Part shown: one piece after another, positions 1-64,000 of the stretch
Numbering within the stretch: position 1 is the stretch's first letter
How the letters are laid out: every line of letters starts with the position of its first letter
Source of the DNA: Actinomycetota bacterium
GTDB taxonomy: Bacteria; Actinomycetota; UBA4738; HRBIN12
DNA length: 64,000 bases
Reading direction: 5' to 3'
Assembly (NCBI GenBank): GCA_040754475.1
Contig: JBFMCN010000036.1
Span: 24,801 to 88,800 of the forward strand
Program-made: the position numbers and the translations under genes
The notes under the pieces: model-generated
Database searches by the model: none
What the model saw: only the letters and a program-made list of their open reading frames with translations
What the model was told of the DNA's origin: nothing

Positions 1-125
1 TCGCAGTGCCGATGCACTTCGGGTACCTGGCCGGCTCGCCCTCGCAGGCGCCGCTGTTCCGCAAAGCTGCGGCGCCCGTGAAGGTCGAGCTCCTGACCCC
101 CAGGGACCCATTCGAACGCCCGTAG
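1..125 (+). CDS. 3' end of an upstream gene of unknown function (C-terminal 40 aa, stop TAG at 123-125)
   Basis: Open frame running into the window, ending ...LTPRDPFERP*. No recognisable domain in the fragment. Confidence 0.35.
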   Translation, partial: AVPMHFGYLAGSPSQAPLFRKAAAPVKVELLTPRDPFERP

Positions 126-146
126 TTGCTGGGGAGAGGAGCGAGG

Positions 147-1052
147 ATGGCTCTTGGTTACGAGAAGCCCCTGTACGTCTTGGCATTCGACCACCGGGGG
201 TCGTTCCAGAAGAAGTTCTTCGGCGTGACGGGACGGCCGAACGCCGAGGAGACCGCGAGGATCGCGGACGCCAAGATGGTCATCTTCGAGGGTCTGCTTC
301 ACGCGCTCGAAGACGGCGTGCCTCGCGAGTCTGCGGGAGGCCTCGTCGACGAGCAGTTCGGGGCGGGCATCGCGCGGAAGGCGAAGGCCGAAGGCCTCAC
401 GTTCGCCATGCCGGTCGAGAAGAGCGGCCAGGACGAGTTCGACTTCGAATACGAGGAGGACTTCGGAGCACACATCGAGGAGTTCGACCCGACTTTCACC
501 AAGGTGCTCGTCCGGTACAACCCGGAGGGCGACGCCGACATGAACGCCAGGCAGGCGGCGAGGCTGAAGCGCCTGTCCGACTGGCTCCACCAGCGCGGCC
601 GCATGTTCCTGTTCGAGCTCCTGGTTCCAGCCGAGCCCCACCAGATCGAGGCCGTCGGTGGTGACGAAGCCGGGTACGACACGGATGTGCGTCCGGGGCT
701 CATGAGGAGGACGATCGCCGAACTGCAGCAGGCCGGCGTCGAGCCCGACATCTGGAAGATCGAGGGGATCGACCGGCGTCCGGACTGCGAGGCGATCGCC
801 GAACAGACGCGTGCCGACGGACGGGACAGAGTCGCCTGCGTTGTCCTGGGCCGCGGCGCGGACGACGACGCGGTCGATCACTGGCTGCGAACGGGCAGCG
901 GGGTCCACGGCTACATAGGCTTCGCCATCGGCCGGTCGATCTGGTGGGACCCGCTGATGGCGCACGTCGAGGGCCGGGCATCGCGGGGCGAGGCGTCCAA
1001 CCAGATCGCCGCCAACTACCGCCGTTTCATCGACGTGTATGAGAAGGGCTAG
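147..1052 (+). CDS. DUF2090-like TIM-barrel protein (putative sugar-phosphate aldolase, IolC-associated family)
   Basis: ORF 126..1052. ATG at 147 has SD GGAGAGGAGCGAGG. N-term KPLYVLAFDHRGSF resembles the DUF2090/aldolase family. Family recalled from memory, no search run. Confidence 0.5.
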   Translation: MALGYEKPLYVLAFDHRGSFQKKFFGVTGRPNAEETARIADAKMVIFEGLLHALEDGVPRESAGGLVDEQFGAGIARKAKAEGLTFAMPVEKSGQDEFDFEYEEDFGAHIEEFDPTFTKVLVRYNPEGDADMNARQAARLKRLSDWLHQRGRMFLFELLVPAEPHQIEAVGGDEAGYDTDVRPGLMRRTIAELQQAGVEPDIWKIEGIDRRPDCEAIAEQTRADGRDRVACVVLGRGADDDAVDHWLRTGSGVHGYIGFAIGRSIWWDPLMAHVEGRASRGEASNQIAANYRRFIDVYEKG

Positions 1053-1066
1053 GCGAGGAGGGCAGA

Positions 1067-1270
1067 ATGGCAATCATCAAGACGATCGACGTGGTGGGTG
1101 TGTCGGAGGAGTCGTGGACGGACGCCGCCCACCAAGCGCTCAGCGAAGCGGCCAAGACCATACGCCACATAGAAGGGATGGATGTCCTCGGGACGTCGGC
1201 CATCGTCGAGGAGAACAGGATCAAGGAGTACCACGCCCACGTCCAGATCCGATTCCGCCTCGAGCGGTAG
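1067..1270 (+). CDS. dodecin family flavin-binding protein (67 aa)
   Basis: MAIIKTIDVVGVSEESWTDAA...HAHVQIRFRLER matches the dodecin fold signature. GGAGGG SD 6 nt upstream. Confidence 0.8.
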   Translation: MAIIKTIDVVGVSEESWTDAAHQALSEAAKTIRHIEGMDVLGTSAIVEENRIKEYHAHVQIRFRLER

Positions 1271-1322
1271 CCCGGGTCGGCTGTTCCGCCCTGCTTGGCC
1301 TGCCGGATAGACTTGTGGCGTC

Positions 1323-2597
1323 ATGCCGGCCGCGATCGTCATCGGGACTCAGTGGGGAGACGAGGGGAAGGGCAAGGCCGTCGACGAGCTTGCCGCGGGA
1401 ATGGACTTCGTCGTCCGTTACCAGGGTGGCAACAACGCCGGCCACACAGTCGTCGCCCAGGGCCGGGTCCTGAGGCTTCACCTGGTCCCCTCGGGGATCC
1501 TCTACCCGCACGTCACGTCGGTGATCACAGACGGTGTGGTCGTGGATCCGCGCGTCCTGCTCGAGGAGATGGACACGCTGGCCGGTCTCGGCATCGACGT
1601 CTCGCGTCTGGTGGTTTCCTGCAACGCGCATCTGATCATGCCCTACCACCTGGAGCTCGAGAGGCTGACCGAGCGATTCCTCGGCAAGAACGCGATCGGC
1701 ACTACGAAGCGGGGTATCGGTCCGGCCTATGCAGACAAGGCCGCCAGGATCGGGATCCGCGTGCAGGACCTGTTCGACCCGAAGATCTTCCGCGAGAAGC
1801 TCGACGTGGTTCTGAAGGAGAAGAACCTGGTCCTCACCAAGGTGTACAACCGCCTCCCCCTTGCGGTCGAGGGGATCATCGAGGACTACATGGGCTTCGC
1901 GGATCGCATGCGTCCGCACGTGGCCGACACCTCGAAGCTCCTCTACGACGGTCTTCGAGCCGGCAAGAGGCTCCTTCTCGAGGGAGCGCAGGGGACGCTC
2001 CTCGATCTGGACCACGGGACGTACCCATTCGTGACTTCGTCGAACCCGCTGGCCGGTTACGCGCTCGCCTCGGCGGGCATCGGGCCGCGGGAGGTCGAAC
2101 GCGTGATCGGAATCGCGAAGGCGTACGTCACCCGCGTCGGCGCCGGCCCCTTCCCGACGGAGGACACGGGCCCCGACGGTGAGCGGCTCGGCGAGGTGGG
2201 GCGGGAGGTCGGTACGACGACGGGACGCAAGCGCCGGTGTGGCTGGTTCGACGCCGTCGTCCTGCGCTACTCGGCACGTCTGAACGGTCTCACCGAGCTC
2301 TTCCTGACCAAGCTCGACGTCCTGTCGGGGTTTTCGGTGGTGAAGGTCTGCGTGGCCTACCGGACGAACGGCGAGATCTGTGAGGACTTCCCACCACATC
2401 AATCGCTCTTCCACCGCGCCGAGCCCGTGTACCAGGAGTTCGAGGGTTGGGAGGAGGACATAGGCGGCACCCAGTCCTTCCGCGACTTGCCGGACGCCGC
2501 GCGCGCGTACGTCGAGCGCCTCCAGGAGCTGGGTGGCGTACGCATCGGCGTCGCTTCCGTCGGACCGGCCCGCGAGCAGAGCCTCCTGGTCCCGTGA
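1323..2597 (+). CDS. purA: adenylosuccinate synthetase
   Basis: N-term VIGTQWGDEGKGK P-loop, GGNNAGHT and TTGRKRRCGWFD motifs. 424 aa. Confidence 0.95.
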   Translation: MPAAIVIGTQWGDEGKGKAVDELAAGMDFVVRYQGGNNAGHTVVAQGRVLRLHLVPSGILYPHVTSVITDGVVVDPRVLLEEMDTLAGLGIDVSRLVVSCNAHLIMPYHLELERLTERFLGKNAIGTTKRGIGPAYADKAARIGIRVQDLFDPKIFREKLDVVLKEKNLVLTKVYNRLPLAVEGIIEDYMGFADRMRPHVADTSKLLYDGLRAGKRLLLEGAQGTLLDLDHGTYPFVTSSNPLAGYALASAGIGPREVERVIGIAKAYVTRVGAGPFPTEDTGPDGERLGEVGREVGTTTGRKRRCGWFDAVVLRYSARLNGLTELFLTKLDVLSGFSVVKVCVAYRTNGEICEDFPPHQSLFHRAEPVYQEFEGWEEDIGGTQSFRDLPDAARAYVERLQELGGVRIGVASVGPAREQSLLVP

Positions 2598-3871
2598 GGG
2601 TCCTCGTCGTCGGCGGTGGAGGTCGGGAGCACGCTCTGATCTGGAGGCTCTCCCAGAACCCCACCGTCGACCGGCTGTACGCGGCTCCCGGCAACGCCGG
2701 GATCGCCAGCGAAGCCCTGTGCCTGCCGGTCGCGGCCGATGACATCCCCGGCATCGTCGATCTGGTGGAGCGTGAGGGGATCGACCTGACGGTGGTAGGT
2801 CCTGAGGTGCCGCTCGTTGCCGGGCTCGTGGATGAGCTGGAGTCGGTCGGTCGGCGCGTGTTCGGCCCAACGAAGGACGCCGCGCGGATCGAGGGCTCCA
2901 AGGCGTGGACCAAGGAGCTCTGCGAGCGGTACGGGATTCCGGCCGCCGCGTCGCGCACGTTCTCGGACGTCGCATCCGCCGTCGAGTACCTGGATGCCTT
3001 CGATCCGCCGTACGTCGTCAAGGCGGACGGCCTTGCGGCCGGCAAGGGCGTGGTGATCGCCGAGGACGGGCCGGTCGCCATCGGGGCGATCGAGGCGTGT
3101 TTGGTGCACGGGGCGTTCGGCGAGGCGGGCGCGAAGGTCCTGATCGAGGAGCACCTGACGGGCCGCGAGGTCTCGGCGTTCGCACTCACCGATGGGCGCG
3201 ACGTCCTCCCCCTCGTGATGGCCCAGGACTTCAAGCGCGTGGGGGACGGGGACTCGGGACCCAATACCGGCGGCATGGGTTCGTACTCGCCGGTCCCGTT
3301 CGTCGACGAACGGACTGAGGCGCGTATCTGGGACGAGATCGTGTCTCGCGCCGTTCGAGCTATGGAGTCCGAGGGCGTGCGCTATCGCGGCATGCTTTAC
3401 GCGGGGGTCATCCTCACGGACGAAGGACCGAAGCTGCTGGAGTTCAACTGCCGGTTCGGCGACCCAGAGACGCAGGCGATCATCCCGCGCCTTCGCTCGG
3501 ATCTGGGGGAGCTCCTCCTAGCCTGCGTAGAAGGGAACCTCTCCAACTACCGGGCCCACGTCGTTCCGGATGCCTGCGTGACGGTCGTGGTCGCGTCGGG
3601 CGGGTATCCGAGCGGGTACAGGACCGGCTTCGAGATCCGAGGGCTCGAGGATGCGGAAGCCCTCGAGGGCGTAGTCGTCTTTCACGCGGGGACGGCCGAG
3701 CAGCAGGGTAGAGTTGTCACCGCGGGGGGGAGGGTCCTTGGAGTGAGCGCCGTCGGCCGGACGCTGGCCGAGGCCAGGGCCCGCGCCTACGCGGCCTGTT
3801 CCCTGATCGAGTTCGAGGGGATGCACTACAGAAGGGACATCGCGCAACGCGCGGCCGAGGAGGGCGGGTGA
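2594..3871 (+). CDS. purD: phosphoribosylamine--glycine ligase
   Basis: VRVLVVGGGGREHALIWRL N-terminus. GTG start overlaps the purA stop (GTGA). ATP-grasp motifs present. Confidence 0.9.
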   Translation: MRVLVVGGGGREHALIWRLSQNPTVDRLYAAPGNAGIASEALCLPVAADDIPGIVDLVEREGIDLTVVGPEVPLVAGLVDELESVGRRVFGPTKDAARIEGSKAWTKELCERYGIPAAASRTFSDVASAVEYLDAFDPPYVVKADGLAAGKGVVIAEDGPVAIGAIEACLVHGAFGEAGAKVLIEEHLTGREVSAFALTDGRDVLPLVMAQDFKRVGDGDSGPNTGGMGSYSPVPFVDERTEARIWDEIVSRAVRAMESEGVRYRGMLYAGVILTDEGPKLLEFNCRFGDPETQAIIPRLRSDLGELLLACVEGNLSNYRAHVVPDACVTVVVASGGYPSGYRTGFEIRGLEDAEALEGVVVFHAGTAEQQGRVVTAGGRVLGVSAVGRTLAEARARAYAACSLIEFEGMHYRRDIAQRAAEEGG

Positions 3872-4341
3872 GCGATCAAGCGCCGATGGTCGGGGTCCTT
3901 GTCGCGTCTCCGGCCGAGCTGTCGGTCATGCAGCAGGCGACAGCGATCCTCGAGAAGCTGGGGGTCGCCCACGAGATCCGCGTCGTGTCGGCGGCGCGCA
4001 ATCCCGATCTCGTCGACGAGTACACGCGCACGGCGTACGAACGCGGGCTGAAGGTGCTGATCTGCACCACCGGCATCTCGGGTCACCTTGCGTCGGCGGC
4101 TGCGGCCAGGACCGTGCTACCGGTGGTAGGTGTGCCCGTGGCCTCCGAGCAGATGGGCGGCGAACAGGCGCTCTACGTCACTGCCCAGATGCCGAGCGGG
4201 GTCCCCGTTGCGACGGTCGGCGTCGACGCAGCGGTGAACGCTGCCATCCTCGCGGCCGAGATCGTCGGCGTCGGCGACGCCGAGGTGCAGGCTCGCCTGT
4301 GGAAGTTCAAGGACGACCTTGCGGAGGGGCTCAGGCTGTGA
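3868..4341 (+). CDS. purE: 5-(carboxyamino)imidazole ribonucleotide mutase / AIR carboxylase catalytic subunit
   Basis: MVGVLVASPAELSVMQQA...PVVGVPV PurE signature. GTG start overlaps the purD stop. Confidence 0.9.
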   Translation: MSDQAPMVGVLVASPAELSVMQQATAILEKLGVAHEIRVVSAARNPDLVDEYTRTAYERGLKVLICTTGISGHLASAAAARTVLPVVGVPVASEQMGGEQALYVTAQMPSGVPVATVGVDAAVNAAILAAEIVGVGDAEVQARLWKFKDDLAEGLRL

Positions 4342-4375
4342 GCCCCTGCTGCGCCCGGTCCGAAGGGACCCTCGC

Positions 4376-5689
4376 GTGATCCCCCGCTACACGCTGCCCG
4401 AAATGGACGAGATCTGGTCCGACGAGGCCCGGTTCGGCCGCTGGCTCGAGATAGAGATCCTGGCCGTGGAGGCCTGGGCGCGCCTTGGCAGGATTCCCGA
4501 GGACGACGCCCAGGAGGTCCGGGAGCGTGCGTCGTTCACCGTTGAGCGGGTCCTGGAGCTCGAGCAGGTCACCCGGCACGACGTCGCCGCGTTCGTGCAG
4601 TGCGTGGCCGAGTCTGTTGGCCCCGCCGGTCGCTGGATCCATTTCGGCATGACGTCCTCGGACGTCCTCGACACAGGACTCGCGCTACAGCTGCGCTCGG
4701 CGACCGATCTGCTCCTCAGGCGGCTCGAGCGTCTCCTCGCCGTCGTGAAGCGGTTGGCGCTCGAGCACCGTGAAACACCGATGATCGGAAGGACGCACGG
4801 CGTGCACGCAGAGCCGACGAGCTTCGGACACAAGCTCGCCGTCTGGGCTTTCGAGCTCGACCGCGGCCGCGAGCGACTTCGGCGGGCGCGCGAGGGCATC
4901 AGCGTCGGGAAGCTCTCGGGTGTGGTCGGCACGTACGCACAGCTCGATCCGCGGATAGAGGAGGACGTCTGCTCGAAGCTCGGGCTGCGGCCGGCGGAGG
5001 CTTCGACCCAGATCCTGCAGCGTGACCGCCATGCCGAGTACTTGGCGGCACTTGCGCTCCTCGCCTCTTCGCTCGACAAGTTCGCCACCGAGATTCGGAA
5101 CCTCGCACGCACCGAGGTTCGAGAGGTCCAGGAGCCGTTCGCCCCCGGGCAGAAGGGCTCGAGCGCAATGCCCCACAAGCGGAACCCCGTGATCTGCGAG
5201 CGTGTTTGCGGACTGGCGCGCGTGGTCCGAGGGAACCTCCAGGCGGCGCTCGAGAACATCGCGCTCTGGCACGAGCGCGACATCTCGCACTCTTCGGCCG
5301 AACGCGTGATCCTTCCCGATTCGACGATGGTCCTGGACTTCATGCTCAAGGACTTCACCGATGTGCTCGAGGGGCTCCGCGTGTTCCCCGAGCGGATGCG
5401 CAAGAACCTCGAGGTCGGCGGCGGGCTCGCCTTCTCGCAGACCGTGCTGTTGGCGCTCATCGGCAGGGGTCTCTCGCGCGAGGACGCATACCGGATCGTG
5501 CAGTCGGCGGCTGCTGCCGCCTGGGACCGGGGCGCGAGCTTCCGGGAGCAGGTGGCCGCCGACCCCGACGTGGTCGGGCTGGTCCCGCGGAACGAGCTCG
5601 AGGCGCTCTTCGATCCATCGCGGTTCCTGCGCAACCTCGACGGCGTGTTCGATCGGCTGGCTGGCCTTCCCGCGGGTGAGGAGACATGA
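4376..5689 (+). CDS. purB: adenylosuccinate lyase
   Basis: IPRYTLPEMDEIWSDEARF N-terminus and fumarate lyase signature GSSAMPHKRNP. GTG 4376 chosen inside ORF 4319..5689. Confidence 0.9.
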   Translation: MIPRYTLPEMDEIWSDEARFGRWLEIEILAVEAWARLGRIPEDDAQEVRERASFTVERVLELEQVTRHDVAAFVQCVAESVGPAGRWIHFGMTSSDVLDTGLALQLRSATDLLLRRLERLLAVVKRLALEHRETPMIGRTHGVHAEPTSFGHKLAVWAFELDRGRERLRRAREGISVGKLSGVVGTYAQLDPRIEEDVCSKLGLRPAEASTQILQRDRHAEYLAALALLASSLDKFATEIRNLARTEVREVQEPFAPGQKGSSAMPHKRNPVICERVCGLARVVRGNLQAALENIALWHERDISHSSAERVILPDSTMVLDFMLKDFTDVLEGLRVFPERMRKNLEVGGGLAFSQTVLLALIGRGLSREDAYRIVQSAAAAAWDRGASFREQVAADPDVVGLVPRNELEALFDPSRFLRNLDGVFDRLAGLPAGEET

Positions 5690-6636
5690 GCGACACCGTG
5701 AAGCTCCACGCCCAGGGTAAGGTCCGGGACGTCTACGACGCGGGAGAACACCTGCTGCTGGTCGCGACCGACCGCATATCCGCGTTCGACGTCGTCCTTC
5801 CGAACCCTATCCCCGACAAGGGACGTGTCCTGACCGGGATGTCGCTGTTCTGGTTCGAGCGAACGAAGGACATCGTCGGCAACCATCTGATCTCGGGCGA
5901 CCGCCGGGACCTTCCCGAGCCCTTCCGCAGCGAACCGTCGCTTTCCGGGCGAGCGACGCTTGTGAAGAGGGCGAAGGTCATCCCCGCGGAGTGCGTGGCG
6001 CGTGGGTACCTGGCAGGTTCGGGTCTGAAGCAGTACCTGGCCGAGGGCCACGTGTGCGGCGTTCCGCTTCCTCCGGGCCTGAGGGAGTCCGACCGGCTGC
6101 CGGAGCCCATCTTCACGCCGACGACCAAAGCGGCCGAGGGTCACGATCTGCCGCTCACATTCGAGCAGACGGCCGACCTCGTAGGTAGGGGACTTGCAGA
6201 GAGGCTCCGGGAGCTCACGATCGCGCTCTACGAGCTCGGAGCCGAGATCGCGCTCGAGCGGGGAATCATCATCGCGGACACGAAGTTCGAGTTCGGGTTC
6301 GCGGAAGGGGAGCTGATCCTGGTCGACGAGGCGCTCACGCCGGATTCCTCCCGACTGTGGCCGGCCGACGGATACTCGCCCGGCCGGTCGCAGTCGTCCT
6401 TCGACAAGCAATACGTGCGCGACTGGCTAGATGCGAGCGGGTGGGACCACGAGCCGCCGCCTCCGGAGCTGCCCGCCGAGGTCGTGGCCAAGACCTCCCT
6501 CAAGTACCGCGAGGCGTTCGAGCGGATCACGAGGGAGAAGTTCGACCACTACCGGCACCGAATGGGCGTCATGAGCGATAGGGATTGGGAGTCGTGCGCG
6601 GTCGACCTCGAGCGGCTGCGAAGGGAGCATGCATGA
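5686..6636 (+). CDS. purC: phosphoribosylaminoimidazole-succinocarboxamide synthase
   Basis: KVRDVYD...LLLVATDRISAFDVVL SAICAR synthetase motifs. ATGA overlap with purB. Confidence 0.95.
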   Translation: MSDTVKLHAQGKVRDVYDAGEHLLLVATDRISAFDVVLPNPIPDKGRVLTGMSLFWFERTKDIVGNHLISGDRRDLPEPFRSEPSLSGRATLVKRAKVIPAECVARGYLAGSGLKQYLAEGHVCGVPLPPGLRESDRLPEPIFTPTTKAAEGHDLPLTFEQTADLVGRGLAERLRELTIALYELGAEIALERGIIIADTKFEFGFAEGELILVDEALTPDSSRLWPADGYSPGRSQSSFDKQYVRDWLDASGWDHEPPPPELPAEVVAKTSLKYREAFERITREKFDHYRHRMGVMSDRDWESCAVDLERLRREHA

Positions 6637-6914
6637 GGTTCCGCTGCCGCGTCGAGGTTGAGCTCAAGCCGGGCCTCCTGGATCCGCAAGGAAAGGCGGT
6701 CGAGGGATCGCTCCCGGCGATGGGCTGGACGAACGTCTCGAACGTGCGTATCGGAAAGGCGATCTGGATGGACGTAGAGGCCTCAGACGAGCAGACGGCG
6801 ATCGCCCGGGTGCAAGAGATCGCCGAGCGACTGCTGTCGAACCCGGTCATCGAGCGGTTCGTGGTCCGCAGCGTGGAGGAGATCCCTCGCCTGACCTTCG
6901 AGGACCACGCGTGA
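6633..6914 (+). CDS. purS: phosphoribosylformylglycinamidine synthase subunit PurS
   Basis: MRFRCRVEVELKPGLLDPQGKAV... is a typical PurS. ATGA overlap with purC. Confidence 0.85.
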   Translation: MRFRCRVEVELKPGLLDPQGKAVEGSLPAMGWTNVSNVRIGKAIWMDVEASDEQTAIARVQEIAERLLSNPVIERFVVRSVEEIPRLTFEDHA

Positions 6915-7618
6915 GTCGCAGACCGCGGATCGGGGTCGTTACGTTTCCCGGGTCGCTCGACGACCGGGACGCGCGCCGAGCCGTCGCCGCCATGGGGGGC
7001 GAAGGGGTGCCCCTTTGGCACTCCCACAGCGATCTGCAGGGCGTCGACGCGGTGATCCTTCCCGGCGGGTTCTCCTACGGCGACTATCTGCGGACCGGCG
7101 CGATCGCTCGCTTCGCGCCGATCATGGAAGAGGTGCGCACGTTCGCCGATGCAGGCGGTCCGGTCGTGGGGATCTGCAACGGCTTCCAGATCCTGTGTGA
7201 GGCGCAGCTCCTCCCGGGCGCACTGATCCGCAACCGGCAGCTGCGCTTCGTGTGCCGGTTCGTGGACGTCCGCGTCGAGACCTCGCTCTCTCCACTTACC
7301 GAGGGGCTGGTGCCCGGCGAGGTGCTCACCGTTCCGGTGAAGCACGGCGAAGGGCAATTCGTCGCCGGCGCCGAGGAGCTGGATCGGATCGAGGGTGAGG
7401 GACTCGTCGTGTTCCGGTACTGCGCCCCCGACGGCTCGTTCGACGACGAGCACAACGTCAACGGCAGCCTCGACTCGATCGCCGGCGTCCGGAACGAGGT
7501 GGGAAACGTCGTTGGTCTGATGCCTCACCCGGAGCACGCTGTCGATCCCGATGTCGGGCCGACCGGCGGGCAGCCTATGCTGGCTTCTTTGCTGTCGTAC
7601 GCCCTCGCCCGGGTGTAG
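6911..7618 (+). CDS. purQ: phosphoribosylformylglycinamidine synthase I (glutaminase subunit)
   Basis: IGVVTFPGS...GICNGFQ class I glutamine amidotransferase motifs. GTGA overlap with purS. Confidence 0.9.
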   Translation: MSRRPRIGVVTFPGSLDDRDARRAVAAMGGEGVPLWHSHSDLQGVDAVILPGGFSYGDYLRTGAIARFAPIMEEVRTFADAGGPVVGICNGFQILCEAQLLPGALIRNRQLRFVCRFVDVRVETSLSPLTEGLVPGEVLTVPVKHGEGQFVAGAEELDRIEGEGLVVFRYCAPDGSFDDEHNVNGSLDSIAGVRNEVGNVVGLMPHPEHAVDPDVGPTGGQPMLASLLSYALARV

Positions 7619-7623
7619 CGACG

Positions 7624-9849
7624 ATGCCTTCCGATCAGCCCCTTCACCGCGCGCTCGGCCTCACGGACGAGGAGCTCGAGGCGATCCGGACGACACTCGG
7701 ACGAGAGCCGAACCCGAACGAGCTGGCGATGTACGGGGTGATGTGGTCCGAGCATTGCTCCTACAAGAGCTCGAAGATCTACCTCCGCACCCTGCCGACC
7801 GAGGGCCGGCACGTCCTCGTCGGGCCCGGGCAGGACGCCGGCGCCATCGACATAGGCGACGGCCTGGCGGTCGTGTTCAAGATGGAGTCGCATTCGCACC
7901 CAAGCGCCATCGAGCCGTATCAGGGCGCCGCCACGGGTGTGGGGGGCATCGTCCGCGACATCGTCGCGATGGGGGCGCGTCCGATCGCGTTGCTGGATCC
8001 GTTGATGTTCGGACCGCTCACAGAGGAGCGGAACCGATGGCTCTTCGAGGGCGTTGTCGCCGGTATCGGCGGATATGGGAACTGCATCGGGGTTCCGACC
8101 GTCGGCGGCGAGGTGCACTTCGCCGAGCCTCACTCGACCAACCCTGTTATCAACGTGATGTGCGTCGGGGTAGCCTCCGCCGACGATCTGGTGACGGCCG
8201 CCCGGGAGGTACACGAGGGGTCGCTCATGGTCCTGATCGGCGCGGCGACCGGCCGCGACGGGATCGGCGGCGTGTCCGTGCTGGCCTCACGGACGATCGA
8301 AGAGGATGCGGCCGAGACGCGCCCGAGTGTGCAGATCGGCGATCCCTTCGCCGAGAAGCTGCTCATCGAGGCATGTCTGGAGCTGGTGCGACGAGATCTG
8401 CTGGAGGGCCTGCAGGATCTCGGCGGCGCCGGACTCACTTGTGCTGCAAGCGAATCGACGGCTCGTTCCAGGATGGGCTCGGAGATCGATCTGGATGTGG
8501 TTCCGCTTCGGGCACCGGATCTGGAGATCTGGGAGATCCTCACGAGCGAGTCGCAGGAGAGGATGCTGGCGATCGTTAGCCCCGACCGGCTGGCGGACGT
8601 CCGCGAGGTCTGCACGAAGTGGGGACTGGCCTCCTCGGTGATCGGGAAGCTGGTGGCCGGCGGGGGCCTTGCCGTCCGGAAGGGCGGTGAGGTCGTCGCC
8701 CAGGTACCGGCAAGGTCACTCGCAGACGAGGGGCCGATCTACGAACGGCCGGCGCGGCAACCCCGGGGGTTGGACGAGCTCGAGCAGGACGATCCCACGT
8801 TCTCGACGGTGAAGGCGTCGCCGCTGGATTCGTTCCTCACGGTCCTGGCCTCGCCCAACGTCGCCTCGAAACGGTGGGTGTGGGAGCAGTACGACTTCCT
8901 CGTGCAGGGTGGGACGGTGGCCGGTCCCGGAGCGGACGCGGCGATAGTCCGGATCGAGGGGGCGCTGAAGGCTCTCGCGCTCTCGACCGACGGCAAGGGG
9001 CGCTTCGGGCATCTGAACCCGTACCTGGGGGCTGCACACGCGGTCGCGGAGGCGGCGCGAAACGTCGCGGTGATGGGCGCGACACCGCTTGCGATCACGA
9101 ACTGCATGAACTTCGGCAACCCTGAGCGGCCCGAGGTCATGTGGCAGTTCGCCGAATCGGTTCGTGGGATGGCCGATGCCTGCAGTGCGCTGGAGACGCC
9201 TGTGACCGGCGGTAACGTCAGCTTCTACAACGAGTCCGGCGACTCGTCGATCTGGCCGACGCCGGTGATCGGCATGCTTGGGCTGATCGAGGACCACCGG
9301 CTGCTGGTGCGTCCCGGCTTCACCGGTCCGGGTCTCGTCGTCTACCTGCTCGGCGAGACGTTTCCCGAGCTGGGGGGCTCCGAGTTCGCAGAGGTGGTGC
9401 TCGGCAAGGTGGCGGGACGGGCGCCGGCGCTCGACTTCGACAGTGAGAGGGCGCTCCACCGGGTGCTCATCGAAGGCTCACGCAAGGATCTCCTCGCGTC
9501 CGCGCACGATTGCTCCGAGGGCGGGCTCGCCGTCGCCCTTGCGGAGTCGGCGATCACCGGCAACGTGGGCTTTGCAGTCGCGCTGCCGGGTGACGTCCCC
9601 TGGTACGTGACGCTGTTCGCCGAGTCGGCTTCGCGAGCGGTGGTCTCGACCACTCTCGAGGCCGCTGCGGCTCTCGAGGCCCTCGCCGAGGAGCATCACG
9701 TTCCCGTCTTCCCCCTCGGCGAGACGGGAGGGCCACGGATGGTCTTCGACTCGCTCTTCGAGGTGACTGTCGAGGAGGCCAGGGCTGTCTATGAGGGGAC
9801 GATTCCGAAGCTCCTTGCCGGCGAAGGTCGCTCGGCCCCCGGATCGTAG
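7624..9849 (+). CDS. purL: phosphoribosylformylglycinamidine synthase II
   Basis: 741 aa. MWSEHCSYKSS, ESHSHPS and AIR-synthase-related repeats are typical of small PurL. Confidence 0.95.
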   Translation: MPSDQPLHRALGLTDEELEAIRTTLGREPNPNELAMYGVMWSEHCSYKSSKIYLRTLPTEGRHVLVGPGQDAGAIDIGDGLAVVFKMESHSHPSAIEPYQGAATGVGGIVRDIVAMGARPIALLDPLMFGPLTEERNRWLFEGVVAGIGGYGNCIGVPTVGGEVHFAEPHSTNPVINVMCVGVASADDLVTAAREVHEGSLMVLIGAATGRDGIGGVSVLASRTIEEDAAETRPSVQIGDPFAEKLLIEACLELVRRDLLEGLQDLGGAGLTCAASESTARSRMGSEIDLDVVPLRAPDLEIWEILTSESQERMLAIVSPDRLADVREVCTKWGLASSVIGKLVAGGGLAVRKGGEVVAQVPARSLADEGPIYERPARQPRGLDELEQDDPTFSTVKASPLDSFLTVLASPNVASKRWVWEQYDFLVQGGTVAGPGADAAIVRIEGALKALALSTDGKGRFGHLNPYLGAAHAVAEAARNVAVMGATPLAITNCMNFGNPERPEVMWQFAESVRGMADACSALETPVTGGNVSFYNESGDSSIWPTPVIGMLGLIEDHRLLVRPGFTGPGLVVYLLGETFPELGGSEFAEVVLGKVAGRAPALDFDSERALHRVLIEGSRKDLLASAHDCSEGGLAVALAESAITGNVGFAVALPGDVPWYVTLFAESASRAVVSTTLEAAAALEALAEEHHVPVFPLGETGGPRMVFDSLFEVTVEEARAVYEGTIPKLLAGEGRSAPGS

Positions 9850-9898
9850 CCGGGCTCGAGGCGGTCGCGTGTCCCCGTCACGGTTCGCCGAGGGGCGA

Positions 9899-11323
9899 GT
9901 GCTACCATCGCGCCCGACTGTGGGCGGCGAGGGTCCGAGAGAGGAATGCGGCCTCTTCGGGGTGTGGGCACCCGGTGAGGAAGTCGCCCGCCTTGCGTAC
10001 TTCGGCCTCTTCGCGCAGCAGCACCGCGGACAGGAATCTGCGGGCATCGCGGTCTCGGACGGCCAGAACCTCCTCGTGTACAAGGAGCTCGGGCTGGTCT
10101 CGCAGGTCTTCAACGAGGCGACGCTCGCGACCCTTCAGGGCGACCTCGGGATCGGCCACACCCGGTACTCGACCACCGGAAACACGACCTGGGAGAACGC
10201 CCAGCCCGCATTCAAGACCGACGGGCACCGCTCGCTGGCCCTCGGCCACAACGGGAACCTCGTGAACACGGCGGAGCTCGCCGGCCGGGTCGGCCGCACG
10301 GCGGGGCGGGCGACGACCGATTCCGACCTGGTTGCAGCCCTGCTGTCGCGTCAGCTCGAGGGCGGGCTGCGGGAGGCCGCGCTGGCAGTCCTGCCGATCC
10401 TCGAGGGCGCCTTCTGCCTGGTCGCGATGGACGAGCGGAGTGTCTACGCGGCGCGCGACGCCTGCGGTCTGCGGCCGCTCTCGCTCGGTCGCCTGCCGAA
10501 CGGCTTCTGCGTCGCCTCCGAGACCTGTGCGCTCGACATCGTCGGCGCGACGTTCGTCCGCGACGTCGAGCCCGGGGAGCTGATCCGTATCGACGACCGC
10601 GGTCTGCACTCCGAGCAGTTCGCGGACGAATCCCGCCCGGCGCTCTGCGTCTTCGAGTTCGTCTACCTCGCCCGGGCGGATTCCCGCATCCATGGACGTA
10701 CGGTCCACGAGGTTCGGCGGGAGCTGGGACGCCGCCTGGCTGCAGAGGCGCCGGCCAAGGCGGAACTCGTGATCCCGATACCCGACACCGGGCACTCGGC
10801 CGCGCAGGGATACGCGGAGGTCTCCGGTATCCCGTACGGCGAGGGGCTGATGAACAACCGCTATGTGGGTCGGACGTTCATCCAACCCTCGCAGTCGCTC
10901 CGCGAGCGGGGGGTGAAGCTCAAGCTGAATCCGATACCCGATTCGATCCGAGGCAAGCGGCTCGTCGTCATCGACGACTCGATCGTTCGCGGAACGACCA
11001 CCCGGCAGATCGTCCAGGCCCTGAGGGAGGCGGGCGCCTCCGAGGTGCACACGCGCGTTACCTGTCCGCCGATCAAGTGGCCGTGCTTCTACGGGATCGA
11101 CATGTCCACGCGGCAGGAACTGGTGGCCTCCGACCTAAGCGTGGAGGAGATACGCGAGTTCATCGGGGCCGACTCGCTCGGGTATCTGTCGATGGCGGGA
11201 ATGGTCCGCGCGACCGGCCTTCCCGAGGAGGAGCTCTGTCGAGCCTGCTTCGATGGCGAGTACCCGGTCCCCGTCCCCGAGAACGCGGGGAAGTTCCTCC
11301 TGGAGCATCCGGCGAAGTCGTGA
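9899..11323 (+). CDS. purF: amidophosphoribosyltransferase
   Basis: Catalytic Cys in CGLFGVWA preceded by a short propeptide. GTG 9899 has SD GAGGGG. Alternative GTG at 9920. The 5' end overlaps the purL 3' end. Confidence 0.9.
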   Translation: MLPSRPTVGGEGPREECGLFGVWAPGEEVARLAYFGLFAQQHRGQESAGIAVSDGQNLLVYKELGLVSQVFNEATLATLQGDLGIGHTRYSTTGNTTWENAQPAFKTDGHRSLALGHNGNLVNTAELAGRVGRTAGRATTDSDLVAALLSRQLEGGLREAALAVLPILEGAFCLVAMDERSVYAARDACGLRPLSLGRLPNGFCVASETCALDIVGATFVRDVEPGELIRIDDRGLHSEQFADESRPALCVFEFVYLARADSRIHGRTVHEVRRELGRRLAAEAPAKAELVIPIPDTGHSAAQGYAEVSGIPYGEGLMNNRYVGRTFIQPSQSLRERGVKLKLNPIPDSIRGKRLVVIDDSIVRGTTTRQIVQALREAGASEVHTRVTCPPIKWPCFYGIDMSTRQELVASDLSVEEIREFIGADSLGYLSMAGMVRATGLPEEELCRACFDGEYPVPVPENAGKFLLEHPAKS

Positions 11324-12321
11324 GCGAGGCCTACCGACGCGCCGGGGTCGATCTCGAGGCGGCGACGAAGGCCGTGGCGCTCATCCGCGACCTGGCGAAG
11401 CTCGCGATCAGGGTCGAAGTGGTCGAAGGCGTGGGTGGGTTCGCGGGGCTGTTCCGGATCGGCGAGGGACGGCTCCTTGCGGCCGCCACCGACGGCGTCG
11501 GCACGAAGGTCGAGGTTGCACGGATCGTCGGCCGCCTGAACACGGTCGGTATCGACCTCGTGGCGATGTGCGCCGACGACGTGGTGTGCACCGGGGCCGA
11601 GCCGCTGTTCTTCCTCGACTACCTGGCCGTCGGGCGTCTTGTGCCGGATGAGGTCGCAGCAATCGTCGAGGGCGTCACCGAGGGGTGCCGTCGCGCCGGC
11701 TGCGCTCTCCTCGGGGGCGAGACCGCGGAACACCCGGGCATGGGACCCCCTGACCGATTCGACCTCGCAGGCTTCTGCGTCGGTATCGTCGAGGAGTCTC
11801 GGATCCTCGGGCCACATCGAGTTCGGGATGGGGACGTGCTCGTGGGCCTGGGATCGAGCGGTCTGCACTCGAACGGGTACTCGCTCGTCAGAAGAGCGCT
11901 TGTCGACGAGGGGGAGTACGAGCTCACCGACATGCCTCCACTCCTCGGTCGCCCGCTCGCCGACGAGCTCCTGGAGCCGACGGTGATCTACGCCCCGCTC
12001 GTGCTGGACCTTGCCCGCGCAGAGCTTGTGAACGCGGCCGCGCACATCACGGGCGGTGGCTTGCAGGAGAACGCCTTGCGCGTGTTGCCAGAGGGGTTCA
12101 CCGCCGAGATCGAGTGGGGATCTTGGCCGGTGCCGCCGATCTTCGATCTGGTCCGCGAGGCCGCGGCGGTGTCGGAGGCCGACATGCGGGCGACGTTCAA
12201 CATGGGAGTCGGCATGACGCTGGTCGTTCCGGCCGGTCAGATCGGCGACGTCGTCGCCAGGGCCACCGACGCCGGTACTCCGGCCTTCGCAATCGGTCGC
12301 GTACGGGCCGGATCGGCGTAG
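11320..12321 (+). CDS. purM: phosphoribosylformylglycinamidine cyclo-ligase (AIR synthetase)
   Basis: VSEAYRRAGVDLEAA...GGFAGLF PurM motifs. GTGA overlap with purF. Confidence 0.9.
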   Translation: MSEAYRRAGVDLEAATKAVALIRDLAKLAIRVEVVEGVGGFAGLFRIGEGRLLAAATDGVGTKVEVARIVGRLNTVGIDLVAMCADDVVCTGAEPLFFLDYLAVGRLVPDEVAAIVEGVTEGCRRAGCALLGGETAEHPGMGPPDRFDLAGFCVGIVEESRILGPHRVRDGDVLVGLGSSGLHSNGYSLVRRALVDEGEYELTDMPPLLGRPLADELLEPTVIYAPLVLDLARAELVNAAAHITGGGLQENALRVLPEGFTAEIEWGSWPVPPIFDLVREAAAVSEADMRATFNMGVGMTLVVPAGQIGDVVARATDAGTPAFAIGRVRAGSA

Positions 12322-12503
12322 CAGGCTGTCTGGATGCCGCCCGGGTGGCGGAGGTACCTCGCGTGATTGCCGAGGACGGGCTACCCGCGGATGGTCCGCC
12401 CGATCGTCCACCGTGTGGCGGGGGGTACTACGTCCGGTACGAGGAAACCGGTCGGGCGGCCGATTCCGGAGTGTGGACGGCCCCGCGTACCCTCGTGGTT
12501 GCC

Positions 12504-12887
12504 ATGGAGAACGGCGACCGGACGAGCGTGCTCGTCGTCGACGACGAGCCACAGGTCGTCTGGATGCTCCAGTTCAGCTTGGAAGCGGAGGGCTACCGCA
12601 CGTTCTCGGCCCGCGACGGGCAGGCCGCGCTCGACGAGCTCCGTGAGCACCGGCCCAAGCTCATGCTGCTCGACATCATGATGCCAACCATGGACGGCTG
12701 GAGCGTCCTTCAGGAGATGCAGGCGCTCCCGCCCGACGATCGCCCGAGGGTGGTCGTCGTCTCGGCGCGCTCGAGCCTCCGCGACCGGGCGAAGGCGGCG
12801 GAGCTCGGGGCCGATGCCTTTGTCCCGAAGCCGTTCGACGTCAACGACCTGCTCGGCGTCCTTCACCGCCTGGAGCACGCCTGCTGA
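12504..12887 (+). CDS. single-domain response regulator (CheY-like receiver, 127 aa)
   Basis: SVLVVDDEPQV...LMLLDIMMPTMDGW...DAFVPKPF is a canonical receiver domain. No output domain and no kinase adjacent. Confidence 0.75.
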   Translation: MENGDRTSVLVVDDEPQVVWMLQFSLEAEGYRTFSARDGQAALDELREHRPKLMLLDIMMPTMDGWSVLQEMQALPPDDRPRVVVVSARSSLRDRAKAAELGADAFVPKPFDVNDLLGVLHRLEHAC

Positions 12888-12926
12888 GCTAGCCCGACAC
12901 ACACCGGTCTGGATGAGCCGGCGCGG

Positions 12927-13136
12927 CTAGGCAGAGACCACCTTGGCGAAGCGCACGCCCCGAGCCGGCACTTGCACCAGGTTGCCGTCCCCTTTCCGGA
13001 TGACGTAGGTCTCCGCTGCTTGATCGAAGGCCTCGAGGATGCCGAGGATCTCGCCGACGTCGCCGTTCGGGAGCTCGAACTGGAACGCCACGCGCCTGCC
13101 GACGTCCTCCGGTGTGACGGCGTTCCGAACCCCCAT
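12927..13136 (-). CDS. hypothetical 69-aa protein
   Basis: Plausible coding composition. 8 nt downstream of and co-oriented with the binding-protein gene. No recognisable family. Confidence 0.4.
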   Translation of the reverse strand: MGVRNAVTPEDVGRRVAFQFELPNGDVGEILGILEAFDQAAETYVIRKGDGNLVQVPARGVRFAKVVSA

Positions 13137-13144
13137 GCGCCCGC

Positions 13145-14062
13145 CTAGCGCTTGGCCTGCATGATCGCGTCCCCCGGAGGTTCGGGGAAGGCGTGCGGGT
13201 GCACCACCCAGGCGAGGATCTCCAGGCCGTCGACGATCCTCGGGCCGGGACGCGAGAAGTACGAGGCCGCGTCGACGGCGAACACGCTTCCTTCGCGTGC
13301 GGCCGGAGTCTCTGAGAACTCAGCGTTCTCGTACAGGAGCGCCGCCTCCTCCTCCGCCTCCTCGAGGTAGTAACCGCAGGGCATGAAGGCGACGACCTCA
13401 GGATTCGCGTCGCGAATCTCCCGCCATGTGACGATCCGGGAAGGCCGCTCCTTCGTGCCAAGTAGGTTGACGCCTCCCACGATCTCGACCATGTCGGGTA
13501 TCCAGCGGCCGGCTGCGAAGGGCGGGTCCAGCCACTCGAGGCAGAACACACGGATCGAGGGAAGTCGGAGCGCCTTGCTTCGGACGACCTCCATGCGGGC
13601 TCGGAGCGAGTCCACGAGCTCGGCCGCCCGCTGCTCGGCTCCTAGGAGCTCTCCGACCGTCCGGACGCCCTCTAGGACCTGGGCGAGCGAGTGGGGATCG
13701 AGCGAGAGCACCTTCGCGTCGGTTGCCCCGATCTCCTCGAGGGCGCGCTGCACCTGACCACTGGACACACCGCAGATGCGGCACAGGTCTTGAGTGAGGA
13801 TCACATCGGGTCGGATTCTTCGGATGAGGTCCTTGTCTAAGACGTAGAGAGGCTCTCTCCGGTCCATCCGCCCACGCACGGCATCGTCGATCTCGCGACA
13901 GGAGAGCGGTCGTCCCTGCGAGAGGGCGCTGCGTGAGACGATCGGCCGCTTCGTTGCCTCTACGGGGAAGTCGCATTCGTCCGTTACGCCCTCGATGTGC
14001 TCTCCGAGGCCGAGCGCGAACACGATCTCGGTCGCCGACGGCAGGAGGGAGACGATCCTCAC
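13145..14062 (-). CDS. ABC-transporter-type substrate-binding protein, BtuF/TroA (cluster A) family, no signal peptide
   Basis: MRIVSLLPSATEIVFALGLGEHIEGVTDECDFP mirrors the mature N-terminus of BtuF-like cobalamin/siderophore binding proteins. An in-frame stop lies just upstream, so there is no leader. Confidence 0.7.
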   Translation of the reverse strand: MRIVSLLPSATEIVFALGLGEHIEGVTDECDFPVEATKRPIVSRSALSQGRPLSCREIDDAVRGRMDRREPLYVLDKDLIRRIRPDVILTQDLCRICGVSSGQVQRALEEIGATDAKVLSLDPHSLAQVLEGVRTVGELLGAEQRAAELVDSLRARMEVVRSKALRLPSIRVFCLEWLDPPFAAGRWIPDMVEIVGGVNLLGTKERPSRIVTWREIRDANPEVVAFMPCGYYLEEAEEEAALLYENAEFSETPAAREGSVFAVDAASYFSRPGPRIVDGLEILAWVVHPHAFPEPPGDAIMQAKR

Positions 14063-14200
14063 TTCCGAACCTCATCGTTTCGAAGTCTCTCGCGCATGTC
14101 CTTCTCACCGGGATCGAGTCTGCGAGAGCATATACACCGCGCCCGGTATCCGGACGACGGCCAAGGAACCGTCGGGCCAGGGTACCGCCGATGCGCAGAG

Positions 14201-14273
14201 TGGCCAGGGGCAGAATCGAACTGCCGACACCGCGGTTTTCAGCCGCGTGCTCTGCCAACTGAGCTACCTGGCC
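14201..14273 (-). tRNA. tRNA-Phe (anticodon GAA)
   Basis: Reverse complement GGCCAGGTAGCTCAGTTGGCAGAGCACGCGGCTGAAAACCGCGGTGTCGGCAGTTCGATTCTGCCCCTGGCCA folds as a cloverleaf with anticodon loop CTGAAAA. Confidence 0.9.
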
Positions 14274-14303
14274 GTAACCGGTCCTCGAGGACCGGGCGTC
14301 CAG

Positions 14304-14379
14304 CGCGGGTGACGGGCTTCGATCCCGCGATCTCCGCCTTGACAGGGCGGTGAGGACGGCCAGGCTCCTCTACACCCGC
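14304..14379 (-). tRNA. tRNA-Asp (anticodon GTC)
   Basis: Reverse complement GCGGGTGTAGAGGAGCCTGGCCGTCCTCACCGCCCTGTCAAGGCGGAGATCGCGGGATCGAAGCCCGTCACCCGCG. 7-bp acceptor stem, D, anticodon (CTGTCAA) and T arms all pair. The T-loop is unusual (ATCGAAG). Confidence 0.65.
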
Positions 14380-14395
14380 GTGCTATTCGGTTGTG

Positions 14396-14468
14396 TGCCC
14401 CCAACGGGATTCGAACCCGTGTCGCCGCCTTGAAAGGGCGAAATCCTGGGCCGCTAGACGATGGGGGC
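14396..14468 (-). tRNA. tRNA-Glu (anticodon TTC)
   Basis: Reverse complement GCCCCCATCGTCTAGCGGCCCAGGATTTCGCCCTTTCAAGGCGGCGACACGGGTTCGAATCCCGTTGGGGGCA is close to the canonical bacterial tRNA-Glu. Confidence 0.85.
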
Positions 14469-14826
14469 CCGTGCGTCCCCGGGACGCCCGTTGCGCCCGA
14501 CCTGGGGGCAGCCGAAGAAGTATAGCCTGCCCTGCTGCGGCCTCTGGAGCGGCGGGTTCAACACGTGCGTGGTGGTCGTTCACCATCCGGGTGGGCGCTC
14601 TACGGGAGGTGCCGATCGGCGCCGATGAGAGGTGCATGCGGGCGCTGCTCGAGTTCCTTGGGATCCTCGAGCCTGACCGAGCGCGCCGTGAGCCGGTCAC
14701 GCTGCCCTCGTGGGCTTTCTGGACGGCCCCACTCCTCGTCCTTGCCCTGGTGGTGGCTTCGACCCTCGTGCTCGTGGTCATTCGGGCCTTCTTCTGAACC
14801 GCGGCTCCGCGGGAAGGCGGCTCAGC

Positions 14827-15153
14827 TCAGTCCATCCGCATCTGATCGCCTGGCAGGAGATCGGCATCCTCGGGTGCCTCGAGCACGTGGAGTGCACGCA
14901 GACGTGGGAGCAGGAGCCTCCCGGGGGACACATGCTCGACTCGAACCACGCGAAGGTGTCGGTCGAGGAAGACCGCGGTGATCTCGAACCGCATGCCGAA
15001 CGTGTGGACCGACCGCGCGCGCTCGAACAGCATCGCACGCCGTTCCTGCAGTTGAGTGCGTCCCAGCAGACCTCGCGCCCGCTCGAACCGGCTCGTCGGA
15101 ACATCGACCTGCCAGGAGGAGCCTCGCGGGTCGGTCAACAGAATCGTTCGCAA
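14827..15153 (-). CDS. DUF192 domain-containing protein (108 aa)
   Basis: GLLGR...MLFER..SVHTFGMRFEITAVFLD...RVV matches the DUF192 (COG1430) pattern. No signal peptide. Confidence 0.65.
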   Translation of the reverse strand: MRTILLTDPRGSSWQVDVPTSRFERARGLLGRTQLQERRAMLFERARSVHTFGMRFEITAVFLDRHLRVVRVEHVSPGRLLLPRLRALHVLEAPEDADLLPGDQMRMD

Positions 15154-15192
15154 GAGGGGCCACCGTAGCGGATGGGTCGGACACGCCTTTCC

Positions 15193-15266
15193 GGAGTGGC
15201 TTGTGGAGTGGCGTGCGGAGTGGCTTGTGGAGTGGCTTGTGAGGTCTCAGTGTGAGGTCTCAGTAC
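15193..15266. repeat. tandem repeat block: 12-mer GGAGTGGCTTGT x4 (one variant GGAGTGGCGTGC) followed by 13-mer GAGGTCTCAGTGT x2
   Basis: Read directly in the sequence. It ends 3 nt from the 3' end of tRNA-Lys. Confidence 0.85.
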
Positions 15267-15269
15267 CCG

Positions 15270-15344
15270 TGGGGCGGGCAGGATTCGAACCCGCGACACG
15301 AGGGTTAAAAGCCCCCTGCTCTGACCCGGCTGAGCTACCGCCCC
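15270..15344 (-). tRNA. tRNA-Lys (anticodon TTT)
   Basis: Reverse complement GGGGCGGTAGCTCAGCCGGGTCAGAGCAGGGGGCTTTTAACCCTCGTGTCGCGGGTTCGAATCCTGCCCGCCCCA. Anticodon loop CTTTTAA. Confidence 0.9.
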
Positions 15345-15421
15345 GCTCGGTGGAGTCTACGGCGGGAACCCGCCTTCCTTCGCAGGGCGTCAAAGAACCC
15401 CACGAGGAAGGAGGGAGCCAC

Positions 15422-16141
15422 ATGAAGGCCCACGCAAGATGGGGCGTCGCCGGGATGCTCCTCGGGCTCGTCGCGGCGCTCGCGATACCTTCGTTCGCAC
15501 AGACGCCGTCCCCGACCCCGTCTCCTGCGATCTCCGACCGAACCGTGACCGTGACCGGGACGGCCATCATCCGCTCGTCGCCCGACAAGGCCGTCGTCAC
15601 GCTCGGCGTGCGAACGCAGGCGGAGAGCGCCCAGAAGGCCATGGAGGAGAACGCGGACAAGATGTCCCGCGTCATGGAGGCACTCAGCGACGCCGGCTTG
15701 GAGGAAGGCGACATCGCCACTGCCTGGGTCAACCTGTACCCGAACTACGACGAGCATGGCTTGGTCGTGGTCTCCTACACGGCGGAGAACCAGGTGGACG
15801 CGACGGTCCACGACATGGACGAGGTGGGAGAGGTCATCGACACAGCGGTCGCTGCGGGCGCGAACCTGGCGGGCGGCATCTCGTTCCAGCTCTCCGACCG
15901 GGACAAGGGCGTCGACCGGGCGCTGCAAGCAGCGGTGGCGGATGCTCGATCGAAGGCCGAGATCCTGGCGGCCGCCGGCGGTGCCACGCTTGGTTCGGTG
16001 ATTTCGATCACCGAGACGGGCGCGTCGACGTCATCACCCGTCTACTACAGGGACGAAGCTGTGGCTGCAGCCACCACGCCGGTGTCACCTCCCACGCTCG
16101 AGACGCAGGTGAGCGTCGCCGTCGTCTGGTCGCTCTCGTAG
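15422..16141 (+). CDS. SIMPL (DUF541) domain secreted protein
   Basis: Signal peptide MKAHARWGVAGMLLGLVAALAIPSFAQ. Body (TVTGTA...SPDKAVV...AGG.SF) is typical of SIMPL/26-kDa periplasmic immunogenic proteins. Strong SD GGAGGGAG. Confidence 0.75.
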   Translation: MKAHARWGVAGMLLGLVAALAIPSFAQTPSPTPSPAISDRTVTVTGTAIIRSSPDKAVVTLGVRTQAESAQKAMEENADKMSRVMEALSDAGLEEGDIATAWVNLYPNYDEHGLVVVSYTAENQVDATVHDMDEVGEVIDTAVAAGANLAGGISFQLSDRDKGVDRALQAAVADARSKAEILAAAGGATLGSVISITETGASTSSPVYYRDEAVAAATTPVSPPTLETQVSVAVVWSLS

Positions 16142-16195
16142 CCGTCGGGTGAAACCGTCGCGGAGAGGGAGGGGCCGAGGTGACGGGGTCCAACC

Positions 16196-17839
16196 TCAGT
16201 GCGAGGGCGGGCGGTATCGGTTGGTGATGGGGATGCGGCGATCCCGCCCGAACGCCTTGGGCGTGATCTTCACACCCGGCGGGGCCTGACGCCGTTTGTA
16301 CTCGGCCCGGTCGATCATCGCGATCACGCGCTGTACGAGCCCGGCATCGAACCCCCGGGCGGCGATCTCCTCCGCCGAGCGGTCCTCCTCGACGAACGCC
16401 TCGATGATCGGGTCGAGCTCCTCGTAGGGCGGGAGCGTGTCCGTGTCCCGCTGATTCGGCCGAAGCTCTGCCGACGGCGGCTTGTCGATCACTCGCTGCG
16501 GGATGGGTGCCGGGTCGCTCTGTTGGTTCCGCCAGTGGACCAGCTCGTAGACCAGTGTCTTGGGGACGTCCTTGATCGGTGCGAAACCGCCCGCCATGTC
16601 CCCGTAAAGGGTGGCGTAGCCCACGGCGTACTCGCTCTTGTTACCCGTCGCCAGGCAGAGGGAGCCGAACTTGTTCGACACCGCCATCAGCAGGTTCCCG
16701 CGGATCCGTGCCTGAAGGTTCTCCTCCGCCACGCCCTCCTCCGTGCTGCGGAAGGCGTCCTCGAGAGCGAGGAGATACGCCTCGAACACTTCGTCGATCC
16801 GTATCTCCTCGGCCCGGATTCCGAGGCGGCTGGCGATCTCGAGGGCGTCTTCGACACTCCCGGTGGACGAGTAGGGCGACGGCATCGCGAAGGCTCGGAC
16901 GGCCTGAGATCCGAGGGCGTCCGCCGCCAGGGTTGCCACGAGCGCGGAGTCGATGCCGCCTGATAGGCCGAGCACGACCTCTCGAAAGGCGTTCTTGCGT
17001 GCATAGTCGCTGAGACCAAGGACGAGAGCCCGATAGACCTCCTCGGGTCCTTCAGGCCAAGGGGAGCGCTCGGGGCCGGGAGCGCCCGCCCTGCTGGCGT
17101 GGCCCCGTGCCTCTTTCAGCTCGACGACGAGCAGGTCCTCCGCGAACATCGCAGCTCGATGAGTGAGCGTGCCGTCGGGCGAGACGACCATGCTCCCGCC
17201 GTCGAAGACCAGCTCGTCTTGGCCGCCGACCGCGTTCACGTACACGATCCAAGCGCTGGCTTCGCGCGCCCGGTCCCGGCACACCTCGAGCCGCTCGAAC
17301 GTCTTGTGGCGGTGATATGGGGAGGCGTTGATGTTCACGACGACCGGGACCTGCTCGCGTTCGTACGAGTCGAACGGCGGCCCCGGCTGCCACGCGTCCT
17401 CACATATCGAGAGGCCGAGCGCCAACGAATCCACGCGGACGGTGCGTGCTCCGGCTCCGGGCGCGAACGTCCTCCGCTCGTCGAAGACGCCGTAGTTCGG
17501 CAGCTTGATCTTGCGATAGCGTTCTTCAATCGCGCCTCCTCGAAGCAGGGCCGCGGAGTTGTGCAGGCCCAGGTCACTCCGGTCGACGAAGCCGACGAGC
17601 ACTGCACACCCTCCGGCCGTCCGCGCCGCGAGATCCTCGAGTGCCGCCAGGTTGTCGTCCACGAACGCCGGCCTCAGCACAAGGTCTTCTGGCGGGTATC
17701 CGGTGATGGCGAGCTCGGGGAAGCAGGCGATGTCGGCCCCGGAGTCCGTGGCCCGGCCAGCCCAGTCGGCCAGCTTCGTGACGTTTCCGTCGAGGTCGCC
17801 GACCGTGGTGTCGACCTGGCCTAGCGCGATGCGGACCAC
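16196..17839 (-). CDS. nadE: glutamine-dependent NAD+ synthetase (CN-hydrolase + NAD synthase domains)
   Basis: 547 aa. N-terminal nitrilase-like domain (FPELAITGYPPEDL). C-terminal LGLSGGIDSALVA PP-loop. Confidence 0.9.
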   Translation of the reverse strand: MVRIALGQVDTTVGDLDGNVTKLADWAGRATDSGADIACFPELAITGYPPEDLVLRPAFVDDNLAALEDLAARTAGGCAVLVGFVDRSDLGLHNSAALLRGGAIEERYRKIKLPNYGVFDERRTFAPGAGARTVRVDSLALGLSICEDAWQPGPPFDSYEREQVPVVVNINASPYHRHKTFERLEVCRDRAREASAWIVYVNAVGGQDELVFDGGSMVVSPDGTLTHRAAMFAEDLLVVELKEARGHASRAGAPGPERSPWPEGPEEVYRALVLGLSDYARKNAFREVVLGLSGGIDSALVATLAADALGSQAVRAFAMPSPYSSTGSVEDALEIASRLGIRAEEIRIDEVFEAYLLALEDAFRSTEEGVAEENLQARIRGNLLMAVSNKFGSLCLATGNKSEYAVGYATLYGDMAGGFAPIKDVPKTLVYELVHWRNQQSDPAPIPQRVIDKPPSAELRPNQRDTDTLPPYEELDPIIEAFVEEDRSAEEIAARGFDAGLVQRVIAMIDRAEYKRRQAPPGVKITPKAFGRDRRIPITNRYRPPSH

Positions 17840-17878
17840 GTCGAAAGCCTAGCGCGGCGGCAGCGTGGAGCCCGGACC

Positions 17879-18355
17879 CTACTCGACCCCGCCTATGTCG
17901 AGGTGGTAGGCCTCCCAGATCAGGTCGGCCGCCGACTGACGGTGGCGCGCGACCATGCGGAGGAGACGCTGGATGTCGTTTCGAGCCTCGTCCAGAGGCC
18001 ACCTGTCGCCGATGCCCGGCTTGTCCATCAGCGCGACGAGCTCCTCGACGCGGGCTCGCAGGATCGGGTGTTCGCGCTGAAGCCGCTTGATCCGCGAGGA
18101 GAGCCGCGGAGCCGCCCCCCGGACCTCGTCGTGCAGACCCCCCGGCCGCTCGGTCAGCTGTATGTGCTCGTCGATCGCCTCCAGCATCTGCTCGAGGCTT
18201 GAGACGACCTCCTGGATCCATTCGTCGAGATGGCCGGTCGCGTCGCGCGCGATCGCCTGTTCGAGCTCGACTAAGGCGCGGTGGAAGTCCCCCCGTCGTC
18301 CTTCCGCGTCCTGCAGGATGAGGGTGCGTTCCTGATCGGAGAGCTCGCCGCTCAT
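17879..18355 (-). CDS. hypothetical protein, possible hemerythrin/HHE-like four-helix cation-binding domain
   Basis: Spaced H/E pairs (HLDEW, EHIQL, EHPILRARVEEL, RHRQ...EAYHLD) resemble HHE repeats. Weak. Confidence 0.4.
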   Translation of the reverse strand: MSGELSDQERTLILQDAEGRRGDFHRALVELEQAIARDATGHLDEWIQEVVSSLEQMLEAIDEHIQLTERPGGLHDEVRGAAPRLSSRIKRLQREHPILRARVEELVALMDKPGIGDRWPLDEARNDIQRLLRMVARHRQSAADLIWEAYHLDIGGVE

Positions 18356-18439
18356 GGCGCGTACCTCAGTGGGCTTCCCGGAGCGCGATCCGGCCGCCGC
18401 GTCGAGCAGCGCGGCTGAGCCCCTTCTCGGACTGGGCCG

Positions 18440-19768
18440 CTAGAGGATCGGCAGGTAGCGTTCCAGCTCGTAGGGGGTGACGTGGGACTTGTACCCATCC
18501 CACTCCTCCCGTTTGTTGCGGATCAGGAACTCGTGGACGTGGTCCCCCAGAGCATCTCGAAGGACCTTGGACTCGTCCGCCAGGTGGATTGCCTCGACCA
18601 GGTCCTCGGGCAGGGAGCAGATGCCGGCCGCCCGTCTCTCCTCCTCCGTCATCTCGTAGATGTTGTTCGAGGCCTCGGGGGGCAGCTGATAGTCGCCCTC
18701 GATGCCGGCGAGGCCGGCGGAGAGCATGGCAGCGAACGCCAGGTACGGGTTGCACGCGGGGTCGGGGGAGCGGTACTCGATCCGCGTCGCGGTCTCCTTG
18801 CCGGGCTTGTACATCGGCACGCGGACCAGCGCGGAGCGATTCCGCCGGGCCCAGCAGACGTAGACCGGCGCCTCGTAGCCGGGGACAAGGCGCTTGTACG
18901 AGTTCACCCACTGGTTCGTCACGAGCGTGATCTCGGGGGCATGACGTAGGATCCCTGCGATGTACTGCTTCGCGATCCTCGATAGGTGATACTCATCGCT
19001 CCTTTCGAAGAACGCGTTTCGGTCGCCTGAGAACAGCGACTGATGCGTGTGCATCCCGCTCCCGTTCACGCCCGACACGGGCTTCGGCATGAAGGTCGCG
19101 TAGATCCCAAACTCCTGAGCGACCTCCTTCACCGTGAGGCGATAGGTCATGACGCTGTCCGCCATCGTGAGGGCGTCCGTGTAGCGGAGGTCGATCTCGT
19201 GCTGGGACGGCGCCACCTCGTGGTGGACGTACTCGACCGGGATGCCCATGGACTCGAGGTACGTGACCGTCCGCTTCCGCCAGTCGGTCGCGACGTCCAG
19301 GGGCGTCTCGTCGAAGTACCCGCCGTGGTCCAGGAACTGCGGCTGATCGAGGCTGCGGAAGTAGAAGTACTCGAGCTCCGGTCCGACGTAGAAGGTGTAG
19401 CCCAGGTCGGCGGCTCGCTTGAGCTGGCGTTTCAGAACGTGCCGCGGATCGCCTTCGAAGGGCGTGCCGTCGGTGTTGAGGACGTCGCAGAACATCCTCG
19501 CGACCTGCGCCTCCGCCTTCCAGGGGATCAGCTGGAACGTCAAGGGATCGGGCAGCGCGACCATGTCTGACTCCTCGATCCGGGCGAATCCGTCGATCGA
19601 CGAGCCGTCGAACCCCATGCCCTCGGCGAATGCGCCCTCCAGCTCCTGCGAAGTGATCGTGAACGACTTGAGGAACCCGAGGACGTCGGTGAACCAGAGC
19701 CGGACGAAACGGATGCCGTGCTCTTCCACTGTGCGCAACACGTACTCAGCTTCTGCGGTGAGTGCCAT
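18440..19768 (-). CDS. glnA: glutamine synthetase, type I (GSI-alpha-like, GlnA2-like)
   Basis: 442 aa. [31 protein letters not shown] glutamine synthetase motifs. Confidence 0.9.
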   Translation of the reverse strand: MALTAEAEYVLRTVEEHGIRFVRLWFTDVLGFLKSFTITSQELEGAFAEGMGFDGSSIDGFARIEESDMVALPDPLTFQLIPWKAEAQVARMFCDVLNTDGTPFEGDPRHVLKRQLKRAADLGYTFYVGPELEYFYFRSLDQPQFLDHGGYFDETPLDVATDWRKRTVTYLESMGIPVEYVHHEVAPSQHEIDLRYTDALTMADSVMTYRLTVKEVAQEFGIYATFMPKPVSGVNGSGMHTHQSLFSGDRNAFFERSDEYHLSRIAKQYIAGILRHAPEITLVTNQWVNSYKRLVPGYEAPVYVCWARRNRSALVRVPMYKPGKETATRIEYRSPDPACNPYLAFAAMLSAGLAGIEGDYQLPPEASNNIYEMTEEERRAAGICSLPEDLVEAIHLADESKVLRDALGDHVHEFLIRNKREEWDGYKSHVTPYELERYLPIL

Positions 19769-19854
19769 GGCCCGCAGGCTACTACGCTGCGTGGCCGCGC
19801 GCAGTTACGGGGTCGTTAAGTCTCCGGCCCTGAGCCCGGGCGTAGGCTGGCGAT

Positions 19855-20100
19855 ATGGACGAGGAAAGGCGGTCGGGCATGCACGTCGCCGTCGCCGGCT
19901 GGATCGTGATCTTTGGAATCCTCTTCGTGTGGCAGGGGCTCGGGATGGCGAAGGGCCCGCCCTGGCTGACGGTCTCGGACATGCTCCGCTCATTCATGCG
20001 TCCGCTGGTGGGCAGGTGGGTGCTGTTCGCGCTTTGGCTGTGGCTTGGATGGCATCTGTTCGTCCGGGGCTGGGAGTTCTTCTTGCGCGGGCGGCCGTGA
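19855..20100 (+). CDS. small integral membrane protein (2 predicted TM helices)
   Basis: Hydrophobic helices VAVAGWIVIFGILFVW and WVLFALWLWLGWHLFV. Divergent from glnA. Confidence 0.4.
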   Translation: MDEERRSGMHVAVAGWIVIFGILFVWQGLGMAKGPPWLTVSDMLRSFMRPLVGRWVLFALWLWLGWHLFVRGWEFFLRGRP

Positions 20101-20438
20101 TGCTCCGGCAGGTCGTCGTACCCGTGCTCGCCGCATATCTGCTGTGTGTCGCGCTTGTCCTGTTCGGGGCGCGTCATCCGGTGAGGCGGCCGGGCTTCGG
20201 GGCGCCAGCCTTGACGCGGGACCGTCTGCCCGGCTTGCTTCGATACCTTGCGCGGCTCGAGATCGGAGGCTACGCGGTCCTCCTCCTCATCATTGCCGTC
20301 TTCAGCGTGCTGATCGTCGGCGACCGGGAAGCCCTTTGGAGCGCGACGTGGAGCGGGGCCTTCCTGCTCCTCGTTGCGACGCCCGTGTTCGTCGCGCTCT
20401 CGGCGTTGGCGGGGCGGCAGAATCACCGTTCGATCTGA
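20100..20438 (+). CDS. small integral membrane protein (3 predicted TM helices)
   Basis: ATGA overlap with the previous ORF. Three hydrophobic spans. Immediately precedes glnE. Confidence 0.4.
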   Translation: MLRQVVVPVLAAYLLCVALVLFGARHPVRRPGFGAPALTRDRLPGLLRYLARLEIGGYAVLLLIIAVFSVLIVGDREALWSATWSGAFLLLVATPVFVALSALAGRQNHRSI

Positions 20439-20471
20439 CGGGGTTCGGGGTGAAGCGGGCATGATGGGTCC

Positions 20472-23120
20472 GTGATCATGTCGGAGACGCTCAGGCGAGC
20501 GCTGGCCGAGGCGCCCGATCCGGAACTTGCGAGCTTGGCGGTATCTCGAGTGGGTGAGGACCCACGTGCGTACGAGGTTCTCATGCGCGAGGGCGTGCTG
20601 CCGCTGGCCGTCCAACTGCTCGGGTTCTCGACCGCGGCTGCGGACTTCCTCGTAGCACACCCCGATGAAGCGGGGGCCCTCGTGGACGTGCGCCCGCGCC
20701 TGCTGCCACAGCTCGCCGCCGAGCTCCGTGGCGACGTGGATCGGCTGGGCTTCGTTGCCGGCCTCCGCCTGTTCCGTCGGCGGGCGATGCTTCGGGTCGC
20801 CGCGCGCGATCTCGCCGGGGCGCGTTTCGAGGAGATCGTCGAGGAGATCAGCGATGTCGCGGAGGTCTGCCTGGATGAAGCGTGCCGGAGCGTGGCGGCC
20901 CTTGGGCTTGCGGTGGTGGGGCTGGGGAAGCTGGGCGGTAGGGAGCTCAACTACGCATCGGACGTTGACGTCGTCTTCCTCCACGAGGGGAGTGGGGGCA
21001 CGCGACAGGAGGAGGCTGGGCACGCGGTCGAGGAGATGATCAGGCTCCTGTCCGAGCCGACGTCCGAGGGCATCGCGCTCCGCGTCGATACCGCCCTTCG
21101 GCCGGGTGGCTACGGGTCCCCGCTCGCTCGGTCGCTCGATGCGATGCGTGAGTACTACGCGAGCCAGGCCGCGACATGGGAGCGGCAGGCACTCATCAAG
21201 GCGAGGCCAATCGCCGGCGACCGCTTCCTCGGCGAGGCGTTCGTCGAGATGGTCGCGCCGTTCGTCTACCCGGCGGAGCTCGCACCCGAGGCGATCAACG
21301 AAGTGCGCCGGGTGAAGGTAAGGCTGGAGGAGTACGTGCGCGCTCGCGGCAAAGCCGATATCGAGGTCAAACGCGGGTGGGGAGGGATCCGCGACGTCGA
21401 GTTCGCGGTGCAGCTCCTTCAGATCGTCCACGGCCGGCGAGACGAGCGCCTGCGTCAGCCGAACACTCTCCGCGCCCTCGCGACGCTTGCCGAGGAGGGG
21501 TATGTCGCCGAGTCCGATGCCGAGGCGCTGGCTGGTGCATATCGATTTCTGAGGACCCTCGAGCACCGGTTGCAGATGGTTCGGGACCTCCAGACCCATG
21601 AGCTACCTGCCGACAGCGCGTCTCGCCGCCGTCTCGCGCGCTCGCTGGGGCTGGAGGGGCCGGAGGCTCTGCAGGCCGAGTATGAGCGCAAGACGACTCT
21701 CGTTCGGGGGCTGCACGAACGCCTCTTCTATCGACCTCTCCTGGAGGCCTTCGCAGGTCCAAGGTTGCCGCGACCCGGCGTCGAGCGGGAGGCGACCGAG
21801 GAGCTGCTCGCGGGGCTCGGGTTTCGTCGGCCCTCGGCCGCCTACGAGGTCCTGGACAGGCTGGTCGACCCATCGACGCGCCTCGGGAAAGTGCTTGCCC
21901 ACGTGTTCCCGGTTATGGCACCGGCGCTTGCCCTGGCGTCGAATCCCGATGCGGCGCTCGTACGGCTCGAGCGCGTTACGGAGGCGCTCGAGGACGGTCG
22001 AGACGTCGCAGATGCCCTCGCGACCGATCCGGGAGCGGCTCGGCGACTGGCCAACACCGTGTCGGCGAGCTCATTCGCCACCGATCTCCTCGTGTCGCGG
22101 CCGGCTCGAGTGCTCTCGCTGGAGGAGCGCGCCGAAGACGTGGACGCCGCAGGAGCGCTCGTGTCGGTCGTCGGCCGGTGGGCGGCCCGCGAGCTTGATC
22201 CGAGGGATAGCGGCCGGGCGCTCGCGGCCGTGGCCGATCGCGTCGTGCGCGAGGCAGTCGAGGCCGCCGAGGCCGATCTCTCGTTCGCGGTGATCGGCCT
22301 GGGCAAGCTCGGCGCGGAGGAGCTGAACTTCGCATCGGACCTCGACGTGGTGTTCGTCTACGAAGGTGAGGGACCCGACGATTTCCGACGGGCCGCCGAC
22401 GTTGGCGAACGCGTGCTGGCCGGGATCCGCGACGCAGGGTGGGAGCCCGACGCTCGCCTACGCCCCGAGGGACGGGCGGGACCCCTCGCACGCTCGTTCA
22501 CGGCGTTCGTCGAATACTGGCAGCGGTACGCGCAGACCTGGGAGTTTCAGACGCTGCTCCGCGCGCGGTTCGTCGCGGGGGATGAGGCGCTCGGGCAACG
22601 CTTCTGCTCGTTCGCTGAGCGCTTCGCATACCCGGAGCGGCTGTCGATCGATCAGGTGGCGGAGATTCGCCGCATGCGCGAGCGTATCGAGCGCGAACGC
22701 GTCGGGCCGGTCGACGCCGGAACGTTCCACTTCAAGCTCGGATACGGTTCGCTTGCCGATGTGCAGTTCGCAGTGGAGCTATCACTGATGCGGCACGGTA
22801 TCGAGTTCCCAGAGGTCCGAGCAAGGAGCACGCTGGACGCGGTCGAGAGGCTGGCCCGAACGCGGCTCATGGAGGACAGCGTGGCCATGGCACTCGCCGA
22901 GGCGTTCGTGTTCCTCTCCGATGTCAAGAACGCGCTCGAAGTCGATCGGCGCGTGCACGCGGAGTCTGTTCCGCCCTCACCGGAGGAGCAGACGGCGCTC
23001 GCGCGGAGGCTCGGCTACGAGGAGTACCCGCGGCAGAGCTTCCTCGAGGACTACCGGAGGATCGCGCGGCGCGCACGTCGCGCGATGGAGCGCGTCTTCG
23101 CCGAGATCGACGAGCCCTGA
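20472..23120 (+). CDS. glnE: bifunctional glutamine synthetase adenylyltransferase/adenylyl-removing enzyme
   Basis: 882 aa with two nucleotidyltransferase modules (GKLGGRELNYASDVDVVF and GKLGAEELNFASDLDVVF). Confidence 0.9.
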   Translation: MIMSETLRRALAEAPDPELASLAVSRVGEDPRAYEVLMREGVLPLAVQLLGFSTAAADFLVAHPDEAGALVDVRPRLLPQLAAELRGDVDRLGFVAGLRLFRRRAMLRVAARDLAGARFEEIVEEISDVAEVCLDEACRSVAALGLAVVGLGKLGGRELNYASDVDVVFLHEGSGGTRQEEAGHAVEEMIRLLSEPTSEGIALRVDTALRPGGYGSPLARSLDAMREYYASQAATWERQALIKARPIAGDRFLGEAFVEMVAPFVYPAELAPEAINEVRRVKVRLEEYVRARGKADIEVKRGWGGIRDVEFAVQLLQIVHGRRDERLRQPNTLRALATLAEEGYVAESDAEALAGAYRFLRTLEHRLQMVRDLQTHELPADSASRRRLARSLGLEGPEALQAEYERKTTLVRGLHERLFYRPLLEAFAGPRLPRPGVEREATEELLAGLGFRRPSAAYEVLDRLVDPSTRLGKVLAHVFPVMAPALALASNPDAALVRLERVTEALEDGRDVADALATDPGAARRLANTVSASSFATDLLVSRPARVLSLEERAEDVDAAGALVSVVGRWAARELDPRDSGRALAAVADRVVREAVEAAEADLSFAVIGLGKLGAEELNFASDLDVVFVYEGEGPDDFRRAADVGERVLAGIRDAGWEPDARLRPEGRAGPLARSFTAFVEYWQRYAQTWEFQTLLRARFVAGDEALGQRFCSFAERFAYPERLSIDQVAEIRRMRERIERERVGPVDAGTFHFKLGYGSLADVQFAVELSLMRHGIEFPEVRARSTLDAVERLARTRLMEDSVAMALAEAFVFLSDVKNALEVDRRVHAESVPPSPEEQTALARRLGYEEYPRQSFLEDYRRIARRARRAMERVFAEIDEP

Positions 23121-23126
23121 GACCGG

Positions 23127-24347
23127 TCAGGCCGGGCGGCCAGCCTCGTCGAGCACGCCGAGGACTCGCTCGAGCGCCCAGTCCAGGTCCTCCTCGCTGA
23201 TCACGAGGGGTGGAGCCAGGCGGATCGTGGTCTCGTGCGTGTCCTTTGCCAGGACACCTCGCCCGAGCAAGGTCTCGCAGTGGGCGCGCGCCGGGACGGC
23301 TTCGGGCGCGATCTCGATCCCCGCCCACAGTCCGCGGCCCCGGACCTCGGTGACCGCCGCAAGCCCAGCCTCGCGGAGCGTCCTCAGCATGTGCTCGCCG
23401 AGCTTCTTCGATCGCTCCTGAAGCTCACCGGTCTTCACGATCTCCACCACTTCGCGCCCGATCGCGCAGGCGAAGGGGTTCCCACCGAAGGTGGACCCGT
23501 GGGTCCCCGGCGTGAGGACGCCGAGGACGTCCGAGTTCGCAACGACGGCCGAGAGCGGCACGATCCCGCCCCCGAGGGCCTTGCCGAGGATGTACACGTC
23601 CGGCACGACGTCCTCGTGCTCACAGGCGAACGTCGAGCCTGTGCGACCGAGGGCGGTCTGGATCTCGTCGGCGATCATCAGAACGCCGTGCCGGGTGCAT
23701 GCCTCACGGACCTCCCGTAGGTAGCCGTCGGGGGGGACGATGACGCCCGCCTCGCCCTGGATGGGCTCGACGAGGAAGGCGACGACGTCGTCGTCGATCA
23801 CTGCTTCGAACGCTTGGGAATCCCCGTACGGGACCGTTACGAATCCGGGCATGAACGGGCCGAATCCCCGCTTGGCCAAGGGGTCGGTCGAGAAGCTGAT
23901 GATCGTCGTCGTTCGGCCGTGGAAGTTCCGCTCGCAGGTGACGATCTTCGCCCGGCCGTCGGGGACGCCCTTCTTCTCGTGGCCCCACTTGCGCGCGGTC
24001 TTGATCGCGGTCTCGACGCCCTCGGCGCCGGAGTTCATGGGCAGGACCATCTCCTTCCCGCAGAGATCCGCGAGGTCGCGGATGAACGGTCCGATCTGGT
24101 CGTTGTGGAACGCGCGGCTCGTGAGCGTGAGCCGGTCCAACTGGGCCTTGGCTGCCTGGACGATGGCCGGGTGCCGGTGCCCGAGATTCATAGCGGAGTA
24201 GGCGGACAGCATGTCGAGATAGCGTTTGCCCTCGACGTCGGTGACCCAGGCGCCCTCTCCGGTCGCGACCACCACGGGAAGCGGGTAGTAGTTGGGCGCC
24301 GAGTACCTCTCGACGAGCTCGATCTCCTGCCGCGCCAGATCCGCCAT
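23127..24347 (-). CDS. rocD: ornithine--oxo-acid aminotransferase (class III PLP aminotransferase)
   Basis: RKWGHEK...IVTCERNFHGRTTTIISFSTDP is the OAT signature, with a PLP lysine region. Confidence 0.85.
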   Translation of the reverse strand: MADLARQEIELVERYSAPNYYPLPVVVATGEGAWVTDVEGKRYLDMLSAYSAMNLGHRHPAIVQAAKAQLDRLTLTSRAFHNDQIGPFIRDLADLCGKEMVLPMNSGAEGVETAIKTARKWGHEKKGVPDGRAKIVTCERNFHGRTTTIISFSTDPLAKRGFGPFMPGFVTVPYGDSQAFEAVIDDDVVAFLVEPIQGEAGVIVPPDGYLREVREACTRHGVLMIADEIQTALGRTGSTFACEHEDVVPDVYILGKALGGGIVPLSAVVANSDVLGVLTPGTHGSTFGGNPFACAIGREVVEIVKTGELQERSKKLGEHMLRTLREAGLAAVTEVRGRGLWAGIEIAPEAVPARAHCETLLGRGVLAKDTHETTIRLAPPLVISEEDLDWALERVLGVLDEAGRPA

Positions 24348-24409
24348 GGGAAGCCTCCTTGCTCGCTCTGCCAGCCATCATACGGGGGGCGGGCGGTGCC
24401 CTCTCCGGG

Positions 24410-25303
24410 TCAGATGCCGTCGATCGCGCGCGGCTCCAGGCGAGGCCCGAACGCCGGGGCCCGGGCCCCGCTGACGCGCAGGAGGCGCTGGACACGACCG
24501 CGGTGCGGGCGGTACGGCTCGAGCAGCTCGAGCATCCGCGCGTCGGTGCCACGCGCCTCGCCGGCCAGGATCCAGCTGACGACGTGTGGCAGGTGGAAGT
24601 CGCCCACCGAAACGGCGTCTGCGTCGCCGAGCGCGACCCGCGACACCTCCGCGATCGTCCAGGATCCGATGCCCGGGAACGAGGCCAGACGGGCGCGGGC
24701 CTCCTCGAGCCGCAGCGCCCCATCGTCGAGCCAAGACGCTCTTGCACAGACCGCGCGAAGGGTCTCGGCGCGTCGGCGCTCGATCCCGAACGGATGGAAC
24801 GCGAAGTAGGGGAGCTCGGCAACCCGTGCCGGATCCGGCGGAAGGGAAAGCCCGGCGGGGCCCGGCGCCGGCTCGGCCAGGGTCCTCGCAAGGCGTCCGT
24901 AGGCGCGGTGGGCGTCGGAGGCTGTGACCTTCTGCTCAAGGATCACCGGTATCAGGGCCTCGGTCACGAGTCCCGTACGAGGGATCCGGAGGCCCGGATG
25001 CCGTCGCCGGAGGTCGCAGATCGGCCCCGGCGGCGGATCGAAGCCGGTGTCGTCGTCGAGCGCCCCACACCACGCCGGCGCGTGCTCCCAGAACCACTCC
25101 GCGCCCGGGCCCCACGTTTCGATCTCGACACCGCGGTCTGTTGCCGTCAGGTGTGCCGTGACCGGGCCGCACGGTGTCCTCGACGCGCGCCACAGGTCGG
25201 TCGAGCCGAGAAGCGTCGCCGGATCGCCCTGGCCGTGCTTGAGGGGAGCGAGCGTTCTAGCGATATCGATCGGGGATGGGATCGGGATGAACCGGGACAC
25301 CAC
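24410..25303 (-). CDS. DNA-3-methyladenine glycosylase II family protein (HhH-GPD)
   Basis: HhH-GPD motif FPGIGSWTIAEVSRVALGDADAVSVGDF with catalytic Asp. Confidence 0.75.
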   Translation of the reverse strand: MVSRFIPIPSPIDIARTLAPLKHGQGDPATLLGSTDLWRASRTPCGPVTAHLTATDRGVEIETWGPGAEWFWEHAPAWCGALDDDTGFDPPPGPICDLRRRHPGLRIPRTGLVTEALIPVILEQKVTASDAHRAYGRLARTLAEPAPGPAGLSLPPDPARVAELPYFAFHPFGIERRRAETLRAVCARASWLDDGALRLEEARARLASFPGIGSWTIAEVSRVALGDADAVSVGDFHLPHVVSWILAGEARGTDARMLELLEPYRPHRGRVQRLLRVSGARAPAFGPRLEPRAIDGI

Positions 25304-25374
25304 GAACTGAGGCTACCTCGCCGCGCGGACGGTCCTAAGGTAGCTTCGCAACTACTCGAACCGGGCGGAGGGAT

Positions 25375-26277
25375 ATGGCGACGGCCATCCGCGCCGAGGG
25401 TCTCTCAAAGACCTTCGGCAAGACCGAGGCGCTCGTGTCTTTGAACCTCGAGGTGCCCGAGGGAGAGGTGCTCGGGTACCTAGGCCCGAACGGCGCCGGC
25501 AAGACCACGACGATCCGACTCTTCCTCGGCCTGATCCGGGCAACGGCCGGCCGGGCCGAGATCTTCGGTATCGACGCGCAGGCCGATCCAGTCGAGGCGC
25601 ACAAGCGCGTGGCGTACGTTCCGGGCGAGGCAAGCCTGTGGCCTGCGCTCACGGGGACGGAGACCCTGCACCTGCTCGGGCGTGTACAGGGGCGCGTCGA
25701 CACGGCCTACAGGGATCTTCTGATCGAGCGGTTCGAGTTCGATTCCTCCAAGAAGGTTCGTGCGCTCTCGAAGGGCAACCGGCAGAAGCTCATTCTGATC
25801 GCCGGCCTCATGACCCGGGCGGACCTCCTGCTGCTCGACGAGCCGACGGCCGGGCTGGACCCCCTCATGGAGCGTGCCTTCCGGGAGTGCGTCGAGGAGG
25901 CGCGCGGGCGCGGGCAGACTGTCTTCCTCTCCTCGCACATCCTGGCGGAGGTCGAAGCGGTCTGCGACCGTATCGCGATCCTGCGCGAGGGCCACCTCGT
26001 GGAGGTGGGAACGCTTGCCGAGATGCGTCACCTCTCTGCGCTCTCGGTCGAGGCCGAGCTCCACGGCTCCGTACCCGACCTGTCGAGCGTCCCCGGCGTG
26101 GCGGCCGTCGAGGTCGACGGCAACCGGGTTCGCTGCCAGGTGACGGGTTCGGTCGAGCCGCTGCTCCGCGTCCTCACCCGGGCCGGGGTGCGCCACCTCG
26201 TGAGCAGGGAGCCGTCGCTCGAGGAGCTCTTCCTGGCTCACTACGGCGCGGGGGAGGGATCGCCCGATGCGAAGTAG
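25375..26277 (+). CDS. ABC transporter ATP-binding protein
   Basis: Walker A GPNGAGKTT, signature LSKGNRQKL, Walker B LLLLDEPTAGLD. Confidence 0.9.
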   Translation: MATAIRAEGLSKTFGKTEALVSLNLEVPEGEVLGYLGPNGAGKTTTIRLFLGLIRATAGRAEIFGIDAQADPVEAHKRVAYVPGEASLWPALTGTETLHLLGRVQGRVDTAYRDLLIERFEFDSSKKVRALSKGNRQKLILIAGLMTRADLLLLDEPTAGLDPLMERAFRECVEEARGRGQTVFLSSHILAEVEAVCDRIAILREGHLVEVGTLAEMRHLSALSVEAELHGSVPDLSSVPGVAAVEVDGNRVRCQVTGSVEPLLRVLTRAGVRHLVSREPSLEELFLAHYGAGEGSPDAK

Positions 26278-27901
26278 GGGCGTGTATGGCGAGAGGCGCG
26301 CCCGCCGGGTCGTGGCGGCCGCGACCGCCCGGTGGGCAGGTCGGCAGGGGTTGCTGTGGGGCCTACTGTTCGGGGCGACGATCGCGGCGTCCGCGAGCAC
26401 GTACTCCTCCAGCTACCCAACGGAGGCCGCGCGGGCGAAGATAGCGCTCGTCTTCGAGGGGAACACGGCGTGGGAGGCCCTGTTCGGCCCTATCCGCCAC
26501 CTCGACACCGTGGCCGGCTTCACCGCGTACAAGTCGGGCATGTTCACCGTCATCCTGGGAGGAATCTGGGGGCTGCTCGTCGCGACGCGCATGCTCCGCG
26601 GGGAAGAGGAGACCGGCCGGTGGGAGCTGTACGTCGCCGGCCACACGACTCGCGCCCGGGCCGCGGCCCAGGCCGCGATCGGGCTGGGCGTGGGGGTCAT
26701 CGCGCTCTGGGTTCCGACGGCGCTGCTCACCGCCGCCACCGGGGCGTCTGAGAACGTGGGGATCGGGCTCGGGGCGTCGCTGTTCTTCGCCACGTCGGTG
26801 GTGGCCGCGGCCGCGATGTTCATGGCGATCGGGCTATTCGTCGGTCAACTCGCCGCCACCAGGCACGACGCCAACCTGATCGGTGCCGCGGTGCTGGCCG
26901 GCTCCTACCTGGTCAGGATGGCCGCGGACTCCGACGCAACCCTCGCCTGGCTGCGGTGGGCGAGCCCGCTCGGCTGGATCGAAGAGCTCCGGCCGCTCAC
27001 CGGGTCAAGGCCGATCGCGCTCATCCCAATTGCCGTGCTCGTCCTCGGACTCTCGGTCGCCGCGGTGGCGGTGGCGAGCCGGCGGGACCTGGGCGCAAGC
27101 GCGCTCTCCAGTCGGGACGCGCCCAAGCCGCGAACGCTTCTGCTGGGCGGCCAGGCGGGCCTGACGATCCGACTCACGCGCTGGACGATCGTCGCCTGGG
27201 TGGCGGCTCTTACCGTGACCGGCCTCGTGCTGGGGCTTGTCGCCCAAGCGGCAGGGACGGCGCTGCGCGGAGCCCAGGGCCTGGAGGAGGCTATCCAGCG
27301 CCTGGGGGCGACCGGCGGTGGGGCGGCCGCGTACCTCGGTTTCGTATTCCTGCTGGCGGCTGGGCTGGTCGCGATCGCAGTCGCAGGCCAGGTCGCGGGG
27401 ATCCGCAACGAGGAGGCTTCGGGGCACCTTGAGAACCTGCTGGTCCGCCCGGTCGCCCGCTGGCGGTGGCTGGGGGTGCGCCTCGGGGTCGGTCTGGGGC
27501 TCGTTGTTCTGACGAGCGCCTTCGCGGGCGTCGCCGCCTGGGTCGGCGCCCTGAGCCAGCACGCCGGTGTCTCGTTCAGCGAGCTCCTGAAGGCCGGACT
27601 GAACGTCGTCCCGCCGGCCGTCTTCATCCTCGGGGTGGGAGCTCTCGCCTACGGCCTCTGGCCTCGCGGCGCGATCGGCGTCGCCTACGGCCTGGTCGTC
27701 TGGTCGTTCTTCGTCGAGATCATCTCCGCGGTGTTCGATTCCAACCATTGGCTGCGCGACACGTCGCCTCTTCTGCACATGGCCCCCGTGCCGGCCGCCG
27801 ATCCGAACGTGACCGCAGCGGTCTGGCTCTTGGTCCTCGGCCTGCTTGCCGCGGCCGTCGGGACCGCATCGTTCGGCAGGCGGGATCTGGTGGGCGCCTG
27901 A
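26267..27901 (+). CDS. ABC transporter permease (ABC-2 type, about 12 TM helices)
   Basis: 544-aa polytopic hydrophobic protein. 11-nt overlap with the ATPase gene. Confidence 0.75.
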   Translation: MRSRGVYGERRARRVVAAATARWAGRQGLLWGLLFGATIAASASTYSSSYPTEAARAKIALVFEGNTAWEALFGPIRHLDTVAGFTAYKSGMFTVILGGIWGLLVATRMLRGEEETGRWELYVAGHTTRARAAAQAAIGLGVGVIALWVPTALLTAATGASENVGIGLGASLFFATSVVAAAAMFMAIGLFVGQLAATRHDANLIGAAVLAGSYLVRMAADSDATLAWLRWASPLGWIEELRPLTGSRPIALIPIAVLVLGLSVAAVAVASRRDLGASALSSRDAPKPRTLLLGGQAGLTIRLTRWTIVAWVAALTVTGLVLGLVAQAAGTALRGAQGLEEAIQRLGATGGGAAAYLGFVFLLAAGLVAIAVAGQVAGIRNEEASGHLENLLVRPVARWRWLGVRLGVGLGLVVLTSAFAGVAAWVGALSQHAGVSFSELLKAGLNVVPPAVFILGVGALAYGLWPRGAIGVAYGLVVWSFFVEIISAVFDSNHWLRDTSPLLHMAPVPAADPNVTAAVWLLVLGLLAAAVGTASFGRRDLVGA

Positions 27902-27918
27902 CCTCAGCCGTTCCCGGA

Positions 27919-29349
27919 TCAGATGTCGTAGTACAGCGCGAACTCGTGGGGGTGCGGGCGCAGCCGCACCTGGTCGAGCTCGTGCAAGCGCTTGTACTCG
28001 ATCCAGGTGTCGATCACGTCCTGCGTGAACACACCGCCCTCCAGCAGCCACTGGTGATCCGCCTCGAGCGCGTTGAGCACCTCCTCGAGCGAGCCCGGGA
28101 CCTGCTTCACCAACGCCTTCTCCTCGGGCGGCAGGTCGTAGAGGTCCTTGTCCATCGGCTCGGGCGGCTCGATCTTGTTCTTGATGCCGTCGAGCCCGGC
28201 CTGAAGCATCGCGGCAAAGGCAAGGTACGGGTTGCAGGAGGGGTCAGGCGACCGGAACTCGAGGCGCTTCGCCGCCGGAGTCTTGTGGTACAGAGGTATG
28301 CGAACGCACGCGCTCCGATTGCGCTGCGAGTACACGAGGTTGATGGGCGCCTCGTAGCCCGGCACGAGGCGGCGGTAGGAGTTCGTCGTCGGAGCGCTGA
28401 AGGCGAGCAGCGAGGGCGCGTGCTCCAGCAGTCCGCCGATGTACCAACGCGCCGAGTCGCTGAGGCCCGCATACCCGACCTCGTCCCAGAACAGGTTCTC
28501 GTCGTCCCGCCACAGACTCTGGTGGGTGTGCATGCCGGAGCCGTTGTCCATGAATATGGGCTTCGGCATGAACGTCACGGTCTTGCCGCGGCGCCGGGCG
28601 GTGTTCTTGACGATGTACTTGTACTTCATGACGTTGTCGGCGGCGCGCAGCAGGGTGGCGTAGCGCATGTCGATCTCTGCCTGACCCGCCGTGCCGACCT
28701 CGTGGTGGTGAACTTCGATCTGGATGCCGACCTTCTCCAGGTTGAGCACCATCTCCGTGCGCAGGTCCTGGAAGTGGTCCATGGGGGGAAGCGGGAAGTA
28801 GCCCTCCTTGTACCGGGGCTTGTAGCCGCGGTTCGGCTCGCCGTCCAGCTCGCGCTCGCGGCCCGAATTCCACACTCCCTCGACGGCGTCGATGTGGTAG
28901 TAGCCCTCGTGCTGGTTCTGGTCGAAGCGGACCGAGTCGAAGATGTAGAACTCGCACTCCGGTCCCCAGTAGGAGATGTCGGCGATACCGGTCTGCTTGA
29001 GGTACAGCTCGGCCTTGCGCGCTATGGACCTCGGGTCGCGGCTGTACATCTCACCGGTCACGGGATCCTTCACGAAGCAGTGCAGGGCGAGCGTGGGGTG
29101 CTCGGTGAAGGGATCGATGAACGCCGTGTCCGGGTCCGGGACCAGGAGCATGTCGGACTCCTGGATCTCCTGAAACCCCCGGATCGACGAGCCGTCGAAG
29201 CCGTATCCGTCGTCGAAGCCCGCCTCGCTCAGCTCGGCGATCGGGACGGAGAAGTGTTGCATGAGCCCGGGCAGGTCGCAGAATCGGAAATCGGCGATCT
29301 CGGCTCCCACGTCCTTGGCCAGGGCGAGGACGTCCTTCGGCGTTGCCAC
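27919..29349 (-). CDS. glnA: glutamine synthetase, type I (GSI-beta, GlnA1-like)
   Basis: [12 protein letters not shown]...[33 protein letters not shown] start with SD AGGAAGGGGG preferred over the upstream ATG of ORF 27919..29382. Confidence 0.9.
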
Positions 29350-29507
29350 CGCGTTCCCCCTTCCTTGAGACCGACGACCCACCCAAAGGGTAAGGGCGGG
29401 CCGGGGGTGCGAGGTTTCCTGAGGGTTAATTGTGACGGGAACAGTCCCTGCGCGCCCGACTTAGTGGATCGAGATTCGGCCCCGGCATGCGAGACGCGAG
29501 CCGTCGC

Positions 29508-30179
29508 CTACAGGTCGGCGGCCCGGTACCCGACCCCTCGGACGGTCTCGATCAGCGACTCGTGCTCCGGACCGAGCTTGGAGCGGAGCCGGCGGACGTG
29601 CACGTCGACTGTCCTGGTGCCCCCGTAGAAGTCGTAGCCCCACACCTCGCGCAGCAACGCGGGGCGCGTGAAGACCCTGCCCGGCCGCGAGGCGAGGAAC
29701 CTCATCAGCTCGAACTCCTTGAACGTGAGGTCGAGTGACCGTCCGGCCACCGTGACCTTGTAGCTGTCGACGTCGAGCACCATCGGCCCTAGGCGTATCG
29801 CGCTGCCCTCCGATCCTCCCGCGCGCCGCCTCAGCATGGCGATGCGAAGGCGGATCTCGGCCTCCGGCGCGGACGGATAGAGGACCTCGTCCGCGATCTC
29901 CTCCCACCTAAACCGCTCCAGGTCGCGCCGCTCTACGATGGCGATAGCGGGGGACCGTGGAGTCCGTTCGCGGAGTCGCCGCAAGACGCTGAACCCCTGC
30001 CCGGGGTTCTCCGCGGCGTCCACCAACAAGGCCTCAGGGCCGAGCTGAAGCGCGTCGCCCAGGGAGGCGAGGGACAAAGGCTGAATCTTGAGGTCGAGGT
30101 CGGTGGGCGCGAGGGCAGGCACGATGGCGGCGAGCGCCTCGTCCGGGAAGCGGTCCGAGAGCAAGACGATGGTGGCCAC
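29508..30179 (-). CDS. OmpR-family orphan response regulator with atypical receiver (GlnR-like)
   Basis: C-terminal winged-helix trans_reg_C (LTFKEFELMRFLASRPGRVFTRPALLREVWG...VDVHVRRLRSKL). Degenerate receiver with no DD pair. Lies directly upstream of glnA on the same strand. GTG start at V102 of ORF 29508..30482. Confidence 0.6.
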   Translation of the reverse strand: MATIVLLSDRFPDEALAAIVPALAPTDLDLKIQPLSLASLGDALQLGPEALLVDAAENPGQGFSVLRRLRERTPRSPAIAIVERRDLERFRWEEIADEVLYPSAPEAEIRLRIAMLRRRAGGSEGSAIRLGPMVLDVDSYKVTVAGRSLDLTFKEFELMRFLASRPGRVFTRPALLREVWGYDFYGGTRTVDVHVRRLRSKLGPEHESLIETVRGVGYRAADL

Positions 30180-30229
30180 TACCCGACCGAGAGTAGCAGG
30201 CGCTCGCCCGGCGGTACCCTTGACCTGGG

Positions 30230-30472
30230 ATGACGACCGTTCGGGTTCGGCTGTTCGCCGCCCTGCGCGAGATCGCGGGGGATTCACACGTGCAGGCCGA
30301 GGGTGAGACGGTCGGCGACATCGTCGCCTCGCTTTCCGCACGCTATGGCGAGCGATTCGCCGCGATCGCCCGTTCAGGGTCGGTTGTCGTCGACGGCGAG
30401 AGGGCACCCGCGACCCTTCGCCTGGCCGGGGGGGAGGATGTCGCGGTCCTTCCACCGATCTCCGGCGGTTGA
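30230..30472 (+). CDS. MoaD/ThiS/CysO-family sulfur carrier protein (80 aa, C-terminal Gly-Gly)
   Basis: Ends ...VLPPISGG* with a beta-grasp-like composition. Confidence 0.7.
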   Translation: MTTVRVRLFAALREIAGDSHVQAEGETVGDIVASLSARYGERFAAIARSGSVVVDGERAPATLRLAGGEDVAVLPPISGG

Positions 30473-30508
30473 GCGGCCCCATCCCACGCGGCTGTCATAC
30501 TCGCTTGG

Positions 30509-31435
30509 ATGCTCGCCGTCCGGCGCTTCCAGCGCCTCCTGCTGCTCGCGAACCCCGTCGCCCGGACCGTGTCGCTCCCGACGCTCGGGGTGATCGAGAA
30601 GGCGCTCTCAGCGGACTTCGAGCTGGAAGTCCTGGAGACGGTGGAGCGGGGGCACGCCACGGAGGTCGCCCGGAAGGCGGTAGCCGAGGGGATCGATCTC
30701 CTGGTCGTCTTCTCGGGCGACGGCACGATCAACGAGGTGGTGAACGGCGTCGCGGGCTCGGAGACGGCGCTCGGCGTGCTTCCAGGTGGGGCGACGAACA
30801 TCCTCGCACGAGCCCTGGGGCTGCCGCTCGACCCGGTGGAGGCGACCGGCGTGCTGATCGCCAAGGCGCTTGAGGGAAGGGCCCGGCGGCTGGACCTCGG
30901 CCGGGCCGACGGTCGGTACTTCGCGGTCAACTGCGGCGCAGGCGTCGACGCCGCCGCGATGAAGCGTCTGGACCGCAAGTTCCCGAAGAGCAAGGCGGAG
31001 TTCTCACGCGCGGCGTTCCGGGCGGTCGCGCGTGAGTTGTTCGCCGGGTACGCGGGCCGGTCGCCCGACCTCTCGGTACGGGTCGACGGACGCGAACCGA
31101 CCCCCTCGATGTCGGTGATGATCGGCAGGACCGATCCCTACACGTACTACAAGGACAGAGGCGTCCGGGTGACGCCGCAAGCCTCGCTGGAAGAAGGGCT
31201 CGACGTCTTGTCGATACGCCGCCTCCCGCGGCGGAGCGTGGCGCGGATCGCCTGGCAGATGCTCGGGTCGGCTAGACACGTCAAGGGTCGCGACATCGAC
31301 TACTGGCACGAGGTCTTGCGTGTGGACGTCACATCGGAGCGGCCGTTCCCCGTCCAGGTAGACGGCGACGTGATGGATGACCGGACCTTGCTGGAGGTGC
31401 AGCTCGCTCCCGATGCGCTCTGGGTGGTCGCGTAG
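30509..31435 (+). CDS. diacylglycerol kinase family lipid kinase (YegS/BmrU-like)
   Basis: DAGK_cat motifs LLVVFSGDGTINEVVNG and GVLPGGATNILAR. Confidence 0.8.
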   Translation: MLAVRRFQRLLLLANPVARTVSLPTLGVIEKALSADFELEVLETVERGHATEVARKAVAEGIDLLVVFSGDGTINEVVNGVAGSETALGVLPGGATNILARALGLPLDPVEATGVLIAKALEGRARRLDLGRADGRYFAVNCGAGVDAAAMKRLDRKFPKSKAEFSRAAFRAVARELFAGYAGRSPDLSVRVDGREPTPSMSVMIGRTDPYTYYKDRGVRVTPQASLEEGLDVLSIRRLPRRSVARIAWQMLGSARHVKGRDIDYWHEVLRVDVTSERPFPVQVDGDVMDDRTLLEVQLAPDALWVVA

Positions 31436-31438
31436 GGA

Positions 31439-32239
31439 CTAGGGGTCGAGCCGGATGACTATGTCGTCCTGACGCGTGGCCTCACGGGTCTGGATCCCGC
31501 ACTCCCACTTGGAGAGGCCGGCCCAGCGTCCTGCCCGCTCGGGCTCGCCGGGGAAGCGGGCGCGCGTGCACGGTGCGCATCCGATCGATGCGTAGCCGAG
31601 CTCGTACAACGGGTTGTGTGGAAGGTCGTTTGCCTCTAGGTACGCCCACGTGTCCTGCCGAGTCCAGTTCACGACGGGATTCACCTTCACGATGCTGCGC
31701 CCAGGCTCGAGCTCGTACTCGTCGACGATCGGAGCATGCGCGCGTGTGGGGGAGGAGTCGCGACGAAATGCCGTGATCCACGCGTCGAGCCCTCGAAGCG
31801 CCTCGAACATCGGGCGCACCTTGTTGATCTCGCAGCAAAGCGTCGGATCGCGCTCGTACAAACGAGGGCCGTACTCGGCCGCCTGGGCCTCGACGGTGTG
31901 CTCGCCGACGAGAGCCACGACGTTCAGCCCGAGCTCTTCTGTGAGCTGTTCCTTGAAGGCAAGCGTCTCCGCGAAATGGAATCCGGTCTCGAGGAAGAGG
32001 ATGGGCACGCCCGGGTGGATCAGCGAGGCCATGTGGATGACGCAAGTACCCTCGGCCTGGAATGCCGAAGCGATCGCGACACGGTCCAGACCCGAGTCCT
32101 CGAGGGCCCACCGGATGATCTCCTGGGGGAGCGCCGACTCGAAGCGCTCGTTCAACCCACGGACGTCTTCCGGGGCGAGCAGGGTCTTCACGGGGGCCGC
32201 CTCGCTCTCTCTCGGGTCATCCGAGTATAGCCGGACCAC
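31439..32239 (-). CDS. cysH: adenylyl-sulfate/phosphoadenylyl-sulfate reductase (thioredoxin), Fe-S type
   Basis: PAPS-reductase fold with CC...CxxC cluster (TLCCEINKV ... IGCAPCT) and C-terminal KWECG. Confidence 0.85.
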   Translation of the reverse strand: MVRLYSDDPRESEAAPVKTLLAPEDVRGLNERFESALPQEIIRWALEDSGLDRVAIASAFQAEGTCVIHMASLIHPGVPILFLETGFHFAETLAFKEQLTEELGLNVVALVGEHTVEAQAAEYGPRLYERDPTLCCEINKVRPMFEALRGLDAWITAFRRDSSPTRAHAPIVDEYELEPGRSIVKVNPVVNWTRQDTWAYLEANDLPHNPLYELGYASIGCAPCTRARFPGEPERAGRWAGLSKWECGIQTREATRQDDIVIRLDP

Positions 32240-32313
32240 CCGTCGAGCCCGGGCGGGCCGCGGCTATGCTGTGACCCCGGCAAACCCCCATCTACCAGAG
32301 GAAAGGCGGATCG

Positions 32314-33480
32314 ATGACCGACACCATCGCGCCTCACGGCGGGGCTCTCGTCAACCTGCTCGCACCCGGCGCGGAGGCGGAGCAGCTCACCCAGCAGGCC
32401 CGGCGCTACCCGAAGACCAAGGTCAGCGAGCGCGAGCTCTCCGATCTCGAGATGCTCACCGTGGGCGCTCTCTCGCCGCTCACAGGGTTCGTCGGTGAGA
32501 AGGACTACCGCTCGATCCTCGAAACGATGCATCTGACGAACGGCCTGCCGTGGACGATCCCGGTCACGCTTTCCCTCGACCAGGAGGAGGTCAAAGGGAT
32601 CGCGAGAGCCGAGGCCGTTGCGCTCATGACTGCCCAGAGCGACCGGTCGATCGCGATTCTCGAGATAGCCGAGGTCTTCAAGAGGGACCGTCCGAAGGAG
32701 GCGCTCGCGGTCTTCGGCACCGAGGATCTCGAGCACCCGGGCGTAAGGGCCCTCCACGACGCTGGGGACTACTGCCTGGCCGGGAGGGTGCGAGCGATCC
32801 GACTGCCCGAGCACCGCACGTTCACGAAGTACCGCCTTACGCCGGCCGAGACCCGAGCGGAGTTCGCGAGGCGGGGATGGAGGACGGTCGTGGGCTTCCA
32901 GACCCGCAACCCCATCCATCGGGCTCACGAGTACATCCAGAAGTGCGCGCTGGAGATCGTGGACGGTTTGCTCGTGCACCCACTCGTAGGTGCGACGAAG
33001 GGGGACGATGTGCCGGCAGAGGTCCGGATGCGGTGCTACGAAGCCCTGTTCGAGGGGTACTACCCGAAGGATCGTGCGATGGTCACCGTGTTCCCGGCGG
33101 CGATGCGCTACGCGGGGCCGAAGGAGGCCATCTGGCACGCGATCGCCCGCAAGAACTACGGTTGCACGCACCTCATCGTCGGTCGCGATCACGCGGGCGT
33201 CGGCACGTACTACGGCACTTATGACGCGCAGAAGATCTTCGATGAGTTCGAGCCGGGGGAGCTCGGCATCACCCCGCTCTGCTTCGAGCACTCCTTCTAC
33301 TGCAAACGGTGCGAGGGGATGGGCTCGCCGAAGACCTGCCCGCATGAGGACGAGGATCGCGTGATCCTTTCGGGTACGAAGGTGCGCGAGATGCTGCGCG
33401 GCGGTGAGCGTCCGCCTGTCGAGTTCAGCCGTCCTGAGGTGGCCGACATCCTCATCGAGGCGATGCGGGCGAAGGCATGA
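32314..33480 (+). CDS. sat: sulfate adenylyltransferase (single-chain ATP sulfurylase)
   Basis: GFQTRNPIHRAHE and HLIVGRDHAGVG motifs. 388 aa. Confidence 0.9.
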   Translation: MTDTIAPHGGALVNLLAPGAEAEQLTQQARRYPKTKVSERELSDLEMLTVGALSPLTGFVGEKDYRSILETMHLTNGLPWTIPVTLSLDQEEVKGIARAEAVALMTAQSDRSIAILEIAEVFKRDRPKEALAVFGTEDLEHPGVRALHDAGDYCLAGRVRAIRLPEHRTFTKYRLTPAETRAEFARRGWRTVVGFQTRNPIHRAHEYIQKCALEIVDGLLVHPLVGATKGDDVPAEVRMRCYEALFEGYYPKDRAMVTVFPAAMRYAGPKEAIWHAIARKNYGCTHLIVGRDHAGVGTYYGTYDAQKIFDEFEPGELGITPLCFEHSFYCKRCEGMGSPKTCPHEDEDRVILSGTKVREMLRGGERPPVEFSRPEVADILIEAMRAKA

Positions 33481-33624
33481 CAGAAGGATTTGCCCCGTTC
33501 ACGAGCCCTTTGGTAGCCTCCCGACGGCCAGAGCGGCGCCGCCATCCGTCCCAAGGAGGCCTCGACGACCGCTCCTAGGAGGCAGATCCGCACCATCCTC
33601 GCCCTCGTCCTCGCGGCGGGGGTC

Positions 33625-34575
33625 ATGAGCGCGACCCCCACCCTGGCCGATACGAAGTCCGACCTGGAGAGCGCGAAGCGGGAGCTGGCCCGCCTCCAAG
33701 CCAGTCTGGACCAGGCGACCGCCGAGTGGCAGGCTGCCTACTCCTTGCTTGTGCAGACGAGGGCGAAGATCGCGTCCACGCGCGAGGAGATCGACGCGCT
33801 TCAGCGGAACATCGCGAGGATCCAGGAGCGGCTGCAAGAGCGGGCCGTGATCGCCTTCGAGAACGGGCCGGCCAGCACGATTGATCTCCTGCTCTCCTCT
33901 GAGACGTTCGCCGAGTTCTCCGACCGGATGGAATTCCTGGGGAACGTGGCGCAGAGCGACTCGGACCTCGTCCTCGAGCGCGAGGTGTCGGAGGAGCAGC
34001 TCAAGCGTAAGGAGGAGAACCTCAAGTCCCTCGCGATCGATCGGGCGGCCACCACGCAGCGGCTCGAGTCGGTCAAGAGCTCGATCTCGGCGGACACGGC
34101 CGCGATGAAGCGAGAGGTCGACGATCTGGAGGCGAAGTACAAACAGGAGCAGCGGCTCCTTCAGGTTCTCGGGCAGACTGTGAACATGGGCGCGTCTATC
34201 GCGCGGTGTCCCGTGGCGGGTCCGAACTCGTTCGTCGACTCGTTCGGCTGGCCGCGCTCGGGCGGCCGCACCCACCAAGGGATCGACCTGATAGCCGCAT
34301 ACGGGACCCCAGTTGTCTCAGTGCAGAACGGGACCGCCGTCCGCAACTACAACTCGCTGGGCGGAAACGCGGTCATCGTCTACGGTCCCGGGGGAGACTG
34401 GACCTACTACGCGCACCTGTCCAGCTACGGCGCCTCCGGCAGCGTGAGCGTCGGAACGGTGATCGGCTACGTCGGGGCGACCGGCAACGCGGGCATCAAC
34501 CACCTGCATTTCGAGTACCACCCTGGTGGCGGGGCGGCTGTCAATCCCTACCAGGCGCTCCTGTCCGTCTGCTGA
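33625..34575 (+). CDS. M23 family metallopeptidase with N-terminal coiled-coil (EnvC-like). True start probably upstream, see findings.
   Basis: C-terminal M23 motifs (HQGIDL, GNAVIV, GNAGINHLHFE). Long coiled-coil N-terminal region. In-frame upstream sequence encodes a signal peptide. Confidence 0.8.
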   Translation: MSATPTLADTKSDLESAKRELARLQASLDQATAEWQAAYSLLVQTRAKIASTREEIDALQRNIARIQERLQERAVIAFENGPASTIDLLLSSETFAEFSDRMEFLGNVAQSDSDLVLEREVSEEQLKRKEENLKSLAIDRAATTQRLESVKSSISADTAAMKREVDDLEAKYKQEQRLLQVLGQTVNMGASIARCPVAGPNSFVDSFGWPRSGGRTHQGIDLIAAYGTPVVSVQNGTAVRNYNSLGGNAVIVYGPGGDWTYYAHLSSYGASGSVSVGTVIGYVGATGNAGINHLHFEYHPGGGAAVNPYQALLSVC

Positions 34576-34637
34576 GCGAACGCCGGCCGTGCCCTCAGGT
34601 CCTACAATCGGCGGGTACTGGATCGCGAAGGAGCATC

Positions 34638-35165
34638 GTGGCCGAGCCTCGTGGCAACCGTCGGATCGATCGCATTCTGAGGCCGGACTTCACGGCGGGC
34701 CTGGCGGGCCTTTCCCTCGAGGAGCTTCGTCGTCGCCGGGACGAGTGCCTCGTGGAGCGCGAGTCCCTTTCGCTTCTTCGCCGGCTGGTTCAAGGTCGCG
34801 CGGAGATCCTCAGGGCGGAGGTCGAGCGCCGCGGGCACGGCGACTCGGGTTCGCTGGTCGACCGGCTCTCCACGATCCTCGCCGCGGGCGGTCACGAGCC
34901 TTCGCGCGGGGAGGCTGTGCGGGTGGGTGTTCCTCAAGAGGAGCTGGCGCTCGCCCGGCGGCGAGTGGAGCGTCTCGTGGCCGACGCCGGCCTCTCCGAT
35001 CCTGGCGCTCTCGACGACGACCGGCTTTCGAAGGCGGTCGGCCTTCTCTCCGAGGAAGAGAGGAAGGTGTCGGAAGATCGGGCGGCCGTCATCTCGGTCC
35101 TGGACGAGATTCAGAGGGAGCTCAAGCGCAGGTACAAGGAGGATCCCTCCCGGGTCCTGTCCTGA
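34638..35165 (+). CDS. hypothetical coiled-coil protein (175 aa), weakly RsiG-like
   Basis: GTG start with SD AAGGAG. Highly charged helical sequence. Two partial E-x3-S-x2-R-x3-Q-x3-D-like motifs. Confidence 0.5.
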   Translation: MAEPRGNRRIDRILRPDFTAGLAGLSLEELRRRRDECLVERESLSLLRRLVQGRAEILRAEVERRGHGDSGSLVDRLSTILAAGGHEPSRGEAVRVGVPQEELALARRRVERLVADAGLSDPGALDDDRLSKAVGLLSEEERKVSEDRAAVISVLDEIQRELKRRYKEDPSRVLS

Positions 35166-35332
35166 CGGCGCGGATCACCCACAATCTCGCTCTGTAGCTC
35201 CCTCGGGGGACTGATTTCGCAGCAGATTGCTGGGTCGTACGGGTCCAACCGGGTGATAGGCGTTTGGTCCATCGGGGCGATGGACCGACCCCGTTCAAGA
35301 CGCCAGGCTAAGCCCGCGCCGGGGCGTTCTCG

Positions 35333-36175
35333 GTGCACGGTTGCGCGGCCCGTATGAAGAGGCAAGCCCACCGCTCCGAGCAACGGCACGGGGATCCGTC
35401 GGATCCGGAGCTTCCGGCCGTCCACCAGCAGCTCATCGTGTTCGCGCGTGAGCTCGGCCAGCTCTACCGCCTTGAGCGTTCGCGGAGCGCAGAGCTCGAG
35501 CGGGTCCTCGACAGCGTCCAGGACATGTACCTGGCGACCATGAGGAGCCTCGCCCAGGTCATCGAGGCGAAGGATCGGACGACGCGGGGGCATCTCGACC
35601 GAACCCAGGCTCTGGGCGTCGCCCTGGCAAGACGGATCGACCCCGCCCTCGCGGAGGGACCGGAGCTAGGCTACGGCTTCTTCCTCCACGACATCGGGAA
35701 GGTGTGTATCCCCGAACACATCCTCTGCAAGGTGGGACCTTTGACCGGCGAGGAATGGGAGGTCGTCCGCACGCACCCTGTCGTGGGCGCCAGGATCGTC
35801 GCCCCGATCCGGTTCCTAGGCGACGCGGCCCTTGTGATCCGCCACCACCATGAGTGGTTCGACGGCGAAGGCTATCCCGACGGACTGAGAGGCACCGCCA
35901 TACCGCTCGCGGCGCGGGTGTTCGCGGTCGCCGACTCCTACGACGCGATGACGAACGACCGTCCCTACCGCAACGCGCTGACCCGCGATCGCGCTGTCGA
36001 GGAGCTGCGGCAGGGCGCGGGCACCCAGTTCGACCCGGACGTCGTCGATGTGTTCGTCGACATGGTCGAGGAGGAGCCCTCGCCGATCTGGAACGGGGCG
36101 GGACCCTACCGCTTCGAGGAGGGCACCCCGGACCTTGCCGCGATCGGACAGCCGTCCGTTGCCGTCGGGCTCTGA
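35333..36175 (+). CDS. HD-GYP domain c-di-GMP phosphodiesterase
   Basis: HD (FLHDIGK) and HHHEWFDGEGYPDGL motifs. Confidence 0.8.
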   Translation: MHGCAARMKRQAHRSEQRHGDPSDPELPAVHQQLIVFARELGQLYRLERSRSAELERVLDSVQDMYLATMRSLAQVIEAKDRTTRGHLDRTQALGVALARRIDPALAEGPELGYGFFLHDIGKVCIPEHILCKVGPLTGEEWEVVRTHPVVGARIVAPIRFLGDAALVIRHHHEWFDGEGYPDGLRGTAIPLAARVFAVADSYDAMTNDRPYRNALTRDRAVEELRQGAGTQFDPDVVDVFVDMVEEEPSPIWNGAGPYRFEEGTPDLAAIGQPSVAVGL

Positions 36176-36251
36176 CACGACGCTGCGGATCTGATCAGGA
36201 TTCGGCGTTGCAGGTGCAATCGATTCGGCGTGGGTTGCGTACCATCGTCTT

Positions 36252-37526
36252 ATGGTCTGGAAGTCGAACGGCTCCTCCACGCAGACACGAATAGCCATCG
36301 TAAGCATGCACACATCCCCCCTCGAGCAGCCGGGGACGGGCGACTCGGGCGGCATGAACGTCTACATACGGGCGGCTGCCGAGCGCCTCGCCCGACAGGG
36401 AGTGAACATCGACGTCTTCACGCGGAGACGCGGCCGTGGCATCTCCGAGGTGGAGCAGCTCACGCCTGCCTCTCGGGTCATCAACGTGATGGCGGGACCC
36501 CGCGACCCCGTCCCGAAGCAAGATCTGCCGCGGCTCCTTCCGCAGTTCCTCGGCGGCCTGCTGCGCCACGTGAGGATGGATGGTCGAGGGTATGACCTGG
36601 TCCACAGTCACTACTGGCTCTCCGGGTGGGTTGGGCGCAGCGCGAAGGAGATCTGGGGGGTGCCGCTCGTCGCCTCGTTCCACACCCTCGGCAAGGTGAA
36701 GAACCACTCGCTGGCCGGCGGCGAGAGCCCGGAGCCGCCGGAGCGGCTCGCGAGTGAGGTGGCCGTGATCGAGAACGCCGACCGGATCGTGGCGGCTACT
36801 CCTGCGGAGGCGGCGCAGCTCGTGCGCTTGTACCGAGCCGACCCGGCCCGCATCCGGCTCATTCCGCCGGGTGTCGACCACGGGCTGTTCTTCCCGCGGC
36901 TCAAGGAACAGGCCAAAGCGCGAGTGCATCTCGCGGGAGTCCGGCTGCTGTTGTTCGCCGGAAGGCTGCAGGCGCACAAGGGTCCCGACATCGCGATCCG
37001 AGCGCTGGCGGAGGCCAGCGCTCGAGAGCCGGCGCAGATGCGCGACGTCGTTCTCGGGATCGTGGGCGGTCCGAGCGGCACGGGCAACGGGGCAGAGGTG
37101 GGACGGCTGATCGACCTCGCCCTGACCCTCGGCGTCGAGGATCGGGTCGTGTTCTTCCCCCCTCAGCCGCAGGCGCGTCTGGCCGATTTCTATGCGGCTG
37201 CCGAGTGCCTCCTTGTCCCGTCCCGGTCCGAGTCGTTCGGGCTGGCGGCGCTGGAAGCGCAAGCATGCGCGACCCCGGCCGTGGCGGCGGCCGTGGGCGG
37301 CCTGCGCCACGTCATCGCCGACGGCGTGACCGGGCTGCTCGTGGAGGGGCACGATCCGGCCGACTACGCCGAATGTGTCCTTCAGCTCCTGCGCGATCCG
37401 GAGGTGGCGCAGCGGATGGGGGAGTCCGCGAGCGCTCGCTCCCTCCGGTTCTCTTGGGATGCGACCGCGACCGAGATCCTGTCCGTCTACCGAGAGCTTC
37501 TGGACTCAAGGGTTGCCGCAGGATGA
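36252..37526 (+). CDS. mshA: D-inositol-3-phosphate glycosyltransferase (mycothiol biosynthesis, GT4)
   Basis: IAIVSMHTSPLEQPGTGDSGGMNVYI matches the MshA N-terminal signature. GT4 C-terminal E-x7-E region. Confidence 0.85.
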   Translation: MVWKSNGSSTQTRIAIVSMHTSPLEQPGTGDSGGMNVYIRAAAERLARQGVNIDVFTRRRGRGISEVEQLTPASRVINVMAGPRDPVPKQDLPRLLPQFLGGLLRHVRMDGRGYDLVHSHYWLSGWVGRSAKEIWGVPLVASFHTLGKVKNHSLAGGESPEPPERLASEVAVIENADRIVAATPAEAAQLVRLYRADPARIRLIPPGVDHGLFFPRLKEQAKARVHLAGVRLLLFAGRLQAHKGPDIAIRALAEASAREPAQMRDVVLGIVGGPSGTGNGAEVGRLIDLALTLGVEDRVVFFPPQPQARLADFYAAAECLLVPSRSESFGLAALEAQACATPAVAAAVGGLRHVIADGVTGLLVEGHDPADYAECVLQLLRDPEVAQRMGESASARSLRFSWDATATEILSVYRELLDSRVAAG

Positions 37527-37870
37527 TTCCGGGTGCCGAAGGGCCTCGTTCCGATGCTCTTCTTGTCACTCTTTCTGTCGAACGCCCTACCAGCATATAT
37601 TGGGCGTGACCAGGCAGTTCTCGGAGTTGACCGCCCTCAGCGTGGCCGGTAGATTTCCGGTCGCTCCGAGCAGCTGGAGCGGCTGAATCAGGGAACCGAA
37701 GTGGGGACCCCTGGGAAAGCCGTAAGGCGAACTGGGCGCACTTGGTCGTACGGTTGGGAAGGCCAACTAGCTGTGCGGGCGGGGAGGCTCGGGACGCCCC
37801 AAAGCCCAACGAAAGGGTCTACCGCCAGGAAACCAAGACAGCTGCGGAGTTGCTCGGGGCACCTGAGCCC

Positions 37871-37925
37871 GAGGGGCTGATGGTGGTCGGAAGCTTCGGC
37901 TTCTGGCGAGCCGGAGGTCCCTCGG
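37871..37925 (+). terminator. long hairpin (11-bp GC-rich outer stem GAGCCCGAGGG/CCCTCGGGCTC enclosing a UUCG-loop inner hairpin) followed by TTTTT
   Basis: Read directly. Lies about 60 nt upstream of the PRODH start, at the 3' end of a 450-nt non-coding region. Confidence 0.5.
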
Positions 37926-37980
37926 GCTCTTTTTACTGCCCTTCCTATACTCGCGGGGCCATGCCCGAAGGGAACACGCC

Positions 37981-38907
37981 TTGACGACTCCGGCCTTCCG
38001 CATGCTCGTTGGGTGGATGGTCTCGTTCCCGTGGGTCCGGTGGGTCGTCAGTCGGACGAGGCCGGGCCGTGCCGTTGCTTCGAGGTTCGTCGCGGGGGAG
38101 TCGCTCGACTCGGGGATCGTGGCCGTCCGGGCGCTCGAGGCGGAAGGGATCGCCGTCGCCCTCAGTCACCTCGGAGAGAACGTTGCCGCTCCGTGGCAGG
38201 CGGATGCTGCTGCCGCCGCGTACGTCCGTTCCATCGAGCGACTCAGCGCGGAGCCGGGGCTCGACTGCTCGATCTCCGTGAAGCTCACGCAGCTCGGGCT
38301 CGACGTGTCGAAGGAGCTCTGCGTCTCCGAGCTCGAGCGCGTGCTCGACGCGGGCGAGCGTCTCGGGATGCTCGTCACGATCGACATGGAGAGCTCCACT
38401 CACGTGGACAGAACGCTCGACGTGTTCCGCGAGCTTCGGGCTCGTCACGAGGGTCTGGGGATATGCCTTCAGTCCTGCCTGCGGAGGACGCCTGCGGACC
38501 TGGAGACTCTCCCAGGGGGCTCTGTCGTCAGGCTCGTCAAGGGTGCATACCTGGAACCGTCCGAGATCGCGCTACCGAGGCGGAGGGACGTCGACTTGGC
38601 GTTCGCTCGCTGTTTCGTCACCCTGCTCGCCCGCGGCCATACCGTGCACGTGGCCACTCACGATCAGCGGCTCCTCAATGGAGCCCGGCGGATCGTGGAG
38701 CGCGACGGGGTTCCTCGGTCGCGCGTGGAGTTCCAGATGCTTTACGGTGTGCGACGAGATCTGCAGACGCGGCTCGCACGCCAGGGATGCCCGGTCCGGG
38801 TCTACGTTCCGTACGGGAGCGATTGGTACCCGTACCTGGCTCGACGCCTGGCCGAGCGACCTGCAAACATGTGGTTCTTCCTGTCGAACCTTGTGAGGAC
38901 GCGATGA
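37981..38907 (+). CDS. proline dehydrogenase (monofunctional PRODH)
   Basis: FAD-dependent PRODH TIM-barrel motifs (VKLTQLGLD, VRLVKGAY, YGSDWYPYLARRLAERPANMWFF). TTG 37981 or ATG 38002 as start. Confidence 0.85.
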   Translation: MTTPAFRMLVGWMVSFPWVRWVVSRTRPGRAVASRFVAGESLDSGIVAVRALEAEGIAVALSHLGENVAAPWQADAAAAAYVRSIERLSAEPGLDCSISVKLTQLGLDVSKELCVSELERVLDAGERLGMLVTIDMESSTHVDRTLDVFRELRARHEGLGICLQSCLRRTPADLETLPGGSVVRLVKGAYLEPSEIALPRRRDVDLAFARCFVTLLARGHTVHVATHDQRLLNGARRIVERDGVPRSRVEFQMLYGVRRDLQTRLARQGCPVRVYVPYGSDWYPYLARRLAERPANMWFFLSNLVRTR

Positions 38908-39728
38908 ATGATCGGAAGGTCGCCTTCCTGGGCGGCGGAAAGATGGGCGAGGCGCTTGTGTCGGGGTTGATCCGATCCGGCGGCCGTGGGGTCGACGAGA
39001 TCGTCGTGACGTGCCGGCGGCAGGAACGGGCGAAGGAGCTCGGCGACCGATACGGCATCACCGTTACGCAGTCGAACCCCGAGGCGGTGGCGTGGGCCGA
39101 GACGCTCGTGCTCATGGTGAAGCCGCAGGACATGGAAGCGCTCTTGGGCCAGATCGCCGGGCACGTTCGTCCGGATCAGCTGGTGGTCAGCTTCGCAGCC
39201 GGGATTCGCACTTCGTTCGTCGAGAAGCACCTGCCCGAGCTCGTCCCGGTCGTGCGAGTGATGTCCAACGTCGCCGTGCTGGTCGACGAGGCCATGTCGG
39301 TGGTGGCAGCCGGCGCGCACGCGGAGGACAGTCACCTGGCCGTCGCCGAGGAGCTGCTCGGCTACGTCGGCAAGGTGCTCCGGTTGCCCGAGGTGCATCT
39401 TGATGCGATCACGGCTACCAGCGGCTCGGGCCCCGCGTACTTCTTCCTGCTGGCGGAGGCGATGATCGAGGCCTGCATACTGCTCGGGCTGTCTCGCGAC
39501 GTGGCAACCGAGCTGATCGTGCAGACGATGCTCGGCTCCGCGAAGATGCTCCGCGATACTGGTCGGCATCCGGTGGAGCTTCGCGAGATGGTGACCTCGC
39601 CGGGCGGTACCACCATCGCGGCGATCCGCGTGCTGGAGGAGACTGGCGTCCGGGCTGCCTTCCTGAACGCCATCGACGCCGCCAGGAGCCGAAGCGCCGA
39701 GCTCGCGCAGGGCGGCGAAGAGGACTAG
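38904..39728 (+). CDS. proC: pyrroline-5-carboxylate reductase
   Basis: VAFLGGGKMGEAL Rossmann N-terminus and TSPGGTTIAAI motif. ATGA overlap with PRODH. Confidence 0.9.
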   Translation: MNDRKVAFLGGGKMGEALVSGLIRSGGRGVDEIVVTCRRQERAKELGDRYGITVTQSNPEAVAWAETLVLMVKPQDMEALLGQIAGHVRPDQLVVSFAAGIRTSFVEKHLPELVPVVRVMSNVAVLVDEAMSVVAAGAHAEDSHLAVAEELLGYVGKVLRLPEVHLDAITATSGSGPAYFFLLAEAMIEACILLGLSRDVATELIVQTMLGSAKMLRDTGRHPVELREMVTSPGGTTIAAIRVLEETGVRAAFLNAIDAARSRSAELAQGGEED

Positions 39729-39748
39729 GGACGGAGGAGGACTGAACC

Positions 39749-39859
39749 TTGGGACGTGGTGACCGACGCAAGGTGCGCTGGGCGCACGATCGCGAGAGGA
39801 AGAAGAAGGACCGCGAGAAGCGCGAGGCGGCCGGACGCGGCGCACGCAAGAAGAAGTAG
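39749..39859 (+). CDS. candidate 36-aa highly basic (Lys/Arg-rich) small protein
   Basis: TTG start 8 nt after a perfect SD GGAGGAGG. Product MGRGDRRKVRWAHDRERKKKDREKREAAGRGARKKK. No homolog assigned. Confidence 0.3.
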   Translation: MGRGDRRKVRWAHDRERKKKDREKREAAGRGARKKK

Positions 39860-39871
39860 TCGGTTCGGTCA

Positions 39872-40714
39872 TCACCTGGGGTCGGAGCTCTTACGTATGC
39901 TGCGCGGCCCCCGTCCCGTCCGTCGCTGAGATCGGCCTGCCGGGCGGCCGATTCGGTTGCAGAGTATGCCGATGCCCTCCGCTTCCAGCTCTATCTCGGC
40001 GCCGGGCCAGATCCGTTGCTCGAGGCCGGAGATCTCGAACGGCGAAGACGCGAACGCCTCCCCCGGGAGCAGCTCCTCGATGCGTGAAGCCTGTGCGACC
40101 GACGCCAGCAGCCTCTGGCCGGTGCCGTTGAGGTTGCCCTTCACCCACTCCTCGCCGTCCACGCGGACTGTGACGAAGATCGTCTGGGGATCGATCTCGT
40201 CCGGCGTGACGACGCACGGACCGATGGCGATCGGGAGCGCTTCGGGGCGTGGCGTGGGATCGCCTGTCGCCCCGCGAACGGTCCAGTCGTTCACGAGGGT
40301 GTAGCCGAACACAGCCCCGGGCGCCTCGTCGGCGCCAAGTCCACGGACGGGTCTGCGGAGGATCGCGACGATCTTGGGCTCGTACTCGAGCCAGCCGGCG
40401 CCGTCGGGCCAGGGAACCTCATCGTGTGGACCGATCACCCGACGGACCCCGTCCTGGGCATCGCGGCTGCGGAGCGAGGAGGGCAACAGGGGCGGTAGCA
40501 GGCGCGCGTTCGTAACGACGAAGCGCTCTGCCTCGTCCCGTTCGAGGGCGGCCCGGGCGGCGTCCAGCACCGTTCCCCCGTTGCTCGAGACCAGGGCCTC
40601 CATCGTGGCGGGGAAGGCCGGGTGCCCGACCGTCTCGGGCAGGTCCACGATCTCCTCGCCGAGGAACGCTCCCAGTCGCCGGTGCCCCCTCCGGTCGAAG
40701 GTCACGAACCTCAA
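39872..40714 (-). CDS. fumarylacetoacetate hydrolase (FAH) family protein
   Basis: FAH-fold motifs (PKIVAI, GYTLVNDWTVRG, metal-binding acidic residues). Confidence 0.75.
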   Translation of the reverse strand: MRFVTFDRRGHRRLGAFLGEEIVDLPETVGHPAFPATMEALVSSNGGTVLDAARAALERDEAERFVVTNARLLPPLLPSSLRSRDAQDGVRRVIGPHDEVPWPDGAGWLEYEPKIVAILRRPVRGLGADEAPGAVFGYTLVNDWTVRGATGDPTPRPEALPIAIGPCVVTPDEIDPQTIFVTVRVDGEEWVKGNLNGTGQRLLASVAQASRIEELLPGEAFASSPFEISGLEQRIWPGAEIELEAEGIGILCNRIGRPAGRSQRRTGRGPRSIRKSSDPR

Positions 40715-40865
40715 GGGAGGCCGATGATACGCCCGGCCGCCGCCCGTTTCTCGATATCGGCCGGGTAGTTTGGCCGTTTGGCGTGCCGTCCGAGTCTGGG
40801 CGTGCCGTCCGGACTTGGGGAGTATCTGAGCGCCCGGCTAGGATGAGGACGTCCCCGGCGTCTTT

Positions 40866-42455
40866 GTGCGCAAGGAGGCGACTTCGATGGCAGAGCAGGG
40901 GTTCCGGATCACCTACGCGACCATGTCGGCCGACAACGAGGAGCTGCACCGCCTCTACGACAAGGGGATCGAGGTCGCCAGGTCCTGGCTCGGCGAGAAG
41001 CACTCCTTCCACGTGAACGGAGAGGATCGTGAAGGGAGCGGGTACGAGGAGGTCCGCTCGCCGATCGACCGGGAGATGGTGATCGGCAAGTTCGCACAGG
41101 CGACCCGTGAGGACGTTCGGGACGCCGTCGCTGCCGCGAAGGCCTACTCGTACGAGTGGGCGAACGCGCCCTGGCAGGAGCGCGTCGCCCTCGTCCGTGC
41201 GGCCGCCGACCTAATCTCCGAGCGTCGCTACGAGCTCTCCGCACTGATGGCGATGGAGGTCGGCAAGAGCCGCTTGGAGGCGCTCGGCGACGTGGAGGAG
41301 TCGGCCGACCTGCTCCGCTGGAACTGCAACGAGATGGAGAAGCACGACGGCTTCGTCACGACCATGCAGTCCCTCGGATCCCCGGGGCAGTACTACGACG
41401 TGCTCCGGCCATACGGCGTGTGGGGCGTCATCAGTCCCTTCAACTTCCCGATGGCCCTGGCGGCCGGTCCGTCTTCCGGCGCGCTGGTGGCCGGCAACTG
41501 CGTGGTCTTCAAGCCCGCGCACCTCGGCGTGTTCACCGGCCTGAAGCTCTACGAGGTGTACCGGGACGCCGGCGTTCCGCCCGGGGCATTTCATTGCCTG
41601 TCCGGCTCCGGTGGCATCGTCGGCGACGAGATCATGAACCACCCCGATGTTGGTGGGATCACATTCACCGGCTCCTACGAGGTGGGGATGGGCATATACA
41701 AGGGGTTCGCCAAGGACTTCCCGAAACCGGCCATCTGCGAGATGGGCGGCAAGAACCCGACGATCGTCACCGAGATCGCCGACCTCGACAAGGCGACCGA
41801 TGGCGTGCTGCGCTCGGCCTTCGGGTTCGGAGGTCAGAAGTGCTCGGCGTGCTCACGCGTATACGTGCACCGCAGCGTCCACGACCAGTTCATCCAGCTT
41901 CTGAAGGAGAAGACAGAGAAGGTCAAGATCGGGAACCCGCTGGACAAGGACGTCTACCTCGGGCCCGTCGTGGACGAGCACGCGGTCGCCACCTTCGAGG
42001 AGGCGACGGCGGAGGCGAAGAGAGGCGGCACGGTCGTGGTCGGAGGCGAGCGTCTCACCGAGGGTGATCTCGCCCGCGGGTACTTCGTGCAGCCGACCGT
42101 CGTCGAGGTCCCCCTCGACTCGTGGATCTGGCGGAAGGAGCTGTTCGTGCCGTTCGTGGCCGTCGCCGCGTACGAGGACCTGGACGAGGCGATCCGCATG
42201 GCCAACGAGAGCGAGTACGGCTTGACGGCCGGCTTCTACAGTGAGGACAAGGCCCAGATCGACAAGTGGATGAGCACGATCGAAGCCGGTGTCATCTACG
42301 TGAACCGGCGCGCCGGCGCCACGACAGGTGCGTGGCCGGGAGTCCAGCCGTTCGGTGGGTGGAAGGCGTCGGGGACCACCGGCAAGGCTGGAGGTGGTCC
42401 CTACTACGTGACTCAGTACATGCGCGAGCAATCGAGGACGGTGATCGAGGAGTGA
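40866..42455 (+). CDS. pruA: L-glutamate gamma-semialdehyde (1-pyrroline-5-carboxylate) dehydrogenase, RocA/PruA type
   Basis: ISPFNFP, EMGGKN, SAFGFGGQKCSACSR, YFVQPT and C-terminal VQPFGGWKASGTTGKAGG mirror RocA-type P5CDH. Confidence 0.8.
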   Translation: MRKEATSMAEQGFRITYATMSADNEELHRLYDKGIEVARSWLGEKHSFHVNGEDREGSGYEEVRSPIDREMVIGKFAQATREDVRDAVAAAKAYSYEWANAPWQERVALVRAAADLISERRYELSALMAMEVGKSRLEALGDVEESADLLRWNCNEMEKHDGFVTTMQSLGSPGQYYDVLRPYGVWGVISPFNFPMALAAGPSSGALVAGNCVVFKPAHLGVFTGLKLYEVYRDAGVPPGAFHCLSGSGGIVGDEIMNHPDVGGITFTGSYEVGMGIYKGFAKDFPKPAICEMGGKNPTIVTEIADLDKATDGVLRSAFGFGGQKCSACSRVYVHRSVHDQFIQLLKEKTEKVKIGNPLDKDVYLGPVVDEHAVATFEEATAEAKRGGTVVVGGERLTEGDLARGYFVQPTVVEVPLDSWIWRKELFVPFVAVAAYEDLDEAIRMANESEYGLTAGFYSEDKAQIDKWMSTIEAGVIYVNRRAGATTGAWPGVQPFGGWKASGTTGKAGGGPYYVTQYMREQSRTVIEE

Positions 42456-43741
42456 GCGCCACCGAGATCGTCGACCTCGCCGCCGCCCAGGCCCCTCACC
42501 TGATCACCGACGTTCCGGGACCCGAGGCGCTCGCGCACGTCGAACGCGATCGCAGAATCACGAGCCCATCGCTGCCGCGCGCGTACGAGTTCGTGCCGAG
42601 GAGAGGCGCCGGGTGCGTGGTCGAGGATGTCGACGGAAACCTGTTCCTCGACGTCAACGCCGGGATCGCCGTCGCCTCGACCGGCCACGCGCATCCGAAG
42701 GTCGTCGAGGCGATAAGGCGGCAGGCCGGGCAGCTGATCCACTACTCGGCGAGCGACTTCTTCCTGCCCATCTACACCGAGGTCTGCGAACAGCTGGATC
42801 GGATCGCGCCGATCTCCGAGCCCACACGGGGCTTCCTCACGAACTCGGGCACCGAAGCCGTCGAGGGCGCGATCAAGCTCGCGCGCAGCGCCACCGGCCG
42901 GCAGTACGTGATCGCCATGATCGGTTCGTTCCACGGCCGCTCCTACGGAAGCATGTCGCTCTCGGCAAGCAAGGCGAAGCAGCGGGCGAGCTTCGGGCCG
43001 CTGCTGCCGGGTGTGCACCACTCGTTCTTCGGGGACTTCGAGCACATCGAGCGGGTACTGTTCAGGCACCTGGTCTCGCCCGATGAGGTTGCGGCGATCA
43101 TGGTCGAGCCGATCCTTGGTGAGGGCGGCTACGTCCTGCCCCCCCACGGCTGGCTCGCGTACCTGCGTGAGCTCTGCGACCGCCACGGCATCCTGCTGGT
43201 CGCCGACGAGATTCAGAGCGGCGCGGGGCGCACCGGCCGCATGTGGGCGATCGAGCACTTCGGCGTCGAGCCCGACGTGCTGCTCACGGGCAAAGGCATC
43301 GCCAGCGGCATGCCGCTCGGGGCGATGGTGGCGCGCGAAGGCCTCATGACTTGGGAGGCCGGGTCGCACGGTTCGACCTACGGCGGCAACCCCCTTGCCT
43401 GTGCCGCCGCTCTCGCCACGATTGGGCTGCTCGAGGACGGCCTGATCCAGAACGCTGCGACGGTCGGGGCCGAGCTACTGGAGGGGTTGCGCGGCATACA
43501 AGAGCGACACGAGACGGTCCGCGAGGTCCGGGGCATCGGCCTTATGATCGGGGTCGAGTTCCCCGACCACGAACAGATGGTGGCGGTCCAGGAGACCGCG
43601 TTCCGCAAGGGGCTCCTCACGCTCGGCTGCGGCGAGGCTACGATCCGGATGTCTCCACCGCTCGTTATCCGGCGAGACCAGGCCGAGACCGCCCTCGAGG
43701 TGTTCGAGGAGGCCATAGCCGAGGCCGAGCGCGGGGGCTGA
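42452..43741 (+). CDS. gabT: 4-aminobutyrate aminotransferase-like class III aminotransferase
   Basis: GTGA overlap with pruA. DVDGNLFLD, TNSGTEAVEGAIKLAR, ADEIQSGAGRTG, GKGIASGMPLG. Confidence 0.8.
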   Translation: MSATEIVDLAAAQAPHLITDVPGPEALAHVERDRRITSPSLPRAYEFVPRRGAGCVVEDVDGNLFLDVNAGIAVASTGHAHPKVVEAIRRQAGQLIHYSASDFFLPIYTEVCEQLDRIAPISEPTRGFLTNSGTEAVEGAIKLARSATGRQYVIAMIGSFHGRSYGSMSLSASKAKQRASFGPLLPGVHHSFFGDFEHIERVLFRHLVSPDEVAAIMVEPILGEGGYVLPPHGWLAYLRELCDRHGILLVADEIQSGAGRTGRMWAIEHFGVEPDVLLTGKGIASGMPLGAMVAREGLMTWEAGSHGSTYGGNPLACAAALATIGLLEDGLIQNAATVGAELLEGLRGIQERHETVREVRGIGLMIGVEFPDHEQMVAVQETAFRKGLLTLGCGEATIRMSPPLVIRRDQAETALEVFEEAIAEAERGG

Positions 43742-43751
43742 GGGGGTAGGC

Positions 43752-44666
43752 ATGAGCAAGGTCGCCACAATGAGAGACGCCGTCGCGGAGCTCGTGCGCG
43801 ACGGCGACACGGTGGCGATCGAGGGATTCACGCACCTCATCTGCTTTTCCGCGGGTCACGAGATCATCCGCCAGCGCAGGCGCGACCTCACGCTCTGCCG
43901 GCTGACTCCGGACGTCGTCTACGACCAGATGATCGGGGCCGGCGTCGCGAAGAAGCTCATCTTCTCCTGGCTCGGCAATCCCGGGGTCGGATCGCTGCAC
44001 GCGGTGCGGCGCCGAGTGGAGAAGCAGGATCCCGAGCCCCTCGAGATCGAGGAGTACAGCCACTTCGGGATGGTGTGCCGTTACGTGGCCGGAGCCTCGA
44101 ACCTACCGTTCTTCCCGATCCGAAGCTACTTCGAGAGTGACATCCCCAAGGCGAATCCCAAGATCGTTCCGGTGAGGAATCCATACGGCGACGAGGAGGT
44201 CTACGCAGTCCCGCCCCTCAACCCTGATGTCACGATCGTGCATGTTCAGCGAGCCGATGCGGACGGAAACTCACAGATCTGGGGTCTGCTCGGATGCCAG
44301 AAGGAGGCGGCTTTCGCGGCGAAGCGCACGATCGTGGTCTGCGAGGAGATCGTCGACGAGTCGGTGATCCGCGCAGACCCGAACCGAACCTTGATCCCCG
44401 GCCTCGTCGTCGATGCGGTGGTCGAGGAGCCGTTCGCCTGCCACCCGTCCTACGCGCAGGGCTACTACGACCGCGACAATCGCTTCTACCTCGATTGGGA
44501 GCGGGTGTCGCGCGATCCGGAGGCCCTCGAGACCTGGCTGAGAGAGTGGGTCTACGACCTGGGATGCCACCGGGACTACGTGGAGAAGTGGGGCGGGGCC
44601 CACTGGGACTCGCTCCGTCCGGGGGTGGCGATGTCCGGCGAGGTCGACTACGGGGAGTACGCGTGA
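43752..44666 (+). CDS. family I CoA-transferase subunit A (glutaconate CoA-transferase-like)
   Basis: N-terminal DGDTVAIEGF and overall similarity to GctA-type A subunits. Confidence 0.75.
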   Translation: MSKVATMRDAVAELVRDGDTVAIEGFTHLICFSAGHEIIRQRRRDLTLCRLTPDVVYDQMIGAGVAKKLIFSWLGNPGVGSLHAVRRRVEKQDPEPLEIEEYSHFGMVCRYVAGASNLPFFPIRSYFESDIPKANPKIVPVRNPYGDEEVYAVPPLNPDVTIVHVQRADADGNSQIWGLLGCQKEAAFAAKRTIVVCEEIVDESVIRADPNRTLIPGLVVDAVVEEPFACHPSYAQGYYDRDNRFYLDWERVSRDPEALETWLREWVYDLGCHRDYVEKWGGAHWDSLRPGVAMSGEVDYGEYA

Positions 44667-45442
44667 GCGCGAACGCCGACCTCGGCTGGTCGCGTTCGGA
44701 GATGATGATCGTTGCGAGCGCTCGCCAGCTCGCGGGGCGGCGGGTGTGCTTCGTCGGCATCGGGCTGCCGAACATCGTCTGCAACCTCGGAAAGCGCACC
44801 GTGGCGCCGGACCTCCACCTCGTGTACGAGTCCGGCATCTTCGGGGCCGTTCCGAAGCGCCTGCCGCTTTCGATCGGAGATCCCACGCTCGTAACGGGCT
44901 CCACAGCCGTGTGCAGCATGTACGAGCTGTTCGCGTTCTACCTTCAGGCCGGCCTCGTCGACGTGGGGTTCCTCGGCGCGGCGCAGATCGATCGGTTCGG
45001 GAACATCAACACCAGCGTGATCGGCGACTACGCGAACCCGAAGGTGCGACTGCCCGGCTCGGGTGGCGCGTGTGAGATCGCGATCAACTCCCACGAGGTG
45101 TTCGTGATCATGCGGCAAGGACAGAGATCGTTCGTCGATACGCTCGACTTCCGCACCTCGCCCGGGCACTCGGGCGATCCCGAGCACGATGCGAGGCGCG
45201 GTTGGTTCGGAAGCGGGCCGACGTCGGTGGTTACCGACCTCGGCGCCTACTCCTTCGACCAGGCGACCGGCGAGATGACGCTCACGACGATCCACCCTGG
45301 GGTCACGCTCGACGAGGTTCGGGAGAACATGGGCTGGGACCCCAAGGTGGCGAAGGACCTTGGTGAGACGCTGGGGCCGACCGACGAGGAGCTCCATCTC
45401 ATCCGCGAGGAGCTTGACCCGCAAGGCGTCTACGCGAAGTAG
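44663..45442 (+). CDS. family I CoA-transferase subunit B
   Basis: GTGA overlap with subunit A. Glycine-rich PGSGGACE region typical of B subunits. Confidence 0.75.
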   Translation: MSANADLGWSRSEMMIVASARQLAGRRVCFVGIGLPNIVCNLGKRTVAPDLHLVYESGIFGAVPKRLPLSIGDPTLVTGSTAVCSMYELFAFYLQAGLVDVGFLGAAQIDRFGNINTSVIGDYANPKVRLPGSGGACEIAINSHEVFVIMRQGQRSFVDTLDFRTSPGHSGDPEHDARRGWFGSGPTSVVTDLGAYSFDQATGEMTLTTIHPGVTLDEVRENMGWDPKVAKDLGETLGPTDEELHLIREELDPQGVYAK

Positions 45443-45450
45443 CCGGTGCG

Positions 45451-46764
45451 ATGAGTCACGTCTTCCACCGTGTCCTGAACCGGGAGCTGCCGAAGGCTGT
45501 TCGGGCGGAAGGGGCCTGGATCGAGGACGTGGACGGCAGGCGCTACCTCGACGGTGCGGGTGGCGCGATCGTCGTCAACGTCGGCCACGGGGATCGAAGG
45601 CTCGTCGAGGCGATGGCGGCGCAGGCCGGTCGAGTGGACTACGTGCACGGCACGATGTTCACGACAGAGTCGCTCGAGTCCTACGCGAACGAGCTCGCCC
45701 CACTGCTTCCCATGGACGAGCCCCGGATCTACCCGGTCTCCGGCGGCAGTGAGGCCGTGGAGACCGCGATCAAGCTCGCTCGCACCTACCACCTAGCGAG
45801 AGGAGAGGACCGGACGGTGGTGATCGGGCGCAGGGCTTCGTACCACGGCAACAGCCTCGGTGCGCTCGATGCCGGCGGAAAGGAGACCCTCAGGCGGCCG
45901 TACGCACCGTGGCTCGGGAGGTTCGCGCATGTCGATGCTGCGTACGAGTACCGCTGCACGATGCCGGATCACCCGAAACGGTGCGGGGCACAACATGCCG
46001 AGGCTCTCGATCGAACCATCCGCGAGATCGGGGCCGACAAGGTGACCGCGTTCATCGCAGAGCCGGTCGTTGGGGCGACCCTCGGCGCGGCCGTGCCGAC
46101 CGACGACTACTGGCCGGCCGTGGTCGGTATCTGCCGGAACCACGACGTCCTCCTCATAGCCGACGAGGTCATGACCGGCTTCGGTCGCACCGGCCGCTGG
46201 TTCGGTATGGATCACTGGGGCGTGCGGCCCGACATCATCACGTGCGGGAAGGGCTCGACGAGCGGGTACTGGCCCTTCGGCTTCACCGCGGCAAGTGGCC
46301 CGGTGTTCGACACGGTCAGGCCGAAGGGGTTCGTTCACGGCTTCACGTGGTCGCACAACGGCGTGGGGGCTGCGGTTGCCCATGCGGCCCTCCGCGCGCT
46401 GCGGGACGGCGACCTCGTCGAGGCGAGTCGAGCGAAGGGGGAGCTGCTCCTGGAGGAGCTATCGAGTGCGTTCGCCGATAGTCCCATCGTCGGCGACGTG
46501 CGCGGGATCGGCCTCATGGTTGGCATCGAACTCGTTGCCGACAGGGCGTCAAAGGCCCCGTTCCCACGATCGGACCGGGTGACAGAGCGTGTGGTGGCCG
46601 CGGCGCGAGACCGGGGCCTGCTTCTGTACTCCAGCACTGGCCACGCCGACGGGGTGAACGGCGACCTCGTGATGCTTGGGCCGCCGTTCGTGATCTCCGA
46701 CGAGGAACGTGCTCTCCTGGTCGAACGGACCGAAGCCGCCGTCGCGGCCGTGGCGGGCGTATGA
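45451..46764 (+). CDS. omega-amino acid aminotransferase (class III)
   Basis: VSGGSEAVETAIKLAR, ADEVMTGFGRTG, TCGKGSTSGYWP. Confidence 0.85.
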   Translation: MSHVFHRVLNRELPKAVRAEGAWIEDVDGRRYLDGAGGAIVVNVGHGDRRLVEAMAAQAGRVDYVHGTMFTTESLESYANELAPLLPMDEPRIYPVSGGSEAVETAIKLARTYHLARGEDRTVVIGRRASYHGNSLGALDAGGKETLRRPYAPWLGRFAHVDAAYEYRCTMPDHPKRCGAQHAEALDRTIREIGADKVTAFIAEPVVGATLGAAVPTDDYWPAVVGICRNHDVLLIADEVMTGFGRTGRWFGMDHWGVRPDIITCGKGSTSGYWPFGFTAASGPVFDTVRPKGFVHGFTWSHNGVGAAVAHAALRALRDGDLVEASRAKGELLLEELSSAFADSPIVGDVRGIGLMVGIELVADRASKAPFPRSDRVTERVVAAARDRGLLLYSSTGHADGVNGDLVMLGPPFVISDEERALLVERTEAAVAAVAGV

Positions 46765-47909
46765 GCGGGCCGGCCGGCCTCGTCCTGTGCCCGGAGGCGA
46801 GGATCTACGACCACGGGCCGGGGCATCCCCTCAAACCGGAGCGGGTCCTGCTCACGTGGGATCTGATTCGCGCCTGCGGGCTGCTTGAGCGACCGACCGT
46901 CCGGACGCTGCGGGCGGCGATGGCGACCGACGACGAGATCGGGCTCGTCCATACGCCTGAGTTCATCGACGCGACGAGGCGGGCCGGCCACGGCGAGAGG
47001 GGTGAGTGGTACCGGTACGGCTATGGGCCGGGCGACAACCCGATCTTCCCGCAGATGCATGAGGCGGGTGCCTGGGTCGTCGGCGCTTCGATCGCGGCGG
47101 CGCGTGCAGTCCTCGACGGAGAGGTCGCGCACGCGTTCAACGCCGCGGGCGGCCTCCACCACGCGATGCCCTCACGCGCCTCGGGGTTCTGCGTCTACGA
47201 CGATCCCGTAATCGCCATCAGGTGGTTGCTGGAGCGCGGCGTTGAACGCGTCGCGTACGTGGACGTCGACGTCCATCACGGCGACGGACCGCAGGCCTTG
47301 TTCTACACCGATCCCCGGGTTCTCACGATCTCGATCCACGAGTCGGGGGAGTTCCTGTTCCCGGGGACCGGCTTCGTGTCGGAGCGGGGAGCCGGTGAGG
47401 CGGAGGGCACGAAGGTCAATGTCCCGCTGCAGCCGGGGACGGGCGACGGGGCCTGGCTGGAGGCGTTCCGCGCGGTCGTTCCGCCGCTCGTCCAGGCCTG
47501 GAGGCCGGACGTTCTCGTCACGCAGCTCGGCTGTGACACGCACGAGACCGATCCGATGGCGCACCTGCGCCTGACCACGGGGACGTACCGAGAGACCGCG
47601 AAGTGGCTGCACGAGCTCGCGCATGAGGCGGCCGGCGGGCGCTGGGTGGCGACGGGAGGCGGCGGCTACCAGTGGGCGCGTGTCGTCCCCCGTGCGTGGA
47701 CTCTCTACTTCGCCGAGATGAGCGAGACCGAGCTACCCGACGCGGTCCCTGAGTCCTGGATCGGGGAGATCGAATCCCAGATCGGCGCGCCCCTTCCCGC
47801 CCGATTCACCGACGAGCCGGTGAGCGGGCGCGAGGAGGATGTGGAGATCGGCAGCCTGGTGGATCTCGTGCGCAGGACCTGCTTCCCGGCGCTGGGTCTG
47901 GAGCCATGA
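46761..47909 (+). CDS. histone deacetylase superfamily protein (AcuC / acetylpolyamine amidohydrolase-like)
   Basis: GFCVYDD, DVDVHHGDG, Zn-binding D/H residues. ATGA overlap on both sides. Confidence 0.8.
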   Translation: MSGPAGLVLCPEARIYDHGPGHPLKPERVLLTWDLIRACGLLERPTVRTLRAAMATDDEIGLVHTPEFIDATRRAGHGERGEWYRYGYGPGDNPIFPQMHEAGAWVVGASIAAARAVLDGEVAHAFNAAGGLHHAMPSRASGFCVYDDPVIAIRWLLERGVERVAYVDVDVHHGDGPQALFYTDPRVLTISIHESGEFLFPGTGFVSERGAGEAEGTKVNVPLQPGTGDGAWLEAFRAVVPPLVQAWRPDVLVTQLGCDTHETDPMAHLRLTTGTYRETAKWLHELAHEAAGGRWVATGGGGYQWARVVPRAWTLYFAEMSETELPDAVPESWIGEIESQIGAPLPARFTDEPVSGREEDVEIGSLVDLVRRTCFPALGLEP

Positions 47910-49330
47910 GCCCGCGGCGGGCGAAGCTCGTCTGCACTCTGGGGCCGGCGAGCGGCACGCCCGAGGGTGTTCGGGCTCTGGCGGAGGCCGGCTGCGATGT
48001 CTTCCGCGTGAACCTCTCGCACGGTGCCGCGGAGTCGCACGCCGGGTTCGTCCAGGCGGTGCGCACGGCCGCGGAACAGATCGGCCGCGAACTCGCCGTG
48101 ATGGCCGATCTCCCCGGTCCGAAGATTCGTCTCGGTGAGCTCGCGACCCAGCCCTTGAGGATCAGGGCCGGCTCGCGGTTCGTCCTGCGCGCCGGGGGTG
48201 GGCGGCTTGGCGACGAGACCGGGGTGCGGACGAACTACCCGGGTCTTGCCCGAGACGTTCGTGTCGGTGACCGGGTGCTCCTCGCCGACGGTGCGGTGGA
48301 GCTCGTCGTGCGGGGTGTCGAAGGGGAAGACGTCGTGACCGAGTGTGTGCGAGCGGGCTCGGTATGCTCGCACGCAGGCCTGAACGTCCCAGCCGAGCGT
48401 CTCAACCTGCCGGCCGTCACCGACCGGGACCGCGCGGCTCTGGCGATCGCCGTCGATCTCGGGGTGGACCTCCTTGCGCAGTCGTTCGTGCGGAGCGGGG
48501 AGGACCTGATGGAGCTCCGCGTCCTGATGCGCGATCGCCCTATCCCGATCATCGCCAAGATCGAGACACGGCCTGCGATCGACGACATCGACAACCTGCT
48601 CGCCCAGGCCGACGGGATCATGGTCGCGCGCGGCGACCTCGGCGTCGAGCTGCCGATGGAGGAGATCCCCATCCTCCAGAAGGAGCTGCTGCGGCAGGCT
48701 CGGGCGGCCGGGAAGCCGGCCATCGTCGCCACTCAAATGCTGGAGTCGATGACCCACGCGCCGAGACCGACGCGCGCCGAGGCGAGCGATGTGGCGAACG
48801 CGGTGCTCGACGGCGCCGACGCGATCATGCTCTCGGCCGAGAGCGCGATCGGGGAGTTTCCGATCGAAGCGGCGCGCGCCGCCGTCCGGATCGCCGAGGT
48901 GGCGGAGGAGCGCGCCGGCGGGTTCCGGGTGATCTCGGCCCCGTGCAGTCACAGGGATGAGGCCGCCGCCGTCGCCCATGCAGTCGCGGAGGTTGTGGCC
49001 GGCGACACGGAGGTGGTCGCCATCGCCTGCTTCACCAGAACCGGCCGCACGGCGGCGCTGCTCTCCTCCGAGCGCCCTGGCGTGCCGATCTACGCGTTCG
49101 CACCCGACGCGGCCGTCCGCCGAAGGCTCGCACTCCGGTGGGGCGTCACGGGGCTCGCCGCCCGGATTCCGGGCAGCACGGACGAGATGATCGACCTCAT
49201 GGACTCGGGGCTGCGGGCGGCCGGAGTCGCCGCTGTCGGCGACACGGTCGTCATGTCGGGGTCTCTGCCGGCCGGGAAGACGCAGACGAACATGCTCAAG
49301 GTCCACCACGTCGGTGAGGCGGCCGGCTGA
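47906..49330 (+). CDS. pyk: pyruvate kinase
   Basis: KLVCTLGPAS, IIAKIETRPAIDDIDNL, MVARGDLGVE, ATQMLESM. Confidence 0.9.
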   Translation: MSPRRAKLVCTLGPASGTPEGVRALAEAGCDVFRVNLSHGAAESHAGFVQAVRTAAEQIGRELAVMADLPGPKIRLGELATQPLRIRAGSRFVLRAGGGRLGDETGVRTNYPGLARDVRVGDRVLLADGAVELVVRGVEGEDVVTECVRAGSVCSHAGLNVPAERLNLPAVTDRDRAALAIAVDLGVDLLAQSFVRSGEDLMELRVLMRDRPIPIIAKIETRPAIDDIDNLLAQADGIMVARGDLGVELPMEEIPILQKELLRQARAAGKPAIVATQMLESMTHAPRPTRAEASDVANAVLDGADAIMLSAESAIGEFPIEAARAAVRIAEVAEERAGGFRVISAPCSHRDEAAAVAHAVAEVVAGDTEVVAIACFTRTGRTAALLSSERPGVPIYAFAPDAAVRRRLALRWGVTGLAARIPGSTDEMIDLMDSGLRAAGVAAVGDTVVMSGSLPAGKTQTNMLKVHHVGEAAG

Positions 49331-49387
49331 GGAGCAGCCGCGCCTATGGAATCCGAGGGTTCAGCCGCGAAGGGTTCGGACGTGCCG

Positions 49388-50173
49388 CTACTTGGCCCGC
49401 GTTGCAGAGAACCGTGAGGTGACCTTCCGCACGCCCCATCGGTACAGCGGGGGCGTGAGGATGCGGAGCGCTTCCAGTGGCGCGACGGCACGAGGCACGG
49501 TTACTTGGGGCGCCTTACCCTTCTTCACCGTGTCAACGATGGCGGCCGCGACCTTCTCGGGCTTCATCAGGATCGCCTTCGGACGGTGCGTCTGGGGGAA
49601 GCGCTCGGTCACCGCGAACCCCGGGTTGACGCTCGTGACGAGGATCCCCTTCGGTCCAAGCTCGTAGTAGAGGGCTTCCGAGAATGCGATGACGCCCCTC
49701 TTCGTGGCCCCATACACGGACGCGCCCGGTGCGGCGAATCGTCCCGAGAGTGACGCCACGTTCACGATGTGGCCGCGCCCTTGTTCGAGCATCATCGGCA
49801 GGAACACCCTCGTGCAGAGCATCACGGCGAGCAGGTTCACGCGTACCACCTGCTCGATCGCCTCGAACGACAGGTCGATCAGGGGTCCACCGCCGGGGAT
49901 GCCGGCGTTGTTGACGAGAACGTCGCAGCGCCCGTAGGCCTCGTCGACGCGGTCTCGGAGCTCCTCGAGGTCGGCGAGCTTCGTCACGTCGCAGGGGACG
50001 ACGACGGCGCTTCCGCCTCGGGCAGCGATCTGCTCTGCGACGCCCTCGAGCCGCTCGGCGCGGCGGGCGGCGAGCGCGACATTCGCCCCTTCGCTCGCCA
50101 GGAGCTTCGCCGTGAGCTCCCCGAACCCCGAGGAGGCACCGGTGACGACGGCAACCGCTCCGCGAAGCTCCAT
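49388..50173 (-). CDS. SDR family oxidoreductase
   Basis: VTGASSGFG cofactor motif, NNAG, Y-x3-K. ATG 50173 chosen. The longer ORF N-terminus overlaps the neighbour. Confidence 0.85.
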   Translation of the reverse strand: MELRGAVAVVTGASSGFGELTAKLLASEGANVALAARRAERLEGVAEQIAARGGSAVVVPCDVTKLADLEELRDRVDEAYGRCDVLVNNAGIPGGGPLIDLSFEAIEQVVRVNLLAVMLCTRVFLPMMLEQGRGHIVNVASLSGRFAAPGASVYGATKRGVIAFSEALYYELGPKGILVTSVNPGFAVTERFPQTHRPKAILMKPEKVAAAIVDTVKKGKAPQVTVPRAVAPLEALRILTPPLYRWGVRKVTSRFSATRAK

Positions 50174-50243
50174 GTCAGACCTCCCCGTTAGTCGAGACCA
50201 CCTGGCCGTCCGCCGACGCTCGAACACGGTGCGCTCCCGTACG

Positions 50244-51086
50244 ATGGAAGCACCGATGGACGTTATCGAATCCCACGTCTCGCGGCTCCCGCATATGGAT
50301 GATCGCTGGAACCCGCAGCCGTTCGACAGACGGAATCTCGTGCGCGGACTGGTGGATGGGGGCATCGCGGGTCCGATGGTCGGTCATCCGATGGAGAACG
50401 TGCTCGGCAACATCCGGCGGCTCTTGGACGGGGATGAGGACAAGCTATTCGGGATGAGCGGGCTCGCCGGCGCGATGACGCCGGACGGAGTGCTCGGGCT
50501 CGTCGGCCGAGCGGCCGGCTTCGAACCGGACCCGGAGTGGACGAGCGGACCGGTCCCGGTCGATCCGAATCTGGTGCTCGATGGCTGCGAGGCCGTCGGC
50601 GACCGGCTGGCCCTCGCTTGCAGGCGCCGCGAGCGGATGATCCTGGCGACCGGTCACCCCGTGGGGCTCGCGCACCTGTATGTCGAGGTCGGGCGCCAGC
50701 TCCGGAGACGGGGAGCTGAGCTGCTGCAGCCCTACGAGGGTGTGCCCTGGAGTGAGGAAGGCGGGCACGAGCTGCGGGAGGTCCGGTTCCTGGAGGGAGT
50801 CGCCATGCTCGCCGATCAGGCCTCGATGAGGCACACGCACAGCGGAGCGCCGATGTTCCGGATGCTGCGCGTGGCTTCTCCCGATCTCGTCTTCGCCGAC
50901 CACGGGTTCGCGGGGGCGGCCATCGAGTCCGGCGTGGAGACGCTCTCCATCGCCGACGTGAACGACCCGGCCCTGCTCGTGGCAAAGGCCCAGGGTCGAA
51001 CCCAGGCCGTGATCGTGATGGACGACAACGTTCAGCCCGAGGACTACTGGCCGTGCTTCCAGGCCATCTGTGCTCGGCTCCCATGA
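50244..51086 (+). CDS. conserved hypothetical protein (280 aa)
   Basis: Good coding composition. Motifs ATGHPVG, HTHSG, ADHGFAG. No family assigned. Confidence 0.5.
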   Translation: MEAPMDVIESHVSRLPHMDDRWNPQPFDRRNLVRGLVDGGIAGPMVGHPMENVLGNIRRLLDGDEDKLFGMSGLAGAMTPDGVLGLVGRAAGFEPDPEWTSGPVPVDPNLVLDGCEAVGDRLALACRRRERMILATGHPVGLAHLYVEVGRQLRRRGAELLQPYEGVPWSEEGGHELREVRFLEGVAMLADQASMRHTHSGAPMFRMLRVASPDLVFADHGFAGAAIESGVETLSIADVNDPALLVAKAQGRTQAVIVMDDNVQPEDYWPCFQAICARLP

Positions 51087-51310
51087 TCTCGGAGGCCGTC
51101 CCGGTTGCCCCCGGGTAGAATCGGGTCACGTTGAAGATGAAACCCTTCTCCGAGGCACGGTTCGTTTGCGCGAAGAGGCTTACACGCCCTGTGCGAGGGT
51201 CCATGTCCGCCCACCTACCCACCGGACGGAAGGATCCGCCCGCGAGCTGACTTCCCGCACGCACGGAACGAGGCCTCCAAGGAGGGCTTGGAGCCCACCC
51301 GGAGGCGAAG

Positions 51311-52201
51311 GTGAACGAGCACGAGGCGCTCGTCGAGAGGGCCGTGCGCGACATGAGCACGGTGCTGTTGATCGGCGGGCTGGACACTGGCAAGACCACG
51401 CTGTCCCTGTCATTGCTGCGGGCGGCTGTGGAGGCCGGGCGACCGTCGGCGTTTCTGGACGCCGACGTCGGGCAGAAGACAGTTGGGCCACCGGCGACGC
51501 TCACGCTCAAGGTGGTACGGCAACCGGTGGATCTGGAGCCCCAGGCGATGGCCGAGGCCGACGCCCTCTACTTCGTCGGATCGACTTCGCCCCAGGGTCA
51601 TCTACTGCAAGTCGTGACCGGAGTTGCGAGCCTCGCGGTCAGGGCGAGGCAGTGGGGGGCCGAGTTCGTAGTTGCCGACTCGAGCGGACTCGTCTCTGGC
51701 GTGTACGGGCAGAGCCTCAAGTACCACAAGGTGGAGATGCTCCGGCCGGACCTGGTCGTTGGCCTCCAGCGTGGGGAGGAGCTGCAGCCGCTCCTCGGCG
51801 TGATCCAGCGTTTCTTCCGAACCGAGGTCGTGCCGCTCGGGGTTCACGCCGACGTCGTGCCCACCACCGTCGAGCGGCGGGCCGAGAGCCGCGAGGAGGC
51901 GATGGCCAGGTACTTCTCCAAGGAGCTCCACCGCTGGCGCGTGAAGCCGACGGTGTTCATGCCGGCCCTCCCGCCACTGTTCGATCTGTCTCAGCTCGAC
52001 CGGCTTCTCGTCGGCCTCTCCGACGGTGCGGGTGCGTACCTCGGGATCGGGTACCTGGAGTGCGCTTCCGAGGAGGGGGTCCTGCGCCTCATCTCTCCTG
52101 TGGCAGAAGGACCGAAGGCGCTTAGACTGGGCTCCGTTCGCCTGGAGGAGGGCTACCGCGCCAAGCGGGTCGACCTCCGGAACCTGTTCGGATCAGGCTG
52201 A
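51311..52201 (+). CDS. Clp1/Grc3/Nol9-family P-loop polynucleotide 5'-kinase homolog
   Basis: VLLIGGLDTGKTTLSLSLLRAAVEAGRPSAFLDADVGQKTVGPPATL aligns with the eukaryotic Clp1 Walker A plus clasp region (VLVVGPTDVGKSTV...ELDVGQGSV). GTG start with SD GGAGG. Confidence 0.7.
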   Translation: MNEHEALVERAVRDMSTVLLIGGLDTGKTTLSLSLLRAAVEAGRPSAFLDADVGQKTVGPPATLTLKVVRQPVDLEPQAMAEADALYFVGSTSPQGHLLQVVTGVASLAVRARQWGAEFVVADSSGLVSGVYGQSLKYHKVEMLRPDLVVGLQRGEELQPLLGVIQRFFRTEVVPLGVHADVVPTTVERRAESREEAMARYFSKELHRWRVKPTVFMPALPPLFDLSQLDRLLVGLSDGAGAYLGIGYLECASEEGVLRLISPVAEGPKALRLGSVRLEEGYRAKRVDLRNLFGSG

Positions 52202-52217
52202 TGGAGAAGGGAACCGC

Positions 52218-52319
52218 GTGCCTTCGCTGATCAAGAAGCGCCGCAAGAAGATGCGGAAGAAGAAGCACAGGAAGCTCTTGAAGAAGACCCGCTGGCAACG
52301 TCGTCAGCAGGGTCGCTAG
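52218..52319 (+). CDS. 30S ribosomal protein bS22 (33 aa, actinobacterial)
   Basis: [33 protein letters not shown] is near-identical in pattern to mycobacterial bS22 [33 protein letters not shown] (recalled from memory). SD GGAGAAGGGAA 5 nt upstream of the GTG. Confidence 0.8.
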   Translation: [33 protein letters not shown]

Positions 52320-52338
52320 GAGCGCGGGGCCCGGACCC

Positions 52339-53109
52339 ATGCCGAACACGGGGGCGCGCCGAATCCGCAGCCTCCGAACCGTCGCCCTGATGTTCGCCGT
52401 CGCCCTGATCGTCGGTGGCTGCAGCCGTGACGGGACGCAGGAGCTGAGTGTCGACCTGGCCGAGTCGAGGGCTGTGACGTTCAGCACCGCGGACGGCGTC
52501 CGGCTCGCGGGCCGGCTGTTCGGAGAGGGCGACGTTGGCGTCGTCCTCTCCCACATGCTCCCTGCGGATCAAACGTCCTGGTGGGCCTTCGCGAGGACCA
52601 TGGCGGACGAGGGATACGTGGTCCTTACGTTCGACTTCCGAGGTTACTGTCCGGGCGGCGACGCCGGCTGCTCAAGCGGCACGAGGGACATATCGGAGAT
52701 CTGGCTGGACGTGCTGGGGGCGGTCGAGTTCCTGCAGGGGCAGGGTGCTCGCCGGATCGTGCTCGTCGGCGCCAGTATGGGGGGTACGGCCTCGCTCGTG
52801 GCGGCCGCCCAGCCCGGGGTCGATGTGACCGCTGTGGTCACGCTGTCGGCGCCAACGTCGATCGAGGGGCTCACAGCCGACGCGAGCACACTGGCGGAGA
52901 TCACAGCTGCCAAGCTGTTCGTCGCCGGCAACGGCGATCCGATGGGCGCGGCCGAGGCGGCACGGCAACTCCTGGCGCAGTCACAGCCCCCGAGGCGCCT
53001 GGAGATCGTCGACTCGAGCGACCACGGAACCGACCTCCTTAACCACGGCCAGGCCGAGTACGTGCAGACGCTCCTCCTCGACCATCTCGATGAGTGGGCT
53101 CGGGTCTGA
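52339..53109 (+). CDS. alpha/beta hydrolase lipoprotein (dienelactone hydrolase-like)
   Basis: Lipobox LIVGGC after a basic n-region. Nucleophile elbow GASMGG. Confidence 0.7.
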   Translation: MPNTGARRIRSLRTVALMFAVALIVGGCSRDGTQELSVDLAESRAVTFSTADGVRLAGRLFGEGDVGVVLSHMLPADQTSWWAFARTMADEGYVVLTFDFRGYCPGGDAGCSSGTRDISEIWLDVLGAVEFLQGQGARRIVLVGASMGGTASLVAAAQPGVDVTAVVTLSAPTSIEGLTADASTLAEITAAKLFVAGNGDPMGAAEAARQLLAQSQPPRRLEIVDSSDHGTDLLNHGQAEYVQTLLLDHLDEWARV

Positions 53110-53936
53110 TGCGCCCCATCGTGTTCCTCAGCGACTACGGGCTCGGGGGCGAGCTCGTCGGCGTGTGTCACGGTGTGATGGCGAGGATCGCCGCCGGCGT
53201 GCAGGTGATCGACCTCACGCACTCCGTACCGAGGCAGGACGTCCTCCAGGGGGCGGTCACGCTGGCCAGGGCGGTCCGCTTCATGCCGGAAGACGCCGTG
53301 TACCTCGCCGTGGTCGACCCAGGAGTCGGCTCGGAGCGCCGGCCCGTGGCGGTCGAGGCCTCCTCTGGGGCGCTCCTAGCGGGGCCGGACAACGGCCTGC
53401 TCTCGATGGCGTGGGAAGCGCTGGGCGGTACGGCCAGGGCGGTGGAGATCGCATCGGAGGACGTCCTCCTCCAGCCGGTGTCCCGAACCTTCCACGGGCG
53501 GGACGTGTTCGCACCGGCCGCCGCGCACCTGGCGGCCGGGCTGGCGCTCGAGGCCCTCGGCCCCGCCGTCGATCCGGGTTCGCTCCGCCGCATGGACCTC
53601 CCCGGGCCCATGGTCACGCCCGGCGCGATCGGGGCGAGGGTTGTCGTGATCGACGGGTTCGGCAACGTGCAGCTCAACGTCGCCCCCGAGGACCTGGAGG
53701 CTGCGGGTCTTCGGGGACCGCTGTCCTTCGGGCGCTGGACGATTCTGCGGGCGGCGACCTTCGCCGACGTGCCGAGAGGAGCCCTGGCGGCGATCTTCGA
53801 CTCGCAGGGCTTCCTGGCGCTCGTCGTCAACCACGGTAGCGCGGCGAGGATGCTCGGCCTGGAGGCCGGCGCCACGGTGAGGCTGTCCCGCGCCTCCGAA
53901 GCGGACCAGTTGCCTACCGCACGACCTGCACAGTAA
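53109..53936 (+). CDS. SAM hydroxide adenosyltransferase family protein (DUF62, fluorinase/chlorinase-like SAM hydrolase)
   Basis: IVFLSDYG...AVVDPGVG...DNGLL...FHGRDVFAP are family hallmarks. ATGA overlap with the hydrolase gene. Confidence 0.8.
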   Translation: MRPIVFLSDYGLGGELVGVCHGVMARIAAGVQVIDLTHSVPRQDVLQGAVTLARAVRFMPEDAVYLAVVDPGVGSERRPVAVEASSGALLAGPDNGLLSMAWEALGGTARAVEIASEDVLLQPVSRTFHGRDVFAPAAAHLAAGLALEALGPAVDPGSLRRMDLPGPMVTPGAIGARVVVIDGFGNVQLNVAPEDLEAAGLRGPLSFGRWTILRAATFADVPRGALAAIFDSQGFLALVVNHGSAARMLGLEAGATVRLSRASEADQLPTARPAQ

Positions 53937-55713
53937 GGAAGGCCTTGCCCTTCACGACGAGGTCCTGCGCCCGGCTGGTCTGCGTGCCGAACCCCGTCGC
54001 GATGAGGTCGTTTGGATGCTCTCCGCCGCTCAGGTGCGCGAGCAGCTCGTCGAAGGACCGGGGCGGGGAAACGAACCGTTCCTTGCCGCCGCGCAGCATG
54101 ATGGTTTCGAACCCACCGGCCCACGAGGGCACCTTCATCTGCATCTTCGTGATGACGTTCGGCCCGCCGTCGAGCGGTGTGAGCGTCGTTTCGATCGTGA
54201 TCTTGTCGCCCGGCCGTACCTTCAGAAGGCTCCGCTGTGCGAGCTTCGGCTGGAGCGAGCTGGCCGTCCGGACCCTCGTGATCGTCCCCCGAAGCTGCTG
54301 CTGGGTGATCTCTCCGGCGGCATGGATGCCGGTGAACGTGACCTTCTCGAACTTGTTGTATGCGAGCTGGTATACGGCGTCGACGAGCTTGTAGGCCGCA
54401 TACATGGCGTCGTAGTCGGAGTAGACCATGGTCCGGTTCTCGATCGTGAAGGGCATGCCCTCCGCGGTCAGGCCCTCGATCGTGTAGGCGATGCTCAGCG
54501 TGCCGTCCCCGATACGCTGGGCTACTGCGCCCAGGTTCCCGATCATGTGGCTCCACACGATCTCCGGGAACCAGAAGCCGGCCTGGTAGATCGCTTCGGT
54601 CTTGCCGTCCCGAGACAATCCCGTGTCAGGGCTGGAGAAGGAGGAGGTGATGGGTGTCACCTCGGGCGAGGTGCCGACCGTTCCGACCGATCCGGCGAAC
54701 CGGTCCTGGGTAAAGGTCCCCCTGGGCTCGGTCAGGACGGGCACCATGTCCCCCGGCCATATGCCGCCCCCGCTTCCGACCGCGAGGACCTCCGCGCCGG
54801 TCATCCCGATCGTGACGTCGCCAGGGGGGGAGCCGAAGAGCGTGTGCCCGTACGCGATGAGCTTGCTGCCGCACGTCAACGTGACCGTTCCTGCAGTCCA
54901 GATCGTGGCGTCTCCCCAAGAGAGCACCGATCCGATCGGCTGTCCGGGTGCGAACGGCACCGAGCTCACCGGCAGCCCCGCGCTCATCCCGGCGGCGGGA
55001 GCAACGTGCATCCCCGCGTGGTTACGGTCCAGGACGTCTTGGAACCGCCGGAGCTGGCCCGTCGACAGGCCGGAGACTCCCAGGTAGGTCGGGATCCGCT
55101 GAAGACCGCTCGGCGCCTGGCTTGCCGGCACTCCCAGCGCGCGGGCAACGGTCCTCCTTGTGGCGGGATCAAAGGCGATCCGCTCGGGGAGCCGAACGGC
55201 CCCGGCTTTCGAGAGGTTGAACATGTCGACCATCGCCTGGGCTGGTGTGAGGCCGAATATCGTCGGGTCGCCCGAGACCGCGTAGGACACGGCGCCCACC
55301 AGCTTCCCATCGATGTAGACGGGCGAGCCCGACATCCCGTAGAAAGCTCCCCCTACCTCATCGAGGAACGATTGCGGTCCGGTCATCCGGGCCACGACGA
55401 CGTCTATTCCAAGCCAGATGTAGTCGGGCATGACACCGAGGATCTCTACGTCGAACCTGGTCGGTGTCGTGCCCTCGATGGTGGTGAGCCCGGTGCCGGT
55501 CATGCCGGCCCGAATCTGGGCCTCGGGGAAGACTGCAGGCTGGCTCGAGCAGCTGCTCGCGGCCGGTGCCGGAGCGGCGGCCAGGGTCGTTGCGAGGAGC
55601 GCGAAGACCACGACGGCCGTGCCGAGTATGCCGCGTCGTCGGTCGAGGGAACCAGAGTTGCGCACGAACACCACCCCCTTCTCAAGTGCGATCCTACGCC
55701 TCGGACGGACCAA
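53914..55713 (-). CDS. secreted serine peptidase, S55 (SpoIVB-like)/trypsin-fold
   Basis: Signal peptide (RRRGILGTAVVVFALLATTLAAAPAPAAS). Catalytic-serine context FYGMSGSPVYIDGKLVGAVSYA. Family assignment from memory. Confidence 0.55.
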   Translation of the reverse strand: MVRPRRRIALEKGVVFVRNSGSLDRRRGILGTAVVVFALLATTLAAAPAPAASSCSSQPAVFPEAQIRAGMTGTGLTTIEGTTPTRFDVEILGVMPDYIWLGIDVVVARMTGPQSFLDEVGGAFYGMSGSPVYIDGKLVGAVSYAVSGDPTIFGLTPAQAMVDMFNLSKAGAVRLPERIAFDPATRRTVARALGVPASQAPSGLQRIPTYLGVSGLSTGQLRRFQDVLDRNHAGMHVAPAAGMSAGLPVSSVPFAPGQPIGSVLSWGDATIWTAGTVTLTCGSKLIAYGHTLFGSPPGDVTIGMTGAEVLAVGSGGGIWPGDMVPVLTEPRGTFTQDRFAGSVGTVGTSPEVTPITSSFSSPDTGLSRDGKTEAIYQAGFWFPEIVWSHMIGNLGAVAQRIGDGTLSIAYTIEGLTAEGMPFTIENRTMVYSDYDAMYAAYKLVDAVYQLAYNKFEKVTFTGIHAAGEITQQQLRGTITRVRTASSLQPKLAQRSLLKVRPGDKITIETTLTPLDGGPNVITKMQMKVPSWAGGFETIMLRGGKERFVSPPRSFDELLAHLSGGEHPNDLIATGFGTQTSRAQDLVVKGKAFLTVQVVR

Positions 55714-55744
55714 TCAATGGATCGGTTCCGAGGAGCTCGACCGG

Positions 55745-56556
55745 TCATACCGGAAGCGACAGGCGTGTCCCGCAGAGCTCGCGGTGGCCGACCAGCAGCT
55801 CGTGCAGCGCCGTTCCCGTGTCGAGGTAGGGGCGCAGATCGAGCTCGAGTGAGATTGTTCCCGGGAACCTCTCCGCCGCAAGGTGGTCCAAGAACCCATC
55901 GATGTCGAGGACGCCGCGATCCACCGGCAGGTGCGAGTCCCAGCCGCGGCCGGCGTTGTTCGACAGGTGGATGTGCTCGAGCCTGTCCGCGAGCCTTCGA
56001 TACGCGTCGAGCAGGTCATGTCCGGCCACCGCGGCGTGGCTCGTGTCAAGTACGACGTGCGGGAATCGCGCCAGATGGTCGAGCGTCTGCCGCGCGTGGA
56101 ACGTGACCTTCCGTCTTCCCGAGATGGTGATAGGGAACACGTTCTCGACGGCGACCTTCACCTCGGTGCGCTCGGGAAGCCGGGGAAGCTGCTCGTCGAG
56201 CCACCGGCCGTAGCCTGCCTGCCACCGACAAGGGGGGTGGACCACCACGAGCGGAGCGCCGACGTTCTCGGCGAGGTCGATCGATCGGAAGATCTTCGCA
56301 ACGGGTTCGGTGCCCCAGACCCTCCTCGTCATCAGCAAGAAGGGCGCGTGGATTGCCCGGATCGCCAGTCCGTGTCCGCCCGAGAGCTCCCGGAGACGGT
56401 GCGGGTCTTGGGTGATCGGGTCGGGGGTCACCATCACCTCCACGCCGTGAACCCCGCCGCCGAGATCCGGTCGAACGCGTTGCGCAGCGGGCGCCCGAAG
56501 AAGCCGCCGGTGGAGAAGGCGAGATGTGGCCCGGGGAAGGGGGTGTCTGAGCTCAC
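55745..56556 (-). pseudogene. sugar phosphate isomerase/epimerase (xylose isomerase-like TIM barrel) split by a frameshift near 56440
   Basis: ORF 56434..56700 encodes ...HLAFSTGGFFGRPLRNAFDRISAAGF and stops. The motif continues as HGVEVMVTPDP... in another frame, which is ORF 55745..56443. The join lies in a G-run (gcggcgggg). Confidence 0.6.
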
Positions 56557-56595
56557 GCCCGGGGAGTCCGGCCGCGGCGCCGATCTCGGCCGCCT

Positions 56596-57342
56596 ATGCT
56601 GCTTGGCGCCATGTGGGTCCTCGCCTTGGGAGCCGGCGCCGTCGCTCTGGCCTTCGCCGGGGTCCTTGCGCGCCAGTGGCTCTTCCATCGACGTCCCCAT
56701 CAGGCGGTGTGGGCTGTCGCGATGCTCATGTACGCGGCGGCCTCGCTCGCGCTGTTCCTGGGCTTGCTGGACGGGTGGTCGGCCGGCGAGTTCAAGGTGT
56801 ACTGGCTCTTCGGTGCGATCCTGAACGTCCCCTGTCTGCTGCTCGGCGAGCTGTACCTCCTCGTGCGCCGTCGCGTGATCGTGGACGGCCTTCTCGTCGC
56901 CCTCCTGTTCCTCACGGCGTTTGCCGTCTCACGTGTTCGTACGGCCACGATCGTCGGCAGCCTGTCGACGGATCTGCCGCTGGGGAAGGACGTGTTCGGA
57001 GACGGCTCGGTGCCGCACCGGCTCGCCCAGTACTACGCGTACCCTGCGTACGTCCTGCTCGTTGCCGCATGCGGGTGGTCGGCCTGGCGGATGCGTGGCA
57101 GGCCGGAGCTCAGGGACCGCTTCGGTGGGACGCTTCTGATTGCGGTGGGCGCCACGATCGTGGCGATCGGGTCGGGGGTGGGAGCGGGCCTCGAAGTGGT
57201 TCCCGTGCTTTCCGTTGGCCTGCTCGCCGGGGTTGCCGTCATGTTCTGGGGATTCCTTAGGGCCTCCGGATCGGGAGCGCGCTCCGGCGGGGGGGCAGAG
57301 CCCAGTGCCGGTCGGCCGTGGCCCTTCCGACGCAGGGCTTGA
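56596..57342 (+). CDS. integral membrane protein (about 6 TM helices), function unknown
   Basis: Strongly hydrophobic 248-aa ORF. Confidence 0.5.
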   Translation: MLLGAMWVLALGAGAVALAFAGVLARQWLFHRRPHQAVWAVAMLMYAAASLALFLGLLDGWSAGEFKVYWLFGAILNVPCLLLGELYLLVRRRVIVDGLLVALLFLTAFAVSRVRTATIVGSLSTDLPLGKDVFGDGSVPHRLAQYYAYPAYVLLVAACGWSAWRMRGRPELRDRFGGTLLIAVGATIVAIGSGVGAGLEVVPVLSVGLLAGVAVMFWGFLRASGSGARSGGGAEPSAGRPWPFRRRA

Positions 57343-57383
57343 GCATTTGTGCGCCGATCACGCCCTGGGCTAGCATCCCGGCC

Positions 57384-58025
57384 GTGAGCGAGCGCCCCGT
57401 CCCCGAGGCCACCGTGGGGCGCCTTCCCATCTACCTGCAAGCGCTCGTCGAGATCGGCCAGGGCGGGGCGTCGACGGTCTCGTCAGAGGCGCTGGGGGAG
57501 ACCGCCGGGGTCAACTCGGCGAAGGTCCGCAAGGATCTTTCGCATCTGGGGTCGTACGGGACGCGAGGCGTCGGCTACGACGTCGCCTACCTCATCCACC
57601 AGATACGTCGAGAGCTGGGGCTCACCGAGTGCTGGCCGGTCGTGATCGCGGGTATCGGCAACCTCGGTCACGCGCTCGCAAACTACCCGGGCTTCGCCGA
57701 CAGGGGATTCCGGACGGCGGCCCTCGTCGACACGGACCCGACGAAGGTGGGGGAAGTAGTGGGGGGCCTCACCGTCCGCCACGTGGACGAGCTTCCCGAG
57801 ATCCTGCGGGAGCACGGTCCGGCGATGGGCGTGATCTGCACGCCGGCCTCCCAGGCTCAGGCGGTGGCCGACCGGCTCGTGGCCGCCGGGGTGCGCTCGA
57901 TCCTGAGCTTCGCTCCGGTGACGATCCTGGAGCCGGCGGGCGTTTCGGTGAGGAAGGTCGACCTGGCCGTCGAGCTCCAGATCCTCGCGTTCCACGAGCA
58001 GCGCAAGCGGGCGCTCGCGACGTGA
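57384..58025 (+). CDS. rex: redox-sensing transcriptional repressor Rex
   Basis: N-terminal winged helix (GRLPIYLQAL...SSEALGE.AGVNSAKVRKDLSHLGSYGTRGVGYDV) plus Rossmann NADH domain (VIAGIGNLG). Confidence 0.85.
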   Translation: MSERPVPEATVGRLPIYLQALVEIGQGGASTVSSEALGETAGVNSAKVRKDLSHLGSYGTRGVGYDVAYLIHQIRRELGLTECWPVVIAGIGNLGHALANYPGFADRGFRTAALVDTDPTKVGEVVGGLTVRHVDELPEILREHGPAMGVICTPASQAQAVADRLVAAGVRSILSFAPVTILEPAGVSVRKVDLAVELQILAFHEQRKRALAT

Positions 58026-58095
58026 AGATGGGCAGACGGGCGGTGGAGAGGCGCGTAGCGATCTCTCGTCGGGGGCTGACGGTCGTGGGGGCCTG

Positions 58096-58521
58096 ATGGA
58101 TCTCGCCCGTGCGCGGAGGATGTTCGGTGGGCTGCCGGTCGCGAACGTGGCCACGGTCGGTCCTGGGGGAACGCCCCACGTCGTGCCGCTCTGGTTCGTG
58201 TGGACCGAGGACGCGATCTATGTCTCGACGCGCCAGCCCAGCCGGACGTGGAGCAACGCGAACGCCGATCGGAGCGTATCGCTCGCCATAGACCTTGGGC
58301 GGAGCTGGGTGGAGATCGCAGGGATCGTCGTGGAGGGAAGCGCCGAGCCGCTGGCAGCGGACCACCCGTCGATGCGCAAGCCGATCTCGGCCTGGCACGA
58401 GAAGTACCGCTCGCTCCTTGCCGGCGACGGCTTCGAGCGCTTCTCGGAAGAGGTCGAGCGTCTGGTCTTCCTGCGGGTCGTCCCCGAGCGCGCGCGGTCA
58501 TGGGACCACGCCCGCGGGTAG
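58096..58521 (+). CDS. pyridoxamine 5'-phosphate oxidase-like FMN/F420-binding split-barrel protein
   Basis: ANVATVGPGGTPHVVPLWFVW is the PPOX-class N-terminal signature. Confidence 0.7.
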   Translation: MDLARARRMFGGLPVANVATVGPGGTPHVVPLWFVWTEDAIYVSTRQPSRTWSNANADRSVSLAIDLGRSWVEIAGIVVEGSAEPLAADHPSMRKPISAWHEKYRSLLAGDGFERFSEEVERLVFLRVVPERARSWDHARG

Positions 58522-58556
58522 CCTTCATTGCCGATTCGAAGGGCCGTTGTCTAGGC

Positions 58557-58574
58557 TTGAGAACGGATTCACAA
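58557..58574 (+). promoter_or_regulatory. Rex operator (ROP)-like site TTGAGAA-CGGA-TTCACAA
   Basis: 17 of 18 positions match the consensus TTGTGAA-N4-TTCACAA. Lies about 50 nt upstream of the GGR gene start and 530 nt downstream of the rex gene's 3' end. Confidence 0.55.
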
Positions 58575-58624
58575 GTCGTCGGAAAGCTGCGGAGTCTTCA
58601 CAGACGGTTGGGGACGGCCACGTC

Positions 58625-59875
58625 GTGACCGATACGGCAAACACCAGACGAGACGTCGATGTGCTCGTCGTGGGGGCAGGCCCCGGAGGTTCGGCGACCG
58701 CCTACCACCTGGCTCGCCACGGCATCGACGTCATGCTGGTCGAAAGATCCGCATTCCCGCGCGAGAAGGCGTGCGGCGACGGGCTGACGCCCCGCGGGGT
58801 CAAGGCGGTGATCCGAATGGGGGTCGACCCTGACGACCCCGGCTTCGAGAGGGTTCGAGGCCTTCAGGTGCACACGCGGAAGGTCACTCTGCACTTCCCG
58901 TGGCCGACTCTGCACGACTACCCCGACTACGGGCTCATTCGCACACGTATGGAGCTCGACGATCTGCTCGTGCGCCGCGCCGAGAAGGCCGGCGCCACGC
59001 TTCACGAGAGGATCGAGGCGGTCTCGCCCGTCCTCGTCGATGGCTGGGTCGCCGGCGCCACGGTCCGTCCCGTCGACGGAGGCGAGCCGGCGGAGGTCCG
59101 AACGCGGTTCATCGTCGCCGCCGACGGCGCCTCCTCTCGCTTTGCCGCCCAGGCCGGCGTCGGTCGAGACGCGTCTCGCCCGCTGGGGATCGCGGCGCGC
59201 CGCTACTACCGAACGAATCGCCGCCCCGGTCCCTGGATGGACGTCTGGATGGACCTGTGGGACGAGGATTCGCTCATGCCGGGCTTCGGCTGGATCTTCC
59301 CGCTTGCCGATGGTCGCGTGAACGTCGGGGCGGGGCTCCTGAACACATTCAGGAACTTCAAGAACGTCTCCGCGCAGCGGGTCTTCGACGCGTTCTGCAG
59401 TACGCTCCCGCGGGACTGGGGCGTGGGCGAGGAGACCTCGGACGGCCGCCTTCTCTCCGGTCCGCTCCCGATGGCGCTCAACCGCGGCCCCCAGGCAGTA
59501 CCGGGAATGCTGGTGGTCGGTGACGCGGCGGGACTCGTGAACCCGTTCAACGGAGAGGGGATCGCCTACGCGATCGAGTCGGGGGAGATCGCCGCAGAGC
59601 TGATCCACGACGCTTTGGTCAAGGATCGGCCAGGACTCGCGCACATGTATCCGGCGGTTCTACGGGAGCGATATGGGCGGTACTTCCGCGTTGGTAGGGA
59701 GTTCGTTCGACTCATAGGGAACCCGAAGGTCATGCGAGTGCTCACCGAGTACGGTCTCCCGCGGCAGTGGCTGATGCGCTTTGCCCACCGGTTCATGAGC
59801 AACCTCACGGACGGCAGGAAGGGCGACGCACAGGACCGATTGATGGACGCGCTTCTCAGACTGGTTCCGGCGTGA
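58625..59875 (+). CDS. geranylgeranyl reductase family FAD-dependent oxidoreductase (MenJ-like menaquinone side-chain reductase)
   Basis: DVLVVGAGPGGSATAY FAD motif, CGDGLT, and GGR-family C-terminal region. Confidence 0.75.
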   Translation: MTDTANTRRDVDVLVVGAGPGGSATAYHLARHGIDVMLVERSAFPREKACGDGLTPRGVKAVIRMGVDPDDPGFERVRGLQVHTRKVTLHFPWPTLHDYPDYGLIRTRMELDDLLVRRAEKAGATLHERIEAVSPVLVDGWVAGATVRPVDGGEPAEVRTRFIVAADGASSRFAAQAGVGRDASRPLGIAARRYYRTNRRPGPWMDVWMDLWDEDSLMPGFGWIFPLADGRVNVGAGLLNTFRNFKNVSAQRVFDAFCSTLPRDWGVGEETSDGRLLSGPLPMALNRGPQAVPGMLVVGDAAGLVNPFNGEGIAYAIESGEIAAELIHDALVKDRPGLAHMYPAVLRERYGRYFRVGREFVRLIGNPKVMRVLTEYGLPRQWLMRFAHRFMSNLTDGRKGDAQDRLMDALLRLVPA

Positions 59876-59924
59876 AAGGGAGGAAGGCGGGGATGCTGTC
59901 CGGGTTCCAGATAGAGTCCGGCCC

Positions 59925-60932
59925 ATGAGCAGTGGCCTGCTCCCTGGGGTCGCGCCGCCGGACCCGACGCTCGAGCGAGAGATACGCGGTCGGCTGCGCG
60001 AGGTCGAAGCGGCCCTGGAGAAGGCCGTGCGGGCCGACTCGGGCATGCTTGGTGAGACGGCCGCGTACCTGCTGGCGGCCGGCGGCAAGCGCTTCCGGCC
60101 GATGCTGATCCTGCTCTCCGGATACTTCGGCGACCCGGCGGACCCCCGTCTGATCCCTGGATCGGTCGTGATCGAGCTCGTTCACGTGGCCACGCTGTAC
60201 CACGACGATGTGATCGACGAGGCGGACTCGCGCCACGCGGTTCCGAGCGCGAACGCCAGGTGGAGCAACACCGTTGCGATCCTCACCGGTGACTACCTGT
60301 TCGCGCGAGCGTCCGAGATAGCGGCAGAGCTCGGGACGGACGTTTGTGCCCTGCTGGCGCGCACGATCGCAACGCTGTGCGACGGGCAGATCCGCGAGGT
60401 CGAGGCCGCCGGGCGTCTGACCCAGACCGAACAGGCCTATCGAGAGATCATCCGCCGCAAGACGGGGGCGCTCATCGCCGCCTCATGCAGGCTGGGCGGG
60501 ATGCTCTCGGGCGCTCCGGCTCCGTTCGTCGAGGTGCTCGAGGAGTTCGGTGAGGCGCTCGGCATGGCTTTCCAGCTTTCGGACGACATCATGGACATCA
60601 CTTCGACCCAGCTCGAGCTCGGCAAGGAGCCGGGAGTGGACATGAAGGAGGGCGTCTACACGCTCCCAGTGCTCCACGCGCTCGCTACCGCCGGGCAGCG
60701 GGATGAGCTGGCTCGGCTGCTCGCTGCAGGACCACCCGCGGAGGAGCGTCTGGACCGGGCGCTTGAGATAGTGCGCGCAGGGGACAGCTTGGCGCACGCG
60801 AAAGCGGCCGTCGCCGCCGAGGTCCGCCGGGCAACCGACCTTGCCCGGCAGCTCCCCGACAACGTCTCTCGCGGGGCCTTGGTCACGCTCGCCGAGTTCC
60901 TCGCGACGCGCTGCGGGGCCGGGCGGTCGTGA
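59925..60932 (+). CDS. polyprenyl diphosphate synthase (trans-IPPS, GrcC-like)
   Basis: First DDxxD motif ([11 protein letters not shown]) and second (LSDDIMD). GKRFRP region. Confidence 0.85.
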
Positions 60933-61345
60933 CGGGCTTGTTGCTAGAATCCCCGCTGCTCGGAGAAGCATCCACAAGCGTGGAGACCTACTACCAGTCC
61001 TACGGGGTCGTCCTCGCGGTCCTGGTCGCTGGCGCGGTGCTCGTCGCGGCCGCATTCGGGATCGCGCGGCTGCTGGCGCCTCACCGTCCGCTGCCCGACA
61101 AGCTCAAGACGTACGAGTGCGGTATCGATCCGGTCGGGGAGGGATGGTCCCAGAGTCAGGTCCGCTACTACGTCTACGGGTTCCTCTTCGTCATCTTCGA
61201 CGTCGAGAGCGTGTTCCTCTTCCCGTGGGCCCGGGTATTCGAGGGACTCGGCTATCAGGCCGTGATCGAGATGGCCATCTTCATCGGGATCCTCGCGGCC
61301 GGTCTCGTCTACGCGTGGCGGAAGGGGGTCCTGCGTTGGGCCTGA
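60929..61345 (+). CDS. nuoA: NADH-quinone oxidoreductase subunit A
   Basis: YECGIDP...[26 protein letters not shown] overlap with the upstream gene. Confidence 0.9.
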
Positions 61346-61848
61346 TCGAGAAGACGTCGCTCCCCAAGCTTCAGCCGGTCAAGTTCATCCTGAACTGGGG
61401 TCGGCGCTACTCGCTCTGGGTGATCAACTTCGGTCTCGCGTGCTGCGCCATCGAGTTCATCGCGGCCTCGACGTCCAAGCACGACTTCATCCGCTTCGGA
61501 GTCATTCCGTTCGCCCACGGTCCGCGGCAGGCCGACCTGCTCGTGGTGGCGGGGACTCTCACCGACAAGATGGCTCCGGTGGTCAAGCGTGTGTACGAGC
61601 AGATGCCGGAGCCGAAGTACGTGATCTCCTACGGTTCGTGCGCGAACTGCGGGGGGCCCTACTGGGACAGCTACTCGGTCACGAAGGGCGTGGACCAGAT
61701 CGTGCCGGTGGACGTGTACGTGCCGGGCTGCCCGCCCCGCCCCGAGGCCCTGCTGCAGGGGATCATGAGGCTGCAGGAGAAGATCGCGAAGGAAGACATC
61801 AGGGAGAAGTGGAGTGGCCAGCACACGGCGCCCGCTACCACCCCCTGA
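61336..61848 (+). CDS. nuoB: NADH-quinone oxidoreductase subunit B
   Basis: [35 protein letters not shown] start overlapping the nuoA end. Confidence 0.9.
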
Positions 61849-62341
61849 GGTCGAGTCGCGCCTGCGGGCGAGTTTCGGCGATGACGTGCTTTCGTTCGAG
61901 GATCAGTACGGGCACGCGGTCGTTTCGGTCGCGCCGGCCCGCTACCGGGACGTGGCCATCTTCCTCCGCGACGATCCGGATCTCGCGTGCGACTTCTGCG
62001 ACTTCGCGGGCGGTGTCGATCTCGGCTCGGCCGGGTTCGAAGTGGTGACCCACCTCTACTCGACAACGCACAACCACAATGTCCGTCTGAAGGTTCGGCT
62101 TCCGCACGAGAACCCGGTGTGCCCGACCATCTCCGACGTCTTCCCGGGTGCGAACTGGCACGAGCGCGAGACAGCCGAGATGTTCGGGATCGTCTTCGAG
62201 GGGCATCCGCAGCCTGTGAAGCTGCTGCTTCCGGAGCCTTTCGAGGGTCATCCGCTGCGAAAGGACTTCCCCCTGATCAGCCGCGAGGTCAAGCCCTGGC
62301 CGGGGGCAATAGAGGGCGAAGAGGCGGAAGAGGAAGAGTGA
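61814..62341 (+). CDS. nuoC: NADH-quinone oxidoreductase subunit C (30-kDa subunit)
   Basis: [20 protein letters not shown] motif. 175 aa. Not fused to NuoD. Confidence 0.85.
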
Positions 62342-63342
62342 TCGTGGCTGCTCAGGGCGTGAGCATCTTCAACGACTGGATCGGCAACTTCTGGGTCGTC
62401 CTCGTCGTCAAGGCCATCGCCGCCCTCGGGTTCTTCTTGATCGCGGCGCTGGCGATCGGCTATCTGGAGCACAAGGTCCTTGCCCACATGCAGGCGCGGC
62501 TCGGACCGATGTACGCGGGTGGCTTCCACGGCTGGGCCCAGCTCCTCGCCGACGCGGCGAAGTTCATCCAGAAGGAAGACGTGATCCCAGCCGCGGCCGA
62601 CCGGTGGGTGTTCTCGCTTGCTCCTGCGGTCGTGATGATCCCGTACGTCGTCATCTTCGTCGTCATCCCCTTCTCCAACACGATCTACGCGGAGAACCTC
62701 GACGTGGGGATCTTCTTCGTGATGGCGATCGGGTCCATGAGCGTGATCGGGATCCTGATGGCGGGATGGTCCTCGGCCAACAAGTTCTCGCTGATCGGGG
62801 CTCTCAGGGCGGCGGCTCAGCTCATCGCCTACGAGCTGCCACTCATCCTGGCGGCGGCGGCCGTCGTGATGCAGGCCGGCACGCTATCGCTGATAGGCAT
62901 CGCCGAAGCCCAGGACCGGTACTGGTTCGCGTTGACCCAGCCGATCGGGTTCCTCATCTTCCTGACTGCATCGCTCGCCGAGCTGGCGCGTTCGCCCTTC
63001 GACATGCCCATCGCCGACTCGGAGATCATCGCGGGCGCGTACACCGAGTACACGGGCATGAAGTTCGCGTTCTGCCTGCTGTCCGAATACGCAGGCATCG
63101 TCGCGCTCTCCGCGATCGCCTCTGTCCTGTACCTCGGCGGTTACCAGGGGTTCCTCGGGGTACCCGAGCCGCTCTGGATGGCGGCCAAGATCGGCGCGTT
63201 ATCGTTCTTCGTCATCTGGCTGCGGGCCACGTACCCGCGCATGCGCGAAGACCAGCTCCAGCGGTTCTCTTGGCTGGTGCTGATCCCGTTGGCGCTCGTC
63301 CAGATCGTCGTGGTCGGGCTGGTGAAGGTCGCGGTCGGGTAG
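62338..63342 (+). CDS. nuoH: NADH-quinone oxidoreductase subunit H
   Basis: [36 protein letters not shown] overlap with the nuoC stop. Confidence 0.9.
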
Positions 63343-63360
63343 GCCGGAGAGCGGGGAAGC

Positions 63361-64000
63361 GTGGCGATCGAGGAGAAGGGCGTCCGCAGGCCGGAGAAGG
63401 AGGTCTCAGGCACCGGCCTGGGCCTGCTCAAGGGCCTCGGCGTCACCCTCAAGCACTTCATGAGGAAGACGGTGACGCAGCGGTATCCGGAGGAACGGCC
63501 GGACCTCCCCCCCCGCACACGCGGCGTGATCGCGCTGAAGCAGGAGAACTGCACCGTCTGCTACAAGTGTGCGCGTGAGTGTCCCGACTGGTGCATCTAC
63601 ATCGATGCGCACAAGGAGACCCACCAGCCGGCGTCCGTCGGCAAGGCCCGCTCGGTGAAGGTGCTCGATCGCTTCGCCATCGACTATGCGCTCTGCATGT
63701 ACTGCGGGATATGTGTCGAGGTCTGCCCCTTCGACGCCCTGTTCTGGAGCCGGGAGTTCGAGTACGCGGAGTACTCCGTCGTGGATCTCATCCACGAGAA
63801 GGAGAGGTTGCAGGAGTGGACCTACACGGTTCTGCCCCCGCCGCCCCTCGAGGAGGGAGCGGAGATGCTCGCCCGCCCGACTGAGGTCGCCGACGTCACA
63901 GCGGCAGAGGAGGCCGTGGAGCCCGCCGCCGCTGCTCCAAGCGCTGCTCCGAGCGCCGCTCCGAGCACGTCCGTCGCTACCGCTGAGACAGGACCCGCTC
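63361..64000 (+). CDS. nuoI: NADH-quinone oxidoreductase subunit I (2x[4Fe-4S]), partial at the window edge
   Basis: [12 protein letters not shown] and [12 protein letters not shown] ferredoxin motifs. Low-complexity Ala/Pro/Ser C-terminal tail continues past 64000. Confidence 0.85.

Follow-up and report, generated by a model that had tools for sequence, protein, structure and literature searches.

A predicted Rex operator, probably weakened, before a MenJ-like gene and a truncated nuo gene set in an uncultured Actinomycetota bacterium

Background

Repression of respiratory operons by Rex, and of nuo especially, is textbook biology in Streptomyces. The DNA considered here, a 64-kb stretch from an uncultured Actinomycetota bacterium (the window, by which we mean that whole stretch), carries a rex gene, an 18-bp inverted repeat resembling a Rex operator (ROP), and a string of genes that begins with a geranylgeranyl-reductase-family flavoprotein gene (GGR) and ends in a truncated nuo set. 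The question raised by this locus is whether the repeat is a real operator and, if it is, which of the genes behind it Rex would control; a preliminary description had predicted NADH/NAD+-responsive control of both GGR and the nuo set. The loci of other actinobacteria with which the window was compared are designated by L numbers, and the features of the window are collected in Table 1.

Results

Table 1. Features of the rex-GGR-nuo region (positions are those of the window; a dot marks features without strand)
Feature	Position	Strand	Remarks
rex, redox-sensing repressor, 213 aa	57384..58025	+	Pfam, NCBIfam, T-Rex alignment
PPOX-family (F420-type-like) gene	58096..58521	+	PF01243 above cut-off; between rex and operator
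-35-like hexamer TTGCCG, inferred	58528..58533	+	shared with L164 and L165
-10-like hexamer TAGGCT, inferred	58552..58557	+	final T doubles as operator position 1
Rex operator (ROP), predicted	58557..58574	.	TTGAGAACGGATTCACAA; one mismatch, T4 to A
Proximal ROP remnant	58586..58603	.	only right half TTCACAG (58597-58603) left
Geranylgeranyl-reductase-family flavoprotein (MenJ-like)	58625..59875	+	first gene after operator
Deletion scar	59893..59928	+	SD + ATGCTGTCCG (first 3 nuoA1 codons) fused to pre-grcC element
-10-like TAGAGT, inferred possible leaderless grcC promoter	59912..59917	+	7 nt before grcC ATG
Long-chain polyprenyl diphosphate synthase (grcC/hepT-like)	59925..60932	+	PF00348, 208.7 bits
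Extended -10-like TGCTAGAAT, inferred internal promoter	60942..60950	+	before nuoA2
Degenerate Rex-like site TCGGAGAAGCATCCACAA	60960..60977	.	5 mismatches; before nuoA2
nuoA2	60980..61345	+	PF00507; probable true start GTG 60980, not 60929
nuoB2-nuoC2-nuoH2-nuoI2	61342..64000	+	PF01058, PF00329, PF00146; nuoI from translation; runs off window end

The consensus that we used for the Rex operator is the 18-bp inverted repeat TTGTGAA-N4-TTCACAA. The repeat in the window departs from it at a single one of the 14 specified positions and agrees at 13 (the first-reported "17 of 18" also counts the four N positions), and it has the correct 4-bp spacer length (spacer CGGA), one perfect half-site and a left arm that reads TGAGA; with T4 restored, a change at base 58560, it would read TTGTGAACGGATTCACAA. 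It is the sole Rex-operator match in the window even when up to three mismatches are allowed. None of 100 dinucleotide-preserving shuffles of the window gave a match with one mismatch or fewer, and for DNA of 68% G+C 6e-4 matches per 64 kb, or about 0.05 per 5 Mb, are expected analytically. The enrichment that a weight-matrix scan had been expected to reveal was present in the 64-kb window: with a matrix built from orthologous sites, which is partly circular in that its training sites were picked by consensus similarity, the repeat scored 22.8 bits and the runner-up among the 18-mers 11.5, and the maximum over 200 simulated 64-kb sequences was 18.8 bits. The repeat ends 50 nt before the GGR start (GTG 58625) and lies 531 nt from the rex stop (58025), in line with the approximate 50 and 530 nt given previously, and its intergenic position is supported by upstream alignment gaps of variable length, which agree with the NCBI call for the GGR start. 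No RNA family of Rfam was matched in 57000-61500.

The gene upstream encodes a Rex family repressor, whose DNA binding is predicted to be relieved by NADH, and its naming as rex in the preliminary description stood up well. Its product has an N-terminal winged-helix DNA-binding domain (PF06971, residues 6-53) and a C-terminal Rossmann NAD(H)-binding domain (PF02629, residues 84-179), both above gathering scores, reaches 335.5 bits with the Rex equivalog NF003992 (cut-off 226), also passes NF003993 and NF003995, and aligns over its full length to Thermus T-Rex (3IKT/1XCB) at E about 1e-46. The two proteins are near-identical in their recognition helix and wing (KVRKDLSHLGSYGTRGVGY in the window, QVRKDLSYFGSYGTRGVGY in T-Rex), and the dinucleotide-binding motifs GIGNLG and VDTDP of the window Rex correspond to the conserved GxGxxG and Asp-containing VDxDP of Thermus aquaticus/thermophilus Rex (1XCB, 3IKT, 3IKV, 2DT5), with the DNA- and NADH-contacting residues assigned after the T-Rex structures. 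Thermus Rex comes from another phylum.

Proximity of rex to the operator was seen in the window only, among the loci compared, and is not a conserved arrangement: no rex was found within 5 kb of the homologous operator locus in any of 16 loci (L001-L016), and in L165 a ferredoxin-like gene occupies its place. Unlike Streptomyces, the window has neither an operator before rex (none with up to three mismatches was found there) nor the rex-hemACD arrangement. We rejected TTGTGCGCCGATCAC, at about 57346, as a candidate before rex, since its half-sites stand one base too close together and it differs from the consensus by more than three mismatches. The PPOX gene, whose match to TIGR03618 (56 bits) is below cut-off, is a more constant neighbor, with an orthologue (44-84% identical) directly upstream of the operator in L001-L004, L006-L016, L164 and L165 and PF01243 genes called at its place in L161-L163. 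The preliminary description was silent on this gene, as it was on the position of the operator mismatch and on the promoter-like elements before grcC and nuoA.

The comparison shows that, across many actinobacterial families, a predicted Rex operator stands before the MenJ-like gene wherever this is the first gene of the nuo operon. Where GGR is adjacent to nuoA, an ROP with up to two mismatches lies within 300 nt upstream of GGR in 42 of 43 loci and before nuoA in none of the 43; where GGR is more than 1 kb from nuoA, the ROP is before GGR in none of 26 loci and before nuoA in 25 of the 26. Across 832 kb of loci, 77 sites with two mismatches or fewer were counted, 49 upstream of GGR and 28 others, nearly all of the latter in nuoA upstream regions. 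The nearest relatives, L164 and L165 (GGR 79-80% and PPOX 84% identical to those of the window), have a single perfect ROP, TTGTGAACGACTTCACAA, at the aligned position, where it too begins on the final base of the conserved -35/-10-like pair, with differing bases around it. It is on this comparative evidence across loci that we take the genuine-looking repeat of the window as a predicted Rex operator. The 18-mer TCGTGAACTTCTTCACGA, with two mismatches, inside nuoJ1 of L102, L106, L110, L135, L136, L161 and L162 was judged a coding coincidence and not an operator.

In L001-L009 and L161-L163 ROPs occur as a tandem pair, and the operator of the window aligns with the distal one. The proximal remnant aligns under the perfect site TTGTGAAAGTTTTCACAA of L002, L006, L007, L009 and L161-L163 and has decayed in L164 and L165 too (TTCAACAG); the loss from the window of a proximal operator that many relatives possess was counted against the reading preferred below, as was the lack of an operator before rex. 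Scans for E. coli-type promoters in this region of the window found nothing, and those for E. coli-type terminators nothing useful, in DNA of 68% G+C, and the putative promoter elements are therefore deduced from conservation only. The window, L164 and L165 share TTGCCG, an 18-nt spacer of varying sequence, and TA(G/C)GCT; L001-L009 have TTGCCC, TTGAAC or TTGGCC at the -35-like position, and TAGGCT, TAGGGT, TACGCT or TAGATT stands directly before the distal operator in relatives.

The first gene after the operator is "MenJ-like" at family level, at which its earlier description holds: the product passes TIGR02032 (227.6 bits, cut-off 158.8), and PF01494 and an N-terminal GAGPGG motif were found. 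The best-scoring specific model is the MenJ equivalog NF045655, whose cut-off of 700 is not reached (236.5 bits), so that the name does not extend to MenJ proper, and the name "menaquinone-9 beta-reductase" carried by many 66-72% identical homologues in JGI is a matter of naming only. Saturation of a menaquinone beta-isoprene unit by this protein is a family-based prediction. From GTG 58625 the product has 416 aa, the length of a 100%-identical NCBI Actinomycetota MAG protein (P0121). A longer frame from 58295, which would place the operator inside coding DNA, was rejected: it would overlap the PPOX gene, the similarity of relatives begins at residues 1-12 of the 416-aa product, the upstream alignments show gaps whose lengths are not divisible by three, and the 100%-identical protein from NCBI is no longer either. 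Full-text literature yielded nothing relevant that joins Rex with MenJ or geranylgeranyl reductase, the curated comparative Rex regulon lying outside its coverage.

Downstream, the gene order GGR-grcC-nuoA-B-C-H-I given previously agrees with the Pfam calls. In relatives the order is GGR-nuoA..N-grcC-nuoA2B2C2H2I2, and the alignment shows that the window has lost the 14-gene nuoA-N block behind GGR, leaving a scar. In L164 and L163, nuoA1 begins ATGCTGTC(C/G)GAGTAC right after GGR, and in L161-L163, GATAG(A/G)GTCGGnnCGATGAGC follows nuoN1; the window joins the nuoA1 start to the pre-grcC element, and the scar holds a mini-ORF of 11 codons, which ends in a stop overlapping the ATG of grcC. The same GGR-grcC layout is found in L165, with the perfect operator kept. 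The best NCBIfam matches of the grcC product (mycobacterial nonaprenyl synthase, HepT) are below equivalog cut-offs. The juxtaposition recalls Mycobacterium tuberculosis, in which MenJ (Rv0561c) adjoins GrcC1 (Rv0562), likewise a GGR-family flavoprotein beside a long-chain polyprenyl diphosphate synthase. The window protein differs from MenJ in falling under the equivalog cut-off, and the adjacency of GGR and grcC in the window results from the deletion and not from ancestral synteny.

Promoter-like elements also precede the genes behind GGR. TAGGGT or TAGAGT lies at an equal distance before grcC in L161-L163, and (T)TG(C/T)TAG(A/G)AT before nuoA2 is conserved in 41 of the sequences examined. 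A Rex-like site, T(T/C)G(A/G)GAA-N4-TTCACAA with up to two mismatches, precedes nuoA2 in 39 metagenome loci, and in relatives the conserved nuoA2 start GTGGAGACCTACTACCAGTCCTACGG (VETYYQSYG) follows it directly; this site has 4 mismatches in L081 and 5 in the window. The GGR-grcC-nuo string is therefore not clearly a single operon as judged from these elements, and Rex control of the nuo set would rest on presumed read-through.

Up to its end the window holds nuoA, B, C, H and I, and of the full 14-subunit complex I set it has neither nuoD, for the Q-site subunit, nor nuoE/F/G, for the NADH module; tblastn with the NuoD/E/F of L001 found nothing in the 64 kb. Homologous clusters have the order A-B-C-H-I-(J)-K-L-M-N, with J not scored on its own and D/E/F/G absent; that of L102 goes on with K, L, M and N, its NuoK-domain extended ORF has room for NuoJ, and no NuoD was found in it. 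Streptomyces has a second partial cluster (nuoA2...N2) that is not known to include the NADH-oxidising module E/F/G either; it keeps NuoD and is not known to have NuoC, whereas the window cluster keeps NuoC and lacks NuoD. This nuoA2/nuo2 set is mentioned in Streptomyces papers.

Discussion

The explanation that we favor, with a probability of about 0.7 for the whole, is that the repeat is a Rex operator at the GGR promoter, a surviving distal site from behind which nuoA-N were deleted and which is likely weakened. At a low NADH/NAD+ ratio, a Rex dimer would bind the repeat, which begins on the last base of the -10-like TAGGCT and would cover the transcription start; as the operator would overlap the putative -10 element and the start, Rex binding is proposed to block RNA polymerase at the GGR promoter, and with rising NADH Rex would leave the DNA and GGR would be de-repressed. 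The operator would be the remaining member of an ancestral tandem pair, which in relatives heads the GGR-nuoA..N (complex I) operon, and after the deletion it would directly govern GGR, with grcC and the D/E/F/G-less nuoA2 cluster governed only as far as transcription reads through. Of the two targets assigned to Rex in the preliminary description, control of GGR is thus likely, and control of the truncated nuo set, given its internal promoter-like elements, is uncertain.

This explanation draws on the Streptomyces coelicolor and S. avermitilis Rex-nuoA1-N1 system, which has the same repressor family, the same 18-bp consensus, the head of a complex I operon as its target, and an operator that overlaps core promoter elements. 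In S. avermitilis, the ROP of nuoA1 footprinted by Rex is TTGTGACCTGCTTCACAT, nuoA1-N1 escapes repression when rex is mutated, and NADH weakens the binding of Rex (PMC5355995); the same exact site lies before nuoA in the Streptomyces loci compared here. The systems differ in that the Streptomyces operator is before nuoA, whereas in the window and in most non-Streptomyces actinobacteria sampled it is before GGR, the first gene, and in that the nuoA-N genes are gone from the window.

The most serious alternative, although we consider it unlikely, is that the site is a decaying relic: loss of nuoA-N would have relaxed selection, and GGR, grcC and nuo2 would be expressed essentially independently of Rex. 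The mismatch speaks in its favor. "Near-consensus" is apt as to the number of matching positions and less so as to the place of the mismatch, for all 45 orthologous sites of the weight matrix have T at position 4, where the window has A, and in Staphylococcus aureus substitutions at positions 4 or 5 cut Rex binding most (PMC2883068). A relic would also agree with the proximal site reduced to a half-site, the five mismatches of the nuoA2 site, the scar in place of nuoA-N, and the tendency of the operator across loci to track the head of the nuo operon and not GGR as such. However, the natural S. aureus srrA operator, whose only notable defect is also at position 4, is still bound by Rex in vitro (PMC2883068), with the difference that this is a Firmicute Rex preferring A/T-rich spacers and not the CGGA of the window, and S. 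avermitilis Rex binds well to probes carrying one or two mismatches and gives footprints even on half-sites (PMC5355995). The window site retains a perfect half-site and 13 of 14 matching positions, with rex next door. Furthermore, L165 keeps a perfect operator in the same GGR-grcC layout, which argues that loss of nuoA-N alone does not remove selection, and the 39 loci in which the conserved site before nuoA2 carries A or G as its fourth base indicate that such variants can be maintained. On balance, the change from T4 to A probably makes the window operator weaker than the perfect ones of the nearest relatives.

The actinobacterial Crp/GlxR motif is TGTGA-N6-TCACA. This core lies within the Rex consensus, so that sequence alone cannot fully separate the two, and the palindrome might be bound by a CRP/FNR-family regulator (GlxR/Crp type) instead of Rex. 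We hold this to be very improbable. When sites were chosen on GTGA-N6-TCAC alone, the positions outside the core were still almost invariant (T1 in 36 of 36, A7 in 33 of 36, T12 in 36 of 36 and A18 in 34 of 36), and this excess in a background of 68% G+C points to the extended Rex motif. In addition, this same motif, where it precedes nuoA1 in Streptomyces, has been shown by experiment to be a Rex site (PMC5355995), the left arm TGAGA of the window breaks the CRP core also, and a rex gene is present. A chance palindrome without function, which the occurrence of motif-like 18-mers in coding DNA might suggest, has next to nothing left to commend it, being effectively refuted by the shuffles, the simulation and the analytic expectation of 6e-4 per window, and standing against an intergenic site with counterparts at the same position in dozens of orthologous loci.

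Returning to the Rex operator reading, a wider scheme can be drawn, which we offer as speculation that is probably not correct. Rex might act as a two-tier switch, with perfect tandem operators on the GGR-complex I operon and a deliberately weak class, in which position 4 is A or G, on the nuo2 module; the window operator itself would have turned to TTGAGAA, leaving Rex on menaquinone saturation and, by read-through, on polyprenyl synthesis and the orphan nuo2.

Conclusions

This locus extends known Rex biology to an uncultured Actinomycetota MAG and concerns the ordinary control of respiratory genes. Where the operator precedes a GGR-nuo operon, quinone saturation and complex I would share one NADH-sensing switch, and the window represents a lineage whose complex I genes were deleted from behind that switch. 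The more interesting lead may be the widespread nuo cluster without NuoD/E/F/G, which has its own variant Rex-like site.

The predicted Rex operator and its conservation

The preliminary description had placed a Rex operator (ROP; consensus TTGTGAA-N4-TTCACAA) ahead of the geranylgeranyl-reductase-family (GGR, MenJ-like) gene, and a Rex-like site does lie between genes at that place. Of the 14 positions that the consensus specifies, TTGAGAACGGATTCACAA matches 13, and its spacer has the correct length of 4 bp; the sole mismatch is T to A at position 4. No other sequence in the 64-kb window fits the consensus, even at a tolerance of three mismatches. Sites with at most one mismatch occurred in none of 100 dinucleotide-preserving shuffles, and by analytic calculation, DNA of the window's G+C content (68%) should hold 6e-4 of them per 64 kb, or about 0.05 per 5 Mb. 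In a scan of the window with a weight matrix, which is partly circular since it was built on orthologous sites picked by consensus similarity, the site scored 22.8 bits; the next-best sequence reached 11.5 bits, and the highest score among 200 simulated sequences was 18.8. An Rfam search of the operator region gave no match.

The comparison covered 80 genome loci, each with a GGR homologue at its centre, which were scanned for the motif and on which the window's genes were mapped. Where GGR is directly followed by nuoA (43 loci, from uncultured Actinomycetota, Nocardioides, Jiangellaceae, Actinomadura, Microbispora, Micromonospora, and Frankia), an ROP with at most two mismatches was found within 300 nt upstream of GGR in 42, the exception (L026) having only 20 nt of upstream DNA, and never before nuoA. 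Where GGR is more than 1 kb from nuoA (26 loci, mostly Streptomyces), the ROP precedes nuoA in 25 and GGR in none. This near all-or-none placement argues that the predicted operator keeps to the front of the nuo operon and would govern GGR whenever GGR is the first gene. The Streptomyces loci carry TTGTGACCTGCTTCACAT, identical to the nuoA1 ROP that Rex footprints in S. avermitilis, in which a rex mutant de-represses nuoA1-N1 and NADH reduces Rex binding (PMC5355995).

The Rex identity of the nearby gene product holds, since domains, the equivalog score, and a full-length match to Thermus Rex structures agree; the recognition helix and wing are near-identical, and the GIGNLG and VDTDP motifs are present. 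Both identifications, of the protein as Rex and of the site as a Rex operator, are well supported by positional conservation and the experimental precedent in Streptomyces. The position of rex beside the operator is particular to the window among the loci compared: rex is absent within 5 kb in L001-L016, in which a polyprenyl synthase precedes the PPOX gene, and L165, one of the two nearest relatives, has the window's upstream membrane protein (80% identical) and an opposite-strand ferredoxin-like gene at the rex position. Unlike the autoregulated Streptomyces rex-hemACD operon, the window's rex has no ROP within three mismatches upstream (57200-57384), so autoregulation of that style is not predicted; rex is followed by hem genes in Streptomyces but here by a PPOX-family gene, which the preliminary description lacked.

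Features of the rex-GGR-nuo region of the window
Feature	Position	Strand	Evidence
rex	57384-58025	+	PF06971 and PF02629; 335 bits on the NCBIfam Rex equivalog (cut-off 226)
PPOX-family gene	58096-58521	+	family profile matches
Candidate Rex operator	58557-58574		13/14 consensus positions
Right half of proximal operator	58597-58603		TTCACAG
Geranylgeranyl-reductase-family flavoprotein	58625-59875	+	TIGR02032 passed; MenJ equivalog 236 bits vs cut-off 700
GGR-grcC junction	59876-59928
-10-like element before grcC	59912-59917		7 nt before ATG
Long-chain polyprenyl synthase (grcC-like)	59925-60932	+	family profile matches
nuoA, nuoB, nuoC, nuoH, nuoI	from 60929/60980	+	family profiles and translation
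Counterpart of nuoA2-upstream site	60960-60977		five mismatches
NuoI2	63830-64000		C-terminal extension, running off window end

Promoter architecture and the strength of the site

Two tandem operators about 30-34 bp apart, the proximal one usually perfect, were found in L001-L009 and in three long contigs of relatives (L161-L163), each directly after a -10-like hexamer (TAGGCT/TAGGGT and TAGCAT). The window site aligns with the distal operator, and the proximal one is reduced to its right half. The nearest relatives, L164 and L165, which came from the protein database (GGR 79-80% and PPOX 84% identical to the window), have the distal operator only, in the perfect form TTGTGAACGACTTCACAA. A -35-like TTGCCG, a variable 18-nt spacer, and a -10-like TA(G/C)GCT are conserved in these two and the window, and the last T of the hexamer is the first base of the operator, a geometry that would suit a repressor occluding the -10 and start-site region. 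A consensus promoter scan, which is blind in this DNA, found no promoter. The GTG start of GGR gives a 416-aa product, equal in length to a 100%-identical NCBI protein of an Actinomycetota MAG.

The most likely mechanism (probability about 0.7) is that Rex would bind across the -10 and start-site region and repress the GGR promoter, with NADH relieving the repression. The main rival, which we consider rather improbable, is a relic site, weakened once its nuoA-N target had been lost. All 45 orthologous sites have T at position 4, and substitutions at position 4 or 5 reduce binding by S. aureus Rex the most, with just one natural S. aureus site mismatched at position 4, srrA, retaining Rex binding (PMC2883068); for these reasons "near-consensus", correct in number, probably overstates affinity. 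One half-site of the window operator is perfect, S. avermitilis Rex binds well to probes with one or two mismatches and footprints half-sites too (PMC5355995), and relatives keep, before nuoA2, variants whose fourth position is A or G, all of which weighs against writing the site off. A CRP-type regulator is unlikely, since sites picked solely on the core GTGA-N6-TCAC show the extended Rex positions (T1 36/36, A7 33/36, T12 36/36, A18 34/36) rather than a plain TGTGA-N6-TCACA, and chance is unlikely given its low expectation.

Apparent deletion of the nuoA1-N1 block, and the second nuo cluster

The full layout, found in L161-L163, is ctaA/B on the minus strand, then polyprenyl synthase, PPOX, two ROPs, GGR, nuoA1..N1, grcC, TGcTAGAAT with a Rex-like site, and nuoA2 B2 C2 H2 I2. 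The nuoA1..N1 block (14 genes, about 15.5 kb) is absent at the window locus, where grcC directly follows GGR. At the junction, the GGR stop and a strong Shine-Dalgarno sequence are followed by ATGCTGTCCG, which corresponds to the first three nuoA1 codons of L164 and L163. GGTTCC comes next and leads into the GATAGAGTCCGGCCC-ATG element, which in relatives sits between nuoN1 and grcC; the fusion creates an 11-codon mini-ORF whose stop overlaps the grcC ATG. Read from its sequence, this junction is evidently a deletion scar. L165 and L081 have the same GGR-grcC layout with a different junction, suggesting either independent deletion or later remodelling. Their junctions (L165:3075-3180 and L081:985-1090) are nearly identical to each other, with a triplicated GAGAGTCGGGGCC(A/G)TG unit.

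The GGR, grcC, and nuoA-B-C-H-I genes are present as first described. In both the window and L161-L163, grcC has TAGAGT or TAGGGT exactly 7 nt ahead of its ATG, a spacing that suggests a leaderless transcript. Between grcC and nuoA2, an extended -10-like element, (T)TG(C/T)TAG(A/G)AT, is common to 40 loci and the window, 41 sequences in all; a Rex-like 18-mer follows 4-12 nt later, and then the nuoA2 start. In the window the element and the counterpart of the 18-mer span 60942-60977. In 39 loci the 18-mer is T(T/C)G(A/G)GAA-N4-TTCACAA, with at most two mismatches and always A or G at position 4, and mostly GC and the GTG of VETYYQSYG come directly after it. By this arrangement, GTG 60980 is probably where nuoA2 truly begins in the window, and not the annotated or longest start at 60929. 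Both conserved elements speak against treating the string as a simple operon. The window's counterpart of the 18-mer, TCGGAGAAGCATCCACAA, has five mismatches (L081 has four), and Rex control of the truncated nuo set would thus depend on read-through from the GGR promoter. A further candidate, TCGTGAACTTCTTCACGA, with two mismatches, was rejected as a conserved coding look-alike inside nuoJ1 (L102:1865, L106:1829, L110:1947, L135:1866, L136:1901, L161:11729, L162:11794); it would be a false positive in a genome-wide Rex scan.

All 80 metagenome loci compared, each with a relative of the window's NuoH at its centre, have nuoA2-B2-C2-H2-I2 without D/E/F/G, and nuoD/E/F were not found anywhere within the 64-kb window. 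The L102 cluster goes on with K, L, M, and N as its last genes, J having had no separate score. Normally the cluster comes after nuoN1-grcC of a complete complex I operon. To lack NuoD, the Q-site subunit, is odd for a complex-I-like module, and this one may take its NuoD from the first operon. At its C-terminus NuoI2 extends into a segment rich in Ala, Pro, Glu, and Ser that includes a short repeat. The interest of the locus is modest and lies mainly in the apparent deletion of complex I behind its predicted switch, and in the variant operator before a nuo cluster that lacks NuoD/E/F/G.

Follow-up and report, generated by a model that had tools for sequence, protein, structure and literature searches.

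Streptomyces species carry, alongside a complete nuoA-N operon, a partial nuoABCHIJKLMN operon (SCO4599-SCO4608 in S. coelicolor) the function of which is stated to be unclear (PMC8622039, PMC9239103, PMC8388888), and the S. coelicolor proteins SCO4599-4608 have been detected by proteomics (PMC9739823). A second nuo set without nuoD, nuoE, nuoF and nuoG has thus already been reported, and the locus described here, at the end of a 64,000-nucleotide stretch of DNA from an uncultured actinobacterium, a stretch that we refer to as the window, is a further member. As judged from the literature descriptions, the two have the same A-B-C-H-I gene order and the same lack of D, E, F and G. They differ in that the window set is joined to a Rex operator and to the menaquinone genes menJ-ispB, with no canonical operon in the conserved position; furthermore, Streptomyces is reported to have a separate nuoD2, and none was found in the 64-kb window.

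The canonical 14-subunit NDH-1 (M. smegmatis 8E9G, T. thermophilus 4HEA, E. coli 7NYH) has A, B, C, H and I subunits homologous to those of the window, and the likeness extends to the N2 and N6a/b ligands in the window proteins and to the pump residues of the relatives' L2, M2, N2 and K2. However, it also has NuoD, E, F and G, all four of which the window set lacks. Cyanobacterial and plastid NDH-1 and archaeal Fpo resemble the window set in being devoid of NuoEFG, but they contain a NuoD homologue (NdhH/FpoD) and donor-binding subunits (NdhS/V/O; FpoF), none of which is present in the window. Among solved structures, the best matches to the NuoH of the window are NdhA of 6HUM and NuoH of 8E9G.

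Gene content and junctions of the locus

Gene calls in the window relied on Pfam and NCBIfam profiles. The features discussed below are as follows, the suffix 2 denoting the D-less set (nuo2) and the suffix 1 the canonical operon (nuo1).

57318-58025, + strand: rex, redox-sensing (NADH/NAD+) transcriptional repressor (NF003992, 337 bits against a cut-off of 226; PF06971 and PF02629)
58096-58521, + strand: PNPOx/PPOX-class oxidoreductase, possibly F420-dependent (PF01243; TIGR03618, 56 bits, below the cut-off of 79)
58557-58574, no strand assigned: Rex operator (ROP)-like palindrome TTGAGAACGGATTCACAA, one mismatch to TTGTGAA-N4-TTCACAA
58643-59875, + strand: MenJ-like geranylgeranyl-reductase family protein (TIGR02032, about 227-228 bits against a cut-off of 159)
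59912-59917, + strand: TAGAGT, a hexamer resembling a -10 box, 7 nt ahead of the ATG of IspB (sequence read)
59925-60932, + strand: long-chain polyprenyl diphosphate synthase, IspB/GrcC1-like (PF00348, E = 1e-61)
60929-61345, + strand: nuoA2 (PF00507)
61336-61848, + strand: nuoB2 (PF01058; TIGR01957, 224 bits)
61814-62341, + strand: nuoC2, 175 aa, unfused and without a NuoD domain (PF00329 only)
62338-63342, + strand: nuoH2 (PF00146, E = 6e-102; NF004741, 320 bits against a cut-off of 305)
63361-64000, running past the window end, + strand: 5' part of nuoI2 (translation, NuoI models, Fer4)

The earlier note, made from the letters alone, had described a nuoA-B-C-H-I set without nuoD, E, F and G, co-directional with a MenJ-like reductase and a polyprenyl synthase. 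The profiles confirm this set, and tblastn with E. coli NuoD, NuoE, NuoF and NuoG as queries gave no match in the 64-kb window. The four-nucleotide overlap that it saw between the synthase and nuoA is the GTGA at 60929-60932, in which the synthase TGA overlaps the nuoA2 GTG, and the overlap that it saw between nuoC and nuoH is the GTGA at 62338-62341, in which the nuoC2 TGA overlaps the nuoH2 GTG; both were read directly in the sequence. Past the window end follow J2-K2-L2-M2-N2, as in L166 and L170, the nearest relatives.

NuoA2 is 90% identical to A2 of locus L001 and retains the D79/E81 equivalents, while NuoI2 has an Ala/Pro-rich C-terminal extension, the NuoI2 proteins of relatives being 279-315 aa long. 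The window IspB is 100% identical to NCBI MEW6059268.1, from an Actinomycetota MAG. For the protein encoded at 58643-59875 the MenJ equivalog model gives 236 bits, below its cut-off of 700, and we regard menaquinone side-chain reductase as a candidate function. A TAG(A/G)GT-N7-ATG arrangement before IspB is common to the closest relatives, not to all relatives; the window hexamer may possibly be a leaderless IspB promoter. An Rfam scan returned four tRNAs only, and nothing near the nuo2 locus.

Two paralogous operons and the ancestry of the D-less set

In relatives, the gene order is PPOX–MenJ–nuoA1..N1 (14 genes)–IspB–nuoA2B2C2H2I2J2K2L2M2N2–HtpX. The canonical nuo1 and IspB directly precede nuo2 in 65 of the 68 related genomes with upstream flank; nuoA1-B1-C1-D1-E1-F1-G1-H1 comes directly after MenJ, and L088 joins both halves in the L001 organism. 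The window and three independent assemblies (the nuo1-less loci being the window, L166 and L170/L171) show the same order minus the entire 14-gene nuo1 block. The window genes are only 35-50% identical to the canonical nuo1 paralogs of relatives. By sequence comparison, the locus is a paralogous second complex-I set, nuo2, rather than half of a divided one: the coexistence of both operons in relatives rules out the objection that a canonical operon has been divided, and upholds the proposal of a second, truncated, non-canonical NDH-1-like set, since the relatives carry a complete nuoA1-N1 plus a ten-gene set. The idea that a second, complete nuo operon exists holds for the relatives, where it lies next door, and not for the 64-kb window, in which tblastn with a relative's NuoH1-N1 matched only nuo2 genes.

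Across 87 related actinobacterial loci, C is likewise followed by H without NuoD, with a median gap of 42 nt between the aligned C and H segments and no NuoD match between them in any of the 87; neither these loci nor the window contain a PF00346-like (NuoD) sequence. Together with the overlapping junction in the window, this bears out the earlier statement that nuoD or nuoEFG would not fit here. An artefact of sequencing or assembly that hides nuoD or misjoins nuoC and nuoH has a negligible probability. We found nothing in its favour, the same junction comes from many independent assemblies, and ENA and JGI assemblies of other samples likewise show MenJ joined to IspB; on this recurrence we rejected it.

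The closest relatives of every window subunit are found in D-containing 11-subunit clusters that lack NuoEFG, at 47-76% identity; examples come from Salsipaludibacter albus (Nitriliruptoria), L084, L173, L174 and L175. These clusters and the window have common family substitutions in NuoH (R37H, E216V/I, E218D), and HtpX follows one of them as it follows nuo2. They differ in that nuoD lies between C and H, where in the window nuoC2 and nuoH2 overlap at their stop and start codons. With the L084 NuoD as query, all five contexts examined were A-B-C-D-H-I-J-K-L-M-N operons, and none held a stand-alone nuoD of the nuo2 type. Because the nearest relatives of nuo2 are EFG-less clusters that still have nuoD, we conclude from the sequences that nuo2 descends from an 11-subunit, NuoEFG-less A-B-C-D-H-I-J-K-L-M-N cluster, and that nuoD was lost secondarily. 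Taken together, the nuo1 adjacency and the five D-containing contexts mean that the D-less state tracks a nuoD-bearing neighbour operon almost perfectly. Nearly all residues that separate D-less B2, C2, H2 and I2 from their canonical counterparts also occur in the D-containing relatives, and a search of these four proteins for changes specific to the loss of D yielded only about one per protein.

Homologues of NuoC of about 500 aa were considered as NuoC-NuoH or NuoC-NuoD fusions. This was rejected: their extra length consists of long disordered tails on NuoC, and they come from Nitriliruptoria clusters that contain NuoD.

Selection on nuo2 and the source of NuoD

In the nuo1-less loci of the window, L166 and L170, dN/dS is 0.09-0.16 for A2, B2, C2, H2 and J2-N2 and 0.22-0.28 for I2 (three lineages, dS spanning 0.2-0.8); pairs that bear nuo1, and the nuo1 genes themselves, give matching values. 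NuoB2 has all four N2 ligands, its CCxxE, GSCANCGG and PGCPP motifs aligning with PSST/NuoB of solved complex I; the two CxxCxxCxxxCP motifs of NuoI2 keep the N6a/N6b ligands intact (aligned to T. thermophilus Nqo9); and none of the canonical Glu/Lys/His pump residues is missing from the L, M, N, K and A subunits of L166, the nearest full-length relative. With dN/dS of about 0.1, intact Fe-S ligands and these pump residues, the nuo2 genes look intact and functional. Four core subunits are missing and the neighbouring canonical operon is also missing in the window lineage, as would befit a decaying, functionless remnant of a duplicated operon, but such a remnant is highly improbable given the intact reading frames, the ligands and pump residues kept, the conservation of nuo2 in more than 80 species-level genomes and the detection of the Streptomyces counterparts as proteins. 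The selection analysis effectively refutes a pseudogene.

The explanation that we favour, with about even confidence, is that nuo2 is a selected, Rex-operator-bearing second complex-I module that derives from an 11-subunit ancestor and uses a NuoD encoded elsewhere. The nuo2 genes would be transcribed together with the MenJ-like reductase and polyprenyl synthase genes from the promoter with the Rex operator; the products of A, H, J, K, L, M and N would form the proton-pumping membrane arm, and B (cluster N2), C and I (two 4Fe-4S clusters) would provide part of the quinone module. This menaquinone-linked module would then recruit its NuoD. In relatives, the donor would be NuoD1 of the canonical operon directly upstream, possibly with NuoE/F/G, giving an NADH:menaquinone isoenzyme. 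In the window lineage the canonical operon is gone from its place, and nuoD or the whole nuo1 operon is therefore predicted elsewhere in the genome. We infer the supply of NuoD in trans, as we do which donor provides the electrons and in which direction the reaction runs. For NuoD the grounds are that, to our knowledge, all characterised relatives of complex I rely on this 49-kDa subunit for their quinone-binding pocket, and that D-less B2, C2 and H2 are essentially unchanged from the proteins of D-containing relatives. In L152, moreover, nuoD is unlinked even from an operon of the 14-subunit type. We know of no bacterial complex I for which the sharing of subunits between two isoforms has been shown.

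Some observations count against NuoD in trans. The 64 kb of the window contain no nuoD, and none of the five contexts yielded a stand-alone nuoD of the nuo2 type. The presumed donor, nuo1, is missing in the window, L166 and L170/L171, where nuo2 is still under purifying selection, and at locus L063, in an unrelated context, another D-less nuo2 occurs and nuo1 is absent within 9 kb of it. Strong purifying selection on a nuo1-less nuo2 is equally expected under a D-independent function.

These same loci, along with the lack of a matching stand-alone nuoD in the five contexts, speak for a stand-alone 10-subunit complex (A2-B2-C2-H2-I2-J2-K2-L2-M2-N2) that would dispense with NuoD through an altered quinone site or a different N2 chemistry. 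The NuoD or large-subunit homologue supplies the quinone-binding Tyr/His, and NuoC, which has no cofactor, serves to clasp NuoD. A D-less complex is rather improbable in our view: all solved matching relatives (complex I, NDH-1, MBH 6CFW, MBS 6U8Y, FHL 7Z0S) contain that homologue, NuoC2 is retained and conserved across relatives, D-less-specific substitutions are almost absent from B2, C2 and H2, and the D-less state correlates with a neighbouring NuoD-encoding operon (65 of 68 loci). That nuo1 was lost here rather than moved, and that the ten nuo2 subunits make up a working respiratory or ion-pumping complex without a NuoD-type subunit, we consider quite improbable; if true, this complex would be the first in the complex I/group-4 hydrogenase superfamily to work without a large-subunit homologue. 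A widely conserved, selected and expressed NuoD-less set implies either the sharing of subunits between isoforms or a new way of working, and the window lineage, in which clean removal of the canonical operon has left menJ next to ispB and selection on nuo2 is still strong, amounts to a natural experiment.

Electron input and the Rex operator

As an electron source other than NADH, the earlier note had named F420H2 or ferredoxin as a possibility, feeding an Fpo- or NDH-1-like enzyme. In line with this idea, the ancestral 11-subunit clusters lack NuoEFG, and the best solved match of NuoH2 is the ferredoxin-dependent cyanobacterial NdhA, albeit only 8 bits over M. smegmatis NuoH; the PPOX-class gene, possibly F420-dependent, is also conserved, its orthologue lying just upstream of the MenJ-like gene in L086-L113 and L166. 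We nevertheless consider such an enzyme unlikely. The PPOX match is below cut-off and its gene precedes the Rex operator and is not part of the operon; FpoF/FpoO-like and NdhS/V/O-like genes, or any other extra input gene, were found neither in the window nor in the ±10 kb flanks of relatives; and every Fpo model falls far under its cut-off (FpoH 248 against 475 bits, FpoC 68 against 220, FpoI 60 against 180). Furthermore, a full NuoEFG is encoded just upstream of nuo2 in 65 of 68 relatives, and an NADH-linked role is in keeping with the sensing of NADH/NAD+ by Rex.

The consensus TTGTGAA-N4-TTCACAA has been validated for Streptomyces Rex, and control of the Streptomyces nuoA1-N1 operon by Rex is established (PMC5355995). 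The palindrome at 58557-58574 is its sole match in the 64 kb and falls in the promoter region of the MenJ-like gene, which would place the locus in the Rex regulon as a predicted target; nearly all relatives have a perfect or one-mismatch ROP at the same place. With a Rex operator in its promoter, nuo2 expression should rise as NADH/NAD+ rises, and the links to menaquinone side-chain genes and to Rex suggest that the nuo2 enzyme is used at a high NADH/NAD+ ratio.

Gene content of the locus

The earlier note had described a nuoA-B-C-H-I set whose nuoC stop overlaps the nuoH GTG, with no nuoD, nuoE, nuoF or nuoG, lying co-directional with MenJ-like and polyprenyl synthase genes and with a 4-nt overlap into nuoA. 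Both observations were borne out: all the genes are on the plus strand, and the overlaps are readable in the sequence as GTGA at 60929-60932 (synthase stop, nuoA GTG) and GTGA at 62338-62341 (nuoC stop, nuoH GTG).

Genes of the locus
57318-58025: rex gene, a short distance upstream of the locus
58643-59875, plus strand: MenJ-like protein of the geranylgeranyl-reductase family (TIGR02032 above cut-off, MenJ equivalog below cut-off)
59925-60932, plus strand: polyprenyl synthase, IspB (Pfam/NCBIfam)
60929-61345, plus strand: NuoA, nuoA2 (Pfam/NCBIfam)
61336-61848, plus strand: NuoB, nuoB2 (Pfam/NCBIfam)
61814-62341, plus strand: NuoC, nuoC2, 175 aa, PF00329 as sole domain
62338-63342, plus strand: NuoH, nuoH2 (Pfam/NCBIfam)
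63361 onward, plus strand: NuoI, nuoI2, open at the window end (Pfam/NCBIfam)

The overlapping stops and starts tie this set, here called nuo2, to menaquinone side-chain genes. The 64-kb window gave no tblastn match to NuoD, NuoE, NuoF or NuoG of E. coli, and the canonical NuoH1-N1 of a relative matched only the nuo2 genes, at 31-42% identity; canonical nuo genes are therefore absent from these 64 kb. A four-tRNA gene cluster lies elsewhere in the window, at 14201-15344 on the minus strand.

Tandem layout, predicted Rex operator and absence of nuo1

A NuoC2-like protein profile search returned 80 loci; the species-level genomes that carry them are all MAGs of uncultured Actinomycetota. Together with loci fetched via protein look-ups, NuoH directly follows NuoC in 87 loci, with a median distance of 42 nt between the aligned segments, and none of these 87 has a NuoD, E or F match within ±10 kb of NuoC2. 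Since the junction recurs in this way, a sequencing or assembly artefact is ruled out. The sole exception among the fetched loci, L084, has the order A-B-C-D-H. In one long-read MAG (L004:11532-12953) a single 473-aa product is called for NuoI2 plus NuoJ2, which may be genuinely fused or joined by a frameshift error.

Upstream flank is available for 68 loci, and 65 of these have the order nuoG1-H1-I1-J1-K1-L1-M1-N1 – IspB – nuoA2-B2-C2-H2-I2-J2-K2-L2-M2-N2 – HtpX, so that a canonical operon, nuo1, precedes IspB-nuo2; this agrees with the earlier proposal of a second, truncated NDH-1-like module. Scanning metagenomes with the MenJ-like protein placed canonical nuoA1-B1-C1-D1-E1-F1-G1-H1 directly 3' of MenJ in relatives. 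One such locus, L088, is 98-100% identical to L001 across their overlapping genes, which joins the MenJ-nuo1 half to the nuo1-IspB-nuo2 half. The ancestral layout is PPOX – MenJ – nuo1 (14 genes) – IspB – nuo2 (10 genes) – HtpX (PPOX being a PNPOx/PPOX-class oxidoreductase gene), and nuo2 is a paralogous second operon.

The window has this layout minus the entire nuo1 block, which may have been either lost or moved: 49 nt separate the MenJ stop at 59875 from the IspB start at 59925. Independently assembled contigs of other samples, L166 (ENA; IspB 91%) and L170/L171 (JGI; 90%), have an identical MenJ-IspB-nuo2 junction; in these, yajQ, not htpX, comes after N2. The slightly more distant L167 (87%) retains both nuo1 and htpX.

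The sole Rex-operator-like site in the window, TTGAGAACGGATTCACAA at 58557-58574, has one mismatch to the consensus and sits between the PPOX and MenJ-like genes; nearly all relatives carry perfect or near-perfect sites at the corresponding place. For Streptomyces, experiments have established both the consensus of the Rex operator and the repression of nuoA1-N1 by Rex (PMC5355995). With nuo1 absent from its place, window nuo2 is directly behind the predicted Rex-controlled MenJ promoter. A -10-like TAGAGT, 7 nt 5' of the IspB ATG, is common to the closest relatives only.

Several features of the flanks vary. L166 carries three tandem diverged copies of a short segment (the -10-like TAGAGT plus the IspB start) upstream of IspB (L166:9905-10001) and, in place of the window rex, a small, oppositely oriented gene for a 2x[4Fe-4S] ferredoxin-like protein (L166:7625-8017). 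In more distant relatives this place is taken by a second polyprenyl-synthase-like gene, ~30% identical to IspB. The PPOX-class gene (58096-58521), possibly F420-dependent and with an NCBIfam score under cut-off, has a conserved place in most relatives, directly 5' of the Rex operator and the MenJ-like gene. In a JGI contig (Ga0207683_10000092; L152:11329-13437), a canonical-type MenJ-nuoA-B-C-E-F-G-H-I-J-K operon, otherwise of the 14-subunit type, lacks nuoD; nuoE starts ~20 nt past the nuoC stop and the stretch has no Ns. Linkage to nuoD can thus be lost even in an operon of the 14-subunit type.

Relation to 11-subunit clusters and to Streptomyces nuo2

Window A2, B2, C2, H2 and I2 share 47-76% identity with subunits of A-B-C-D-H-I-J-K-L-M-N clusters, and merely 35-50% with the canonical nuo1 paralogs. 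These 11-gene clusters, in which nuoD is present and E/F/G are absent, include L084, L172 (Salsipaludibacter albus, Nitriliruptoria), L173 (followed by HtpX), L174 and L175. Because it is closer to these D-containing clusters than to nuo1, nuo2 represents a cluster of the 11-subunit type from which nuoD was lost. Clusters without D are almost confined to loci with a nuoD-bearing canonical operon directly upstream, the exceptions being the window lineage and L063.

Nearly all residues distinguishing D-less from canonical subunits are common to the D-containing 11-subunit relatives, and only ~1 change per protein occurs solely in the D-less clade. In NuoH2, R37H, E216V/I and E218D (E. coli numbering; window residues 45, 225 and 227, in the TM1 region and the TM5-6 loop motif PFDxPEAExE) occur throughout the nuo2 family, nuoD present or absent, and the canonical paralogs of the same genomes retain R/E/E.

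NuoI2 has an Ala/Pro/Glu-rich, low-complexity C-terminal extension (window 63850-64000; L001:11544-12383; L166:13437-14384), giving a total length of 279-315 aa, compared with 165 aa in NuoI1. The Nitriliruptoria differ: there NuoC, not NuoI, bears disordered tails, of 100-450 aa with conserved islands inside and a PF27542 match in L172.

[quoted passage not shown] This 'nuo2', SCO4599-4608, has been called unclear in function (PMC9239103), its proteins have been detected by proteomics (PMC9739823), and a separate nuoD2 is mentioned (PMC8388888). The gene content had therefore already been described, though not explained. To this, our analysis contributes the origin of nuo2 from 11-subunit clusters with nuoD, the tandem arrangement nuo1-ispB-nuo2 across many uncultured Actinomycetota, the conserved predicted Rex operator and the clean absence of nuo1 from its place in the window lineage.

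Signs of function and a proposed source of NuoD

Among the nuo1-less loci (window, L166 and L170; dS about 0.2-0.7), dN/dS is 0.09-0.16 for A2, B2, C2, H2 and J2-N2 and 0.22-0.28 for I2, matching the values for pairs that carry nuo1 and for the nuo1 genes. The four N2 ligands are preserved in NuoB2, as are both CxxCxxCxxxCP motifs in NuoI2. The nearest full-length relative, L166, retains in its L2, M2, N2, K2 and A2 every canonical Glu/Lys/His pump residue (E. coli numbering) established by mutagenesis and structural work. Judged by these sequence criteria, the nuo2 genes are functional, and B2-C2-I2 plus A2-H2(-J2..N2) are shown to be a selected, cofactor-competent set that lacks a NuoD and an N-module of its own. 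Window nuo2 is a real, ordinary-looking member of a known, uncharacterised group; its single unexplained property is the lack of NuoD, which its genomic context makes easy to test.

We suggest that the nuo2 complex uses NuoD encoded elsewhere. To our knowledge, a NuoD homologue is present in every solved homologous complex, and the solved-structure hit lists of the nuo2 subunits were used in support of this. NuoC, which serves as a structural subunit around NuoD, has been kept and is conserved; the D-facing partners carry no D-loss signature; and loss of D coincides with a neighbouring nuoD1. These points all argue for NuoD from elsewhere and make a truly NuoD-free complex, the main rival, improbable; speaking in its favour is that nuo2 stays under strong selection in a lineage without the neighbouring nuo1. 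If NuoD is supplied in trans, NuoEFG might be shared as well, yielding an NADH-driven isoenzyme, or a different donor might be used. Predicted Rex control and the tandem layout would favour NADH; the EFG-less ancestry and the best match of NuoH2, marginally, to cyanobacterial NdhA would favour another donor.
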